A DNA stretch of 63,766 bases, filler included, from Octopus bimaculoides (Eukaryota), in NCBI RefSeq assembly GCF_001194135.2. It is 7 parts of 7 records of this genome, joined end to end, with 100 filler letters (N's around TTAATTAATTAA, not from the genome) between each part and the next. Parts side by side here need not be neighbours in the genome. Positions count along the whole stretch, not along the records: positions 14,741 to 34,749 come from NC_068990.1; 6 more parts are not named here. One strand, 5' to 3'. A model generated the notes under the pieces. It was not told where the DNA came from. It did not search any database and saw only the letters and a list, made by a program, of their open reading frames with translations. Within the stretch, counting starts at the first letter, position 1. Each line of letters opens with the position of its first letter. The position numbers were made by a program, and so were the translations under genes. Positions 1 to 63,766 of the stretch are shown here, piece after piece.

Positions 1-73
<73 letters not shown>

Positions 74-142
74 ATACATATGTATGTATCTATGTATATG
101 AAGATAGGCAGATAGAGAGAGAGAGGGAGAGAGAGAGGGAGA
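1..142. repeat. Compound (TA)n/(TG)n/(GA)n microsatellite; one of dozens, most sized N-gaps are flanked by such tracts
   Basis: Direct reading of dinucleotide runs. Confidence 0.95.
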
Positions 143-2305
143 GAAACCACAGAGGTGATAGTTAGAGGGAATAAGATTATGTGTGTATTGAAGAAGTTCA
201 ATACTGGTTTTGACTGAGAGTGGTAACAAGCGAGTGATTTGAGGTGGGGAAGTTTGATGCCTTAGTGTACGTTAGTGTGTGTGTGTGTGGGGGGGGGAGA
301 CGTTAGCAATTAGAAAAGAAGGGGATTGGGTGTGATTGAATAAACAAAGAAAAATAACAATTGAGAAAAAGAGTAAAGGAAAGGGCAGATATCGAAGAAT
401 ATGTACGAAACATAGATTTAAAAACAAAATACGCCCAAAAAATAGATAAGAACTGTTGGGGAAGAATGCGGAGTGTTATATGCGCGCTTATGTTGCAGTC
501 AGATATATATATATATNNNNNNNNNNNNNNNNNNNNNNNNNNNNNNNNNNNNNNNNNNNNNNNNNNNNNNNNNNNNNNNNNNNNNNNNNNNNNNNNNNNN
601 NNNNNNNNNNNNNNNNNNNNNNNNNNNNNNNNNNNNNNNNNNNNNNNNNNNNNNNNNNNNNNNNNNNNNNNNNNNNNNNNNNNNNNNNNNNNNNNNNNNN
701 NNNNNNNNNNNNNNNNNNNNNNNNNNNNNNNNNNNNNNNNNNNNNNNNNNNNNNNNNNNNNNNNNNNNNNNNNNNNNNNNNNNNNNNNNNNNNNNNNNNN
801 NNNNNNNNNNNNNNNNNNNNNNNNNNNNNNNNNNNNNNNNNNNNNNNNNNNNNNNNNNNNNNNNNNNNNNNNNNNNNNNNNNNNNNNNNNNNNNNNNNNN
901 NNNNNNNNNNNNNNNNNNNNNNNNNNNNNNNNNNNNNNNNNNNNNNNNNNNNNNNNNNNNNNNNNNNNNNNNNNNNNNNNNNNNNNNNNNNNNNNNNNNN
1001 NNNNNNNNNNNNNNNNNNNNNNNNNNNNNNNNNNNNNNNNNNNNNNNNNNNNNNNNNNNNNNNNNNNNNNNNNNNNNNNNNNNNNNNNNNNNNNNNNNNN
1101 NNNNNNNNNNNNNNNNNNNNNNNNNNNNNNNNNNNNNNNNNNNNNNNNNNNNNNNNNNNNNNNNNNNNNNNNNNNNNNNNNNNNNNNNNNNNNNNNNNNN
1201 NNNNNTTATTGTGCTTTTAATTATTAATTTTTCTATATGTGATAGTGGATTTTCATCGATGAGTTCTTGAAAATTGGTTATTTTCCCTAAAACTATATAT
1301 ATTTTATATATACTTTATCTATAAGGCTCAATTTAATTTTTTATAAATTGATTTTAATTGAGTTTTTTACCTGTAATTTTGGATTTTGTCCCTAATAATA
1401 TTATTATATATATATATATATATACATACATGTATATATATAAATATATACATATATATATATATATATATATTTATGTGTGTGTGTGTATGTGAGTGTG
1501 TGTGTGTGAGTGTGTGTGTGTATTGTCGAAATGTGTATGTTTGTGTGCGATTATGCGTCTATCATGTGATGAAGGAGAGTAGATATGAGTAAGTGAAAGA
1601 ATATTTTATTGATTTTCTTTTGGCTCAAATTAAGTAAAACAAAATCAATGGGTGAGATCCCAGATTACATTTGGTCCCTTTCCGTTTCTTGTTGTTTTTT
1701 TTTGTCAATTTGTTCATTTGCGTGTTTGTTTGTTTTCTCTTTTGGTCGAAATTTAAGTAATGAATGGAAGAATTGACCTCTGTAAGAATTCGACTTGGTA
1801 GTGAAACGAATATTGATAAATGAATTACTGTAATGCATTTGGACTCACACATCGCTGTGGGAGCACTACATTACACCACACTCCATTTCTCTGCAACGAG
1901 AAATGATGAATGCAAAGAAAACCGAAAGAAATAAAAGAAAATACAAAATATATAGGATTGTCAAATAAGTTTGTGGTTTAAAAAAAAAAAAAATTTCTTC
2001 TACTTGACACCCCATCGTCTTGTGAATGTAAAAGAGGTAGAATTTATTCAAATTTCAAAAACGTTAAACAAAAGATGCAGAGGAGCAATTAAAACCAATG
2101 AAACTCTAAGATATTTTTCGTACTAATTCAAATAAGGTTGGACAGAATTAAAATGGAGAAGAAAAAAAGAAACTAACAAAGAAACGGAAAATATATCCGA
2201 CAGCGCGCTAGAATATTCACAAACAAAGAAAACGAGAAAAAGAATGCAGTAAAAATATCAAGACAAATAGCGAGAGTAAACTACGTCCATATCTGAATAT
2301 GAGGT

Positions 2306-2454
2306 CTTTACATTCTGAGTTCAAATACCGCTGAGGTCGACTTTGTCTTTCATCCTTTCGCGGTCGATCGATTAAGTACTAGTTGCGTACTGGAGTCTAT
2401 TCGACTGGCCCCCTCCCCCAAAAGTTCGGGTCTTGCGCATAGAGTAGAAAAAAT
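2306..2454 (+). mobile_element. tRNA-derived SINE family A, 5'-truncated copy
   Basis: B-box-like GAGTTCAAAT, body GAGGTCGACTTTGTCTTTCATCCTTTCG..GTCGAT..AAGTACTAG, tail AGAGTAGAAAA; matches copies at 2476 and 60131-62635. Confidence 0.85.
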
Positions 2455-2475
2455 TATTATGTTTATACATAATTA

Positions 2476-2763
2476 AGGCGGCGAGCTGACAGAATCGTTA
2501 GCGCGCCGGATGAAATGCTTGGCGGTATTTTGCTCGTCGCTACGTTCTGAATTCAAATTCCGCCGAGGTCGACCTTGCATTTCAGCCTTTCGGAGTCGAT
2601 AAATTGAGTACTAGTGGCGCACTGCGGTCGATCTAATCGACTGGTTCACTCCCACAAAACTTCGGGCATTGTGCCTGAAGTAGAAAAGAATCGTTAGCGC
2701 GCCGGAGGAAATGCTTAGCGGTATTTTGCTCGTCGGTACGTCAAATTCCGCCGAGGTCGACTT
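2476..2763 (+). mobile_element. SINE family A full copy (~2476-2690) fused to a second head-only copy (~2686-2763)
   Basis: AAGGCGGCGAGCTGACAGAATCGTTAGC head, TTCTGAATTCAAATTCC B-box, tail GTAGAAAAGAAT running directly into CGTTAGCGCGCCGG. Confidence 0.9.
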
Positions 2764-2799
2764 GTAGAAGACGCATTGCACAGAGTCCTAGTCTTGGGT

Positions 2800-3060
2800 G
2801 AATTGTAAGAACAATGCTAATATCATTTGGATAATATTGGTGGAATATTTTCCACATGGTGCACATAATATATGTCTCAAGAGGCGTTGCAGAGAATAGA
2901 CCTTCAGCTCTTTAAGTTGAGCCCAATAATCAAGTCCCATAATGCCATTCACTTTTTTGTGATTGATCTTTGTGGCACTTCCATCCTCATTATGTCTTGT
3001 CGTTTGTAGGGGGACCACATTGGGCAGTAGTATTCGAGGTGGGGCCTAGCGAATGTGGAG
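2800..3060 (-). mobile_element. CR1/L2-group LINE ORF2 C-terminal fragment (frameshifted)
   Basis: Manual translation RPHLEYYCPMWSPYKRQDIMRMEVPQRSITK / KVNGIMGLDYWAQLKELKVYSLQR fits the LEYxxxxWSP...YxxRLxxLxLYSLxRRR motif of CR1-group RTs. Confidence 0.8.
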
Positions 3061-3905
3061 AAGAAAATGATGATGTTTTCGAAATACGACTATAAACATT
3101 TTCAAGAAGCATACGAATTTTTACAAGTAAATCTCATTGAACTTATTTTTTTAAATACCAAGCAGTATGCCAAATGTTAGATGAAACTATATTTGTGCGT
3201 AACAGACTTTAAAGTAGAGGAATTTGAAGTAATCTAAATAAATTTAAACTTAGTATGTCTAAAACGAAAAGGAATGTCTCCTTGAGTAACCGGCATTCAG
3301 GTTTTATATCTGAAATTAATTCAGTTATTCAGATACGCATGTGTGCGTGCGCATGCGTGTGTAGTTACATATATCTATGCATATATATATATACATATAT
3401 ATATATANNNNNNNNNNNNNNNNNNNNNNNNNNNNNNNNNNNNNNNNNNNNNNNNNNNNNNNNNNNNNNNNNNNNNNNNNNNNNNNNNNNNNNNNNNNNN
3501 NNNNNNNNNNNNNNNNNNNNNNNNNNNNNNNNNNNNNNNNNNNNNNNNNNNNNNNNNNNNNNNNNNNNNNNNNNNNNNNNNNNNNNNNNNNNNNNNNNNN
3601 NNNNNNNNNNNNNNNNNNNNNNNNNNNNNNNNNNNNNNNNNNNNNNNNNNNNNNNNNNNNNNNNNNNNNNNNNNNNNNNNNNNNNNNNNNNNNNNNNNNN
3701 NNNNNNNNNNNNNNNNNNNNNNNNNNNNNNNNNNNNNNNNNNNNNNNNNNNNNNNNNNNNNNNNNNNNNNNNNNNNNNNNNNNNNNNNNNNNNNNNNNNN
3801 NNNNNNNNNNNNNNNNNNNNNNNNNNNNNNNNNNNNNNNNNNNNNNNNNNNNNNNNNNNNNNNNNNNNNNNNNNNNNNNNNNNNNNNNNNNNNNNNNNNN
3901 NNNNN

Positions 3906-3983
<78 letters not shown>

Positions 3984-3989
3984 GAGGAG

Positions 3990-4135
3990 TGACTCTATGG
4001 TAAGTACCTTCCTTACCAATCACATGGTTCCGGTTCTGGTTTCAGTCCCACTGCATGTCACATTTGGCAAGTGTCTTCTACTAAAGCATTGGGTCGACGA
4101 AAATTCATTTGGGGGTTAATGCCAACGACAATTTG
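3990..4135 (+). mobile_element. SINE family B 5' fragment
   Basis: TGGTAAGTA..CCAATCACATGGTTCC..TTCAGTCCCACTGC..TTGGCAAGTGTCTTCTACT matches the head of the full copy at 17895. Confidence 0.75.
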
Positions 4136-4382
4136 ATGAAACAAGAGGTTAAGAAATTTAATCCTATTCCAGATACACGCGTTGATATTTTTAGGAAATC
4201 TGGAATGAATTTAATTTTGCAGCTTGAAGCTAAATGAAAAGGTTAAAGCGATATTAAAAAAATTTGCTATGATACGATAAGTATGGAACAAGTACACAGG
4301 GGTACAAGGCTAGAAATTTGAATGAACATTTTTGCGCGTAGGTAGAGATGTGTGTGTGTATATGTACGTGCCTCTGTGTGTT

Positions 4383-4463
<81 letters not shown>

Positions 4464-4981
4464 ATACATCTCTGTATTCAAGCATGTATCTGCTTTAATA
4501 TATTCCACTCAGCAAGTAAGCTGTGATAACATATGAATATAGCAGAACAAAAGCTTGGTTATGATTGTAGTAGTAGTAGTAGTAGTAGTAGTAGTTTTTG
4601 TTGTTGCTGCTACTGTTGTTGTTGTTGTTGTTGTTGTTGTTTAATTATGTTCTGTATTTCGAACGATGTTATGTTACGTCAGATATTATGTTCTAACCTG
4701 TTGATTACAAACCATTTCACCGGTTCCCAGAGGATTGTTTCGCCTACATTATATCGTCTATTTGCTTTAGATCTTTTGGAAGCATGCTCAAAATTCTTGC
4801 TGTTCCAACCTATCGAGATTTGTTTTACTCTTTGTTCTTCGTTTCAGTGTTTCTTTGGCGAACTCTGTTTCAGTCGTCGTTGGATGTTTTTATTGAGTTC
4901 ACTCAAAGAAAATTTATTGCTTGTTGCACTCCCATAAACTTTAACTATAATCGTTCAACGAAAGACTTGTAACACCTGCAT

Positions 4982-5013
<32 letters not shown>

Positions 5014-5744
5014 CTATATACATATGTATATAGATATATTTATAGGCGCGCGTGTGTGCGTGTACGTGTGTGGGTGTGTGGGTTTGTGTACCTAGGGACG
5101 CGGGACAGATACCATGTTAAGGTCAGTACAAGCTGGAGAGTAGTAGATATAAGTGCACGTATACTTTATTATGATTTGTTAAGTAGCAAAAATTGGTTCA
5201 CCAGTGTTATATAGTGACTATTAACACAATTATGCAAATAGTATTATGGAATCTCTTAACCGAAATCTAATATTTAGAATTCCTGTTTGGGAAGTACCAT
5301 GAGATAGCATGAATGTTTTTCTATCTTTGGGCTATTTGTTTTGCTTCGCTGTGCTTTTCGTTATTCATTCTGTGCTATTGTTTATGGTAGCAAGTTGGAT
5401 ACACGTTCTGTAAGGAGCAGTGAACAAACTGTGTAACAGTCGGACAGAAATATCTCCGCTCCTAATTCTGCAAAAGAAGGCAAAATGTGGAAATATCTAT
5501 GTAAGTATACATGTATGCATGTACACACACACACACACACACACGCACACACACACACACACACAAGCACACACATACATCTATATAAAAAAAGGGCCCC
5601 CGTCGGTCATGAATGACGATATTATTAATCCTAGAAAGTTCTCCTCCTGAGCACAACACCGAGCAAGATTGTTTATGGAAGATCAGCATTTGCTCATGTA
5701 TACCAGCCTCGTCTCTCTATGCCATCGAATGTTATCGAAAGGAA

Positions 5745-5925
5745 AGGCAAAGGGGGCCAATACAACTTTGCACCTGTGATGTCGCAACTCATTTGTACAG
5801 CTGAGTGAACTGGAGCAAAGTGAAGTAAACTGTTTGTGTTGCTCAACACCGCAAAAGAAGCCCGGTCCGGAAATCGAACTCATTACCTCATGAATATGTG
5901 AGCCCGACGCACTAACCACTGAATC
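5745..5925 (-). mobile_element. tRNA-derived SINE family C
   Basis: Reverse strand has A-box-like CAGTGGTTAGTGCG, B-box GAGTTCGATTTCC, then TTGAGCAACAC..GCTCCAGTTCACTCAGCTGTACAAATGAG body. Confidence 0.7.
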
Positions 5926-7859
5926 ACACATCTTTATATATGTATATAATATATATACATATACATATAGACGTAGACAATGAAAATCTTAGACTGACGT
6001 TCAGTGAAAGGTTTAGATAGAGAAATGACGTTTCGACTATGTTTCAGAAAAGGGAAAAAGTCCAGATCGATGGGAAGGGAAGATGGAGTATAAAGCTGAA
6101 TTTTGTTAACGATAAATTTTGGATGTTATTATATAAAATAGAAAAAAAATATTAAAATGTAAATATAATAATGCATGAAATTTCGAGTTATTTCCCTGGC
6201 CTCAGAAAAACTGAAGGAGCTCTGCAATAAATGTGTGAATTTGAGAGGAGGATATGTTCAATAAAATTATGATGAAGTGATTCTCTTGTATTTTATTTTA
6301 CTCAGAGCCAGGAACTTTTCAGCATCCCTCATACATATTTGACCATTTCAGTAAAAAAGAGAACCGATTCTTCAGAGCAAAATGGCAACAATTTCAGGTT
6401 TTTACATCATGAAAGAAATAACAGTGGATAATGGACCACTGCAAGATTAGACATCCCAAACTGAAAAGATATGTTTTTACTTCCATTTCAGATTTTCATC
6501 TGATTACATTCGAGAACTCGCATCTTATCAACATTGTTTGTGAAAAACTCGGACTCTTAAGAAACGTCTATATTTATTCCTGCCGCTATTTTAACAACGG
6601 CGCGTCCAAGTTCCAATAAAACGATGCTATACAAGTTTGTAGTGATATTAATGCTGAAATTTGTTTAATCAATATAATTTCTTTGACAGATACGAGATCA
6701 TATATTGGGTAAAGTCGAGAGAGAAATTAAACTGTGACAATTATTTTTGTCTGTCTCTTGAGTACAAACTTTATATTTTTCTCCTCTTGTATATTTTATG
6801 TGTTTGACTACGACTCACAAATTAATATTTGTGTGCATGCAAGCATATATATATATATATATATATGCATATATACACAATTATATATATATACACAAAC
6901 ATATATGCACACAAACAGACACAAACATATATGCACACAAACAGACACACACATATATATATACAGATATAAATACGTACATATATACATATACACATAC
7001 AAACACACACACGGACATATATATAGATACGTATTATATTTAACGAATATTTGTTGCCGAGTAATCAAGGGTTGTACGGAAGACACATAATTATATGTTT
7101 TAAATTAAGAGGAGAGAAACACACACGGCGTATATGATGCACAAAGATGAAGCGAGTGCCCAATGGGACGAAATACCGTCTTTGATTCTGCATCGTATAA
7201 GTCACTTCAATTTAACTCTTACAGTTCAATAATATATACACGAAAACATTTATGCACATACACGTACACGATGTTTATATATATTACATAAATAGATAAT
7301 TACCAATATATATAAAAAAAAGTGTGTGTCTATGTGTGCGTGTATTTACGTATATATACGCAGATAAATAGTCATATATGTATATAGTTGGGTATATATG
7401 GGTGTTGAGTTGCAATGTGGAAGATACTTAGTTTATTAGTTTAATGTAATAGTTGGCTTTTTTATCATGAGTTTGTGTTTTACGAGGTATGAGGCGATGG
7501 TTACTAGAGTGATAATATAGTGCCCTTTAGAGAAACGCGTCTGCGCGTGTGTTCACATGTGTAAAGTTCCATAGTTGATGACTGATAAAAAAGTCTAAAC
7601 TGATTAAATTGTTTACGTGTTACACGTATCATGCATATGATATCACCGCGTCCCGCCGACACTTTCCGATTTCTATCAAACTATTTCCTGTTGGACGTGC
7701 TTTATTCATCCACTGCGTATTGATGCTAATCTAGTAGGATTTGAACTCACAACGCACACTCACGACATATACTAAAGGTAATTTTATCCAACGGCACCTA
7801 CCGATACGCCAACTTTTGTTTAAATATAAAGTTCGACTACTTCCAATCATTTACGATGG

Positions 7860-8165
7860 TGTTTAAGTCATTGCACCACGACCAAGACGAGGCACCGCCT
7901 TGAAGGGAATTAATTGAACAAAGCGACCCCAGAGCTTACTGCTTTTAAAGCCTTCTACCTAAACTCTCGATTACTTTAGCTCAAATGTTAAGGGGTGGTC
8001 TCAGACAAGCGCATCCATGAAGACACACACAGAGATTTATATATAATACAAGCATACATACACATGACAGGCTTCTTTCAGTTTCCCTCTGATATCGTTG
8101 CCCAAGGTGCCATGCAGTTGGACTGAACTGGGAACGATGTAATCGACATAATCCCTCCCCACAAA
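7860..8165 (-). mobile_element. Degenerate SINE family B pieces (tail ~7860-7955, head ~8060-8165)
   Basis: Reverse complements of CTGGGGTCG..TTCAAGGCGGTGCC..AATGACT tail and TTCAGTCC..GGCACCTTGGGCAA..GGAAACTGAAAGAAGCC head. Confidence 0.6.
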
Positions 8166-8200
8166 ATTCAAGCCAATAGTAGAAAGGATTATATATGTAT

Positions 8201-8365
8201 AAGGCGCCGAGCTGGTAGGAATTTCACTGCACCGGAAAAATGCTTGAAGTTTTTCCGGCTCCTTACGTTCTGCGCTCAACAGCTTTCATGCATTTGGCGT
8301 CGATTAAATAAGAACTACTTGACCTCTGGGGTCAATCTAATCGACTTAAAGATTCCCCGAAAATA
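8201..8365 (+). mobile_element. Degenerate SINE family A copy
   Basis: AAGGCGCCGAGCTGGTAG head; CTGGGGTCAATCTAATCGACT tail motif. Confidence 0.65.
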
Positions 8366-8726
8366 GCTCTCCTACATGTTTGAGCTGTATGTGTTAGGTG
8401 ATGTAATTCCATTCTATGGAATATCAAACCAATCAATCACACATGTCTTCAGATGCAGGCTTCCATATATTTAAATCGACAACTATATTAACATTTTGAA
8501 CAAGTATTAAAATCTCAGTATGTAACTCTACCTTCCACTACTTAACTTTTCTTACTATCGCATACAATCTATACTTCAAACACACGCACATTAGTCAGAT
8601 TTTACACAAAATCAGTCATTCACATAGATGCATTCGTTTACAGGCACATACGCTAACATATAGAAACCAGTTTAGGAGTATATATGTATATGTGTATATA
8701 TCCGTACACATGCATTTTTCAATCTC

Positions 8727-8763
<37 letters not shown>

Positions 8764-9057
8764 NNNNNNNNNNNNNNNNNNNNNNNNNNNNNNNNNNNNN
8801 NNNNNNNNNNNNNNNNNNNNNNNNNNNNNNNNNNNNNNNNNNNNNNNNNNNNNNNNNNNNNNNNNNNNNNNNNNNNNNNNNNNNNNNNNNNNNNNNNNNN
8901 NNNNNNNNNNNNNNNNNNNNNNNNNNNNNNNNNNNNNNNNNNNNNNNNNNNNNNNNNNNNNNNNNNNNNNNNNNNNNNNNNNNNNNNNNNNNNNNNNNNN
9001 NNNNNNNNNNNNNNNNNNNNNNNNNNNNNNNNNNNNNNNNNNNNNNNNNNNNNNNNN

Positions 9058-9124
<67 letters not shown>

Positions 9125-9691
9125 ATTTGCGTGTATAAGGGTGTGTGCGAGTGAGTGTGTGTGTGTGTGTGTATCTACATACATATACACACACCCAATA
9201 GAAGAAAACACACAGATATTTGCTCGATACAAAGTGTGATACAAGTTCTTCCTCATTATTGCTTTTATGTATTTGTGATTTAATGCACGATATGCATACA
9301 ATATGGACGTAAGCAGATTTTCATAAAACATTCACGTAATAAAATGAATGCGTTAAAACGACAGGAACTTATTGAAAGACACATAAGAGGTAGACATTCA
9401 ATGAGAAGAATTACACATACACGTAGGAGTAAATTCCATTTCAGAGACTTGCATTTCACTTTATAATTCTCTTGTTCTGCTAAGGTTTCCAAATATATAC
9501 AGCGTGATAATAAATGAATCTGATGCAGTTTTGAGTCTTCGATATTTCCAACAATCACGTGCAATATCCGCACACATACAGATAGAATGCTAGAGTGGCA
9601 TAAACACATAGGCATGGAGCTCATACACATCACATACATACATGAATATATAACCATATATAGATGGATACAAGTACACACCCACACACAC

Positions 9692-9766
<75 letters not shown>

Positions 9767-9905
9767 CATGTAAATGCGATATACGCATATGCATATATAT
9801 GCCTATATGAATATATTTATGTGTATGTCTAATATTCATATGCTTCGTGAAATATATTCGTGCATAAATGTAAAGCTCATATACACATGATATTTACATA
9901 ATATG

Positions 9906-9956
<51 letters not shown>

Positions 9957-10804
9957 NNNNNNNNNNNNNNNNNNNNNNNNNNNNNNNNNNNNNNNNNNNN
10001 NNNNNNNNNNNNNNNNNNNNNNNNNNNNNNNNNNNNNNNNNNNNNNNNNNNNNNNNNNNNNNNNNNNNNNNNNNNNNNNNNNNNNNNNNNNNNNNNNNNN
10101 NNNNNNNNNNNNNNNNNNNNNNNNNNNNNNNNNNNNNNNNNNNNNNNNNNNNNNNNNNNNNNNNNNNNNTATTAAATGCAAACATACTTGCCTATGGATA
10201 TATATATATATATATATATATATGCATGTCTGTATGTGTTTATGTATATGTATATAATAATAAAAGATTTGTTAAGTTTTAGATAATGTATAAACTATAA
10301 TCTCGCGAGAATTTTATGAAAGTGCTAGGAAAATAAACGCCATCAATATGGCCCCTAGATTTGATTTTTACGGATGATATTAGTATTATATTTTTCTAAG
10401 CTTACTTATCTTTCACATGTTACAAGCAACAATTAATCTGTGTAACACAGCTTGTTTCTGTTTGAATAATGTAGAATTAATAAATTGCAGATCTTGGTTT
10501 CATATGTTTCTGGTTAATGCATGCTGGAGATTCAAGTTATGTATTCCCTCTCAACGTAGCCACGTGTTTAATAAGGTCTATTAAGTTTGGTCCTAGCGAT
10601 AAACATCCTTAACTGTGGCTGAAGCAGGGGACAATGATTTAGGAATGCAACATAGGGTGAAATATTGTGGTGTACCTATCAAAATATAGTTGGTAATTTC
10701 TGTATTGAAAATTCAGAAATCTTTATGTTGTATATGATGGTTTCATAATGCCTTCAGTTGCACAGAGTCAGAAATTTGAATGGGAGCAGTTTATAGCGAT
10801 TATA

Positions 10805-10895
10805 GCGAATCCAGTACTTGACTGGTATTTATTGTATCGTAGAAGAAACGATGGAAAGTGAAGTTGCATTTGAACTGAGATGGGTTGCAGCGGAA
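10805..10895 (-). mobile_element. SINE family A fragment
   Basis: CCAGTACTTGACTGGTATTTATT..GATGGAAAG..TTTGAACTGAG is the reverse complement of the family A body. Confidence 0.55.
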
Positions 10896-12843
10896 TGCCA
10901 TTCTCTGAACCTCGCTTCTCACTCTAGGTAGTGCTGCGGCAGTAGGAGTTTGGGCCATGGTGCGTAGGAAGCCCCTTGGCAAAGAAATTTTCATTCTAAA
11001 CAAACTTACACCATTGGCTGGATTGTTTTTGTTCCAACTCTCCCCATCATTCTTTTAAACAAAAGCCCAACGGGGATGAGATATGGATGGTGGGAGCAGG
11101 TTTTGGTGAAACTAGAAGTTCCTAGTTCGTACTTGCACGTGGGTGGCAGATGTAAGATGGTCGCCTTCTTGGGACCTGGCGATAATCCATGGATTCGTTC
11201 CTGTATCTGCGACTGGGCAGACGTATTTAGAAACACCGCTGTTCACCCTGAATAGGGAAGGCCCTAGAAAAGGTGGGCTAAAATCAACGCAGTATCCTGG
11301 CTGGTAAGCCAGGTGCAGCATTTGAAGAGAGAATATAGAGTCGGACGAAAGGCTGCAAAGCATTTAATTGTACGCAGTAACGTTTTTGTTTGTTCGTTGT
11401 CTTTGCTGAAGGATATAAAACAATTTTTTGTGGGTTCTACAAATCAAAAAATTAAAGGAAAATGGTTTGTAAAATGGATCGTTTCTTTTTCTGTTTTAAT
11501 CATCGTTTCTTTTTCTGTTTTAAGCTTTTACTGTGCTATGCGAGTGTAAAATGAAAGTGAAAAACACCGAAATTCATGCGCAGCTCTTTTATGTCTGACA
11601 AATTAAACTAAGACAATAATGCAATGATCTGTTATGGCGACCATTTGTAACTGCCAAGCTAAACTAAACTGGCACCAAATTTCTAGATAACTAGCTTTAA
11701 GCATACATTGGAGTTAGATTATAAAATGCATGTTGATTACGCATTTAAGCATGGGTGCCATGTTTGTGCAGATATGCAATTGATTCGACCACAAAGGAAA
11801 AATGAAATCCGTAATACATCCGTTTCCAACCATATTCCGAAAAGCACTTTCTCAATATCTCAACAGTTAAATATTTAAATATACTGGAGACAATACGCGT
11901 TATTCTCGGTCGCTTACATATTTATGTATATTTCAGTTTAATTTAGTTATACGTATATGCACGCACACACACGCACACACAAAGTCACACTTGTATATAT
12001 TAAACCTACACACAGACACACATTCACACTGGTACTCATTAACATGCACACCCCACACGCACATACGTATTGTAAACCTACTCACAGATATATATTCACA
12101 TTCGCACTCATCCCCCCGTATATATGTATATATATAAACATAATATATGCATGTACATATTCATACGCATATGCTGTAAATAAATGTATATGAATATTTA
12201 AATATTAAGCAACCAAAAATTAGTGGTAAGAAGCTCATACGAATATACTGAATGGATTCATACATAGGAAAAGTTTGGAAACATCCAGCTTATCTGCTCA
12301 GAATTGTACAGCCAATAACTGAAGCCAGATTACAAGCACGCAACAACTACAACCATGACAAAGAACCAAAATACTCTAACCCATAAAAGCAAAATGAAAA
12401 TGAGGAGGAACATTCAGAGCAACAGCAACTGGCATAACAAGAACGGCATGGAAAGGTGAAAAAAAAAAAGCAACCGTAACAGCAACATTATCAGCCACAT
12501 GAGATAGAACAATGACACTTAACACACTCGTGCAAGACCCCTTATGTCTAGAAGCGTTCCGAAATTTAAACAATGGGTGGAGGCCTTACTTCTCATAACC
12601 TGTTCAAAGCTAACCATGAGAGTAATGCTAAGACATACAGAAATGTACCGTATATTGAATATATATAAGAGAAAAAAGACTGCTTTTAGACTACGCAAAA
12701 CGAATACCATTTGTAGAATTCTTTCTTCTCTATTTGGAATAGGAATACTTAGAGTATTTTGTATAAACAGCTGTAGACTACTGGCAGCATAGCATTAGGG
12801 ACAACTACACAATCATCACAGTTGACTACGTTTGGATCCAACA

Positions 12844-13110
12844 GCCATCAGCGAGACAAGAATTTCAGGAGCGCAGATGTTTGTCTCCCTAATGGACATC
12901 GACGAGTTTTGAGCTCTTTTTTCTTACCAATCTAGAAACAAGTGGCAAGGTGATGCTGTTTCGCAAAGGCCTGGTCTTAAGGACAGTATATTTATTCTAA
13001 ACCCGGTTGGTAGGTTGCAGGACTTGATTTTCAGTAGTAATGAAGGAAATGGGGGATCCTTCCACCTGGTAACAATTTACGTTCCAACACGAGATGAGCA
13101 GCCGGATTCG
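12844..13110 (+). mobile_element. L1/Tx1-type apurinic endonuclease (ORF2 N-terminus) fragment, pseudogenised
   Basis: AISETR..., VMLFRKGL (other frame), LNPVGRL, GSFHLVTIYVPT follow the order of APE motifs QET / GVAVLF / D-GR / FRLVNVYAP. Confidence 0.65.
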
Positions 13111-13668
13111 TTAGACACAAAACTTTTTCCCGGTTTCAGAGAGACGGATGGATAGATAGACAGATCGACAGAGAGACAGACTGACAGATAGCTAGCTAGA
13201 TAGATAGATTGATACATGCACATATATATATATATANNNNNNNNNNNNNNNNNNNNNNNNNNNNNNNNNNNNNNNNNNNNNNNNNNNNNNNNNNNNNNNN
13301 NNNNNNNNNNNNNNNNNNNNNNNNNNNNNNNNNNNNNNNNNNNNNNNNNNNNNNNNNNNNNNNNNNNNNNNNNNNNNNNNNNNNNNNNNNNNNNNNNNNN
13401 NNNNNNNNNNNNNNNNNNNNNNNNNNNNNNNNNNNNNNNNNNNNNNNNNNNNNNNNNNNNNNNNNNNNNNNNNNNNNNNNNNNNNNNNNNNNNNNNNNNN
13501 NNNNNNNNNNNNNNNNNNNNNNNNNNNNNNNNNNNNNNNNNNNNNNNNNNNNNNNNNNNNNNNNNNNNNNNNNNNNNNNNNNNNNNNNNNNNNNNNNNNN
13601 NNNNNNNNNNNNNNNNNNNNNNNNNNNNNNNNNNNNACATATATATACATATATATATATATATATAG

Positions 13669-13775
<107 letters not shown>

Positions 13776-14684
13776 GCAATGCTACAAATTTTATCTGTCG
13801 TTTTTTACCTGCAATGTATTTAAAATATTCGTAGGAAAATATCTTTGTTCATTCTATTTATCTCTCGTATATCCTTCCTTCTCTATAAACTTATCCCTGC
13901 TTACAAACACATACACATATATGCAAATTCATGGATTTTAAGCTAACCATAAATACACATCCACACACCACACACTTACACATATATGCATAATTGTTTG
14001 TATATTAGACACATACACATGTAGATATATGTGGGGTGAGAGAGTGGGGGCGTATGTGCATGGATATATATTCTTTCTCTGTCAAGATACTGCTTGAATT
14101 CAAATGCACTCCACCCATTTCTGTACGGTTTTGACCAATCGCGTTCGTATTAATCCATGCATATTGCTTTCACATTCATTTTCTTTCGCTTATTTTTTCC
14201 CTTCCAATTTTTTCTCTCTCTTTCCCTACCTATATTTTTATTTAATTCTACAGCTATACGTTACATTCAATTCGTTTCGATTTCTTCTGTATTTATTCAT
14301 TTGTCTCTTATCATTTCCTCACTCAATCTTTTTTCATGATAATAGCAACATTGAATGCCTGCTTACTGATATATTCCCTCTCATTCCAACCATCCTCGTG
14401 GCACCGCAGCAGAAAGAAGCGTACCCCGCCCCAACCAAACGAGATGTGCTTTACTCAGGTCGTTTAAAAGGTTATTAGCAAGTTCAGTGCCTGCCTCTCA
14501 AATAAGCGGCAACATTCCTAGCCAATCCGACATGTACGCTATTATTTTACGTATCATATCATACAAAAAGCTGCACACTTACCAAAAGAAATGCATATAT
14601 GTTTGTGTGAACGTGTGCTTAATATATATATATGTATATANNNNNNNNNNNNNNNNNNNNNNNNNNNNNNNNNNNNNNNNNNNN

Positions 14685-14696
14685 TTAATTAATTAA
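14685..14696. other. Artificial scaffold-join spacer TTAATTAATTAA in a 100-nt block (N44-12-N44)
   Basis: Exactly 44 N each side; stop codons in all six frames; identical at six sites. Confidence 0.95.
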
Positions 14697-14740
14697 NNNN
14701 NNNNNNNNNNNNNNNNNNNNNNNNNNNNNNNNNNNNNNNN

Positions 14741-15449
14741 ATTTCGAGTCCAAATTCCCACCATTTGCGCACTTTTGATTTCGCCACTGGTCCCAATTCC
14801 GGCTCCTCCTTGGTTGCAGCCAGCACTGTTGCAACCAACCAGTTTAATTTCTGGTGTAACTCTGGGAATACGTATTTTCACACTTCTTCTTCCTCTATAA
14901 CTTGGTAGTAATGCTATTTTTTCACTTCTTAAAATGTTGGTTGCATGCTTGGTTGCCTCTTCTATAGTGGCGAACCTCACCTCCACCGTATCGAACTTTC
15001 TTCCTCTGTTGATGTACGTGGCTTCATTCACAATTTCACCCAGGCACTCCTCGATTTCCTTTTCCGTCACCATTTTAATTTTACAGGTTTCGACAGCCTG
15101 TGTACGAAACACAACTGTCCTCAGAATTTTTTCTTCTTTAGTCTCTTTTGGGGAGCACAATTTGTGTGAGTCTCCCTCAACTCCTATCAAATTCCTGCTT
15201 CTGGTCACCTCCTCCATATCCAACTTGATTAACTTGGTTTCTAGCGGCACTGGCTTCCTCACTGCAGTGGCCTTGGCATAGCTCTTCATACTGGAGACAC
15301 TACCACTTGCCATAGCAGGGAAAAATGCAGCAGCTCGCGTGAAACGTAACAGTAATAATTCCACAAAAATCACAATTATTTACCGCGACAGTTTTCACAA
15401 AGTAACACAACAGTATTCACAATAATTCACAATAATTCACGGAGCCGTT
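14741..15449 (-). mobile_element. 5' end (UTR + ORF1) of an L1/Tx1-like non-LTR retrotransposon, cut by the scaffold join
   Basis: ATG at 15313 (MASGSVSSMKSYAKAT: SYA motif typical of LINE ORF1 N-termini); RRM-like FDTVEVRFATIEEATKHA..LLPSYRGRRSVKIRI; probable frameshift near 14845 into NWLVATVLAATKEEPELGPVAKSKVRKWWEFGLE; 5' UTR with TGTGAATTAT repeats. Confidence 0.65.
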
Positions 15450-15503
15450 ATACCGCTAAGCAGTTCGACCGGCGTGCTAACATTTCTACCAGCTCGCCGC
15501 TTT
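15450..15503 (-). mobile_element. SINE family A head only (A-box half), ending exactly at the LINE 5' end
   Basis: Reverse strand AAAGCGGCGAGCTGGTAGAAATGTTAGCACGCCGGTCGAACTGCTTAGCGGTAT aligns with 2476-2530. Confidence 0.85.
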
Positions 15504-15504
15504 A

Positions 15505-15790
15505 AAGCGACGAAAATATTGAGATTGAAATGATAATTAAATGTTGCAGTGAAACTAACGGTCTTTGTGTGTGTGTGTGTGTGTATGTGTGTGTGTGTGT
15601 GGTGGGGTTTCTTGAATGGCTTACAAACATATATGCTGCAATTGTTTCTGCTAATACCATTATGCAGAAGACAGAATCGAAAAAGTGTTGCGCGAAAATT
15701 TTTGTTTTCATCTTCGTTTATAGCACAGATAATTTTTTTCTCTGAAATACCATCTTCTGCCTTCAGGATGCATTTGTCCGCCCGAGGCTA
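15505..15790 (+). repeat. Unclassified interspersed repeat, second copy at ~51430-51600
   Basis: Shared GCGACGAAAATATT..AGTGAAACTAA..TTCTTGAATGG(C/T)TTACAAACAT..GCTGCAATTGTTT. Confidence 0.6.
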
Positions 15791-15806
15791 TAGTTGAAGA
15801 CACTTA

Positions 15807-16590
15807 CTGGCGAACGGGGTGGGGGAAGGACCAGGACATTTCACACGATCCGATTTTTNNNNNNNNNNNNNNNNNNNNNNNNNNNNNNNNNNNNNNNNNN
15901 NNNNNNNNNNNNNNNNNNNNNNNNNNNNNNNNNNNNNNNNNNNNNNNNNNNNNNNNNNNNNNNNNNNNNNNNNNNNNNNNNNNNNNNNNNNNNNNNNNNN
16001 NNNNNNNNNNNNNNNNNNNNNNNNNNNNNNNNNNNNNNNNNNNNNNNNNNNNNNNNNNNNNNNNNNNNNNNNNNNNNNNNNNNNNNNNNNNNNNNNNNNN
16101 NNNNNNNNNNNNNNNNNNNNNNNNNNNNNNNNNNNNNNNNNNNNNNNNNNNNNNNNNNNNNNNNNNNNNNNAGTTTTCGAACCCTGTGAGATTGATCGTG
16201 TGAATTTTCCGGGTCCTCTGTCCCCAACCCCGTTCGTCAGCGCGCATTTTGTTCATATTCGTTCACTATATGTTGTTTTACACCTATTACACAATTTTTT
16301 TTCATCTTTGTGACCGGGTGTCGAAGTCGGGTTACTGGATCGTGTGAATTATCCGAGTCTGCACCCCCACAAAAATTGAAAAAATAATAGTCTACTAGAT
16401 GTAAGATAATGTGTAGTAAACGTTTATAAAGAAAAAAATTGCGCTGAGGAATGGGGAAGTGGTGAGAGAACTCCAACCACTCCCGATGTGAATTTTCCGA
16501 GTCGTCTCCCCCCTCCCGTTCGCCAGCGTGCATTTTTTTCATATTCGTTTACTACATGTTGTTTTACACCTATGACACTTTTTTTTCTTT
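15807..16590. repeat. Inverted plus direct ~110 bp repeat units around a gap (foldback/MITE-like)
   Basis: 15807-15850 is the reverse complement of GATCGTGTGAA..CCCCGTTCG(T/C)CAG units at 16194-16305 and 16485-16590; partial unit at ~16338. Confidence 0.65.
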
Positions 16591-17046
16591 TTTTTTGCTC
16601 GGGTAAAACACTGGAGGTTAACTCAATAACGCTACACTCACACCCGAACAGATCTAAAATCTTTTAGCTTGCACTGTCTGCTGCTCTAGTTAAATTCAAT
16701 ACGTCAGTTTTCTCAGAACTTTCACAACAAAGGTATAAATTGAACTAACCTTATATAAAAATTAATCAAAAGAATTCATAAATATTGAAAACTACAGTTA
16801 TGTTTACATGACAAAGTATAGTACTTTTATGCAATGAATTAACGTCACAAAAAATTAACGTTTATAGGTAAAAATCTGATTACATATTTAGTTTAAGCAT
16901 ACAAGATACTACTAAGCATTCACGAAAACACGTGAGCGAACTTCAGCAAGCCGCAAATAAAGAAAAGTATTAATTCCATTTCGTAGAAGAGTAGGTTATA
17001 AAGAAAAAAAAACTGAAGAGAAATAGAGATCACAAGATGTAAAGTA

Positions 17047-17829
17047 CAGGGGTTGCACAAAATAATGGAAACATCTAGCATCATAGCATCATAAATTTGG
17101 AACTATAAAACCGCCAAAAGGGAAGACTGCAATCAGAAAACCACTACTTTCAAAAACAAACGTTGCAAGGCGTTTAGAGTGGAGCAAAAACCTACAGATT
17201 TGGTCCCTAGAAAAGTGGAAGAATGTTATTTTCTCGGACGAGTCATCCTTTACATTATTTCCGACCACCGGCTGAGTATACGTGTGGAGACGGCCAAAAG
17301 AAGCATTTGACATAGACTGCCTTCTTCCAACTATTAAACATGGAGGAGGATCTGTGATGATCGGGGGGAGGGGGTCTATAGCTTGGAAATCCGCCGGCCC
17401 AAAGGTTTCTCTTCATGGCAGAATTAGTAGTCAAGACTATTTAAGCATTTTCTCTGATCAAATTCATCCTATGTTTGCGGAACTGTTTCCGAAAGGAAAC
17501 GCAATGTTTCAGGATGATAATGCACCAATTCACACAACTAAAGTTGTTACTGAATGGCACGAAGAACGTTCTAGTGAAGTTGAACATTTTATCTGGCCAC
17601 CAGAGTTCCCAGCTCTCAATATTATTGAACATTTATGGTGCATTTTAGAAAAACAAGTAAGGAGTCGATATCCTCCACCATCATCATTACAAGAACTGGA
17701 GACTGTTTTAGCAGAAGAATGGCCAAACATTCCTTTGGAAACAATTCAAACTTTTTATGAGTCCATACCTCGTAGAATTCAAGCTGTAATTACTGCCAGA
17801 GTTGTTTCCATTATTTTGTCCAACTCCTG
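17047..17829 (+). mobile_element. Internally deleted Tc1-type transposon, DD36E spacing (Incomer-like), both TIRs and TA TSDs intact
   Basis: 27-bp TIRs CAGGGGTTGCACAAAATAATGGAAACA / TGTTTCCATTATTTTGTCCAACTCCTG (2 mismatches), TA on both sides; WKNVIFSDES, FQDDNAPIH and LNIIEHLW with 36 residues between D2 and E. Confidence 0.9.
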
Positions 17830-17894
17830 TAGTTGTAAATCATTGCCAAACAGCAGTAATAAGCGCAATTGATACAAACATGGCAAAACTATAA

Positions 17895-18297
17895 GAGTGG
17901 CTGTGTGGTAAGTAGCTTGCTTACTAATCACATGGCTCCAAGTTCAGTCCCACTGCGTAGCACCTTGTGTCTTCTACTATAGCCCCGGGCTGACCAAAGC
18001 CTTGTGAGTGGATTTGGTAGAAAGAAACTGAAAGAAGCCCGTCATATGTACGTATATATATAAATATGTGTGTGTGTGTGTATGTCTGTGTGTGTGTGTC
18101 TGTGTTTGTTCCCCAACATCGCTTGACAACCGATGCTGGTGTGTTTACGTCCCCGTAACTTAACAGTTCGGCAAAAGAGGACGATAGAATAAGTACTAGG
18201 CTTACAAAGAATACGTCCTGGGATCGATTTGCTCGACTAAAGGCAGTGCTCCAGCATAGCCACAGTGAAATGACTCAAACAAGTAAAAGAGTAAACA
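17895..18297 (+). mobile_element. SINE family B, full-length with internal (TA)/(TG) tract
   Basis: GTGGCTGTGTGGTAAG head, AGTTCAGTCCC B-box-like, tail GGCAGTGCTCCAGCAT..GACTCAAACAAGTAAAAGAGT; matches 23716-23985 and 56684-57043. Confidence 0.9.
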
Positions 18298-18373
18298 AAA
18301 GATTGGTTGAGATAGTGATTTATGCATTTAAGAAAACATATCTAAATTCAAGAAATATATATATATATAAATT

Positions 18374-20570
18374 ACTCTTCAATATGAAATGAAACTCATC
18401 AATAAGACATTTTAACAGAAAATGGTGGATATGTATAGTGATTAACTGAACGCTGTTAAGTTTGTTTCAAAAAAACGTTAGAGGATATAACATCGAAAGT
18501 AGCCTATAGAAAGAGGAGGGGTAAAGGAAAGAAAAAAAACAAATAAATGAGAAATATATAACTATATGTATATGAAACAAAACCATATAGACTCGGAAAA
18601 AGATATATCTAATGAATGTGAAAGGTAAGAAGAAAACTAATGATTAAATTATATATAATGATAGATATCACTTATATGAACTAAAGGTGAGTTTCTGCCA
18701 ATGTTTACATCGGTATGCACGCTCTATAACCGTGTTTACAAGGGGATTTTTAGAAAAATGAATAAGAAATACAATATTTCATTTAGATTGTCTAAGTTAT
18801 CTACTAATGTTGACATTTTCAATGATAAGGCTGAATTTTATAACTCTGCCTTACTTAAAGCAGGTTATACAGAGAAAGTTACCTACATTAATTCCATTCA
18901 ATCTTATTCTACCTTTACTAATGGAGATATGAAATCTATTTGTAAGGATATTAACATGTCAATTTTAATTTATACGCCAAGACCAAACAGAGGAAGGGAA
19001 ATAACCCTTATTTGATCCCTATCTTCGTTCTAACGATAAATCTATGTCTTTCAAAGATAGTTATACTAAGAATAAGGTAACTAATAGTAAAACCATTTGG
19101 TTAATTATTCCTTCCGGGAGGCAAATTAAATCTGATCTTGCTTTACAGTTTCAGGAAGCTATTATTAGGAATTTTCCAAAGAATTCTAGGTATTACTCTA
19201 TTATCAACTCACACACGGTTAGGATTGGTTTTTCCAACACAAAAAATCTCTTATAAATTATCTCTTCACATAATATTAACTTGTTAAATATTGACACATT
19301 TACTAATACTAACATTAATTTAGCTAATACCATCCATCCCCACTAGAAATATTAATAACAAGGTTATTGTCTCTGAAGTCAATTACGACAGAATCTAAAA
19401 TTAAAAATTCTATATACCAGTGTAAAATTACTTCAGGTACCGATGTCTTTTTTATATATGTGTATATAAAAGAGACCACTAAGTGGACTGCTAATGTGCT
19501 AGAAGAAGATCACTTAAAAATTCTCAAAGAAAATTCAGCGAAGCAAAAACTGGCGGGTGAGACTAGTGAAAAATTATAAATACTTAGGTTATCTGTAGAC
19601 CATGGTTTCAAAATCAACACATTCTTAATGAAAGTATGTGTTTCTCTTCAGTACAGACTGCCATAACGATTATAATCCAACAGAACCTCGTGATAGTTGT
19701 CTCCAACAAATGAAAACATGTTTACGGGATTCTATTAATTATAAACAGTAATATTCAAAAGTTTTAGTTTTAGCGCGCTAAAGCCGAAAATATCTCTGCA
19801 GAAAATAATTTCTACATTGAATTTACCAACTTTGAGAAACGTGATTATGGTTAATTAACATAATAGGGTAAAAAAATTTGATATTAATTAATATCAATTC
19901 AGTTATCTAAAAGAATTTCTAACCATTACTCTACAATTAGGGATAGGAATACACGTAACAGTACAGGGCTTAGTAAATTAATTTGGTATCTAAAAGACCA
20001 CAACAAACAATTTAATTTAGATTTGTTGATTCTCTCAATCTCGATACCTTATGAGAAAGGCAAGGAATTCTGTCTTCCCTGTAATTCTGAAATATTTTTT
20101 ATTCTTCTTTCTAAAAATACCCTTGTAAACACGGTTAAAGAGCGTGCTTACCGATGTAAACATTGGCAGAAACACACCTTCAGTTCATATAAGTGATATC
20201 TATCATTATATATAATTTAAACATTAATTTTCTTCTTACATTTCACATTCACTAGGTATATCCTTTTCCAAGTCTATATGGTTATATTTAATATACATAT
20301 AGTTATATACTTCTCATTTATTTGTTTTTTTCTTTTCTTTACCTCTCCTCTTTCGATAGGCTACCTTTGATGTTATATCATCTAACGTTTTTTTTTAAAC
20401 AAACTTAATATCGTTCAGTTAATCACTATACATATCCACCATTTTCTGTTAAAATGTCTTATTGACGAGTTTTATTTCTTCATTTCCCTGAAGAGAAGAT
20501 TACATTGTTTTACACCATTTTATTCCTTTGGAATAATACCAGTGATATCTTCGAAACATGTGCCGGAAGT
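18374..20570 (+). mobile_element. Penelope-like element: decayed RT thumb + GIY-YIG end, 3' pLTR, and an inverted copy of the 3' end at its 5' side
   Basis: RLSKLSTNVDIFNDKAEFYNSALLKAGY; IWLIIP..IIRNFPKNSRYYSIINSHTVRIGFSN; KRISNHYST..NSTGLSKLIWYLKD; PYEKGKEFCLPCNSE..LVN..CKHWQK; 18374-18781 is an inverted repeat of ~20087-20495. Confidence 0.85.
20482..20570 (+). ncRNA. Type I hammerhead ribozyme-like motif in PLE terminus, with extended helix II and one core substitution
   Basis: ATTTCC-CTGAAGA-GAAGAT-[46 nt]-ATCTTC-GAAA-C-ATGT-G-CC-GGAAGT; helix I 6 bp (one G.U), helix II 6 bp; GCC instead of GUC at the cleavage triplet. Confidence 0.6.
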
Positions 20571-20862
20571 AAAAGAATTTGAATGACACCTGTGTTGAAC
20601 TCCATTTATTTATTTATATACATTATACAAAATATTTCACGTAAACCCGAAGTTTCTACCTTTAAATACAAGGAGTTACAACCTTTTTACTTGTGTGATT
20701 TTTTGCTACCCTGGTAACTATTTATCTATTTTTTCCGCGTTGATTGTAAACAAGGGAAAATACACACATCTATTTATATATATGTATGTATGTATAATAT
20801 ATGATACACGTGTACATGCATATGTATATGTATTATTATATCTATGATATATATGTATATAT

Positions 20863-20924
<62 letters not shown>

Positions 20925-21108
20925 TGAAATACACAGAGAGAAATAAACAGCAAAACACAGTTGCATTCATCATATATTTTACATATATTTTAAATAAAAT
21001 TTTAAGTAGCATCTGATGAGATGAACGTTTGCTACGCACCCACGAAACTGCTATTGGAGCTGAGTCAAACCGTGTGTGTGTGTGTGTGCGTGTGTGTGTG
21101 TGTGTGCG

Positions 21109-21141
<33 letters not shown>

Positions 21142-22169
21142 TCATTCATTTGTCAACAATGCAATACACATTAGTTACTAACATTCATAAACCACCTAAC
21201 CTAGAACAACGCTAAACATGGACTCTACGCTCATAATACAAACAAGAGCTATAGCTACAAAATAAGATATTTAATTCTATAGATATCAGAGTGCTATATT
21301 ATTTGCTTGGTGAATAATTTATAAAGTTAGTCTTTATTTGATATAAACTGAACCTATTTACAACTAGTATCTGATTTACATACTTAAACGGATATATATA
21401 TTTGTTTCTTGGAAGCAGGAGGAAAGGTCACAGATGGAATGGTGAATACCTTAGTATCGTGACAAGAGGTAACTATATTTGTCTTGACAGACTTAGAACA
21501 TGGTAATCTCTACCCAGCTTCTGTTAAAGGCAATATACTTCGAGGGTCGCACAATAAATACTTACACTAAACCTCATACTTTGCTCTCTACGCACACGAT
21601 GGCATAGAATACCCTGTCTTATTTAGTTAAGGCATCAGATACTAGTTTACTGAGCACAAATACATTTGGATCAAAATAGGTTTCAGTTTTACACTAAAAA
21701 CATCATCAGAAAGGTCAGCACAAATCATCAGATTCCGGACATCGCCACGATCATATGTGTCTACACCATAAAAATTTATGGATGATTTAGCGAATCACTT
21801 ATGTGTATACAAATAATTAAATGAGGCAGCTTAGTAAGCAGTTTCACCAAAAAGGAAAACAATAATTGTCATTAACTGAGCCCTTATTCCTAACAGTATA
21901 AGTGTTCTAACACTCTCAACAATATATATAATCGTTAATGACAATTATATATATATATATATGTTAAATCTCTGAACGAGGTATGAACAGTAACTGCACG
22001 ACAAGGTGAAGTATATTTGACACTTAAATGTGGCTGACCCCTAAGGGAGGATGTTACTGTTGCTTTTATCCCCAGGAGAACATCTCCTCCAGCTGGCTAT
22101 CGACACACATCTGTGTGTCCTGTCTGTATTTGCAAAGGGAAGGTATCCTTCCCATCTTGATCTGTGATA

Positions 22170-22214
22170 CGTACGGACTCGAGTTTCTGGGTATTTTCCC
22201 GTCCTCAGCGTACG
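22170..22214 (-). ncRNA. Minimal type I hammerhead ribozyme
   Basis: Minus strand CGUACG-CUGAGGA-CGGG-AAAAUA-CCCA-GAAA-CUCGAG-UC-CGUACG; helix I 6/6, palindromic helix III ACUCGAGU, C.A mismatch at base of helix II. Confidence 0.8.
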
Positions 22215-22815
22215 ACAATCGCCGACCTTCGATGCGAAAGATATTCCTTTGCAAATATATATAACTTTTTCCAGTGAAATTCTTCACTGGATTTATCTCT
22301 CTCATCAAAAATCAGTGGNNNNNNNNNNNNNNNNNNNNNNNNNNNNNNNNNNNNNNNNNNNNNNNNNNNNNNNNNNNNNNNNNNNNNNNNNNNNNNNNNN
22401 NNNNNNNNNNNNNNNNNNNNNNNNNNNNNNNNNNNNNNNNNNNNNNNNNNNNNNNNNNNNNNNNNNNNNNNNNNNNNNNNNNNNNNNNNNNNNNNNNNNN
22501 NNNNNNNNNNNNNNNNNNNNNNNNNNNNNNNNNNNNNNNNNNNNNNNNNNNNNNNNNNNNNNNNNNNNNNNNNNNNNNNNNNNNNNNNNNNNNNNNNNNN
22601 NNNNNNNNNNNNNNNNNNNNNNNNNNNNNNNNNNNNNNNNNNNNNNNNNNNNNNNNNNNNNNNNNNNNNNNNNNNNNNNNNNNNNNNNNNNNNNNNNNNN
22701 NNNNNNNNNNNNNNNNNNNNNNNNNNNNNNNNNNNNNNNNNNNNNNNNNNNNNNNNNNNNNNNNNNNNNNNNNNNNNNNNNNNNNNNNNNNNNNNNNNNN
22801 NNNNNNNNNNNNNNN

Positions 22816-22843
22816 CAGGGTTATTTCCCTTCGTCAGCGTTCG
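22816..22843 (-). ncRNA. Hammerhead ribozyme, 3' half lost in the gap
   Basis: Minus strand CGAACG-CUGACGA-AGGG-AAAUAA-CCCU-G then N run. Confidence 0.7.
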
Positions 22844-22952
22844 ATAGCCACTGATCTTTGATGAGAGAGATAAATCCTTGGCAATCTTATATATACTTTT
22901 CCAGTGAAATTCTTCACTGGATTTATCTCTCTCATCAAAAATCAGTGGCTAT

Positions 22953-22997
22953 CGAAGGCTGACGAAGGGAAATAACCCTGAAACCCGGGTCCGTTCG
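22953..22997 (+). ncRNA. Minimal type I hammerhead ribozyme
   Basis: CGAAGG-CUGACGA-AGGG-AAAUAA-CCCU-GAAA-CCCGGG-UC-CGUUCG; intact core, GUC site, helix II 4/4, palindromic helix III ACCCGGGU, helix I 5/6. Confidence 0.85.
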
Positions 22998-23715
22998 TGC
23001 TACAGATCATGATGGGAGGAATAACTTCCCTTGGCAAACAGGACACAGTAGTGTGTCGATAAGCCAGCTGGAGGAGATGTCCTCCTGGGGCTAAAAGCAA
23101 CAGTAACATCCACCCCTAGGGGTCAGCCATACTTAAGTGGCAATATACTACACTTTATCGTGCAGTTACTGTTAATACTTCATTTAGAGTATTAACATTT
23201 CACCTTTTCGATATCAGTGAAGAANNNNNNNNNNNNNNNNNNNNNNNNNNNNNNNNNNNNNNNNNNNNNNNNNNNNNNNNNNNNNNNNNNNNNNNNNNNN
23301 NNNNNNNNNNNNNNNNNNNNNNNNNNNNNNNNNNNNNNNNNNNNNNNNNNNNNNNNNNNNNNNNNNNNNNNNNNNNNNNNNNNNNNNNNNNNNNNNNNNN
23401 NNNNNNNNNNNNNNNNNNNNNNNNNNNNNNNNNNNNNNNNNNNNNNNNNNNNNNNNNNNNNNNNNNNNNNNNNNNNNNNNNNNNNNNNNNNNNNNNNNNN
23501 NNNNNNNNNNNNNNNNNNNNNNNNNNNNNNNNNNNNNNNNNNNNNNNNNNNNNNNNNNNNNNNNNNNNNNNNNNNNNNNNNNNNNNNNNNNNNNNNNNNN
23601 NNNNNNNNNNNNNNNNNNNNNNNNNNNNNNNNNNNNNNNNNNNNNNNNNNNNNNNNNNNNNNNNNNNNNNNNNNNNNNNNNNNNNNNNNNNNNNNNNNNN
23701 NNNNNNNNNNNNNNT

Positions 23716-23718
23716 GTG

Positions 23719-23769
<51 letters not shown>

Positions 23770-23985
23770 TTGCGTGTCTGTGTTTGTCCCCCAACATCGT
23801 TTGACAACCGATGCTGGTGTGTTTACGTCCCCGTAACTTAGCGGTTCGGCAAAACAGACCGATAGAATAAGTACTAGGCTTACAAAGAATAAGTTCTGGG
23901 GTCGATTTGTTCGACTAAAGGCGGTGCTCCAGCATGGCCACAGTCAAATGACTGAAACAAGTAAAAGAGTAAAAGAGTATATATA
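23716..23985 (+). mobile_element. SINE family B 3' half (head in gap)
   Basis: Near-identical to 18100-18297. Confidence 0.85.
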
Positions 23986-24899
23986 TATATATATCATACC
24001 TTCCCAAACTGGGAGATTTCAACATACCGGTGGGCAATGGGCGAATTTCTAGAAAATGATTGATTTGAGCTTTTGGTGGGCGATATGAGCATTTTGTGGG
24101 GGACAATGAAATTTTAGAAATTAAGTCAGCATTTACTGATATCTAGATATGCTTAGAATAAGGATGCACTTTTATCGATCTGACTACTCGCATTGTATTA
24201 AAAAACGGACTTGTTTACCGATCGAATGTTTTTGTCGCTGTCACTGAGATGGTCATCGTGCATGCTAAAAATAGCAGCGAAACAGGCCTAGGCCTTAAAT
24301 CACACTCCATTACAAATCTCTTTTTTGCATAATCGTATGAAGTCCCGCGTATAGAATTCAAATCCGCAAAAATTTTCTGAAAACTCCTAAAAATAAAAAA
24401 AGTTATGAGAGGTTATATGTCATGCGTAATTCTGTGGTTTCATATTAAAATACAAGTGCTATTTTCAGGATGTTGACAAAATGTGCAATCACGCACAAAA
24501 TGACAGCTTTGTATTCGTGTTTCTTGACTGGGTGAAAACGATCAAACTTTAAACCTCTATAACTTTTCAAAAACATTTTTCTGGAAAAGCTGAATTACTC
24601 TAGCAATTTAGCTTGGAAAGATGCCAAATTCTAAAATTTTCGATAAACTTTAATTTTTGAAATGCTGGCAGCCAAACAAAATAGATCCGTATTTGCTCCA
24701 GTAAAGATGTGTTATCTGACTCTGTTCTATTGACTTCTTCTCTTTGAGAATACCATTCTCCCTTTCTGACGCTGTTTCTAGAAATTCATTTTCACATTTT
24801 CGCCTCCGGTCAAGAAAATTTGTCAACAGTACGGTAGTTATTGCACGGAAAGTTATTGCAAGGAAACAGAAACACTTTCATTTATCGTTTAGATTTATT

Positions 24900-26574
24900 C
24901 TCTCTCCTCAGAACTCTCAGTTACCAATGTTCCTTCTTTGCCATCAAACATTGACCCGAAGCAATGAAACCTTCACGCTTGAAGTATCACTTTGATGCAA
25001 AGCATTCTGACAAGAACAAGCCATTATCATACTTTTTGCAACTGAGATCCTCTTTCAAAAAGCAAATACAAACATTCAACACGCTACTCCAGGAAACTAG
25101 TAAACAGGAGAATGACTGGTTTATTGCATCGTACAACATTGCATTGTTTGTTGCTAAGTCTGGGAAGTCTCACAATTGGAGAAACATTACTACGCCCAGT
25201 TATCGAAGAGTTTTTGTCAACCGTTATGCACGAAAAACCCGATAACATTATGAAGAAGATCCCACTTAGTAATAACACAATTTCTTGACACATCTTTGAA
25301 ATAGTCAACGATGTCAAACATCAGCTCATTAATATTCTACACCGTTCTGAGTTTTCTATACAAGTGAATGAGTCAACTGTTGTGGGCAATCAATATTTGA
25401 TGATGGTATGTGTTCGGTATTTCAACGAATACCTTCAACCTTGTAAGGAAATGCTGTTCGCAGACAAATTGCCGCTTGATTCAAAAGGTGCAACTATTTT
25501 TCATGCTCTCAAGTCTTTCCTTTTTGAACATAATATCCTCCTCAGTAATATTCTTGCCTGTGCGTCTGATGGAACCCCTTCGATGATAGGAAGATACAGA
25601 GGTTTTTCATCTCTCCTAAAGCATGAAATTTCCCACCAGACACTAACTGTTCATTGCTTGGTACACGGGCAGCATTTAGTGGCAAAAAATATGAACAGTA
25701 GATTGAATAATGCACTACAGTTAGTTATCAAGAATGTAAACAAATTGAAGTCCAGTCCCTTGTTTGATTGAATTTTCTATCAACTCTGTCTGAGAAATGA
25801 TGAGGACCATACTAAACTCTTATAACATATCGAAGTACCGAAGTGCGGTGGCTGTCAAAAGGAAACTGCGTTTTACGCTTTTTTGATGATACTCCACTAT
25901 CCACTTCGCTGATGGCTGCAAAGTGTGATACCTTTTTTCTTTTTGATATATTCACAAAATTAAATAATTTGAATAAGTGATTGCAAGGAAACAGAAACAC
26001 TCTTATTGATTGTAAATCCTTTATCACTGCCGTCATTTCGAAATTGGGTGTTGTATAAGACTAACATTTCAAAACGTCAATTCCATAAATTTCCACAACT
26101 TGATTCTTTGAAAGATGAATTGGTTGATGAGGATTTAACTACATATCGCAACTATTTGCAATCATTGCACAATGACATGGTGGAGTGATTTCAAGATGTT
26201 ATTACGCTGGATATTCCAAATTGGTATAGCAGTCCGTTTGAGGTCGATGCAGTCGATTGCGAGGATGATGTCCAGGAAGAATTGATAGAATGACAAAATG
26301 ACAATGATGCCGCAATGTGATATCACCGCAATGGCAAAGAAGGTGTATATTGAATTCCTACCGTAGTCTGTGGAAACATCTGAAATTACTTTTACTTGCT
26401 TTCCCTACCTCATACCTTGTTGAATCTGGTTTTAAACATGTTGGAACTTTATTTTCCCATAAAAGAATTGGAGTGGATGTGATACAACGAGGAGACTTGC
26501 GGCTAAAGTTGACAAGTTTGAAACCGAATATATCTGCACTAGTTGCATCGCACCAGACACATGGTTCTCATTAA
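24900..26574 (+). pseudogene. Buster/SPIN-like hAT transposase, multiple frameshifts and stops
   Basis: MKPSRLKYHFDAKH (BED finger end), IPLSNNTI, FSIQVNEST, SDGTPSMIG, VHCLVHGQHL, AFPTSYLVESGF, GDLRLKLTSLKPNI..HQTHGSH*. Confidence 0.92.
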
Positions 26575-27227
26575 AAAGTTTTATTCTTTTCCTTTATAAT
26601 ACAATTGTAGTGAAACTACCTATCGTCACTAGATACAAAACTGCTATCGCCATTCTTCTCGTTTAAATATAAACAAACGCGAGCGTAGCAGAGAACCCAT
26701 TCCTTGTCATCACGTGACTGATTATTATTCGAAGCGGCAACTTCTTCGAACCGTTCTCGCCAGAACGCAAACTGACCAATCACGGCCCCTAATAAGGTCA
26801 CGTGATAGAGTATTTTTCTGAAGCATTCTGGAGCCGATAGTTTGTTATNNNNNNNNNNNNNNNNNNNNNNNNNNNNNNNNNNNNNNNNNNNNNNNNNNNN
26901 NNNNNNNNNNNNNNNNNNNNNNNNNNNNNNNNNNNNNNNNNNNNNNNNNNNNNNNNNNNNNNNNNNNNNNNNNNNNNNNNNNNNNNNNNNNNNNNNNNNN
27001 NNNNNNNNNNNNNNNNNNNNNNNNNNNNNNNNNNNNNNNNNNNNNNNNNNNNNNNNNNNNNNNNNNNNNNNNNNNNNNNNNNNNNNNNNNNNNNNNNNNN
27101 NNNNNNNNNNNNNNNNNNNNNNNNNNNNNNNNNNNNNNNNNNNNNNNNNNNNNNNNNNNNNNNNNNNNNNNNNNNNNNNNNNNNNNNNNNNNNNNNNNNN
27201 NNNNNNNNNNNNNNNNNNNNNNNNNNC

Positions 27228-27864
27228 TGTTAGGTGACTTAGCTTCACCACGATAATAAACAGACAAGAGAATTTCAGCCTGCGATAAACGTCTGTCCTC
27301 AAGGCTCTGGCATCGAAGCCAAAACACAACTAGTGATAAGCTCTACCAAACGACGAACGACGAACATCTGTATAACAAGAATCACGGCCCGGCATGGATG
27401 CCACGACATCACAACTAGTGATCAGCCCTGCCACACACAGCCTCAACTCACTTCTTTCACATACAGACTCATACTATTGTGTACTAAAGAACTGGTATAA
27501 TTGCTCACGTGTTATTGACTCTCTTTCCATCTGCTGTAATAACTCACATACACATACATGTATCACTCATATACATATTTTTCTTTGTACGACGGCCTGT
27601 CTTTGATTATGTTCTTATATGTCGCATTCACACTCTCACATACACATACACTTTAACGCTAAAATAAATATTTCTGTTATTCATCTAATACGGTTGTGGT
27701 CTTTCATTACTGGTCAACTATGTTATCGTAGTATAACATTCATGTATATCATCATTTGATATATATTTTGTGTTCGACCGTGTGACTCGATTAAATAAAA
27801 GGAGTCCTCTGTTTTTCCATTCGTCACCATTTCTCCTTGTATGAGTCGCACGGTCGTCCTTACA
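27228..27864 (+). mobile_element. Putative solo LTR nested in the hAT element
   Basis: TGTTAGG...CCTTACA termini (6/7 inverted match), AATAAA at ~27795; right flank CAATC whose last base matches the single visible left-flank base. Confidence 0.5.
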
Positions 27865-28968
27865 CAATCATTAATTACTTTTGCAGTGGTAGTTCTGATC
27901 AATAGTTCATTTGGAGAAAATGAAAATTAGTGTAAAAGAAAGCGCAAGTTACCAGAAGTTAATATGTCTGCATAATATAGGGTTAACGTTAGAATTTTAT
28001 TCACACTAATGGCAAAACTAAACCAACAATAAGGGGTTTGTAAACAACCGCATATTTAGTCTAAGCTTCACTAACAGAGCAAAAAGTCTACGATATAGTG
28101 TGTGTGTCAAATGATAGAAGGGCGGGGCGTCCTATGGGATTTGTGTTGGGGTGTCATGGGGGGGTTTACACAGGTAGGCGATGGAGCATTTTTTGGTTGA
28201 TAGGTGGGCAATATTGCAATTTGGCGCAAAAAGTTTGAGAAACACTGATATATATGATTATATATATATAAAGATTGAATAAAAACACAATAGAGGACAA
28301 TAAAACATTCTGACAGATAGACGATACAAAGACGGACAGGAAAAACAACAGTAAGAAAGACAGGCAAAATAAGTTGGGTCAATTGTGGCCTTCTTTCCTC
28401 AGTCAAGTTACCAGAAGTCTTTACAGTTTCGGGCAGCTACACTTGAGACAGTTCGATCTGGTTGCCTCCCCCCCCCCAAAAAAAAGTCTAACCTAAGAGC
28501 ATTAGATTTTTTTGTGAGAAAGCTAGCGAATGTGTACGGCAACAAGACCAGAAACGGAGAACATGGTTCACAGTTACAAATACAAACAACAAGAAAATAA
28601 CAACAGGTGTCCTTCGACTGAGAACGAATCAAATAGAGCTGGTGTGTATGAAGTGAAAGCCTAAAGGCAGGAACATAGGAGATGGACATAAGAGGTGTTG
28701 ACGGTCGGCAGTCAGGTCAAGAAAGAAAGATCATGGCTGGCCGGATATCGGTCACGTGGAAGGAGGAGAGAGGGGTATGGGCAGTGGAATTGAAGGATTA
28801 GAAAAAAATCAGAGACAAAGGGAAAGGTACAAAGGAGATAAACGAGGGGGAAAAAGTAGCAGTTAAAGAGAGTGCCAAGAAATGTGTGAGCGAGAGAGAG
28901 GGGTCGAGAAAAAGAAAAGAGAAAGAATGAGGGGGAATAAAAGATAGAGTAAGAGTCGTAAATATATA

Positions 28969-29023
<55 letters not shown>

Positions 29024-29757
29024 ACATATACATACAAACGTACACACATACACACACATACATACTCTCTCTCACACACACACATGTATGTTATGTTATG
29101 TTCTGTTAAGAACGTAGTAGAGTACAGTGTGATGCTCGTCCACCTTCAGATTTCAATCCAGTAGTAGTAGTATTATAGTCACTGCCAGATTTACGTTGGG
29201 GCTTTTGCAGTGTATGAATAGATAACTGAATAAGTTGGAGTCAACAAGGAGTACAGTTGGACATTTATTTGTAATCACTACAATTGTTTCCACGCAACAT
29301 AGTTCACCAGGCTTGCAAGTATTTAGCTTTGTAACCGTTTCCCTTTATGAGATCTAGTTGTCTTTCCTCAGGCGATATGTAAATATTATCTCCGTAAACT
29401 CAAATTCTCGGCTTCAAGTGCATCCTATCTGCCTGTCATATATCAAGAGATGTGTTATGGCTGAAAATCTGTTGATAAACTGCTTTGAATGAATGGGTGG
29501 GGTGGGGCGGTGGTTTTGCTATTGAAGTTTATGTTAAAGAGATTGGCATTTGAGTTCCATGTACTGTTGATTTATTCTTCATGGTTGGTTACACTTGCGA
29601 TTGTCTTTGGCTGACCTTCAAGAATTCACCGGTCATTCGGTTGGTTGGCTTACATGTACACATACTTATATTTGTCTATATTTACATTTATACACACTCA
29701 TATGTACAGATACATGCTCACACACACATATATACATCTTTGTACATACTCATGCTC

Positions 29758-29806
<49 letters not shown>

Positions 29807-31702
29807 CAGATACATATATACACTTTCCCTCCACCCAATTTAATTTGTAGGCTTGGATTATCCTGAGACAATAGTAAAAGTTATCCAAGATGTCATGCTG
29901 CGGATTGATACCTGTAACCTCCTACATGCAATATAACCATGACCATTCGGCCAACACATGTTTCTGGACGCAATCGTGAGAAAGCACATTTAATACATTT
30001 AAAATTTATTTAGTAGGAAGCAGCTGATCATTCTTTCCGTTGTCACTGTGATTCTCGTGCAAGCATGACATCTTTCAGGTAGCATAAGGATCTAAATCAT
30101 GGTCCATTTCCGTTTTAGAAATTTGAGAGTGTACACATTGATTATCGTAGACATTCTCTTTCCCATAACAACTGTTGTCCCTCGTGACTTCTGCTATTCT
30201 TTTTACTTATTCTGTTATTCTCTACTTTTATGCAGCACTACAAATAAATATATTTCAATCTCTCTCTCCTTTCTTTTCTCGCATAAAAATAATTTATTTC
30301 AATTTGTAAACCTTTGTCATTTATTCACACAAACCATTATTAGTCACCCCGAGTGTGTGACTAATACGCACATTATCACCAATGTGTGTATGAGTGTGAG
30401 AGAGAGCCAGATGTATGTGTCTCTGTGTGCAGTATGAACGTGGCACTGTATGTGAGTGTGTGTTGTTATGTGTATTTGTGTGTATCTGTAGATCTGTGTA
30501 ATGGTTAAAATAATTCATTGCAATAAAGACAATAAAGAGAGGTAACTTAAGAAAAACTTAACCAATAGATCAAAAGAGATCGATTAAGTAAATATCAGTC
30601 TGGTCATTGCTGTAATTTCTAAGCACATGTATAGACCGACCTCTCATATAACCATGCTCCAGACAGTAAAGGAATAAAAAAGGTAAACATAAAGACATGC
30701 TAATATATAAACAGTTATGTTTTTAAATATATTCACATACATACACAATAATATGAACTACTTACACGCACTTAAGCACATATATCCACTCCTTTATTTA
30801 TTGACTAACAATGTAAACTATGTATTGTTTCGTCGTATAAAATGGGTTGGTTAATACGATTTTGTCCAGGAATCACGTTTCCAAATTTTAATTTCACCCC
30901 ATCTCCACCGCAATTTCTTAATTTGTAACTTTTTGGATTTTTTTTTTTTATCTACGTAGAAAAATACAGAGAATATGAATCTGGAAATATATATATTTTC
31001 TCTTATAGTTTAATTTTTCATAAAGAAACACTCAATGCCCCTTCCCCACTTCACCCACCTATCGTCTACCAGCTTTCAAAAAGCTAAAATCTCCCAATCT
31101 TTCACTTTTGTCTGATGTTTCCTGCATGCGTAGAATTCTACTGAAATAGCAAACTTAAAAAATACCAGACCACCACCAAGAAAACCCTACATGCTAGAAA
31201 CAACAGGTAAACGATATTATTTCTAAAGAAACTTCCCCGCTTTCCAAAAAGCTAAAAGTGAAACATTGGGAGTGTGTAACTTTTTAAAAGTGGTGAAGTG
31301 ATGGGTAAAATTGCTAAAGGTTCGTACTCTCTGTTTTTTTCAATGGATGACCAAGACAAATATTTGAAAAAAGTAAAAAATGAATTTGGCGTGGAGAGGG
31401 AGAAAATTAAAATATTGAGAACGTGTTTTGTGGGTGAAATCCTAAACCCCTTTATCGCAAACATAGGAATCGGATGAAAATTAGGAAAAAAACATGGTGG
31501 GGTGGAGATGTCACCTCGGACATACTAGAAAGAAGAGGTAAAAGACAAGATTTCTAGGAAAATTTCCTTTTAAGTTTATATCGAAGATCAGGTTTTTAAA
31601 TACGCTCATCACAAACACAAATTACACAGTAATCGGATTTGAGCAGTAAATTTGCGCGTACACACAGCAAAAATCAACATAATTCGTACAGAAGTTTTGC
31701 CT

Positions 31703-31748
<46 letters not shown>

Positions 31749-32140
31749 TGAAAGGAAGTTATTTTATGGCATTCTTTCGTTTGAAGAAGCAAAGTTGTCA
31801 AATCGACATATATGGGATCAAATGATTGTTAGGTAATTTCTGTAAATTTTTTTACTTTATTCATACTTTGAAGAGAGCAGAAATTGAAAGAGGAGAAAGT
31901 GAAGGATGTATGTACGTGTATATGAAATGGACGTATGTGTGTGTGTGTGTGTGACAGAGAGAGAGAGAGAGAAAAAGAGTGAGTGAGTGAGTGAGTGAGT
32001 GAGTGAGTGAGTGAGTGAGTGGGTGAGTGAGTGAGTGTGTGTTGTGATGTATGAATTTTCTTGCATGTATGTGTAAATGGCACTCACTCGCGCTCTCTCT
32101 CAAATTATCTTTCAGATACACGTACATAAATAGGCGGAGA

Positions 32141-32227
32141 TAAAGAATATGCACAGCACCCGTTTCCAACCTAACCGTACCCTAAACCTAAACTCTAACC
32201 CAAAACACCGGGTGTGCGTATTCTTTA
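32141..32227. repeat. Small hairpin element with telomere-like CCTAAC/CCTAAA core
   Basis: TAAAGAATATGCAC(AG)CACCCG ... CCGGGTGTGCGTATTCTTTA inverted arms. Confidence 0.6.
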
Positions 32228-32623
32228 CCTTCATCCATAAATACACATGTATACGTCTTGTTTGTGCGCACGTTTGTGTGTATGTGTGTGTGTGTGTGTT
32301 TGAGTGTGACTGTATTTCATTATAACATATAGAGAAATGGATATCTTTTAATGCAATTATTTTTGGTTGTGGCTTATTTTAATGCAATATTTATGTGTAC
32401 ATTTTCATAAATGTTTGTCTGAGTAGAATTCTACGCGTGCGTGAAACTTCGGACGAAAGTAAAATGTTAGAAGCAAATCGAAATATTGTCCGAAAATGAC
32501 CTCAAAATTATGCGACCCAGCCTAGTTTCCGAAGTTATTTTAGTTGGAAAAAATAGTTGTTGTTCCAAAACATAGTTTATTTGGTAGATAGATAATAAGC
32601 AGCTTTCTTTATTATAATACAGA

Positions 32624-32985
32624 TGTGATTAATTCGGAGAAACATTACTTTCATTATTCACACATCGTCACTCACGTGGTTCAAATTGGAAGTGTGAAAC
32701 TGTTGTGTCGACGCTCCCAGGCGAAGAAGTAGGATCTCCCAAGACATATAAATAGAGGTAGTCTGGCCGTGGTAGATGCTAAGTAGCAGTCGAGTAGCAG
32801 TTGTGTAGCGGTTGAGTAGAGATCATCCGAAGGTGTTAGATAGCAGTAACTTGAGACATAACAGACACTATCTTCACTTTCTAATGAAATCTGGTCGTTG
32901 TAGAGAAGTGTATTTGAAATAACTATTAGCTGGTCGTTGAGATAACGTAAAAAAATATGTAAATGAAAATAAAGTTTATTTGACA
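32624..32985 (+). mobile_element. Possible solo LTR
   Basis: TATAAATAG box, AATAAA, ends TTTATTTGACA; no TSD found. Confidence 0.3.
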
Positions 32986-33430
32986 TGTGTGATTGATTGT
33001 TCTGGTCTTAACATCAGTTGGTAAGAATAGAAGTCATTTGACGAAAATTTTTTGTTTGTACTTGGCTCTCCTGTGGCAGGTTCAATCCGTAGAATATTGA
33101 AATGATACCCATCTTGTCCATTCTACAGAATCAGAATGAGAGGATAGTGGAGAGCATCATAAGAAGGCTGAGTCTGTGAAACACGTTTAAGGTTGTTATT
33201 TTCGAATGAGAATATCATGATTTTCATTAGGATCACCAACCATAAGGATGGCTACTTCATTAGATGTGGTATCATTAAAACAGCGTAAATGTTCTTTACT
33301 ATAGTTTCCTATAGACGTTACGAACGCAGAAACACACACACACTAACAGACATATTCACACTCATAGAATTGATAATATTGAAAACAGCAAAACGTACAT
33401 ATATGAAGTTCAAGCGAAGCGAAACGTAGT

Positions 33431-33617
33431 CAATGTAGGTGCAAAACATACTTTCTGTAGCATAATTATGTATAAAAAACGGAAAGTCGCTAATTTAGCA
33501 AAAGGTCATTAAATGTAATCAATATAGGTGCAAAATATACTTTCTGTAGCATAGTTATGCTTTAAAAAGTGGAAAGTCACCAATTTAGCAAAAGTTACTA
33601 TGCGTCACCAATGTAAC
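33431..33617. repeat. 89-bp tandem repeat, ~2.1 copies
   Basis: CAAT(G/A)TAGGTGCAAAA unit starts at 33431 and 33520; partial third start at 33609. Confidence 0.8.
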
Positions 33618-34236
33618 AAAGTACAGAATGTTATAAAATTGACGATTGAGTGAAAGTTGAATTCCAAGAAAATTCAGAAGGCATAATTCAATTTTTCATA
33701 CAAAAATAATCTATTTTACAATTTTGAAACGAATGCTGAACCAAGTGTATAGAAAGGAATATGCTGCTGTTGTGAACGTTAATTTAAAACATTTTCTCAA
33801 GGATTTATATAGCAAGACATTTGACATAACTATATATTTTTTAACTCTGTAACGTTATAGGCTGTAGAATAAGTACTAACTAACGTAGTAAAAAGGTTGT
33901 GTGGTGTTGATACTCACAGTGATGAAAAAGATAGCACGAATACGATAAGGAGTATTAAAAAAGCATTATCTTCAAACTGATTAGAAGGCGTGGAATAATA
34001 TTTCTGTGATTATATTGAAAGAGCCACTGAGGCTTTCTACTACGCCAAGTTTCCGAATTTGTTATAATAACCAGAATAACATTTTTTCAGATATATTTGC
34101 AAGTATTGTAAGTGCTGTTAAATCAGCCAAATCTTCATGCTGGTAGTACTTCAATGTGAACACCGTTGTTCGTTAAAAGTCCTGGCCACAACTAAACTGT
34201 TTCAAAATCGGTGCGTTTCACTGTTGGGTGGGGTTA

Positions 34237-34313
<77 letters not shown>

Positions 34314-34700
34314 TATACATTAACGCACACCTCAAGCCTGTCTCTGTCTCTGTCCCTGTGTGTGTCTGTCTCTGTCTTTAGATGTGTGTGTGTCAGTCGT
34401 CACAAAAATGTATGCATACTGACAGACAGGTACACCGTCACACATATATTTGTCAGTCATCGGCCTAACGTAGGTAACGAACGCGCGAAGACACTCATAT
34501 AGAAAAAGTGATGACGTTGTAGTGGTGGTATAAAATATCGTTTACGATAGGTGACTAAAAGAATAATTATAATATTACATTTTTGTAATGCAAATATATG
34601 TATGAAAATATAGCTTAGTTGGTAGCCAAAAGCTTACTGAATCTTTTGATATCCCATACGTCAAAATCGGCATCTTGGTTTTGAAATGTGTAAGGAACAT

Positions 34701-34749
<49 letters not shown>

Positions 34750-34793
34750 NNNNNNNNNNNNNNNNNNNNNNNNNNNNNNNNNNNNNNNNNNNN

Positions 34794-34805
34794 TTAATTA
34801 ATTAA
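34794..34805. other. Artificial scaffold-join spacer
   Basis: N44-TTAATTAATTAA-N44. Confidence 0.95.
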
Positions 34806-35047
34806 NNNNNNNNNNNNNNNNNNNNNNNNNNNNNNNNNNNNNNNNNNNNATATATATGTAACAGAATTTAAACGAAAGCACAATAAAGGAACAAACGGAA
34901 AATACACACAGAAAACAAGACGTTACTAATTCCTCGTCAGTTATCGACCAAAAGACCCTCACAATATACATATACATCGATATGTATGTGCGTGTGTGTG
35001 TTGTATACATATATCTATGTATATAGATATATGTATATATTTGTATG

Positions 35048-35121
<74 letters not shown>

Positions 35122-35228
35122 TGTGTGTGTATGTGTGTTTATTTGTATGTATATATATATATATATGCACGTGTATTGTGTATTTATATATACATAAAAT
35201 TATATGTGCATATTCATATACACACGCG

Positions 35229-35259
<31 letters not shown>

Positions 35260-35633
35260 ACACACATATACACACGCACACATATACGTACATGTTCCGG
35301 CTCCCAACGTTCAGAGTTCAAATCACGAGTGGTCATCTCTACCTTTCGTTATTTCGGAGTCAATACATAAAATACCAATCCCGTTTTGCTGTGGTTTCTT
35401 CTCTTCGTTACTCGCTCTCACTCCCTTTCTGTCCATGTGCCTGTCTCTTTGTCTCCCTCTCTCTCTCTTTCTCTCTCTCTCCCCGTCTCTCTCTCTCTCC
35501 GTCTCTTTCTCTCCCCCTCTCTCATTCTCTTTCTCTCCCTTTCTTTCTCTCCCCTCTCCCTCTCCGTTTATTTATCTTTCTTTCTTCTGGAAGAAATCGA
35601 CTGCGGTCCGATCTGGAGAGGAATAGGCTCCGC

Positions 35634-35716
35634 TTAGTCTAAAAACGTCCAAGTCACATCAGATGTCACGACGGCTCCCCTGGAAGCCATGAAGAAACTG
35701 AGGTCCTTGAGGCAAG
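35634..35716 (-). CDS. Candidate terminal coding exon of an unidentified gene (xCLKDLSFFMASRGAVVTSDVTWTFLD*)
   Basis: Acceptor TATTTATTTACAG on minus strand, non-repetitive GC-richer island; no homology recognised. Confidence 0.2.
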
Positions 35717-35799
35717 CTGTAAATAAATAGCAGTAGGCGAACATGCAACTGGTTTAGAGACATCAAGAGAGAAAGAGGAGAATACACACGCGCGCACGC

Positions 35800-35838
<39 letters not shown>

Positions 35839-36292
35839 TACATAATCTCATGGATAGAGAGAGATGCTAATTAATGCACACATAGTCACATTTATAAACA
35901 TAAAAGATAATACACATACATGATGTGCATGCGTATATGTATTATGTGTGTGTAATAGGCATACACATACACAAAGTATATATGTAAGCTCTCATAAACT
36001 GACATATATTCACATATAAAAATATAACAGATTTACACATACTTCTATGTATGAATAAATGTATTTGTGTGTCTCTAGAGTACATACAATCTTACACACG
36101 AATTCAAAGACAAAAATGAAAACGAATACACATGCATCATCACATACACAAAATATAAACACACAAGCACGCATATACATGCATATACACATTCGTACGT
36201 CCAGTTTATGCGCATATATACAATAACACAGAAGCCCAGTTGCACTCATACACACTCATATATATATATACATACATATATATGTATATATA

Positions 36293-36327
<35 letters not shown>

Positions 36328-37184
36328 NNNNNNNNNNNNNNNNNNNNNNNNNNNNNNNNNNNNNNNNNNNNNNNNNNNNNNNNNNNNNNNNNNNNNNNNN
36401 NNNNNNNNNNNNNNNNNNNNNNNNNNNNNNNNNNNNNNNNNNNNNNNNNNNNNNNNNNNNNNNNNNNNNNNNNNNNNNNNNNNNNNNNNNNNNNNNNNNN
36501 NNNNNNNNNNNNNNNNNNNNNNNNNNNNNNNNNNNNNNNNNNNNNNNNNNNNNNNNNNNNNNNNNNNNNNNNNNNNNNNNNNNNNNNNNNNNNNNNNNNN
36601 NNNNNNNNNNNNNNNNNNNNNNNNNNNNNNNNNNNNNNNNNNNNNNNNNNNNNNNNNNNNNNNNNNNNNNNNNNNNNNNNNNNNNNNNNNNNNNNNNNNN
36701 NNNNNNNNNNNNNNNNNNNNNNNNNNNNNNNNNNNNNNNNNNNNNNNNNNNNNNNNNNNNNNNNNNNNNNNNNNNNNNNNNNNNNNNNNNNNNNNNNNNN
36801 NNNNATATAAGCTATGTATATGCCTGCATCCATACATAATAAATGAGAATGTAATTGAAGAAGGCAATCTGAGCAGCTATCATGTTTATGAGTGTGGGGG
36901 AGGAGGAGATGGAAGCAGTTAACTCGACGAATCCGTGTAATGTTCCCATTTAATTGCCAATAGATTCTATATTGCCATCCGGGCTCCAATTCCAATAATT
37001 TCACAGCAATTCATGCGGCAACAATAGAAGATTTCTTACGCCGCATGTCATATCTTTCAATCTTCGGTTCGGTTCTTCATTGACGTACGACGTATGTTTG
37101 CGTGTAAGCGTGTGTAAGTGTGCGTGCGTGCGCGTGTGTGTTTCTCAGTGTGTGTATGTGCACGCGTGTCTTTGTGTATGCGTG

Positions 37185-37240
<56 letters not shown>

Positions 37241-37344
37241 CAGAAACCAAAAGAGGTAGATGGCTTTTTAGACAGATATACACATGCATATATATCTATA
37301 TACATACAAACATATATGCGCATGTGTGTATGCACACGTTTATA

Positions 37345-37376
<32 letters not shown>

Positions 37377-37524
37377 CATATATATATGTATATATACAAA
37401 GAGAGACAGAGTGAGAGGAAGAGAAAGAGAAGCACGCGTATATATTTAACACTATCTTTGCTAGTTTGTGTGTGTGAGTATGTGTATGGGTGTGTGTATG
37501 TGTGCGTTTGTATCTGTGTGCGTT

Positions 37525-37615
<91 letters not shown>

Positions 37616-38221
37616 ACAAGGAAAATATGCCCTTATCGAAACTGAGTGAATATTGTAATAGAAGAGGCAGAATATAATAGTAAATCGTGTTCAATTATCC
37701 GGAGATACGTACTTCAGCTTAATGGAATAATCCTCGTAGGTGATTGTATAAAGGGCAGAGCAGTAGAACATTTATCCTGAAGTCCCTGAATCGTGACCGT
37801 CAACATGGTACATGGGATCTGATGAGCGATAATCAAATCAGTGAGGAGAGGCATGTTGTGAATATGGGTAGATTAGTAGTGAGGGGATAGAGATGTACAT
37901 TATAATGCTCAATCAACCTCAGTTGTTGGCCGGTATATATTAATAACAAATTAATAACAAAGGGGCCTTTTGAGGCCCTTTTACGTAGTATGTGTATATT
38001 GACACATACCCCCAGATATATACAGTACAATGCAAAAGTCTTCGGCCACTTTAAACTATTGGAAATTTCTATCAATTACCAACTTATAAGTGGAAGTTGC
38101 GTATTGCGTTTTTTACAGATGGAACATTGGCGCCATCTGTTGGAGCCATTTCCACACCTAATGATTATATTTTGCAGTAGGAGTTCTGAATGAGAGAGGA
38201 AAATGCGAGATGACCACCAAA

Positions 38222-39001
38222 AATGGTCGTGCAAAAGTTTTCAGCCACCTCACATAAACCAGTCAAGATACAGTGTTTTAAAACAGAAAAGGGGCTATAA
38301 TGAAAATTTATTACATAATGTTCATTTCAAGAAGTTACTGTACATTGTTAATATTTTGTGTGGCTTCCCTTAGCTTGAATAATTGCTTCAATACGCCTGG
38401 GAAGAGATGAGTACAAATCTTTCACCGTCTTCACAGGTATGAGATGCCATTCTCTGTGGTTGAGTTCCCACAACTCTTCAAGATTGCGTGGATTCTTCTG
38501 ACGAATTCTTCTCTTTAGTGTCCACATTTGCTCGATGATATTTAAGTCAGGGCTCTGAGCTGGCCAATCTTTCAATACGGCAACACCTTCATCAACCAGA
38601 CTGCTGTATTGCATCGCAATCTGTGACATGGAGCTCCGTCACACTGAAAAATCTCACCTTCTGGTATCAAATTGTTCTTCAGCAACTAGATGTATTTGGC
38701 ATTATTCAAGTTACCGACAAATTTAATCAAACTTTCTTGAACCATCACTTTTTACGCATCCCCAAAGCATCAGACTCTTACCCCCAAACTTCACTGTTTT
38801 CATCGTGTAACGTGGGTCGTTTCGCTTTCCTGGAGGCTTTCTGACAAATTCTAGCTTATTGGAAAGCGAAACGATCCACATTACACGACGAAAACAGTAA
38901 AGTTTGGGGGTAAGAGTGTGATGCTTTGGGGATACATAAAAAGTGATGGTTCAAGAAAGTTGGTTAAAATTGACGGTAACTTGAATAGTGCCAAATACAT
39001 C
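38222..39001 (-). mobile_element. Tc1-type transposase 3' half with a foldback inverted duplication
   Basis: DWPAQSPDLNIIEQMW, LPRRIEAIIQAKGSHTKY*, TVKFGGKSLMLWG; TIR-like TGCAAAAGT(T/C)TTC(A/G)GCCAC at ~38230 and again ~38031; 38689-38830 inverted at 38861-39001. Confidence 0.85.
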
Positions 39002-39009
39002 CAGGAGCT

Positions 39010-39350
39010 TTGTAGTTAAGAAGCTCGCTGCCTAACAATGTGATCTCGTGTTCTACTGTAGCACCGGACCGACTAAAGCTTTTGTGAATGGATTTGTTTG
39101 AAGGAAACTGGAAGAAGTTATTCGTATGTGTGTGTCCCCTTGTTTCGACATCATGTTATGGTTGTAAACGAGCATCACGTTCTGGCCCCAATCTTCAGTG
39201 AGAAACCTGTCTTGTCATGGATTACCTTGCCTGGAAATAGGTGAAGGTTGGTGATAGGAAGGGCATCCGGTTGTCAATAATCTGCCACAATAAATTTCGT
39301 CTGACCCATACAAACATGGAAAAGAGGACGCTAAATGATAATGATACACA
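39010..39350 (+). mobile_element. Family-B-headed SINE variant with a different (RTE-like) tail
   Basis: GGAAACTGGAAGAAG head motif; tail GGAAGGGCATCCGG..GACCCATAC..CATGGAAAAGAGGACGCTAAATGATAATGAT. Confidence 0.6.
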
Positions 39351-41619
39351 CTTAGCTATCCTATAATGGAGAAAACTGAATATTAATTAGTTGGAATTAT
39401 TTAACTTTTACTAGAAGCAATTATTTAACTTTTACTAGAAGCAATTATTAAGGGCTAGAATTCTAGATTTAATATATTCTTTTTTTTTTATCAAAGTGCG
39501 GTTCTGGAAATTCTTTTTATTATTGAATATTTCAAATACTCACTTAAGTCACAAACCTTATTCAATGCGACAAACCTTATTCAATTACTGTTGCCCAAAT
39601 ATTTGCAACGCTACTTTCGGCAAATTATAAGTTTAATCCAGCATTAACTGAATTACGTTGATTCCAATATCCTTTCATCAAATATGAGAAAGATATGGAA
39701 AGTTGAATAAGAAAACTGGCTTTTATTTACTTACGTGAACTGGGCATGTTGCAGGTTACTATAGACTTTTTGTTGAGATTTGTCTGTGTTCGTGGTTCTC
39801 CTATTTAATTATCGCTTGGTGCGTTAATATATAAGTATTATGGATAAAACTAGCTGTATGTGTTATAAGAGCAACAAAACTCGCAGACATTTAACAATAT
39901 TTTTTTTAAAGGAAGGCTGAACGTATATACAAAAATTATCAGATACTCACTTGTAGAGAGACTTCAGGATATAGAGTTCGACTTTCATTGTCTCTGATAT
40001 TTATAAACTGAGAAGTTCCCGATACCAGCCTTTAAAAAGGCCAAATCTATTACAAGCAGAACATTTGAAGGGATTACAAATAGTAAAAGGGTTTCGTTTC
40101 GTTGCATCTGATTTAAATACTTCGTATTTAGCATGAATCTTTTATGGTTGATTATATACATTGAATTCGTTTTTCTCTTTTTTTCCATCATGTGCATTAA
40201 ACTGCATTTTTACCAAACGTTTTATATGAATATTGTCTTTGTTTCATTGTTTGTTTGTTTCTTTCTTTATTTTAAGATTAGATTTGAGAGAGTCTTTCGT
40301 TTCTTTGGTGGGTCTTCCCATGGCTCCTAGTTTCTATAAGTTAGATACACAAGAAAAGCAACGACGGAGAATTAAATAATTGTAAACGGTTTGCTTTATG
40401 GAAAATCATGTTCTACACTAAAAACAAAAACTCACAAATTTGTGTATGTACGTACGTATGTATGTATGTATGTATGTATGTATGTATGTATGTATGTATG
40501 TATGTGTGTGTGTAGGTATGTATGTATGCGTGTACGTATGTATACATATGTATATATCTTCATGTATATGTATAAATATGCATATATATGTACATATATG
40601 TATATACATATGTATATATATATGTATGGATATATATATGTATATATATGTGTATATATATATGTGTATATATATATGTATATATATATATGTATATATA
40701 TNNNNNNNNNNNNNNNNNNNNNNNNNNNNNNNNNNNNNNNNNNNNNNNNNNNNNNNNNNNNNNNNNNNNNNNNNNNNNNNNNNNNNNNNNNNNNNNNNNN
40801 NNNNNNNNNNNNNNNNNNNNNNNNNNNNNNNNNNNNNNNNNNNNNNNNNNNNNNNNNNNNNNNNNNNNNNNNNNNNNNNNNNNNNNNNNNNNNNNNNNNN
40901 NNNNNNNNNNNNNNNNNNNNNNNNNNNNNNNNNNNNNNNNNNNNNNNNNNNNNNNNNNNNNNNNNNNNNNNNNNNNNNNNNNNNNNNNNNNNNNNNNNNN
41001 NNNNNNNNNNNNNNNNNNNNNNNNNNNNNNNNNNNNNNNNNNNNNNNNNNNNNNNNNNNNNNNNNNNNNNNNNNNNNNNNNNNNNNNNNNNNNNNNNNNN
41101 NNNNNNNNNNNNNNNNNNNNNNNNNNNNNNNNNNNNNNNNNNNNNNNNNNNNNNNNNNNNNNNNNNNNNNNNNNNNNNNNNNNNNNNNNNNNNNNNNNNN
41201 NNNNNNNNNNNNNNNNNNNNNNNNNNNNNNNNNNNNNNNNNNNNNNNNNNNNNNNNNNNNNNNNNNATTATTCGTGGGATAGTAATATATATATATAAAT
41301 TAAGAAGATAAGGATTACAAATAAAATAGTCATTTTCCCCTTTAAGAAAAAAAATCACGTTGAAAATGTGGATTTACGGCGGCGACACTTCAAAAAATCG
41401 TCGTAGTTATCACCGTCCGTCCTTTTTTCTTCCCTTAATCATTTATACAACTTTCAGAGTGAAAGATAGAAATTCTCCATATAATTTTATGAGATTTTTT
41501 TTGGAATCACGAGTACTTTTTTTTTTTTCTTAAAAGGGAAAATTACTATTTTTTTTTTTTAATAAAATATTCATCTTTATCGTCTTAATCAAAAGGCAGA
41601 AAACAGAGACGATCTCATT

Positions 41620-42312
41620 ATAGATGATCAGTTGCAACAAATGGGTTGTACTTTATAATGAAACTCATTTAAGAGCATTCAAATCCAACCGCAATGTTGA
41701 AATCGTTGCCTCAGTGGGTGTGGGGGTCAGTGAAGTACGTCATCAATACGCGCTGAAAGTAAATGACCAAGCTGCTATTCAAATAAACAGTTATAAAGAA
41801 ATTAGTCAAAATCCAATGGGTAAGGATATTGAATAATCCGAAGTAGTTGCATCCATTTTAGGATTTTCAATTCATGAAAGAGCACCTGCAGTACAGATAC
41901 TGCAAATTCATCTACCAGATGAACAAAGAATATTGCTCAGAAATAATGAGGATATATGTGGCTGTCAATGAACGACATATGAGAACAACACTGACAGAAT
42001 TCTTTTCATTGTGCATCACTGATGACTTTGCAAAAACATAACTTTATGCTGAAGTACTCATGTATTTCACTTGAAACAGTAGTAACAAATAATGGCAAAG
42101 ACGAGAGCGAGGAAAAAGCTAAAGGCCATTTGAACGTTTTCAAAGAAGAAACACTTGGTCGTATTTATGTTGTCACACTAAAGGCAGGAAAACTGTATTA
42201 TTTAAGAATTTTATTGCATGAAGTTCGAAATAGTATATTTTTTCTTTGCCGCTGCGTGTTCGACATTTTCAGCTTGGAGTGGTTGACCCAACGGGTCGCG
42301 GCGGGTACATCT
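41620..42312 (+). mobile_element. Helitron Rep-domain fragment and probable 3' terminus
   Basis: NKWVVLYN..NRNVEIVAS, ILGFSIHERAPAVQILQIHLPDEQRI, TTLTEFFSLC..DDFAK, LGRIYVV..LYYLRILLHEVR; GC-rich ACCCAACGGGTCGCGGCGGGT just before the end. Confidence 0.8.
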
Positions 42313-42379
42313 TATATATATATATAAATATTTTTNNNNNNNNNNNNNNNNNNNNNNNNNNNNNNNNNNNNNNNNNNNN

Positions 42380-42391
42380 TTAATTAATTAA
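42380..42391. other. Artificial scaffold-join spacer
   Basis: TTAATTAATTAA embedded in N run. Confidence 0.95.
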
Positions 42392-42435
42392 NNNNNNNNN
42401 NNNNNNNNNNNNNNNNNNNNNNNNNNNNNNNNNNN

Positions 42436-42482
<47 letters not shown>

Positions 42483-42484
42483 TA

Positions 42485-43000
42485 ATAGTGTACAAACAAT
42501 TTAAGTATTTATACACGAAAGAGGTGACGTTTGACAGGACACCTTACATGCTAGAAAGGGCAGCCAAAGCCCCAATCACGAATAAAAGCAATTTCAAAAG
42601 GAATGAGAATAAAAAATATTTTTCTAGTTACCCTCAAACTCGAGTTTCTGATACGCAGTTTAAATTTTATTATTATTTGCTGCCGAATGTAACTGTGCTT
42701 GCGCGGTGGATTTAGAAATATGATATATAAGTATGCAACATGTGTATTTTCGGTACATATTTGCTGCATAAATATGCATTAATTTTAGCGACCTCACTGA
42801 TCAAGTACAGATGACAAGTTAATTTATTTGCTCATTAATACAGAAACTTGAGTCTGAGGGCAACTAGAAAAACATTTTTTATTCTCATTCCCTTTCAAAT
42901 TGCTTTTATTCGTGGTTTTGACTGCCCTTTCTAGCATGTAAGGTGTCCTGTCATAGGTCACCTCTTTCGTGTATAAAAACTTCAATTGCTTGTACACTAT
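42485..43000. mobile_element. MITE with ~165 bp imperfect TIRs and TA flanks
   Basis: ATAGTGTACAA..GAAAGAGGTGAC..GACAGGACACCTTACATGCTAGAAAGGGCAG mirrored at ~42838-43000; TA at 42483-84 and 43001-02. Confidence 0.8.
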
Positions 43001-43097
43001 TATATATAAAAATATGTTGTCTATTAGCTTTATTACGCATGCTAGCCACCTGTATGTAAAGTTTTCTTAATTTTATACCCTTATTATTTCCATAGTA

Positions 43098-43167
<70 letters not shown>

Positions 43168-43571
43168 CCCAAACATCACATAACTAATGTATGTGTCTCT
43201 TCCGGAATGAAACCGAATCGCCGAATATGGTGCGTGAAATCCTTTTGCTGAAGTGAAACAGCGCTGCACAAGTAGAATAAAATACAAATTTTGTGTTAGT
43301 AGCAGCTCAATAATGTAAACATTAACAATATCACATATTGAATAAATGTAAGTTGTTTAACGTTGTAACTGCGATACTACGTCTGGGAGAGATGCCTTTA
43401 AAGACGTAATGTCTTAAAAAATACAGTATTCTTGAAAGTCGAAATGAAATCGGAAGTGAACGAGAACGACAAATATCAATATTTCGCAGTTTTTCTGTAC
43501 ATTAGTAATGCATATACACAGTGTGTGTGTGTGTGCGTGTGCGTGTGTGTATGTTTGTGTGTGTAAATTTA

Positions 43572-43765
43572 CGAGGGAATGCTGAAAAGTTCCTGGTTTG
43601 GGGTAAAAGAAAGCACAAGAGATTCATTCAATTATGATCTTATACCACATATTCCCCTCTCAGATCCACACACTTATTGCAGTGGTCTTTCAGTTTTTCT
43701 AAGCCCTGTAAAACAACTTGGAAGTTTAAGCCTCCAAGCAGGTCTTTCGCGATATTCTTAAAGCA
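43572..43765 (-). mobile_element. Mariner terminal fragment
   Basis: TA + CGAGGGAATGCTGAAAAGTTCCTGG mariner-type TIR. Confidence 0.6.
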
Positions 43766-44279
43766 ACTCCCTCGTGTAGTTGACTTCATCAACAGGAAAT
43801 ATCATGTTGGACCGCAGTTTATTTAGATTGGTCATTCAACCCACTTCATACATTAATGGGTTTTAAGCAACAATAAAATATATGGCTGAATGATAAATGT
43901 ATAAGCGCTACAAGCATTGTAAGTTGTGTACATATATTACTAAAATTTGCTGTTATCTGTCATGTAAATTCTTGTAGAAGAATTTGGACATCTACTGACA
44001 CAGAAATTATTTCGTTTTATTATTATTCTTAAAAAATTAACATTGGGATATAATGGTGATTGATATAGAATTTAGAAATATAGTAGACGTTGCAGGACTG
44101 GGAAATGACTTATAAATGAGTGAAACTTATTTAACACAGTCTCAATTTTCAGATATACTTTGGAAGTGGTGCGATATTTTCCAGGTAGTGGAATATAACA
44201 ATTACAATGTGATAGTCGTAACAACCTTTAAACATGCCTGTGTTGTTGGATTTACAGTGTATGCATTTTATGATGATGA

Positions 44280-44354
<75 letters not shown>

Positions 44355-44367
44355 CAGCAGCAGCAGT
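44280..44367 (+). repeat. (TAG)n microsatellite
   Basis: Direct reading. Confidence 0.95.
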
Positions 44368-44409
44368 GATAATGATGCAATACCAGGCAGTGGCACTCAG
44401 GGTTTTTGA

Positions 44410-44925
44410 TCTTAACTAATTGGAAGTGTTATCACGTACATGTTTTGTCTTGGTATAAAAGATGGGCTACAGCAAATATTCTGCTCAATACCACAGATTT
44501 GCTTGTCAGTTGCATGACCTTAACCACGTGAGTATGTTCCTTAGTGGTTGACGATATGTGCATCCTTGATCACGAGCAGAAGTAGTGGAGGAACATCATA
44601 GCCATGTGTTGAGAGGAATTCTTCAGAGTTTCAATAATTGACCTCTGGAAACATGGGTGTATCGTTCAATATTCTTAAACAAACTTTATTCAGGGACCAT
44701 TTGAGCGGGATGGACTACTCGACCTGAAGAAAATTCTAACAGGGTTCCGTCTGCAAGTCATGTGCTGTTTATCTTGATATGGGATCAGCATGTCGTATAC
44801 ATATAGTTGTGATACATGTATCTGGTGTACCCTTATCAGACTGGTGGTCGTGATGGGTATATTGGGCTTCGTATATTTGTATCCCAGTGTCACTTTGATG
44901 GAAAATGTTTCTCTCTCACTCAATA
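44410..44925 (+). mobile_element. Non-coding interspersed repeat, probably the 3' UTR of a non-LTR element
   Basis: No ORF; ends CTCTCTCACTCAATAAT like TAA-tailed retroposons; family recalled, not verified. Confidence 0.4.
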
Positions 44926-44944
44926 ATTTTTGATATTCTCACTG

Positions 44945-45450
44945 ATATTTCCCTGTGTATAGTGAGGCTTAAAGGATCATCAGGAGAATGTACGCCGTTT
45001 CGGAGCCTTCCTCGACGGCATTATTGTGTGCTGTCTCCCGCTACTGAGTTGAGGTCCCGCTTGCTAGATCAGTTGCTTTCTAAATTTCACTCAATATTCT
45101 GCTAGTCATTGTACATCGTCTCTTTTAACCAAATCTAGTGGTTTGCCTTCTCCACTGTAATCTGGATATCACTCATGATGATATTTGCTTTACGATGAGT
45201 TAGGCCTTGCGACAATAACCATTGCCCCACACTGTGTCTAATGAATTCTCTACATCCAACTTCGATTGGATAATGCTCTGCTTTCCTGTCTGCGTCCTCA
45301 AAGTCCTTGAGGAGGTGTTTATAACTGTCGATCTTTCGAGGAACTACATAATATTTCTGTATCCTTTCATATTTTTAGAATCATCACTGACTGTACCTGC
45401 CCTACTTTATACATTTTGACGGTTAACTTCCGATATAAAGGTACTTAACT
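44945..45450 (-). mobile_element. HERO-like (RLE-endonuclease) non-LTR retrotransposon 3' end
   Basis: RKIDSYKHL..YPIEVGCREFIRHSV..LSQGL..VEKANH*IWLK fits RKxxKY..P(V/I)EVGCRGF..AExxSxWxWxKR. Confidence 0.7.
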
Positions 45451-45497
45451 AAATTCTACGAGAGTTTGTCGTCGGCTCTACTTTTCATCCATTCATG

Positions 45498-45573
<76 letters not shown>
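45498..45573 (+). repeat. (CTA)n microsatellite, reverse complement of the 44280 tract
   Basis: Direct reading. Confidence 0.95.
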
Positions 45574-45597
45574 TAATGCATTTTTTTTTCATTTCAG

Positions 45598-45654
45598 AGG
45601 CTGTTAAGAGGGAAGGAACATTTTGACGACAAAGAGCAAACGGGAGAAAACAGC
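45598..45654 (+). CDS. Candidate 57-nt symmetric internal exon (RLLRGKEHFDDKEQTGENS) of an unidentified host gene
   Basis: Strong acceptor TTTTTTTTTCATTTCAG, donor GTGAGT, length divisible by 3, only phase 0 open. Confidence 0.45.
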
Positions 45655-46594
45655 GTGAGTTGATTCTAGATCTGTTTTAACCATAATTATCCACCACTAT
45701 GCTTTCTTGTAGTAACAACCGAAGAGATAGTGCGAAGGCACAGCATATCAGTAGATTATGGGTTGCAAATTATGACGTTTTATGATCGACTGTATGTGTA
45801 ACAACTATATAGTGCCAAATGTATGAATTTTATTCTGAAGTGGAGTACATGTATATCTTTAGGCCCTCAAACTACTCAGAATTGAAGTAAATTTACAGAG
45901 AAAACACCGTATTTAGGAAACAGTATTGGTTAGAGTTATTTTTCGACTCCCAAATGTGTTAGGAGTAGCATTCGTCAAGTGTGTGAAAGTTCTGATTGTG
46001 TGTTGAGAGATTAGAGGGCGTGTAGTAAATAGGTTGAAGTTGCTGGTAAGACCCAGCTGAGCCTTATTCCAGAAGATCTAACCTTCTCATCGTTTTACGA
46101 TATGCTGTGTCTAGTATAATATACAAATATGTTTGTAGATACAGCTTATATAAGACAAGATACAAATTATATAAGAGGGCTATGGTAGTCTTGTGTCATT
46201 ATTAGATGCAGTGTAAGGTAGTGAGTGATGGTAGTTCTGCAACCGACTGTGAGTACAAAGTAGTACAGGCCCAAGTTGTAAAAGAAAAAAAATCCATAAT
46301 GCTAATCAATTCTGCTCTTCCCACTTCCTACGATATAAATGTGACTAATTATATGTAACTATTCTTTCACTAATTAATTATGTAAATCTTCATAATCGTT
46401 TTACGTGTTTTTGTTTTAACAAAGAAAGGGGACAGTGGTTAATTTGGTCTTAAATGCACTATATTTGAGAAATGGCGTGATGTCACGTATGGAATACAAT
46501 TAATCGTTGGTTCGCTTAATTCTTTACGTGGTTGATCAACCTACTTGAATTGGGAACCACACTCTGATGACTTGAATACGAAACGAAACATTAA

Positions 46595-46784
46595 ATATAT
46601 TAGTCCTGGGTACACCACGGCTGGAATATGAATGATAGGACGATCGCGGCTGAAGCTCCTCTGACTTACATAGAAGCTAAATATTTAGCTTCTATGTAAG
46701 TCAGTGTTACTTCAACCGCGATCGTCCTATCATTCTTATTGCAGCCATGGTGTATCCAGGACTAATATATAGAAGCTAAATATT
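46595..46784. repeat. 176-bp spacerless imperfect palindrome plus a trailing copy of its centre
   Basis: Arms 46595-46682 / 46683-46770; TAGAAGCTAAATATT repeated at 46671 and 46770. Confidence 0.9.
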
Positions 46785-47647
46785 AATAACGATGTATATA
46801 TAAGGAGTTCAGAGTGTAAGGTTTTTGAAATTAAAAAATGAGGACTTATTAGTAAAGAGGTGTGGTTTAATTTTCTTGGTTATATGATACAACTAGTGAA
46901 ATGAATGTATTCGAAAGAAGTACTGAGAGGAAGTGGGTAAGCAATAGAAAAATAGGGTTTCGGGAGGGGGGTAAAATATGAACAAACAAACAATTAATAA
47001 ACAGACGTCAACATAAACATAACACAACTAAAAATAGGGTTTAATCTCTAACGAGGGAAAATAAATGAAAATTTAATTACTTTATTGCCATTAATATGTA
47101 AGTCCCGAGAGACTACACAGACACGTACATTCTCACTCACCCGTACATACAAACAGAAGCAGCACAAATATCAGTCACATCAATGCCATCACAGGGACAC
47201 ATACTAAAATTTATGTAGTATCTTGGGGAAAACCTAAAATTCGTCTAAACAACCACAGATCTTCTTTCAGGGTCCCGGAGAGACGCAACTCAACAACACT
47301 CGCAGCATACGTAAAGGACGATCATGCACCCTTTAACATCAGGTAGAAATTACTGGAAACTTGTGGACCCTATCGCAATGGAACAAGACTGTGTAAATTA
47401 TGTATGGCAGAAAGATATATTATCCTCATGAACTCACATGAGCCAGGAGGCTAACTGAACACCAGGACGGAAGACGTGGGGAGTTGTCCACATTTTCGGA
47501 AATTTTCATTTCAAAATTGGAAAACCTAGCTATCAAGTGAAGGAAGACAACTCGCCCGGCCATAATTTTTTAAGAGGAATATTTCTTGAACTATCACCGG
47601 CGTTCTTTTGTTTAAAGAAACATTTTTTGCAGAGAGCAGTTATCGTT

Positions 47648-47696
47648 TAGAAAAACTGAAGGACTGTCTAGATGTGAAACCAATGGTTATTTTCTA
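47648..47696 (+). ncRNA. Decayed hammerhead-like motif in upstream PLE terminal copy
   Basis: TAGAAAAA-CTGAAGG-ACTGTCTAGATGT-GAAA-CCAATGGTT-ATTTTCTA; helix II collapsed by a 10-nt deletion between CTAG repeats. Confidence 0.45.
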
Positions 47697-47908
47697 AACT
47701 ATTACGTTACACATACAAAAATAAACAACTGCTCTATATTTTATAGGGTATGCTCTTCTCCTGATTTATGATATTGTAACGAAGATTCTTCGCTCCCTGG
47801 TCACAAAGGGTATGATAACAGACCGCTGCCAGGTCTGTACCTCACAACTCCACCGCCGGTTGGACGCTTCTACATAATCCCGAATTATCTGTAATATTCT
47901 CCACATTA

Positions 47909-50201
47909 ATGGATTTACACATTGGATATTCCTTTAAAAATATTCCTACACCATTAAATGAACTATACAAAAGAATGCTACTTCAAAAAATTATTGATAT
48001 TATAAGACGCATGAGGTGGAAAGCTTTTTTCGTCGACCAGGCAGCACCACACTCGGACAAAGACCACTTTAGCATCAGGTCTAGAAAATTCCCACCCAAG
48101 ATCAAAGAACTCAAAACTTTCGAAGCAGACCTGCTGGGCATTATACCAAACCTTAAGTTCCGTATATCTTCATCCACCTTTCACACTACAACAGGCTCTT
48201 AGAGAACAACATCACACAAAAATATAGATGGGCCGCACCACATACCTATGATAACATCAATAATGAGGCAAAACAAATAGCCACCGTCCTGGACATTGCC
48301 GACAGAGTAGAAATACTAGCTAAACGTAATGCCTTTATAACTATCAAGTATCATAAACCGAACTTCTCTTCCAGCCCTAAATGCCACCCGATTAACCCTG
48401 CCAAGTCTGAAATCAGACTGGTGAGAAAAAAACATCCTAAAAAGGGTTAATAAGGACATAAGGATGGTATCTAATTTCTCTTTATGGCGTAACACAATTG
48501 AAACCAAACGAAATACCTTTAGAGCTAAGTTCATACAATTCGATATAGTAGACTTTTACCCATCGATATCGAAAATGCTACTTGATAGGGCGATAGTATA
48601 TGCTAGACGAATTACTGACATAAGTGATAGAGAAATAGATATAATTATGTACGCTAGGAAAACGCTACTATTCAACAAAGATTCAACCTGGGTCAAACGA
48701 ACTGACCCTGAAGGCTCATTCTGCGTCGCGATTGGGGCATACGACAGCGCTGATATTTGCGTAGGTGGGATTAGGATATTTGTGTAGGTGGGTTTAGGCG
48801 GCGACGGCATGCTTGATTTGCAGATTGTTTCTCGCATATGAGGAAAATCCTTTTGTTCATGAGCACACGCACAATATATACATATATACATATACTAAAT
48901 TTTTACATCAATAACCAGGGGTAATGAGTCAGTTACGATACTCCAGCAATACGGCTACTAGCAACATCATTAGCATCATAAATAATTATGCACGCTAGGA
49001 AAACGCTACTATTCAACAAAGATTCAACCTGGGTCAAACGAACTGACTCTAAAGGCTCATTCTGCGTCGCTGATATTTGCGACCTTATAGGGTTTTACAT
49101 TCTGGACACCCTAGGAAATAAATTCCCCTTTGTCCACTTCGGCTTATATAGAGATGATGCCTTAGCTTTCTCCAGAGGCGCTAACGGCCATACTTTAAAT
49201 AGGCTTAGAAAAGACATCATACACACCCTCAACGACCTTGGCCTTAAAATCACCACAGAGACTAACTTCACCATGGTGAACTTCTTGGATGTCACGCTTG
49301 ATCTAGTTAGTGGCACCTATAGAACATACCGTAAACCGAATGATAGGTTATCGTACGTTAATACAGCCTCCTGCCACCCACCCATAGTGTTCAAAAACCT
49401 AATAAAAGGTATCAGTAAGCGGATCTCGATCTTATCTTCAAATAAAGATATTTTCGATGCAGCGGCTCCCGCTTACAATGAGGCGCTAGCGGTCAAAGAG
49501 AATATAGCATATGTACCTAGATTGAGTAACCATAAAAGGAAACGCCACCGCAAGACCTTATGGTTAGCTCTTCCCTTCTTCCTAAACGTCCGGACATGCG
49601 TAGGTAAGATTTTTCTTGGGTTGGTTGATAAACATTTCACGCGATTACACAAATATAGAAAGATCTTTAACAGACATAATTTAAGAATCTCTTTCAGTTG
49701 TGCACCCAATGTTAATAAAAAAACTACTTAGCACTCCTAAACTACGGACAGAGGCAAATTGTTCATAAAGGATTGAAATGGATGCCCAGTGGACGGCCGA
49801 TGTAACGGTTACAGTGTAGCAGCACAACTATCAGTAACATCAATGCCATCACAGGGACACACACTAAAATTTATGTAGTATCTTGGGAATCCAAATTTAA
49901 AATTCGTCTAAACAACCACAGATCTTCTTTCAGAGTCCCGGAGAGACGCAACTCAACAACACTCGCAGCATACGTATGGCGCTTAAAGGACGATCATGTA
50001 CACTTTAACATCAGGTGGAAATTACTGGAAACTTGTGGACCCTATCGCAATGGAACAAGACTGTGTAAATTGTGTATGGCAGAAAGATATATTATCCTCA
50101 TGAACTCACATGAGCCAGGAGACTACCTGAACACCAGGACGGAAGACGTGGGGAGTTGTCCACATTTTCGGAAATTTTTATTTCAAAATTGGAAAACCTA
50201 G
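47909..50201 (+). pseudogene. PLE RT + GIY-YIG polyprotein, frameshifted
   Basis: YSFKNIPTP..RRMRWKAFF; FDIVDFYPSI; GAYDSADIC; GLYRDDAL; NFLDVTLDL..YRKPN..HPP; FKIRLNNHRSSF..NSTTLAAYVW; CKLCMAERY..LN..CPH. Confidence 0.92.
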
Positions 50202-50319
50202 CTACCAAGTGAAGGAAGACAACTCGCCCGGCCATAATTTTTTAAGAGGAATATTCCTTGAACTATCACCGGCGTTCTTATGTTTAAAGAAACATTTTTT
50301 GCAGAGAACAGTTATCGTT

Positions 50320-50372
50320 TAGAAAAACTGAAGAAATGTCTAGTTCACGCTAGATATGAAACCAATGGTTAT
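50320..50372 (+). ncRNA. Type I hammerhead-like motif in downstream PLE terminus (3' helix I strand in gap)
   Basis: TAGAAAAA-CTGAAGA-A-ATGTCTAG-TTCACG-CTAGATAT-GAAA-CCAATGG-TT; helix II 8 bp, helix III ACC/GGT. Confidence 0.6.
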
Positions 50373-51324
50373 NNNNNNNNNNNNNNNNNNNNNNNNNNNN
50401 NNNNNNNNNNNNNNNNNNNNNNNNNNNNNNNNNNNNNNNNNNNNNNNNNNNNNNNNNNNNNNNNNNNNNNNNNNNNNNNNNNNNNNNNNNNNNNNNNNNN
50501 NNNNNNNNNNNNNNNNNNNNNNNNNNNNNNNNNNNNNNNNNNNNNNNNNNNNNNNNNNNNNNNNNNNNNNNNNNNNNNNNNNNNNNNNNNNNNNNNNNNN
50601 NNNNNNNNNNNNNNNNNNNNNNNNNNNNNNNNNNNNNNNNNNNNNNNNNNNNNNNNNNNNNNNNNNNNNNNNNNNNNNNNNNNNNNNNNNNNNNNNNNNN
50701 NNNNNNNNNNNNNNNNNNNNNNNNNNNNNNNNNNNNNNNNNNNNNNNNNNNNNNNNNNNNNNNNNNNNNNNNNNNNNNNNNNNNNNNNNNNNNNNNNNNN
50801 NNNNNNNNNNNNNNNNTTTATATATTCATTTTCTAAGAAATTTCATATAATTTCAATTTCTCAAATTTATTGAATTTTTAAAACTCCAATTTCTCGCAAA
50901 TTTAAATATTCATTGCATTCACTGCGGAGTATTCCATTTTCATTTACAAAGTCTCTCACTTTATCTTTTGAGTTTTAATTCGCTATTTGGAAAACCGACA
51001 GTTTATTCTATTAATGTATATGTAATGTGAAAACATTATTTCTTGAATGAAATTTTTTTTAAATACCCGTATAATTTTTGAACGCGAGATAGCTGTGAGA
51101 AGAGCCTAAAAAGTTGGGTAATTACTATTAGAAGACGAGGAAAAAAAGTTACCGACAATTAATCGAAAGTTGCACCTTATTCACAGTTTCCAAACACTCT
51201 GTACCACTAAACCAATATATGCACAAACAAGTTGCACGAGCGACTTCAACAGTGACACACACACACACACTCACTAATACACACTCGCGCACACACATAG
51301 ATACACACAAATGAAAGGCAACGA

Positions 51325-51363
<39 letters not shown>

Positions 51364-52752
51364 TCATTGACTAAACTTCGCGCTGCATCACTTTTGTGAA
51401 GTTTTGTCAGCGAACAAGTCGTGGTTTCAGAGCGACGAAAATATTTTGACACAAATGAAATTTTAATGCTGAAGTAAGTGAAACTAATGATTTTTGTGTG
51501 TTCTTGAATGGTTTACAAACATCTTTCACGCTGCAATTGTTTTTGTTTTAGTATACGATCTCAGATCAAGTCACTTGCTATGCAAGTACATCTCCGCAAT
51601 GTTCTTAAATCACTGTGGATAAATGCCAGTAATGATATTCTCAGGCTCTCCAATATTTTAATTTCTAAATAGAAACAATCGGAGGCAGGGAATGGGATTG
51701 CAAAAAATGCATTGTTTCAAATTTTCTTTTTTATAGCATATAAATGTATCGATGGGGGAAAATATTGAAAAACATCAATACATGCGAGAGGGTTGTCTTT
51801 TGGATATGCTAGAAACAACAGCCAAATCGCCCTTAAATCGCTTTTTTCTCGAAAAGTATGAACAATTTTTAAATATTTTTTTTCCGAAAATGCTCTTCCC
51901 ATGGTTTTGAAGTGCAAAAAAAAATTGAGGGAGGGTGTGTGTGTGTGTATAAGAAAAAAGAGTTTGCAAAACTTTTTTCATACAAAGATGCCCGTACCAT
52001 TAACCTCATCATTTAGAAGGATGTGGTTTAAAAGAAATGGGGAAAATCCCTGAAAAATTTTTCCCCACAAATTTCTTTGTAATCATAATCTATACCGTTT
52101 GAAAGGGATTTGTATAAATTTTCATTAAAAGACACCCATCTTCCTGAAAGTTATGAGGGGAAAAGTCAGATCGTTCGAATTTTCCGAAACTCCTTTCTCC
52201 ACCCCTTCGGAACAATTCTTTCCCATAAATCCCTGTATAATCTGAAGCCACAACATCTAAGCAGTAGTTGTAGAAAATCTTGTTAAGATGTCTCCATTTT
52301 TCTGGATGTTATGAGGCAACAAATTCGGGGGCATATACATCTGTAGTAATGCCCTTTTATTTATACAATTTTTAATTTCATGCTTATTTCATTCATTGTT
52401 TGCAATGTTCTCTCTCCTCCACTCTCTCTCTCACATGCACTGCAAAGCTTACAGATGGGCTGCTGAATTGAAATCTCTATATTGCTTTGAGAGGAAGGTA
52501 AAACTTGACAAATTGCCTCCCACTCTGTTGTTGGACTACCGTGATGTTTGTTTAAAAAAGAAAAATTATGACTGATAAAATAATGAAAGCAATATTTACT
52601 AAGCAAGTGAGCACAATTATACAAAGAAATAATTTGATGTAAAATATATAAATTATTAGAACTTGGAATCAAATGTGAAAACATTATCAAAGAGCTAACA
52701 GAAAACCGCTAGAACGGCGGTCTTTCTGCTAGTATAATATATATGCATGCAT

Positions 52753-52835
<83 letters not shown>

Positions 52836-52879
52836 NNNNNNNNNNNNNNNNNNNNNNNNNNNNNNNNNNNNNNNNNNNN

Positions 52880-52891
52880 TTAATTAATTAA
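52880..52891. other. Artificial scaffold-join spacer
   Basis: TTAATTAATTAA embedded in N run. Confidence 0.95.
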
Positions 52892-52935
52892 NNNNNNNNN
52901 NNNNNNNNNNNNNNNNNNNNNNNNNNNNNNNNNNN

Positions 52936-52980
<45 letters not shown>

Positions 52981-54127
52981 ACAATCGATATGTATGAAGA
53001 AAGTCATATCTTTATTTTAAATCACACTTTAAATATCCAACAATTGTTTAAATTGCATTAACATATACATATATGTATATATATGTATATATATATTCAT
53101 ATGCATACACACACACATATACATAATATAATTGAAATTAATAATAATATGTACAAAAATTTATGTCAACACAAGGTAATCCAAATTATCAAGGTAATCT
53201 AAATTGGTGAAATTCTAACTTGTACGTCTGGAAAAATTTTAGCTGTTAAAAAACGCTTAAAACAAGAAACACCAAACCAAATTTAACTTTAGACATTCAT
53301 TCATTCATTCAACCAAGAATGCCATCATTGAATAACTAATTTAGTTTATAAGAATAAAATATAAAAATAAAATTTTGAAAATACCTTACTAATTCCATAT
53401 TTTTTGACAATTTGAAATCTATGTAAAAAAAAAAAAAATCAACATAGAAAATTAGTATACTTATCTACTAAAATTGATGATGTCACTGTATATCTAAAGA
53501 ACAAAAACTGCAGACAAGAATTCTATGTTTTGCTTCATAGATAACTTAAGAACAAAAACTACAGATAACAATTCTACATAATGCTTAATAGACACTTTGA
53601 TATTTTATTACCTATTTATTTATTTGATATAATAAACTCTTCTACGGGAATTAACTGTATTTTATAATAAGTGAAGAATTATTATATTCAACAACATATA
53701 CAACCACCGAGGATCTCACTAGAAAATTAAAAATAAAAATTACAGAAAAGACAAACAAATATCTATTTATTCATTATGATAAACTCTTATATAGGAATTA
53801 ACCTTATATAATAATTGAAAAATTACTATAATTAATAACATGTACAATTATTGATGACTACGCTAGATAACTAAAGAATGAAAATAACGGATAAGATAAT
53901 TAAATACCTATTAATATTTATATTATATGCTGTTGTGTCTGGGGAGAGTCATTCTCTTTTAGTGCCTTATGATTTAACACACTCACCAGTAAAATTTCCA
54001 CTCATTTCTTTTTTATTTTACTAAAATTTTCGTTGCATCTTGCAATCTTTTCAATAGTTTTGACTCTATCCATTATTAACACAACATTCCTTTTTGTTTG
54101 TTTGTGCACATGTGTGTGAGTTAGTGT

Positions 54128-54161
<34 letters not shown>

Positions 54162-54756
54162 CTACACATGCATGTATGTATGTATGCATGTGTGTATGCA
54201 TGTATGTGTGTGTGTGCATATGTATATAAGTATGTGTGTATATTTGTATGTATGTATTCTGCATACTCATATGTTTGCATGTCCATGTTTGTGTGTTTTT
54301 ATGTATGTGTGTGTGTGTTTTTATGTATGTGTGTGTGTGTGTGTGTTTTTGTATATATGTGCGTGTGTACCTCTGTCTCCTTGTGTGTGCATGTCTGAGT
54401 GTGTGTGTGTGTGTGTTTTGCAACTATGTATCGTATTTGTATGTATGGATATGCATCTCCATATGTGTGGACGTGTGTCTCCATATGTGTCCTTGTGTGA
54501 AGTTAAGTGTGTGTGTATATATGGTCATGTGTTTCAGTCTTCATTTGAGAATGCGTGCATATGTGTGCTTGTCTGTTCATATAACCTGTGTACCTATCCG
54601 TCTGTACGTTGATCCGTTTACTTTCATATCCATATGCATATGCATATATCTACATACACCCCCCCACACACACACATACATACATCTATCTACATAACAG
54701 CCCACTAACTATTCTACTCTGTGTAAACTGTGGGCATGGGAGTATGATATCTACTA

Positions 54757-54945
54757 TGTATATTTCCTATTTAGTATTGGGGAAGTTTCATTTATGAGGA
54801 TGTACTCCTGTATTTGTCTGAGTGTTGGGTCCTTTGGGTGCTTGGATAAGATGTGGATGTCAAGTTGACCCAGGTTGCCTCCATGTTGGTCCTTGCCATG
54901 TTGGTAGAGAATGGAGGGCTGTTTTTTTGTCATCATATTGTCTCA
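54757..54945 (-). mobile_element. GIY-YIG C-terminal fragment (PLE-type)
   Basis: SILYQHGKDQH..IHILSKHPKDPTLRQIQEYILINETSPILNRK resembles H..H..IL..R.I.EA..I...P.LN. Confidence 0.5.
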
Positions 54946-55312
54946 ATATTATATGCTTTTATGGGAATTAAGATTGTCATATAATAATTGAAAAATTACT
55001 ATAATTAATAATATATACAATTCTTGATGATCTTGGTGGATAATTAAAGAATAATAATTATAGATAATAATTCTACGTTATGCTTAATCGAAGCCGAGAT
55101 ACTTTACATTGCTATAATTAATTACATACTCATTATATTAAGTACTTTAATTGAAATTAACTTTATTATATAATAATTAATTAAAAGATTATTATAGTTA
55201 ATAATTAAAATATATTAATGTCTTTCTAAATTTATAGCAACTTCTTTAAGTTAAGTGCCCATTAAAATCCAATACAATTAATTTAGAAGTAATTATAAAA
55301 TGTAATTCTTTA

Positions 55313-55436
55313 TAGTATTAAATATCCATCATGGCTGATCTTACCAATCAGCTTCATGTAAACCGATTGGTAAGATTGTTTTTTTTTTTACATGAAACTG
55401 CCTGGTAAGACCAGCTGTAATGGATATTTAATACTA
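55313..55436. mobile_element. 124-bp MITE/hairpin with ~50 bp arms and TA flanks
   Basis: TAGTATTAAATATCCAT..CTTCATGTAAA / TTTACATGAAACTG..ATGGATATTTAATACTA. Confidence 0.75.
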
Positions 55437-55512
55437 TAAAATTTGGATAATATACCTACTCTACTGACAGATATATGAGTGCATCTTCTCCCTGACTTAT
55501 GGTCTCTTAGAT

Positions 55513-55779
55513 CAGGGGTTTTCAAACTTTTTGACTTGCGGACCCCTTTATATTTCAGGCTTTACCTTAGGGACCCCCTTATAAACGCTTATGAAATTCA
55601 TACATAAATATTTGCTTAAAATAACATATATTTTTACATTTATTTATTTAGCAGTATTTAACAAATAGGTTTATTGTCAATTAAAAGATTTCGATTAAAA
55701 AACATATATAAACTGAAATTGCCCATAAAAAGTATTTGCTGTCTACGGATCCCCTGTCTTGTCCTTGCGGACCCCCTGT
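55513..55779 (+). mobile_element. Non-autonomous hAT (Charlie-like) left end, right end in gap
   Basis: CAGGGGTTTTCAAACTTTT TIR, repeated GCGGACCCC subterminal motifs, preceding 8-mer TCTTAGAT with central TA. Confidence 0.7.
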
Positions 55780-55934
55780 NNNNNNNNNNNNNNNNNNNNN
55801 NNNNNNNNNNNNNNNNNNNNNNNNNNNNNNNNNNNNNNNNNNNNNNNNNNNNNNNNNNNNNNNNNNNNNNNNNNNNNNNNNNNNNNNNNNNNNNNNNNNN
55901 NNNNNNNNNNNNATATATATATATATATATACAT

Positions 55935-56683
55935 ACACAAGGTTGATCCCAAAAGTAAGGTCTCCAAAGCACTGGGGATGCAGGGAAACTGTGCATGTAG
56001 CTATTGGCAACACTGTTGTGTTTATTGTGCATGCGCCTGCACCTGCCCCTGCATGAACCTCACTGCCGCACTCAGTCTTGGCTTGGCAGTTGTATCTGAC
56101 GGAGCTCTCAATTAACGCTATCACCAAGTGTGAAGTTCGCACAGTTATTCGGTTTTTGAATACAAAAAGCATTAAACCAATTGAAATTCATCACCTATTA
56201 ACAGAAGTGTATGGTGAGTCATGCATGGATGTCAAAAACGCCCACAAGTGGTGTAGGTAGTTTGCAGCTAGTCATACTGAAATTAATGATGAAGAAGGAA
56301 GCAGGCAACCATCAATTTCCGACACGACAGTCATGAAGGTTGAGCAAATCCTGCATGAAAATCTGTGGATCACTCTAGATCATCTCTGCATTTTGGTTCC
56401 TGAGGTTTCCCAAAGCACCATTCATAGGGTTTTGAGTAAAAAGTTGCAATATTCAAAGGTGCGTACAAGATGGGTCCCACAAATGCTTACAGAAGACCAT
56501 AAATGGCAACCCACCTTATAGTCCGAACTTGGCACCCAATGACTACCACCAGTTCCCTAAGTTGAAAGAATATTTGGCTGCAACATGCTTCAGCAACAAC
56601 GACCAGGTGAAAGATGATGTTCAGTGCCTCCTCAATGACATGAAAGTGATCTTGTATGACATGGGCATACAAAAACTGTCCCA
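55935..56683 (+). mobile_element. Mariner element with catalytic domain deleted
   Basis: CEVRTVIRFL..IEIHHLLTEVYGE, KVRTRWVPQMLTEDHK fused to PPYSPNLAPNDYHQFPKLKE; TIR-like GGTTGATCCCAAAAGTAAGGTCTCC. Confidence 0.85.
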
Positions 56684-57043
56684 GCGTGGCTGTGTGGTTA
56701 GAAGCTTGCTTCCCAACCACATGGTTTCCAGTTCAGTCACACTGCATGGCACCTTGGGCAAGTATCTTATACTATAGTCTTTGGCAGACCAAAGCCTTGT
56801 GAGTGGATTTCATAGATGAAAACTGAAAGAAGTCCATAGTTTATGTGAGTGTGTGTGTGTGAGTATCATTTGACAACCGGTGTTGGTATGTTTATGTCTT
56901 TCTTTTACTTAGTAGTTTGGCAAAAGAGACTGATAGAATAAGTACCAGGTTTTAAAACGTAAGTACTGGGGTCAATTCATTTGACTAAATATTCTTCAAG
57001 GCAGTGCCCCAGTATGGCCACAGTCTAATGACTGAAACAAGTC
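56684..57043 (+). mobile_element. SINE family B full copy truncating the mariner
   Basis: Aligns with 17895-18297. Confidence 0.9.
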
Positions 57044-57184
57044 TCTGTGTGTATGTGTGTGTAGTTAGGTAGGTACTTAGGACTTGGGTATCTGTATGCA
57101 CATAGATATATATAATGCTGTGTAGGATACATCATGCTTGTAGAAAAGGTGACGAGAATTACTGAGAGAAAGTACAACAGTACA

Positions 57185-57254
57185 AGGGTGGTGGTGGTGG
57201 TGGCAGTAGGGCAGACTTGGTAGAGGTAATGGTTGTTGTTTAGTGGTGGTGGTC

Positions 57255-57286
<32 letters not shown>

Positions 57287-57755
57287 CCTCATCTTCATCA
57301 GCACTGTAATGATGACTATGATGATGAGGATGATGGTGGTGAGGAGGTTGACAATTATGGTCACGATGATGATAATAATGGCAATGATATGATGATGATG
57401 ACGACGATGATGAGGAAGAGGAGGATGACGAGGTTGGTGATGATGCTGGTGACGATATAATGATGATGTTGATGAAGCTGATGATGGTGAGGGTAGCAGT
57501 GATGATGATGATGATATGATGTTGATGATGATGATATTGATGATAAGGATGATGATGATGATGATGAAATGATGATGACATAATGATGATGATGATATAA
57601 CAATGATTGACATCAATGGCAGCAGTATCAACAATGATGAGGAGACTGGTGGTAATTGCAATGAGGGAGATTGAGAAGGTATGGGGGGGGAGGAGGAGGA
57701 GGGTGATCGTCGTCGTCGTTGTCGTCGTGGTGGTGATGATGATGAGGAGGAGGAG
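57185..57755. repeat. Degenerate (GAT)n/(GGT)n/(GAG)n low-complexity tract
   Basis: Direct reading; explains poly-D/H/S/I ORFs. Confidence 0.9.
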
Positions 57756-58339
57756 GATTGATGGCTTAAGGAAATAAGAAACAAACAACCCAGTGAAATA
57801 TATGAAATAGTGAGAGAGAGAGAAAGAGAGATAGAGAGAGAGATGGAATGAAGAGATGAAGGGAAGACCCACTCCACATTAGAAAAGGTCAGCATAACAA
57901 ATAAGAAGATCATTTTCCTCAGTTGAGAAACACTTGAGAGAGGTCGATAAAGAACTCATTTGATCAACAAAATTATCCTGTCTCCTCCACCTCCTCCCCC
58001 TCCTCTCTTTCTCTCTCTCTCTCTCTCTTTTAGACCACCTTCACCTAAAACTTAGGATATTTTCTCTTTCTAAAGATCACTAATTTCACATGACCATAGT
58101 TATAATGTCAGTGAACAGATGGATCGTTGCCAAAGTGTGGCATTGGAGCTGGAGTGAAAGGTAGAAGAGGTTTAATGGCAGGACTTGATGTTGTCTGAGA
58201 GAAAATAGATAGAATATTGGCAGGATTGCATTGTTTGATGTTGGTTTAGCTCTTTTACAGCTTGCTAGCTATCACACTTTATAGAAGTGATATTACTATA
58301 GAAATAGTAGTTGATGTTACTATAGTACTGTGGTTTGTT

Positions 58340-58572
58340 GCTCTTCAGCATTAAAAAACTAAGCCATATCCAGCTCATATATGTTTTATGTTCAGACTGG
58401 TCAAATTCAACCTCTCACACTTACACCACAATGCCATTCTAAAAATAAACATTCTCATCATTGATAATTTGAAGCTACAAGTTAATGCACGATTGATTCA
58501 TGCATGATTAAAACAATGTGAATAGATAATAAGCATTATATCTAATTGAGTAGTCTTAATGCTAAAGTGTTA
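58340..58572. mobile_element. Degenerate non-autonomous element, possibly piggyBac-type MITE
   Basis: CTCTTCAGCATT ... AATGCTAAAGTGTTA ends resemble CCC(T)TTAGCATT/AATGCTAAAGGGTTAA; family recalled, not verified. Confidence 0.4.
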
Positions 58573-59134
58573 GATCTAGGCCGAACCTGATCAAATAAAG
58601 CTGTTATCAAAAGCATTTAAATTGTATCAGCACCACCTTTTACAAGTGTCTTGGACATCATTATTTAATGTTTTATCTCTCGTTTATCTATTGTGCAGTT
58701 TTTATTATATAGTTGCTCTCCACTTTCTGCCTTTTAGGTAATGCCAACAATCATTTTCTCCTCCTTGGCCCACTCCTATTTTCCTTTACCTTCAGTGGAT
58801 ATTCATTATTGACCATGCCTCCACCTATGTTTACCATTGACTGTATTCACCTCTATCGCCATCTCTAACCATCGGTCACCCTCTCTCAATTTCATGATCC
58901 ATTTAGCTATCCTTGATTTTTTATCCCTTTTCTCTTTTTATCCACCTTCTTGTTCTTTGAGGGTACACCCTGATACCTCATCTTCACTTGCATTCACCTT
59001 TTCCATATGAGAGAGATATATATCTCCTCTAGAGCAAGACTTCTGTTCCAGTCACTTTATCATATGTTAGCCTCTCAACACCTGGCATAAAGCCACTTCC
59101 CTCAATAGTACACTCCACTCAGTTGAGGAGTTTT

Positions 59135-59619
59135 GTCATATGAGTTATATGATGGCCTCATTGGTGTCATTGCTATGGAAACAGCACCGAATACACATTG
59201 TAAAGTCGATGGTAATAGGAAAACATCCAGTCATAGAAACTATGCCAAAGCAGACATTGAAGATTATTGCAGTCATCTGGCTTATCAGATGTATCAAACC
59301 ATCCCACTTATACCTGCACAGAACATTCATGCTAAATGATGATGATGATGATGAAATATATATATGTACATGTGGATGTGTGCATGTTTGCGATTCCTGT
59401 CTTGACACTGTATGAGAGTTGCAAATGAGTGTCATTGTCATATATGCAATGCCATTTATTTCCAATATTCTGTGAGAACATCTCTGGCAATGGAGAAATA
59501 TTACCTTGCTTGGAAACAGGTGAAAGTTAGTAACAAGAAGGACATCCAGTCACAGAAAATCTACCTCAATAAATTCTGTCCATTCCATTCAAGCACAGAA
59601 AAGTGGACATTAAAATAAT

Positions 59620-59620
<1 letters not shown>
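59135..59620 (+). mobile_element. Two degenerate SINE/RTE-like 3' tails
   Basis: GGAAAACATCCAG..TAAATGATGATGAT and GAAGGACATCCAG..GAAAAGTGGACATTAAAATAATG resemble the 39240-39350 tail. Confidence 0.5.
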
Positions 59621-59657
<37 letters not shown>

Positions 59658-59891
59658 TCTGTAATTCATATCTTCTCTATAATAACTATTACTGAAACAT
59701 TTTCTCACACTGTCTCTGATGAAGGGATATATAAAATATTCCAGAAATAGCTGTAAGACCTTCTCTTTATAAATGTTCTGAAAACTATTTACAGCATGTT
59801 AATTTTTTATATTTATTTATTTATTTATTTATTTACGGGTTTCAGCCNNNNNNNNNNNNNNNNNNNNNNNNNNNNNNNNNNNNNNNNNNNN

Positions 59892-59903
59892 TTAATTAAT
59901 TAA
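59892..59903. other. Artificial scaffold-join spacer
   Basis: TTAATTAATTAA embedded in N run. Confidence 0.95.
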
Positions 59904-59946
59904 NNNNNNNNNNNNNNNNNNNNNNNNNNNNNNNNNNNNNNNNNNN

Positions 59947-60058
59947 NCAACAAGTCAGCAGCGAGGCAGCAGTAAGGCAGCAGCGAGGCAGCAGTGAAGC
60001 AGTAATTCAGCAGTAGCGAGACAGCAACAAGCAGTTGCGAGGCAGCAGCGAGGCAGCA
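59947..60058. repeat. ~11-bp GC-rich minisatellite (CAGCAGCGAGG)
   Basis: Direct reading. Confidence 0.8.
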
Positions 60059-60130
60059 TGGATAGTTAGGAGATTTAAATGTGTTGAAAATTAGCTTGAA
60101 GCAGAATATATTTCGAAGCCAGTGGGGAGT

Positions 60131-61385
60131 AGGCAATGTGGCAGAAACGTTAGCAGGCTGGACGAAATGCAAAGCGATAATTTGTCTGTCTATACTTTCT
60201 GAGTTCAAATTCCGTCGAGGTCGAATTTTCCTTTCATGCTTTCGGGGTCGATAAATTAAATACCAGTTGCATACTGGGGTCGATCTAATCGACTGGCCTT
60301 TCCCCCGAAAATTTTGGGCCTTGTGCCTAGAGTAGAAAAGAATATTTTAAGCTGGCAGAAATGTTAGCACACCAGGCAAAATATCTAGCGGTATTTCGTC
60401 TGTCTTTATGTTCTGAGTTCAAATTCAGTCGAGGTCTACTTTGCCTTTTATCCTTTCGGGGTCGATAAATTAAGTACCGGTTGCNNNNNNNNNNNNNNNN
60501 NNNNNNNNNNNNNNNNNNNNNNNNNNNNNNNNNNNNNNNNNNNNNNNNNNNNNNNNNNNNNNNNNNNNNNNNNNNNNNNNNNNNNNNNNNNNNNNNNNNN
60601 NNNNNNNNNNNNNNNNNNNNNNNNNNNNNNNNNNNNNNNNNNNNNNNNNNNNNNNNNNNNNNNNNNNNNNNNNNNNNNNNNNNNNNNNNNNNNNNNNNNN
60701 NNNNNNNNNNNNNNNNNNNNNNNNNNNNNNNNNNNNNNNNNNNNNNNNNNNNNNNNNNNNNNNTTCAAATTTTACCACAAGGGCAACAATTTTCGGGGAG
60801 GAGACGAGTCGATTACATCAACCCCAGTGTTCAACTGGTACTTATTTTATCGAACCGGAAAGGATGAAAGGCCAAAGTCGACCTCAGCGGAATTTGAACT
60901 CAGGACGTAGCGATGGGCGAAATACCGCTAAGCATTTCGTCCAGCGTGCTAACGATTCTGCCAGCTCGCCGCCTTAAATGTACAAATATAATAATCGTTT
61001 CTACTAGAATCACAAGGCCTCAAATTTGGGGGAAGGGGTTAAGTCGATTACACCGACCCTCAGTGATTAACTGGTACTTGTTTAATCGACCCTGAAGGGA
61101 TGAAACGCCAAAGTCGACCTCAGCAGAATTTGAACTTAGAACGTAGCGGCAGACGAAATACCACGAAGCATTCTTTCCTACTGTAGGTACAAGTACCGAA
61201 ATTTTGGAAGAGGGGTCCAGTCAATAAGATCGACCCAGTACACAACTGGTACTTGATTTATCGATCACGAAAGGATGAAAGGCAAAGTCGAGATCGGCAG
61301 AATTTGAACTCAGATCGCAAAGAGACGAAACACCGTTAAGCATTTCGTACAGCGTGCTAACAGTCCTGCCACTTCACCGCTTTAC
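60131..61385. mobile_element. Cluster of five SINE family A copies: + 60131-60343, + 60350-60484, - 60764-60976, - 60998-61172, - 61175-61385
   Basis: Each aligns to 2476-2690. Confidence 0.9.
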
Positions 61386-61414
61386 CTGTACAAATATAAT
61401 AATAATTGCTATTA

Positions 61415-61643
61415 TAGTAATCCATCGCCATATCGGGGTTCACCTATCACGGTTTATTATTTAAGCTTCCGTCGATTCCTTCGTGGTGTTGTTTGACATT
61501 TATAATAAAGTAAATATATACAAATTATAAAAATAATAATTAAAAAATATATATACAGTACAATACTGTTTCTACTTCGCGGATTTTCACTTATCGCGGG
61601 ATGGTTTTGGAACGTAACGCCCGCGATCGTCGAGGGATTACTG
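61415..61643. mobile_element. Tigger/pogo-type MITE
   Basis: TA + TAGTAATCCATCG ... CGAGGGATTACTG + TA; GGAACGTAAC..CCCGCGA subterminal motif. Confidence 0.7.
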
Positions 61644-61828
61644 TATACTTGTGTTTGCTTTGGTATTAATATCGATATTGAAAATATCGACCTCTTTTTA
61701 AAGAATTATGGGCCTAGTTTTATACCCCTAAGCAAATTTCGCTCCCGCCCTTATGTTTACTATAATCAGCTCTTTAAATCTTCANNNNNNNNNNNNNNNN
61801 NNNNNNNNNNNNNNNNNNNNNNNNNNNN

Positions 61829-61840
61829 TTAATTAATTAA
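61829..61840. other. Artificial scaffold-join spacer
   Basis: TTAATTAATTAA embedded in N run. Confidence 0.95.
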
Positions 61841-61884
61841 NNNNNNNNNNNNNNNNNNNNNNNNNNNNNNNNNNNNNNNNNNNN

Positions 61885-61927
<43 letters not shown>

Positions 61928-62220
61928 ATGTACGTATGTATGTATGTATGTATGTATGTATGTATGTATGTATGTATATAAACAGTTACTTAGAAGTGTC
62001 GCTGGTCGTCCCATACAGACACATCATCCGGCGAAACTTTGAAGTCACTTTAAATAATTCTCTTAAAAATACCAGATTCCAAGCCTGGGTATTATGTTCT
62101 TTATTCATGAACATCACCTCCAGTAGTAGCAGCAGCAGCAGCAGCAGCCTCTCCGTCACATCATCATCATCATCATCATCATAACTTTCCTCATTATTAT
62201 ATTCTGCATTAAGACGACAA

Positions 62221-62635
62221 GGTGACAGAAACGTTAACACACCAGGCAAAAATGCTTTGTGGCATTTCGTCCGTCTTTACTTTCCGAGTTCAAATTCCTC
62301 CGAGGTCGACTTTGCCTTTCGTCCATTCTGGGTCGATAAATTAAGTACCGATGAAACAACGGGCTCGACGTAATCGATTAGTTCACCCAACCCCCAAATT
62401 TCAGACCTTTTCCCTTGAATAGAAAGGATTATCATATTCTATATTACGGTGGACAAAATGCTTAGCAGCATTTCGCCTGTCTTGACGTTCTGAGTTCAAG
62501 TTCCACCGAGGCCGACTTCACCTTTCATGCTATTGGGGGGGGGGGTCGATAAAATAAGTACCAGTTGTGCGCTGGTGGTCGATCTAATTGACTTACACCT
62601 TGCCTCGAATTTGCTGGCTTTGTGTCACAATTGGA
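62221..62635 (+). mobile_element. Two more tandem SINE family A copies
   Basis: TTCCGAGTTCAAATTCC..GAGGTCGACTTTG and TTCTGAGTTCAAGTTCC..GAGGCCGACTTC bodies. Confidence 0.85.
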
Positions 62636-63766
62636 AACCGTTATCATATTTTATATTGTTCTTTGTTGCTTTTGTTGTTGCTGTTGTTTGTTTGGTTGTT
62701 TTTTGTTTGGGGGGGGGTATCCAAAACAGTATGGACATAATTAGGTAGAAAGGAATACTTGGCAAAGTATGTAAGCAAGAACACAGACGCACCACCACCA
62801 CCACCACCATCACAACCATCACCACTACCAACACTACCACCATCACCACAACACGACTAATACCCACCGACCATCACTATCAGCAGCACCCACTACCTCC
62901 ACTACTACCACTACACCATCACAAACCACAACCAACACAATTAGCGCCCCCGCCATCACCTCCACCAACTCTCTCACCACCACTACCACCACTACCACCA
63001 CCCTCTTTACGTAACAGTATATATTTTATAAGGATGTATTGTTTGAATATTGAAATATCTGATTGCGATGTTGTTGTTGTTGTACTTGCTGTCTCTTCTT
63101 ATTTTTGTTTTTATTGCTATTGTTGTTATTGTTGCTGTTACGTTTGTAAATTTTCCGATTCTTTATCTTTTAAAACAGAAATAAAAGATATCTGTGAATA
63201 TTTCCTCCTACAATGGCTGCCAATTAGAAAAAAAATCGTTGAAGTGTCAGGATAATAACATATTACACTATTCACTAACACCCATTTAACTTCCGGTTTA
63301 TATACAATGGAATACCCGCATGTGACTTTGTGCGAGAATGAGATACCAATATTTACATCTACATTAGTAATGGGTTCGCAAATTGGAAGAACATCGTGCA
63401 AAATGGTGGCGAATTGATAGACGTGGGGGGAGTAGTTGGGAGACAGACAGAAACATGATCGATTGGGAGAATCGTTAAAACATCAGATAAAATTAACGAC
63501 GCGTATATTATCATATATAAGTTCATATACACAAAGACACGCAACAGTACTCACGGTGGGATTTATTTTAGAAATTTTCTATACTAAAATATGCTCAAAA
63601 TGATGGAAGCGGATTGTTGGACACCCGTGTTTCGGTGTAATTCTGCCTCGTCGGGGATAGATATCACATATCTTTTATCTTTTACTTCTTTCAGTCATTA
63701 GACATCGGCCATGCTAGAGTACTACTTTGAAGAATTTGTAACCGAACGAATCGACCCTATATATAT

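What the first reader, a model, noticed from the sequence alone, without database searches (positions are those of the whole stretch)
22170..22997. Covarying minimal hammerhead ribozymes with palindromic helix III
Seen: three CUGANGA...GAAA...GUC hammerhead cores (22170-22214 minus, 22816-22843 minus and cut by the gap, 22953-22997 plus). Copies differ by compensatory changes: helix I CGAACG/CGUUCG vs CGUACG/CGUACG, and helix III ACCCGGGU vs ACUCGAGU, both self-complementary. Known: minimal type I hammerheads with a palindromic short helix III occur in PLE termini and are reported to cleave as dimers. Inference: the fold has been under selection in this family, and the plus copy (intact core, GUC) may still self-cleave.
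Basis: partly seen in the sequence, partly recalled or inferred. Interest (0 to 1): 0.85.

Follow-up and report, generated by a model that had tools for sequence, protein, structure and literature searches.

The report
Hammerhead ribozymes in octopus retroelement copies
Three copies of a small self-cutting RNA motif (type I hammerhead) sit head-to-head in a roughly 300-base non-coding octopus repeat inserted in a TA microsatellite; this is an ordinary, decaying example of the ribozyme-carrying retroelements already known from many animals.

Summary
Two complete hammerhead motifs (A: 22170-22214 minus; C: 22953-22997 plus) and one cut by the gap (B: 22816-22843 minus) are present. A strict descriptor finds only A and C in the piece and nothing in 300 simulated pieces.

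A and C differ at 18 of 67 positions. None of the 12 invariant core bases changed, and 4 base pairs changed on both sides while staying paired (P about 6e-4).

The host is an Octopus genome. The motif has the canonical invertebrate type I design of non-LTR retrozymes, not the PLE "minimal" variant.

Each motif heads a non-coding element with a ~200-nt tail. Copies lie head-to-head with tails outward, bounded by (TA)n/(TG)n. That is the signature of Penelope-like-element integration. No PLE ORF lies in the 20 kb.

Selection on the fold in the family is supported. Self-cleavage of the plus copy is doubtful, for four reasons:
- G·G mismatch in helix I next to the core.
- The monomer is not predicted to fold as a hammerhead.
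- No same-sense partner is visible.
- An antisense copy ~110 nt upstream would lock it into a -117 kcal/mol hairpin.

Verdict: new member of a known kind, modest interest.

The parts
21946..21962 (.). (TA)n microsatellite at the outer (3') end of copy A; presumed insertion target
   Evidence: Sequence read. Homology between copies A and C stops at ...TTAACAT (21961).
21961..22169 (-). Non-coding tail of copy A (3' part of the element, ends ...TTAACAT)
   Evidence: 86% identical to the tail of copy C. No tRNA. No long ORF with a Pfam domain.
22159..22225 (-). Hammerhead copy A with the closing stem of helix I. The 45-nt motif is 22170-22214. Predicted cut is after C17 = 22176, between 22176 and 22175 on the minus strand. 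C·A mismatch at 10.1/11.1.
   Evidence: Rfam Hammerhead_1 full-length match at 20 bits, E 0.013, below the gathering score of 34. Pair counts.
22215..22318 (.). A-side head-to-head junction: diverged spacer, AT-rich 23 nt, small 8-bp hairpin (22271-22290), then a plus-sense spacer identical to 22921-22948
   Evidence: Direct repeat D5 and inverted repeats I4 and I19. Alignment.
22319..22815 (.). Assembly gap (497 N). The flanks are not continuous. The size fits the missing plus-sense ribozyme, two tails and the rest of copy B (about 468 nt).
   Evidence: The arithmetic uses the lengths of copy C and is an inference.
22816..22843 (-). Hammerhead copy B, 5' 28 nt only (helix I 5' strand CGAACG, CUGACGA, helix II). 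The 3' part lies in the gap.
   Evidence: Differs from the reverse complement of C at 22839 and 22856 only.
22816..22980 (.). Near-perfect inverted repeat: arms 22816-22877 and 22919-22980 (62 nt, 97%), with a 41-nt centre that overlaps the small hairpin 22901-22920
   Evidence: I2. RNA fold of 22816-23010 gives -117.4 kcal/mol, z -18.8. This is the cause of the sub-threshold MIR5380 and MIR169_8 matches.
22942..23008 (+). Hammerhead copy C with closing stem. The 45-nt motif is 22953-22997. Predicted cut is between C17 = 22991 and 22992. G·G mismatch at 22957/22993.
   Evidence: No Rfam match at E<=10.
22998..23224 (+). Tail of copy C. Homology with A ends at 23198 (...TTAACAT). 23199-23224 runs on and ends in 'cagtgaagaa', which equals the start of the small hairpin read on the minus strand.
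   Evidence: Fold z-score -3.5. The link to the hairpin is my reading of the sequence.
23715..23787 (.). (TA)n(TG)n microsatellite on the far side of the second gap (23225-23714); the other edge of the presumed target

Best explanation
These are copies of a short, non-coding, hammerhead-bearing retroelement of an Octopus genome. It is a retrozyme-like element or PLE-derived terminal sequence that depends on the reverse transcriptase/endonuclease of Penelope-like elements.

Each copy consists of about 30-75 nt of leader, a canonical invertebrate type I hammerhead, and a ~200-nt tail ending ...TTAACAT.

In the family's active source RNAs the ribozyme would work as a double hammerhead. Two same-sense copies pair through the self-complementary helix III (ACCCGGGU or ACUCGAGU) and swap helix I strands. 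The cut falls after C17 and releases unit-length RNA of about 338 nt (inferred), which may circularise.

The genomic arrangement is head-to-head, with tails outward, inside a (TA)n/(TG)n microsatellite. That is the expected product of PLE-type integration, in which both strands of an AT-rich target are cut and both prime reverse transcription.

The copies at this locus are decaying relics. A and C each carry one mismatch next to the core. The inverted layout would bury the ribozyme in a long hairpin in any read-through transcript.

Shown: the motifs, their improbability by chance, the covariation, the inverted anatomy, the microsatellite flanks, the octopus origin. Inferred: PLE mobilisation, the two-strand priming origin, the 338-nt unit, dimer cleavage.
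For: - Motif and significance: (0 hits in 300 simulations). One search gives a full-length Hammerhead_1 match with the same 6 bp / 14 nt / 8-nt palindrome layout.
- Selection on the fold: A and C differ at 18 of 67 positions, with 0 changes in 12 invariant core bases (P 0.015) and 4 compensatory pairs (P 6e-4), joint P 4e-5. For the 45-nt motif alone the joint P is 0.002. No compensatory change occurs in any of the 57 pairs RNAalifold predicts for the whole element. The ribozyme region is 73% identical, the tail 86%.
- Dimer logic: RNAcofold MFE of C+C (-28.7) and A+A (-28.9) is the double hammerhead, with an 8-bp intermolecular helix III. A+C shows no intermolecular pairing. Monomers prefer non-hammerhead folds.
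- Element anatomy. GC is 42-43%. No tRNA. No other copy in the piece.
- Host: a transposon ORF in the piece is 85-91% identical to Octopus bimaculoides proteins. An antisense ORF across copy C is 89% identical to the O. bimaculoides 'protein' A0A0L8IHK6, which is another copy of the repeat.
- Literature: canonical type I HHRs with 6-bp helix I, 4-bp helix II and short palindromic helix III that act as dimers; dual HHRs 100-700 bp apart on opposite strands (PMC4209133). Invertebrate retrozymes of about 300 bp, GC <45%, helix III of 2 bp plus tetraloop (PMC7229834). Inverted 5'-truncated copies, microsatellite bias and assembly trouble (PMC8557442). A PLE enzyme cuts AT-rich DNA and extends both strands (PMC11167929). 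Retrozymes related to PLE pLTRs (bioRxiv 10.64898/2026.07.22.740005). 235 Hammerhead_1 loci were annotated in the giant squid genome (PMC6962438).
Against: - Only two complete copies and one partial copy could be compared, so covariation rests on one pairwise comparison. The closing stem was defined after seeing the sequences.
- The Rfam score is below threshold for A and absent for B and C.
- The 10.1/11.1 pair is A-U or C·A rather than the usual G-C.
- No direct tandem repeat, the defining layout of retrozymes, is visible. The only hint is a 10-nt match at the contig end.
- No PLE ORF lies within 20 kb, and no octopus PLE consensus was available to test homology of the tail.
- Both head-to-head junctions share the same breakpoints. 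That needs a later duplication or a dimer that spreads as a unit, not two independent insertions.
- Two assembly gaps hide a third of the cluster.
Confidence: 0.75

Rival explanations
1. The copies are 5'-truncated ends (pLTR fragments) of an autonomous Penelope-like element, not a separate non-autonomous retrozyme-like family.
For: PLE insertions are heavily 5'-truncated. They often carry an inverted truncated copy and prefer microsatellites (PMC8557442). The HHR sits in the pLTR. PLEs expanded in Octopus at about 0.2 JC distance (PMC13282606), similar to the A-C divergence.
Against: The ribozyme has the canonical retrozyme design, not the PLE min-HHR design. No RT or GIY-YIG remnant is near it. 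The 10-nt link from the tail back to the leader hints at a ~338-nt circularly permuted unit, far shorter than a PLE.
Confidence: 0.2
2. The plus copy C, or the locus as a whole, is a working self-cleaving ribozyme in vivo.
For: The core is intact with GUC at the cleavage site, helix II is 4 bp, and the C+C homodimer folds as a double hammerhead. Retrozyme HHRs with a mismatch at the base of helix II still exist in 60,000 copies in axolotl. A PLE HHR needed its protein to cleave. Weak motifs are therefore not necessarily dead.
Against: G·G at pair 2.2/1.2, where copy B has the pairing C, so this is a private decay mutation. The monomer hammerhead fold is 6.7 kcal/mol above the MFE. No same-sense partner lies in readable sequence. 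The antisense copy B would sequester it. Rfam gives no match.
Confidence: 0.12
3. Part of the picture is an assembly artefact. The third copy B and the 97% palindrome are a fold-back or collapsed-repeat product, and the true locus holds one inverted pair (A minus, C plus).
For: The 57 nt before the gap equal 22892-22948 exactly. Contigs end at repeat forks. PLE-type inverted structures are known to break short-read assemblies.
Against: The two arms differ at 2 of 62 positions, which a fold-back of one sequence would not give. B's leader differs from A's by 20-40%, so B is not A. The estimated gap is positive and matches the expected missing parts. Compensatory differences show that A and C derive from different source RNAs, so they were not made in one event.
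Confidence: 0.15
4. The motifs are chance matches within a plain inverted repeat, such as a hairpin-RNA or miRNA-like locus or a foldback DNA element. The hammerhead reading is over-interpretation.
For: Rfam's best hits over 22820-22976 are miRNA precursor models. The hammerhead scores are sub-threshold.
Against: The miRNA hits are far below gathering score (74 vs 150) and are generic for any long hairpin. The full descriptor gives 0 hits in 300 simulations. Copy A, which is not part of the tight palindrome, keeps every core base through 22-27% divergence, with compensatory changes.
Confidence: 0.03

Closest known systems
Non-LTR retrozymes of invertebrates (e.g. Mytilus galloprovincialis 350-390-bp repeats, Acropora 220-240-bp repeats; Cervera & de la Pena 2020, PMC7229834)
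   Same: Canonical type I hammerhead: 6-bp helix I, 4-bp helix II with a 6-nt loop, helix III of 2 bp capped by a palindromic tetraloop. Non-coding. GC 42-43%. Inferred unit of about 338 nt. Mollusc host. Fast-evolving ribozyme sequence with a preserved fold.
   Different: The readable copies are inverted head-to-head, not direct tandem. 10.1/11.1 is A-U or C·A. No expression or circRNA data. The family has not been reported for cephalopods in the papers I could search.
min-HHRs in the pLTRs of Penelope-like elements (Cervera & de la Pena 2014, PMC4209133)
   Same: Type I topology, palindromic 15.2-16.2 region and dimer logic. Pairs of motifs 100-700 bp apart on opposite strands. Many solo copies from truncated elements. 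Families full of compensatory changes.
   Different: PLE min-HHRs have a 6-8 bp helix II with a bulged base after A9, G10.1-C11.1, a short helix I and usually no loop 3. Here helix II is 4 bp without a bulge, and no RT/EN ORF is present.
Satellite type I hammerheads of newts and Schistosoma (Rfam RF00163 Hammerhead_1) and the double-hammerhead mechanism
   Same: Same 45-position layout as the Rfam consensus (aUccag CUGAcGA [14] GAAACGcgCGUC cuggAu). The weak helix III requires pairing of two copies.
   Different: 20 bits for copy A and no match for B and C, against a gathering score of 34. Helix III sequences are CCCGGG / CUCGAG.
Axolotl retrozyme ribozyme HHR_Amex2 (PMC7229834)
   Same: Helix III of 2 bp plus tetraloop, and a non-Watson-Crick pair at the base of helix II (U·U there, C·A in copy A).
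   Different: Vertebrate host, direct tandem repeats of 350 bp, cleavage shown experimentally.

Membership tests
Hammerhead ribozyme, type I (Rfam RF00163) | Conserved core C3 U4 G5 A6 N7 G8 A9 ... G12 A13 A14 A15.1 ... U16.1 H17 | tested here: met
   All core bases are present in A and C, and the first box in B. The only core difference is at the free position N7.
Hammerhead ribozyme, type I (Rfam RF00163) | Three helices around the core, with helix I open-ended | tested here: met
   92.9% of cells are paired over 19 pairs. One mismatch per complete copy: C has G·G in helix I, A has C·A at the base of helix II.
Hammerhead ribozyme, type I (Rfam RF00163) | Score at or above the curated gathering threshold (34 bits) | tested here: not met
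   A scores 20 bits, E 0.013. C and B give no match at E<=10. No match in the whole-piece scan.
Hammerhead ribozyme, type I (Rfam RF00163) | Covariation supporting the helices | tested here: met
   4 pairs changed on both sides and 0 in slid controls. P 6e-4 by simulation. This rests on only two complete sequences.
Hammerhead ribozyme, type I (Rfam RF00163) | Site-specific self-cleavage after H17 | not testable with these tools
   Needs in vitro transcription or RNA end mapping.
Metazoan non-LTR retrozyme | Canonical type I HHR (6-bp helix I, 4-bp helix II, short helix III with palindromic loop) | tested here: met
   compared with the descriptions.
Metazoan non-LTR retrozyme | Direct tandem repeats of about 150-450 bp, each with an HHR | tested here: inconclusive
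   The readable copies are inverted. TRF finds no such array. A 10-nt match of the contig end 23215-23224 to the leader hairpin hints at a second direct unit hidden in gap 23225-23714.
Metazoan non-LTR retrozyme | Non-coding, low GC (<45-50%) | tested here: met
   GC 0.42-0.43. Only short frames without Pfam domains.
Metazoan non-LTR retrozyme | Expression as small circular RNA | not testable with these tools
   No transcriptome access.
Penelope-like element (terminus / pLTR) | RT plus GIY-YIG ORF flanked by the repeats | tested here: not met
   No such ORF or Pfam domain in 14741-34749. Only a Tc1-type DDE_3 remnant and domain-less ORFs were found.
Penelope-like element (terminus / pLTR) | Complex insertion with an inverted 5'-truncated copy; microsatellite or AT-rich target | tested here: met
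   Head-to-head copies with 3' ends outward. (TA)n at 21946-21962 and (TA)n(TG)n at 23715-23787. Compared.
Penelope-like element (terminus / pLTR) | min-HHR design: helix II of 6-8 bp with a bulge after A9, G10.1-C11.1 | tested here: not met
   Helix II is 4 bp (A-U or C·A plus three G-C) with no bulge.
Penelope-like element (terminus / pLTR) | Sequence homology of the tail to the 3' end of an autonomous PLE of the same genome | not testable with these tools
   No eukaryotic genome or repeat library was available. Viral and metagenome scans were empty or hit by chance.

The most novel reading that the evidence does not exclude
The head-to-head dimer itself, not the single unit, is what spreads in octopus. 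Both junctions share identical breakpoints. Its transcripts would fold into long, near-perfect dsRNA hairpins with a ribozyme in each arm. The family would then feed small-RNA or ADAR editing pathways, which are prominent in cephalopods, rather than making circular RNAs. That would be a new lifestyle for hammerhead-bearing retroelements.
Probability: 0.06. Interest if true: 0.6.

Novelty: new member of a known kind. Interest (0 to 1): 0.3.

Why it matters
If confirmed genome-wide, this would add cephalopods to the animals that carry canonical type I hammerhead retroelements. It would also supply a clean example in which subfamilies keep helix III self-complementary but mutually incompatible, which fits dimer-only cleavage. 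The head-to-head, tails-outward layout in an AT-rich microsatellite matches the recent in vitro finding that a PLE enzyme cuts and extends both target strands. This locus is a small genomic illustration of that mechanism acting on a non-autonomous RNA. It does not open a new question. Ribozyme, carrier and insertion signature are all described kinds, and the copies here look dead.

Tried and rejected
- Rfam over the whole piece at E<=10 gave no hammerhead. It returned only sub-threshold miRNA and snoRNA models, caused by the long inverted repeat and by (GT)n/(TA)n runs. Small-window scans recovered only copy A.
- Scans of viral contigs with the ribozyme pattern and with a 19-nt tail word found nothing. 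The single metagenome scan gave one hit, which is a chance match inside a GC-rich bacterial coding region.
- I tried to fish other copies through spurious ORFs. The antisense 57-aa frame found one O. bimaculoides entry, but no DNA is on record for it. Its codons leave the informative third positions undetermined.
- A sense-frame alignment as query found nothing. Exact look-ups of two window ORFs found nothing.
- Pfam on ORFs and stop-free frames around the cluster found no RT or GIY-YIG.
- tRNA search for a SINE head found none.
- An 18/19 match to helix II at 18990-19008 looked like a fourth, decayed copy. It lacks both core boxes, and its alignment score equals the best of 200 shuffles, so I rejected it.
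- Loose core matches at 16190-16240, 21669-21709 and 24863-24911 lack the helices and fail the full descriptor.
- Literature search for the exact ribozyme sequences, and for hammerheads in octopus, returned no specific report.
- A snap-back origin at the small hairpin was rejected. The palindrome is not symmetric about that hairpin, because the 23-nt AT-rich spacer is present on one side only.

Full report
**What is in the sequence**

Reading 21800-23400 confirms the three motifs.
- Copy A (22170-22214, minus): CGUACG-CUGAGGA-CGGG AAAAUA CCCA-GAAA-CUCGAG-UC-CGUACG.
- Copy C (22953-22997, plus): CGAAGG-CUGACGA-AGGG AAAUAA CCCU-GAAA-CCCGGG-UC-CGUUCG.
- Copy B (22816-22843, minus): CGAACG-CUGACGA-AGGG AAAUAA CCCUG, then the 497-N gap.

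A loose core pattern has 7 matches against 0.5 expected. Only A and C pass a full descriptor that requires helix II, a self-complementary helix III and at least 5 of 6 helix I pairs. 300 simulated pieces of the same dinucleotide make-up gave no hit.

C itself has G·G at 22957/22993. Copy A has C·A at the base of helix II.

Beyond helix I there is an internal loop (UAU/U or UGU/U) and a 5-bp closing stem (22945-22949 with 22999-23003, and the equivalent in A). The motif is therefore about 67 nt long, not 45.

**The gap**

The flanks cannot be joined directly. The left flank ends in the leader of a plus-sense copy. The right flank starts in the middle of an antisense ribozyme.

The 57 nt before the gap are identical to 22892-22948, although the sequence further left is only 60-80% similar. 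This is what contigs look like when they stop at forks between repeat copies.

Suppose the gap holds the rest of a plus-sense copy (4 + 45 + 201 nt) and the tail plus the missing 17 nt of copy B (218 nt). That makes about 468 nt, close to the estimated 497. This is an inference. A collapse artefact is a rival, but two facts argue against it:
- The arms of the B/C palindrome differ at two positions (22839/22957 and 22856/22940).
- B's leader is clearly different from A's.

**Is the fold under selection?**

Over the 67 nt, A and C differ at 18 positions (27%). None falls in the 12 invariant core bases, and the only core change is at the free position N7. Four pairs changed on both sides and stayed paired: two in the closing stem, A-U to U-A in helix I, and C-G to U-A in helix III. 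One more went G-U to G-C.

Partners slid by 1-3 columns give no such pair. Random placement of 18 substitutions gives:
- P = 6e-4 for at least 4 compensatory pairs.
- P = 0.015 for sparing the core.
- P = 4e-5 for both together.
- For the 45-nt motif alone, joint P = 0.002.

As an internal control, RNAalifold's structure for the whole element has 57 pairs and none changed on both sides.

The ribozyme region is less conserved (73%) than the tail (86%), so its preserved pairing is not simply slow evolution. The caveats are that there are only two complete sequences and that the closing stem was defined post hoc.

**Dimer logic**

As monomers both motifs prefer other folds. The hammerhead fold scores -4.6 and -6.1 kcal/mol, against MFEs of -11.3 and -12.4.

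RNAcofold's MFE for C+C (-28.7) and A+A (-28.9) is the classical double hammerhead, with an 8-bp intermolecular helix III and swapped helix I strands. A+C shows no intermolecular pairing at all.

The helix III change therefore keeps each lineage compatible with itself and incompatible with the other.

**What carries the ribozyme**

Each motif is followed by a ~200-nt tail ending ...TTAACAT (21961 and 23198). A and C are 80% identical over 284 nt. There is no tRNA head, no coding capacity and GC is 42-43%.

The copies lie head-to-head. On the plus strand the order is:
1. Tail(-)A
2. HHR(-)A
3. Junction
4. [gap]
5. HHR(-)B
6. Junction
7. HHR(+)C
8. Tail(+)C

In both junctions the minus copy reaches a small 8-bp hairpin (22271-22290 and 22901-22920). 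The plus copy starts right after it, at 'ggatttatc'.

The cluster is bounded by (TA)n at 21946-21962 and (TA)n(TG)n at 23715-23787.

The last 10 nt before the second gap (23215-23224, cagtgaagaa) equal the start of that hairpin read on the minus strand. This suggests that C runs on into a further direct unit and that the unit is about 338 nt. I estimate roughly a 0.5% chance of such a match arising by accident. This is only a hint.

**Host and context**

A gag-like ORF at the edge of the piece is 85-91% identical to Octopus bimaculoides proteins. The antisense ORF across copy C is 89% identical to the O. bimaculoides entry A0A0L8IHK6, so the repeat has other copies in that genome. Its implied sequence keeps the core and changes C17 to A and G16.2 to A.

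The rest of the piece holds a Tc1-type DDE_3 remnant, domain-less broken ORFs and many microsatellites. It holds no reverse transcriptase or GIY-YIG endonuclease.

**Comparison with what is known**

Cervera & de la Pena 2014 describe canonical metazoan type I hammerheads exactly like this: helix I 6 bp, helix II 4 bp, helix III 1-2 bp with a small palindromic loop, active as dimers. They also describe distinct 'min-HHRs' of PLE pLTRs, with a long bulged helix II and G10.1-C11.1. They further report pairs of motifs 100-700 bp apart on opposite strands, and families rich in compensatory changes.

Cervera & de la Pena 2020 place the canonical type in non-LTR retrozymes. These have units of about 300 bp with GC <45%. 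Invertebrate helix III is 2 bp plus a tetraloop. Mussel units are 350-390 bp. An axolotl family has a mismatch at the base of helix II.

Craig et al. 2021 describe the PLE insertion signature: 5' truncation, an adjacent inverted truncated copy, microsatellite targets and broken short-read assemblies.

The 2024 Mobile DNA paper shows a PLE enzyme cutting AT-rich DNA and extending both strands. That would yield precisely a head-to-head, tails-outward pair. In the same study the HHR needed the protein to cleave and was dispensable for insertion in vitro.

A 2026 preprint links retrozymes to PLE pLTRs. Hammerhead_1 loci were counted in the giant squid genome, and PLEs are a recognised octopus repeat class.

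I found no paper that describes this octopus family or its sequence.

**Verdict**

The motifs are real, and the family's fold shows the marks of selection. They belong to a known kind: canonical type I hammerheads on short non-coding retroelements inserted by PLE-type machinery.

At this locus they are relics. Each complete copy has a mismatch next to the core. In C the mismatch is a private change, because its twin B has the pairing base. No same-sense partner is readable. A read-through transcript would fold the B/C pair into a 62-bp hairpin (-117 kcal/mol). That hairpin is also why Rfam offers miRNA precursor models here.

Membership in Rfam's Hammerhead_1 fails the curated score for all three copies. 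The claim therefore rests on the descriptor, the covariation and the anatomy.

Noticed in passing
window 23199-23224: After the homology with copy A ends (…TTAACAT, 23198), copy C runs on for 26 nt. It ends in 'cagtgaagaa', identical to positions 2-11 of the small leader hairpin read on the minus strand (22919..22910). This hints at a further direct unit hidden in gap 23225-23714 and at a unit length of about 338 nt.
   Followed up: partly
window 22262-22318 vs 22892-22948: A 57-nt block is 100% identical between the two junctions, although the adjacent leader and ribozyme are only 60-80% alike. Both junctions also share the same breakpoints. The cause could be gene conversion, duplication of the whole inverted dimer, or contigs ending at repeat forks.
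   Followed up: partly
window 22159-22225 / 22942-23008 vs tails: The ribozyme region is more diverged between A and C (73% identity) than the tail (86%), yet it keeps its core and pairing. This echoes the reported hypervariability of retroelement hammerheads. Copy A keeps 11 CpG against 7 in C.
   Followed up: partly
window 18990-19008: An 18/19 match to CGA-AGGGAAAUAACCCU of copy C lies at the end of a broken ORF. It lacks CUGA and GAAA, and its alignment score is no better than the best shuffle. Probably chance.
   Followed up: yes
window 18680-20193 (+): A run of stop-free frames (111, 83, 83 and 102 aa) looks like one decayed transposon ORF. It has no Pfam domain. From memory the last frame resembles a C-x-x-C-containing module seen in invertebrate transposon proteins. 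This is unverified.
   Followed up: partly
window 14741-15379 (-): A gag-like ORF cut by the piece edge is 85-91% identical to three Octopus bimaculoides UniRef proteins, two of them named CCHC-type domain proteins. This identifies the host genus.
   Followed up: yes
window 17276-17869 (+): Tc1/mariner-type transposase remnant (Pfam DDE_3, 38.9 bits).
   Followed up: yes
window 24955-25768 and 26308-26571 (+): Stop-free frames of 96, 160 and 88 aa without any Pfam match. By eye they look like pieces of one decayed transposase-like gene. Not classified.
   Followed up: partly
window 20763-20975, 28952-29148, 29707-29879, 34201-34393: (GT)n, (TA)n and related runs produce many sub-threshold Rfam matches to mir-297, mir-466, mir-3149, SCARNA7 and others. 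All are far below gathering scores and are artefacts of simple repeats.
   Followed up: yes
window 16190-16240 (-), 21669-21709 (-), 24863-24911 (-): Loose CUGANGA...GAAA...UC matches without the required helices. They fail the full hammerhead descriptor.
   Followed up: yes
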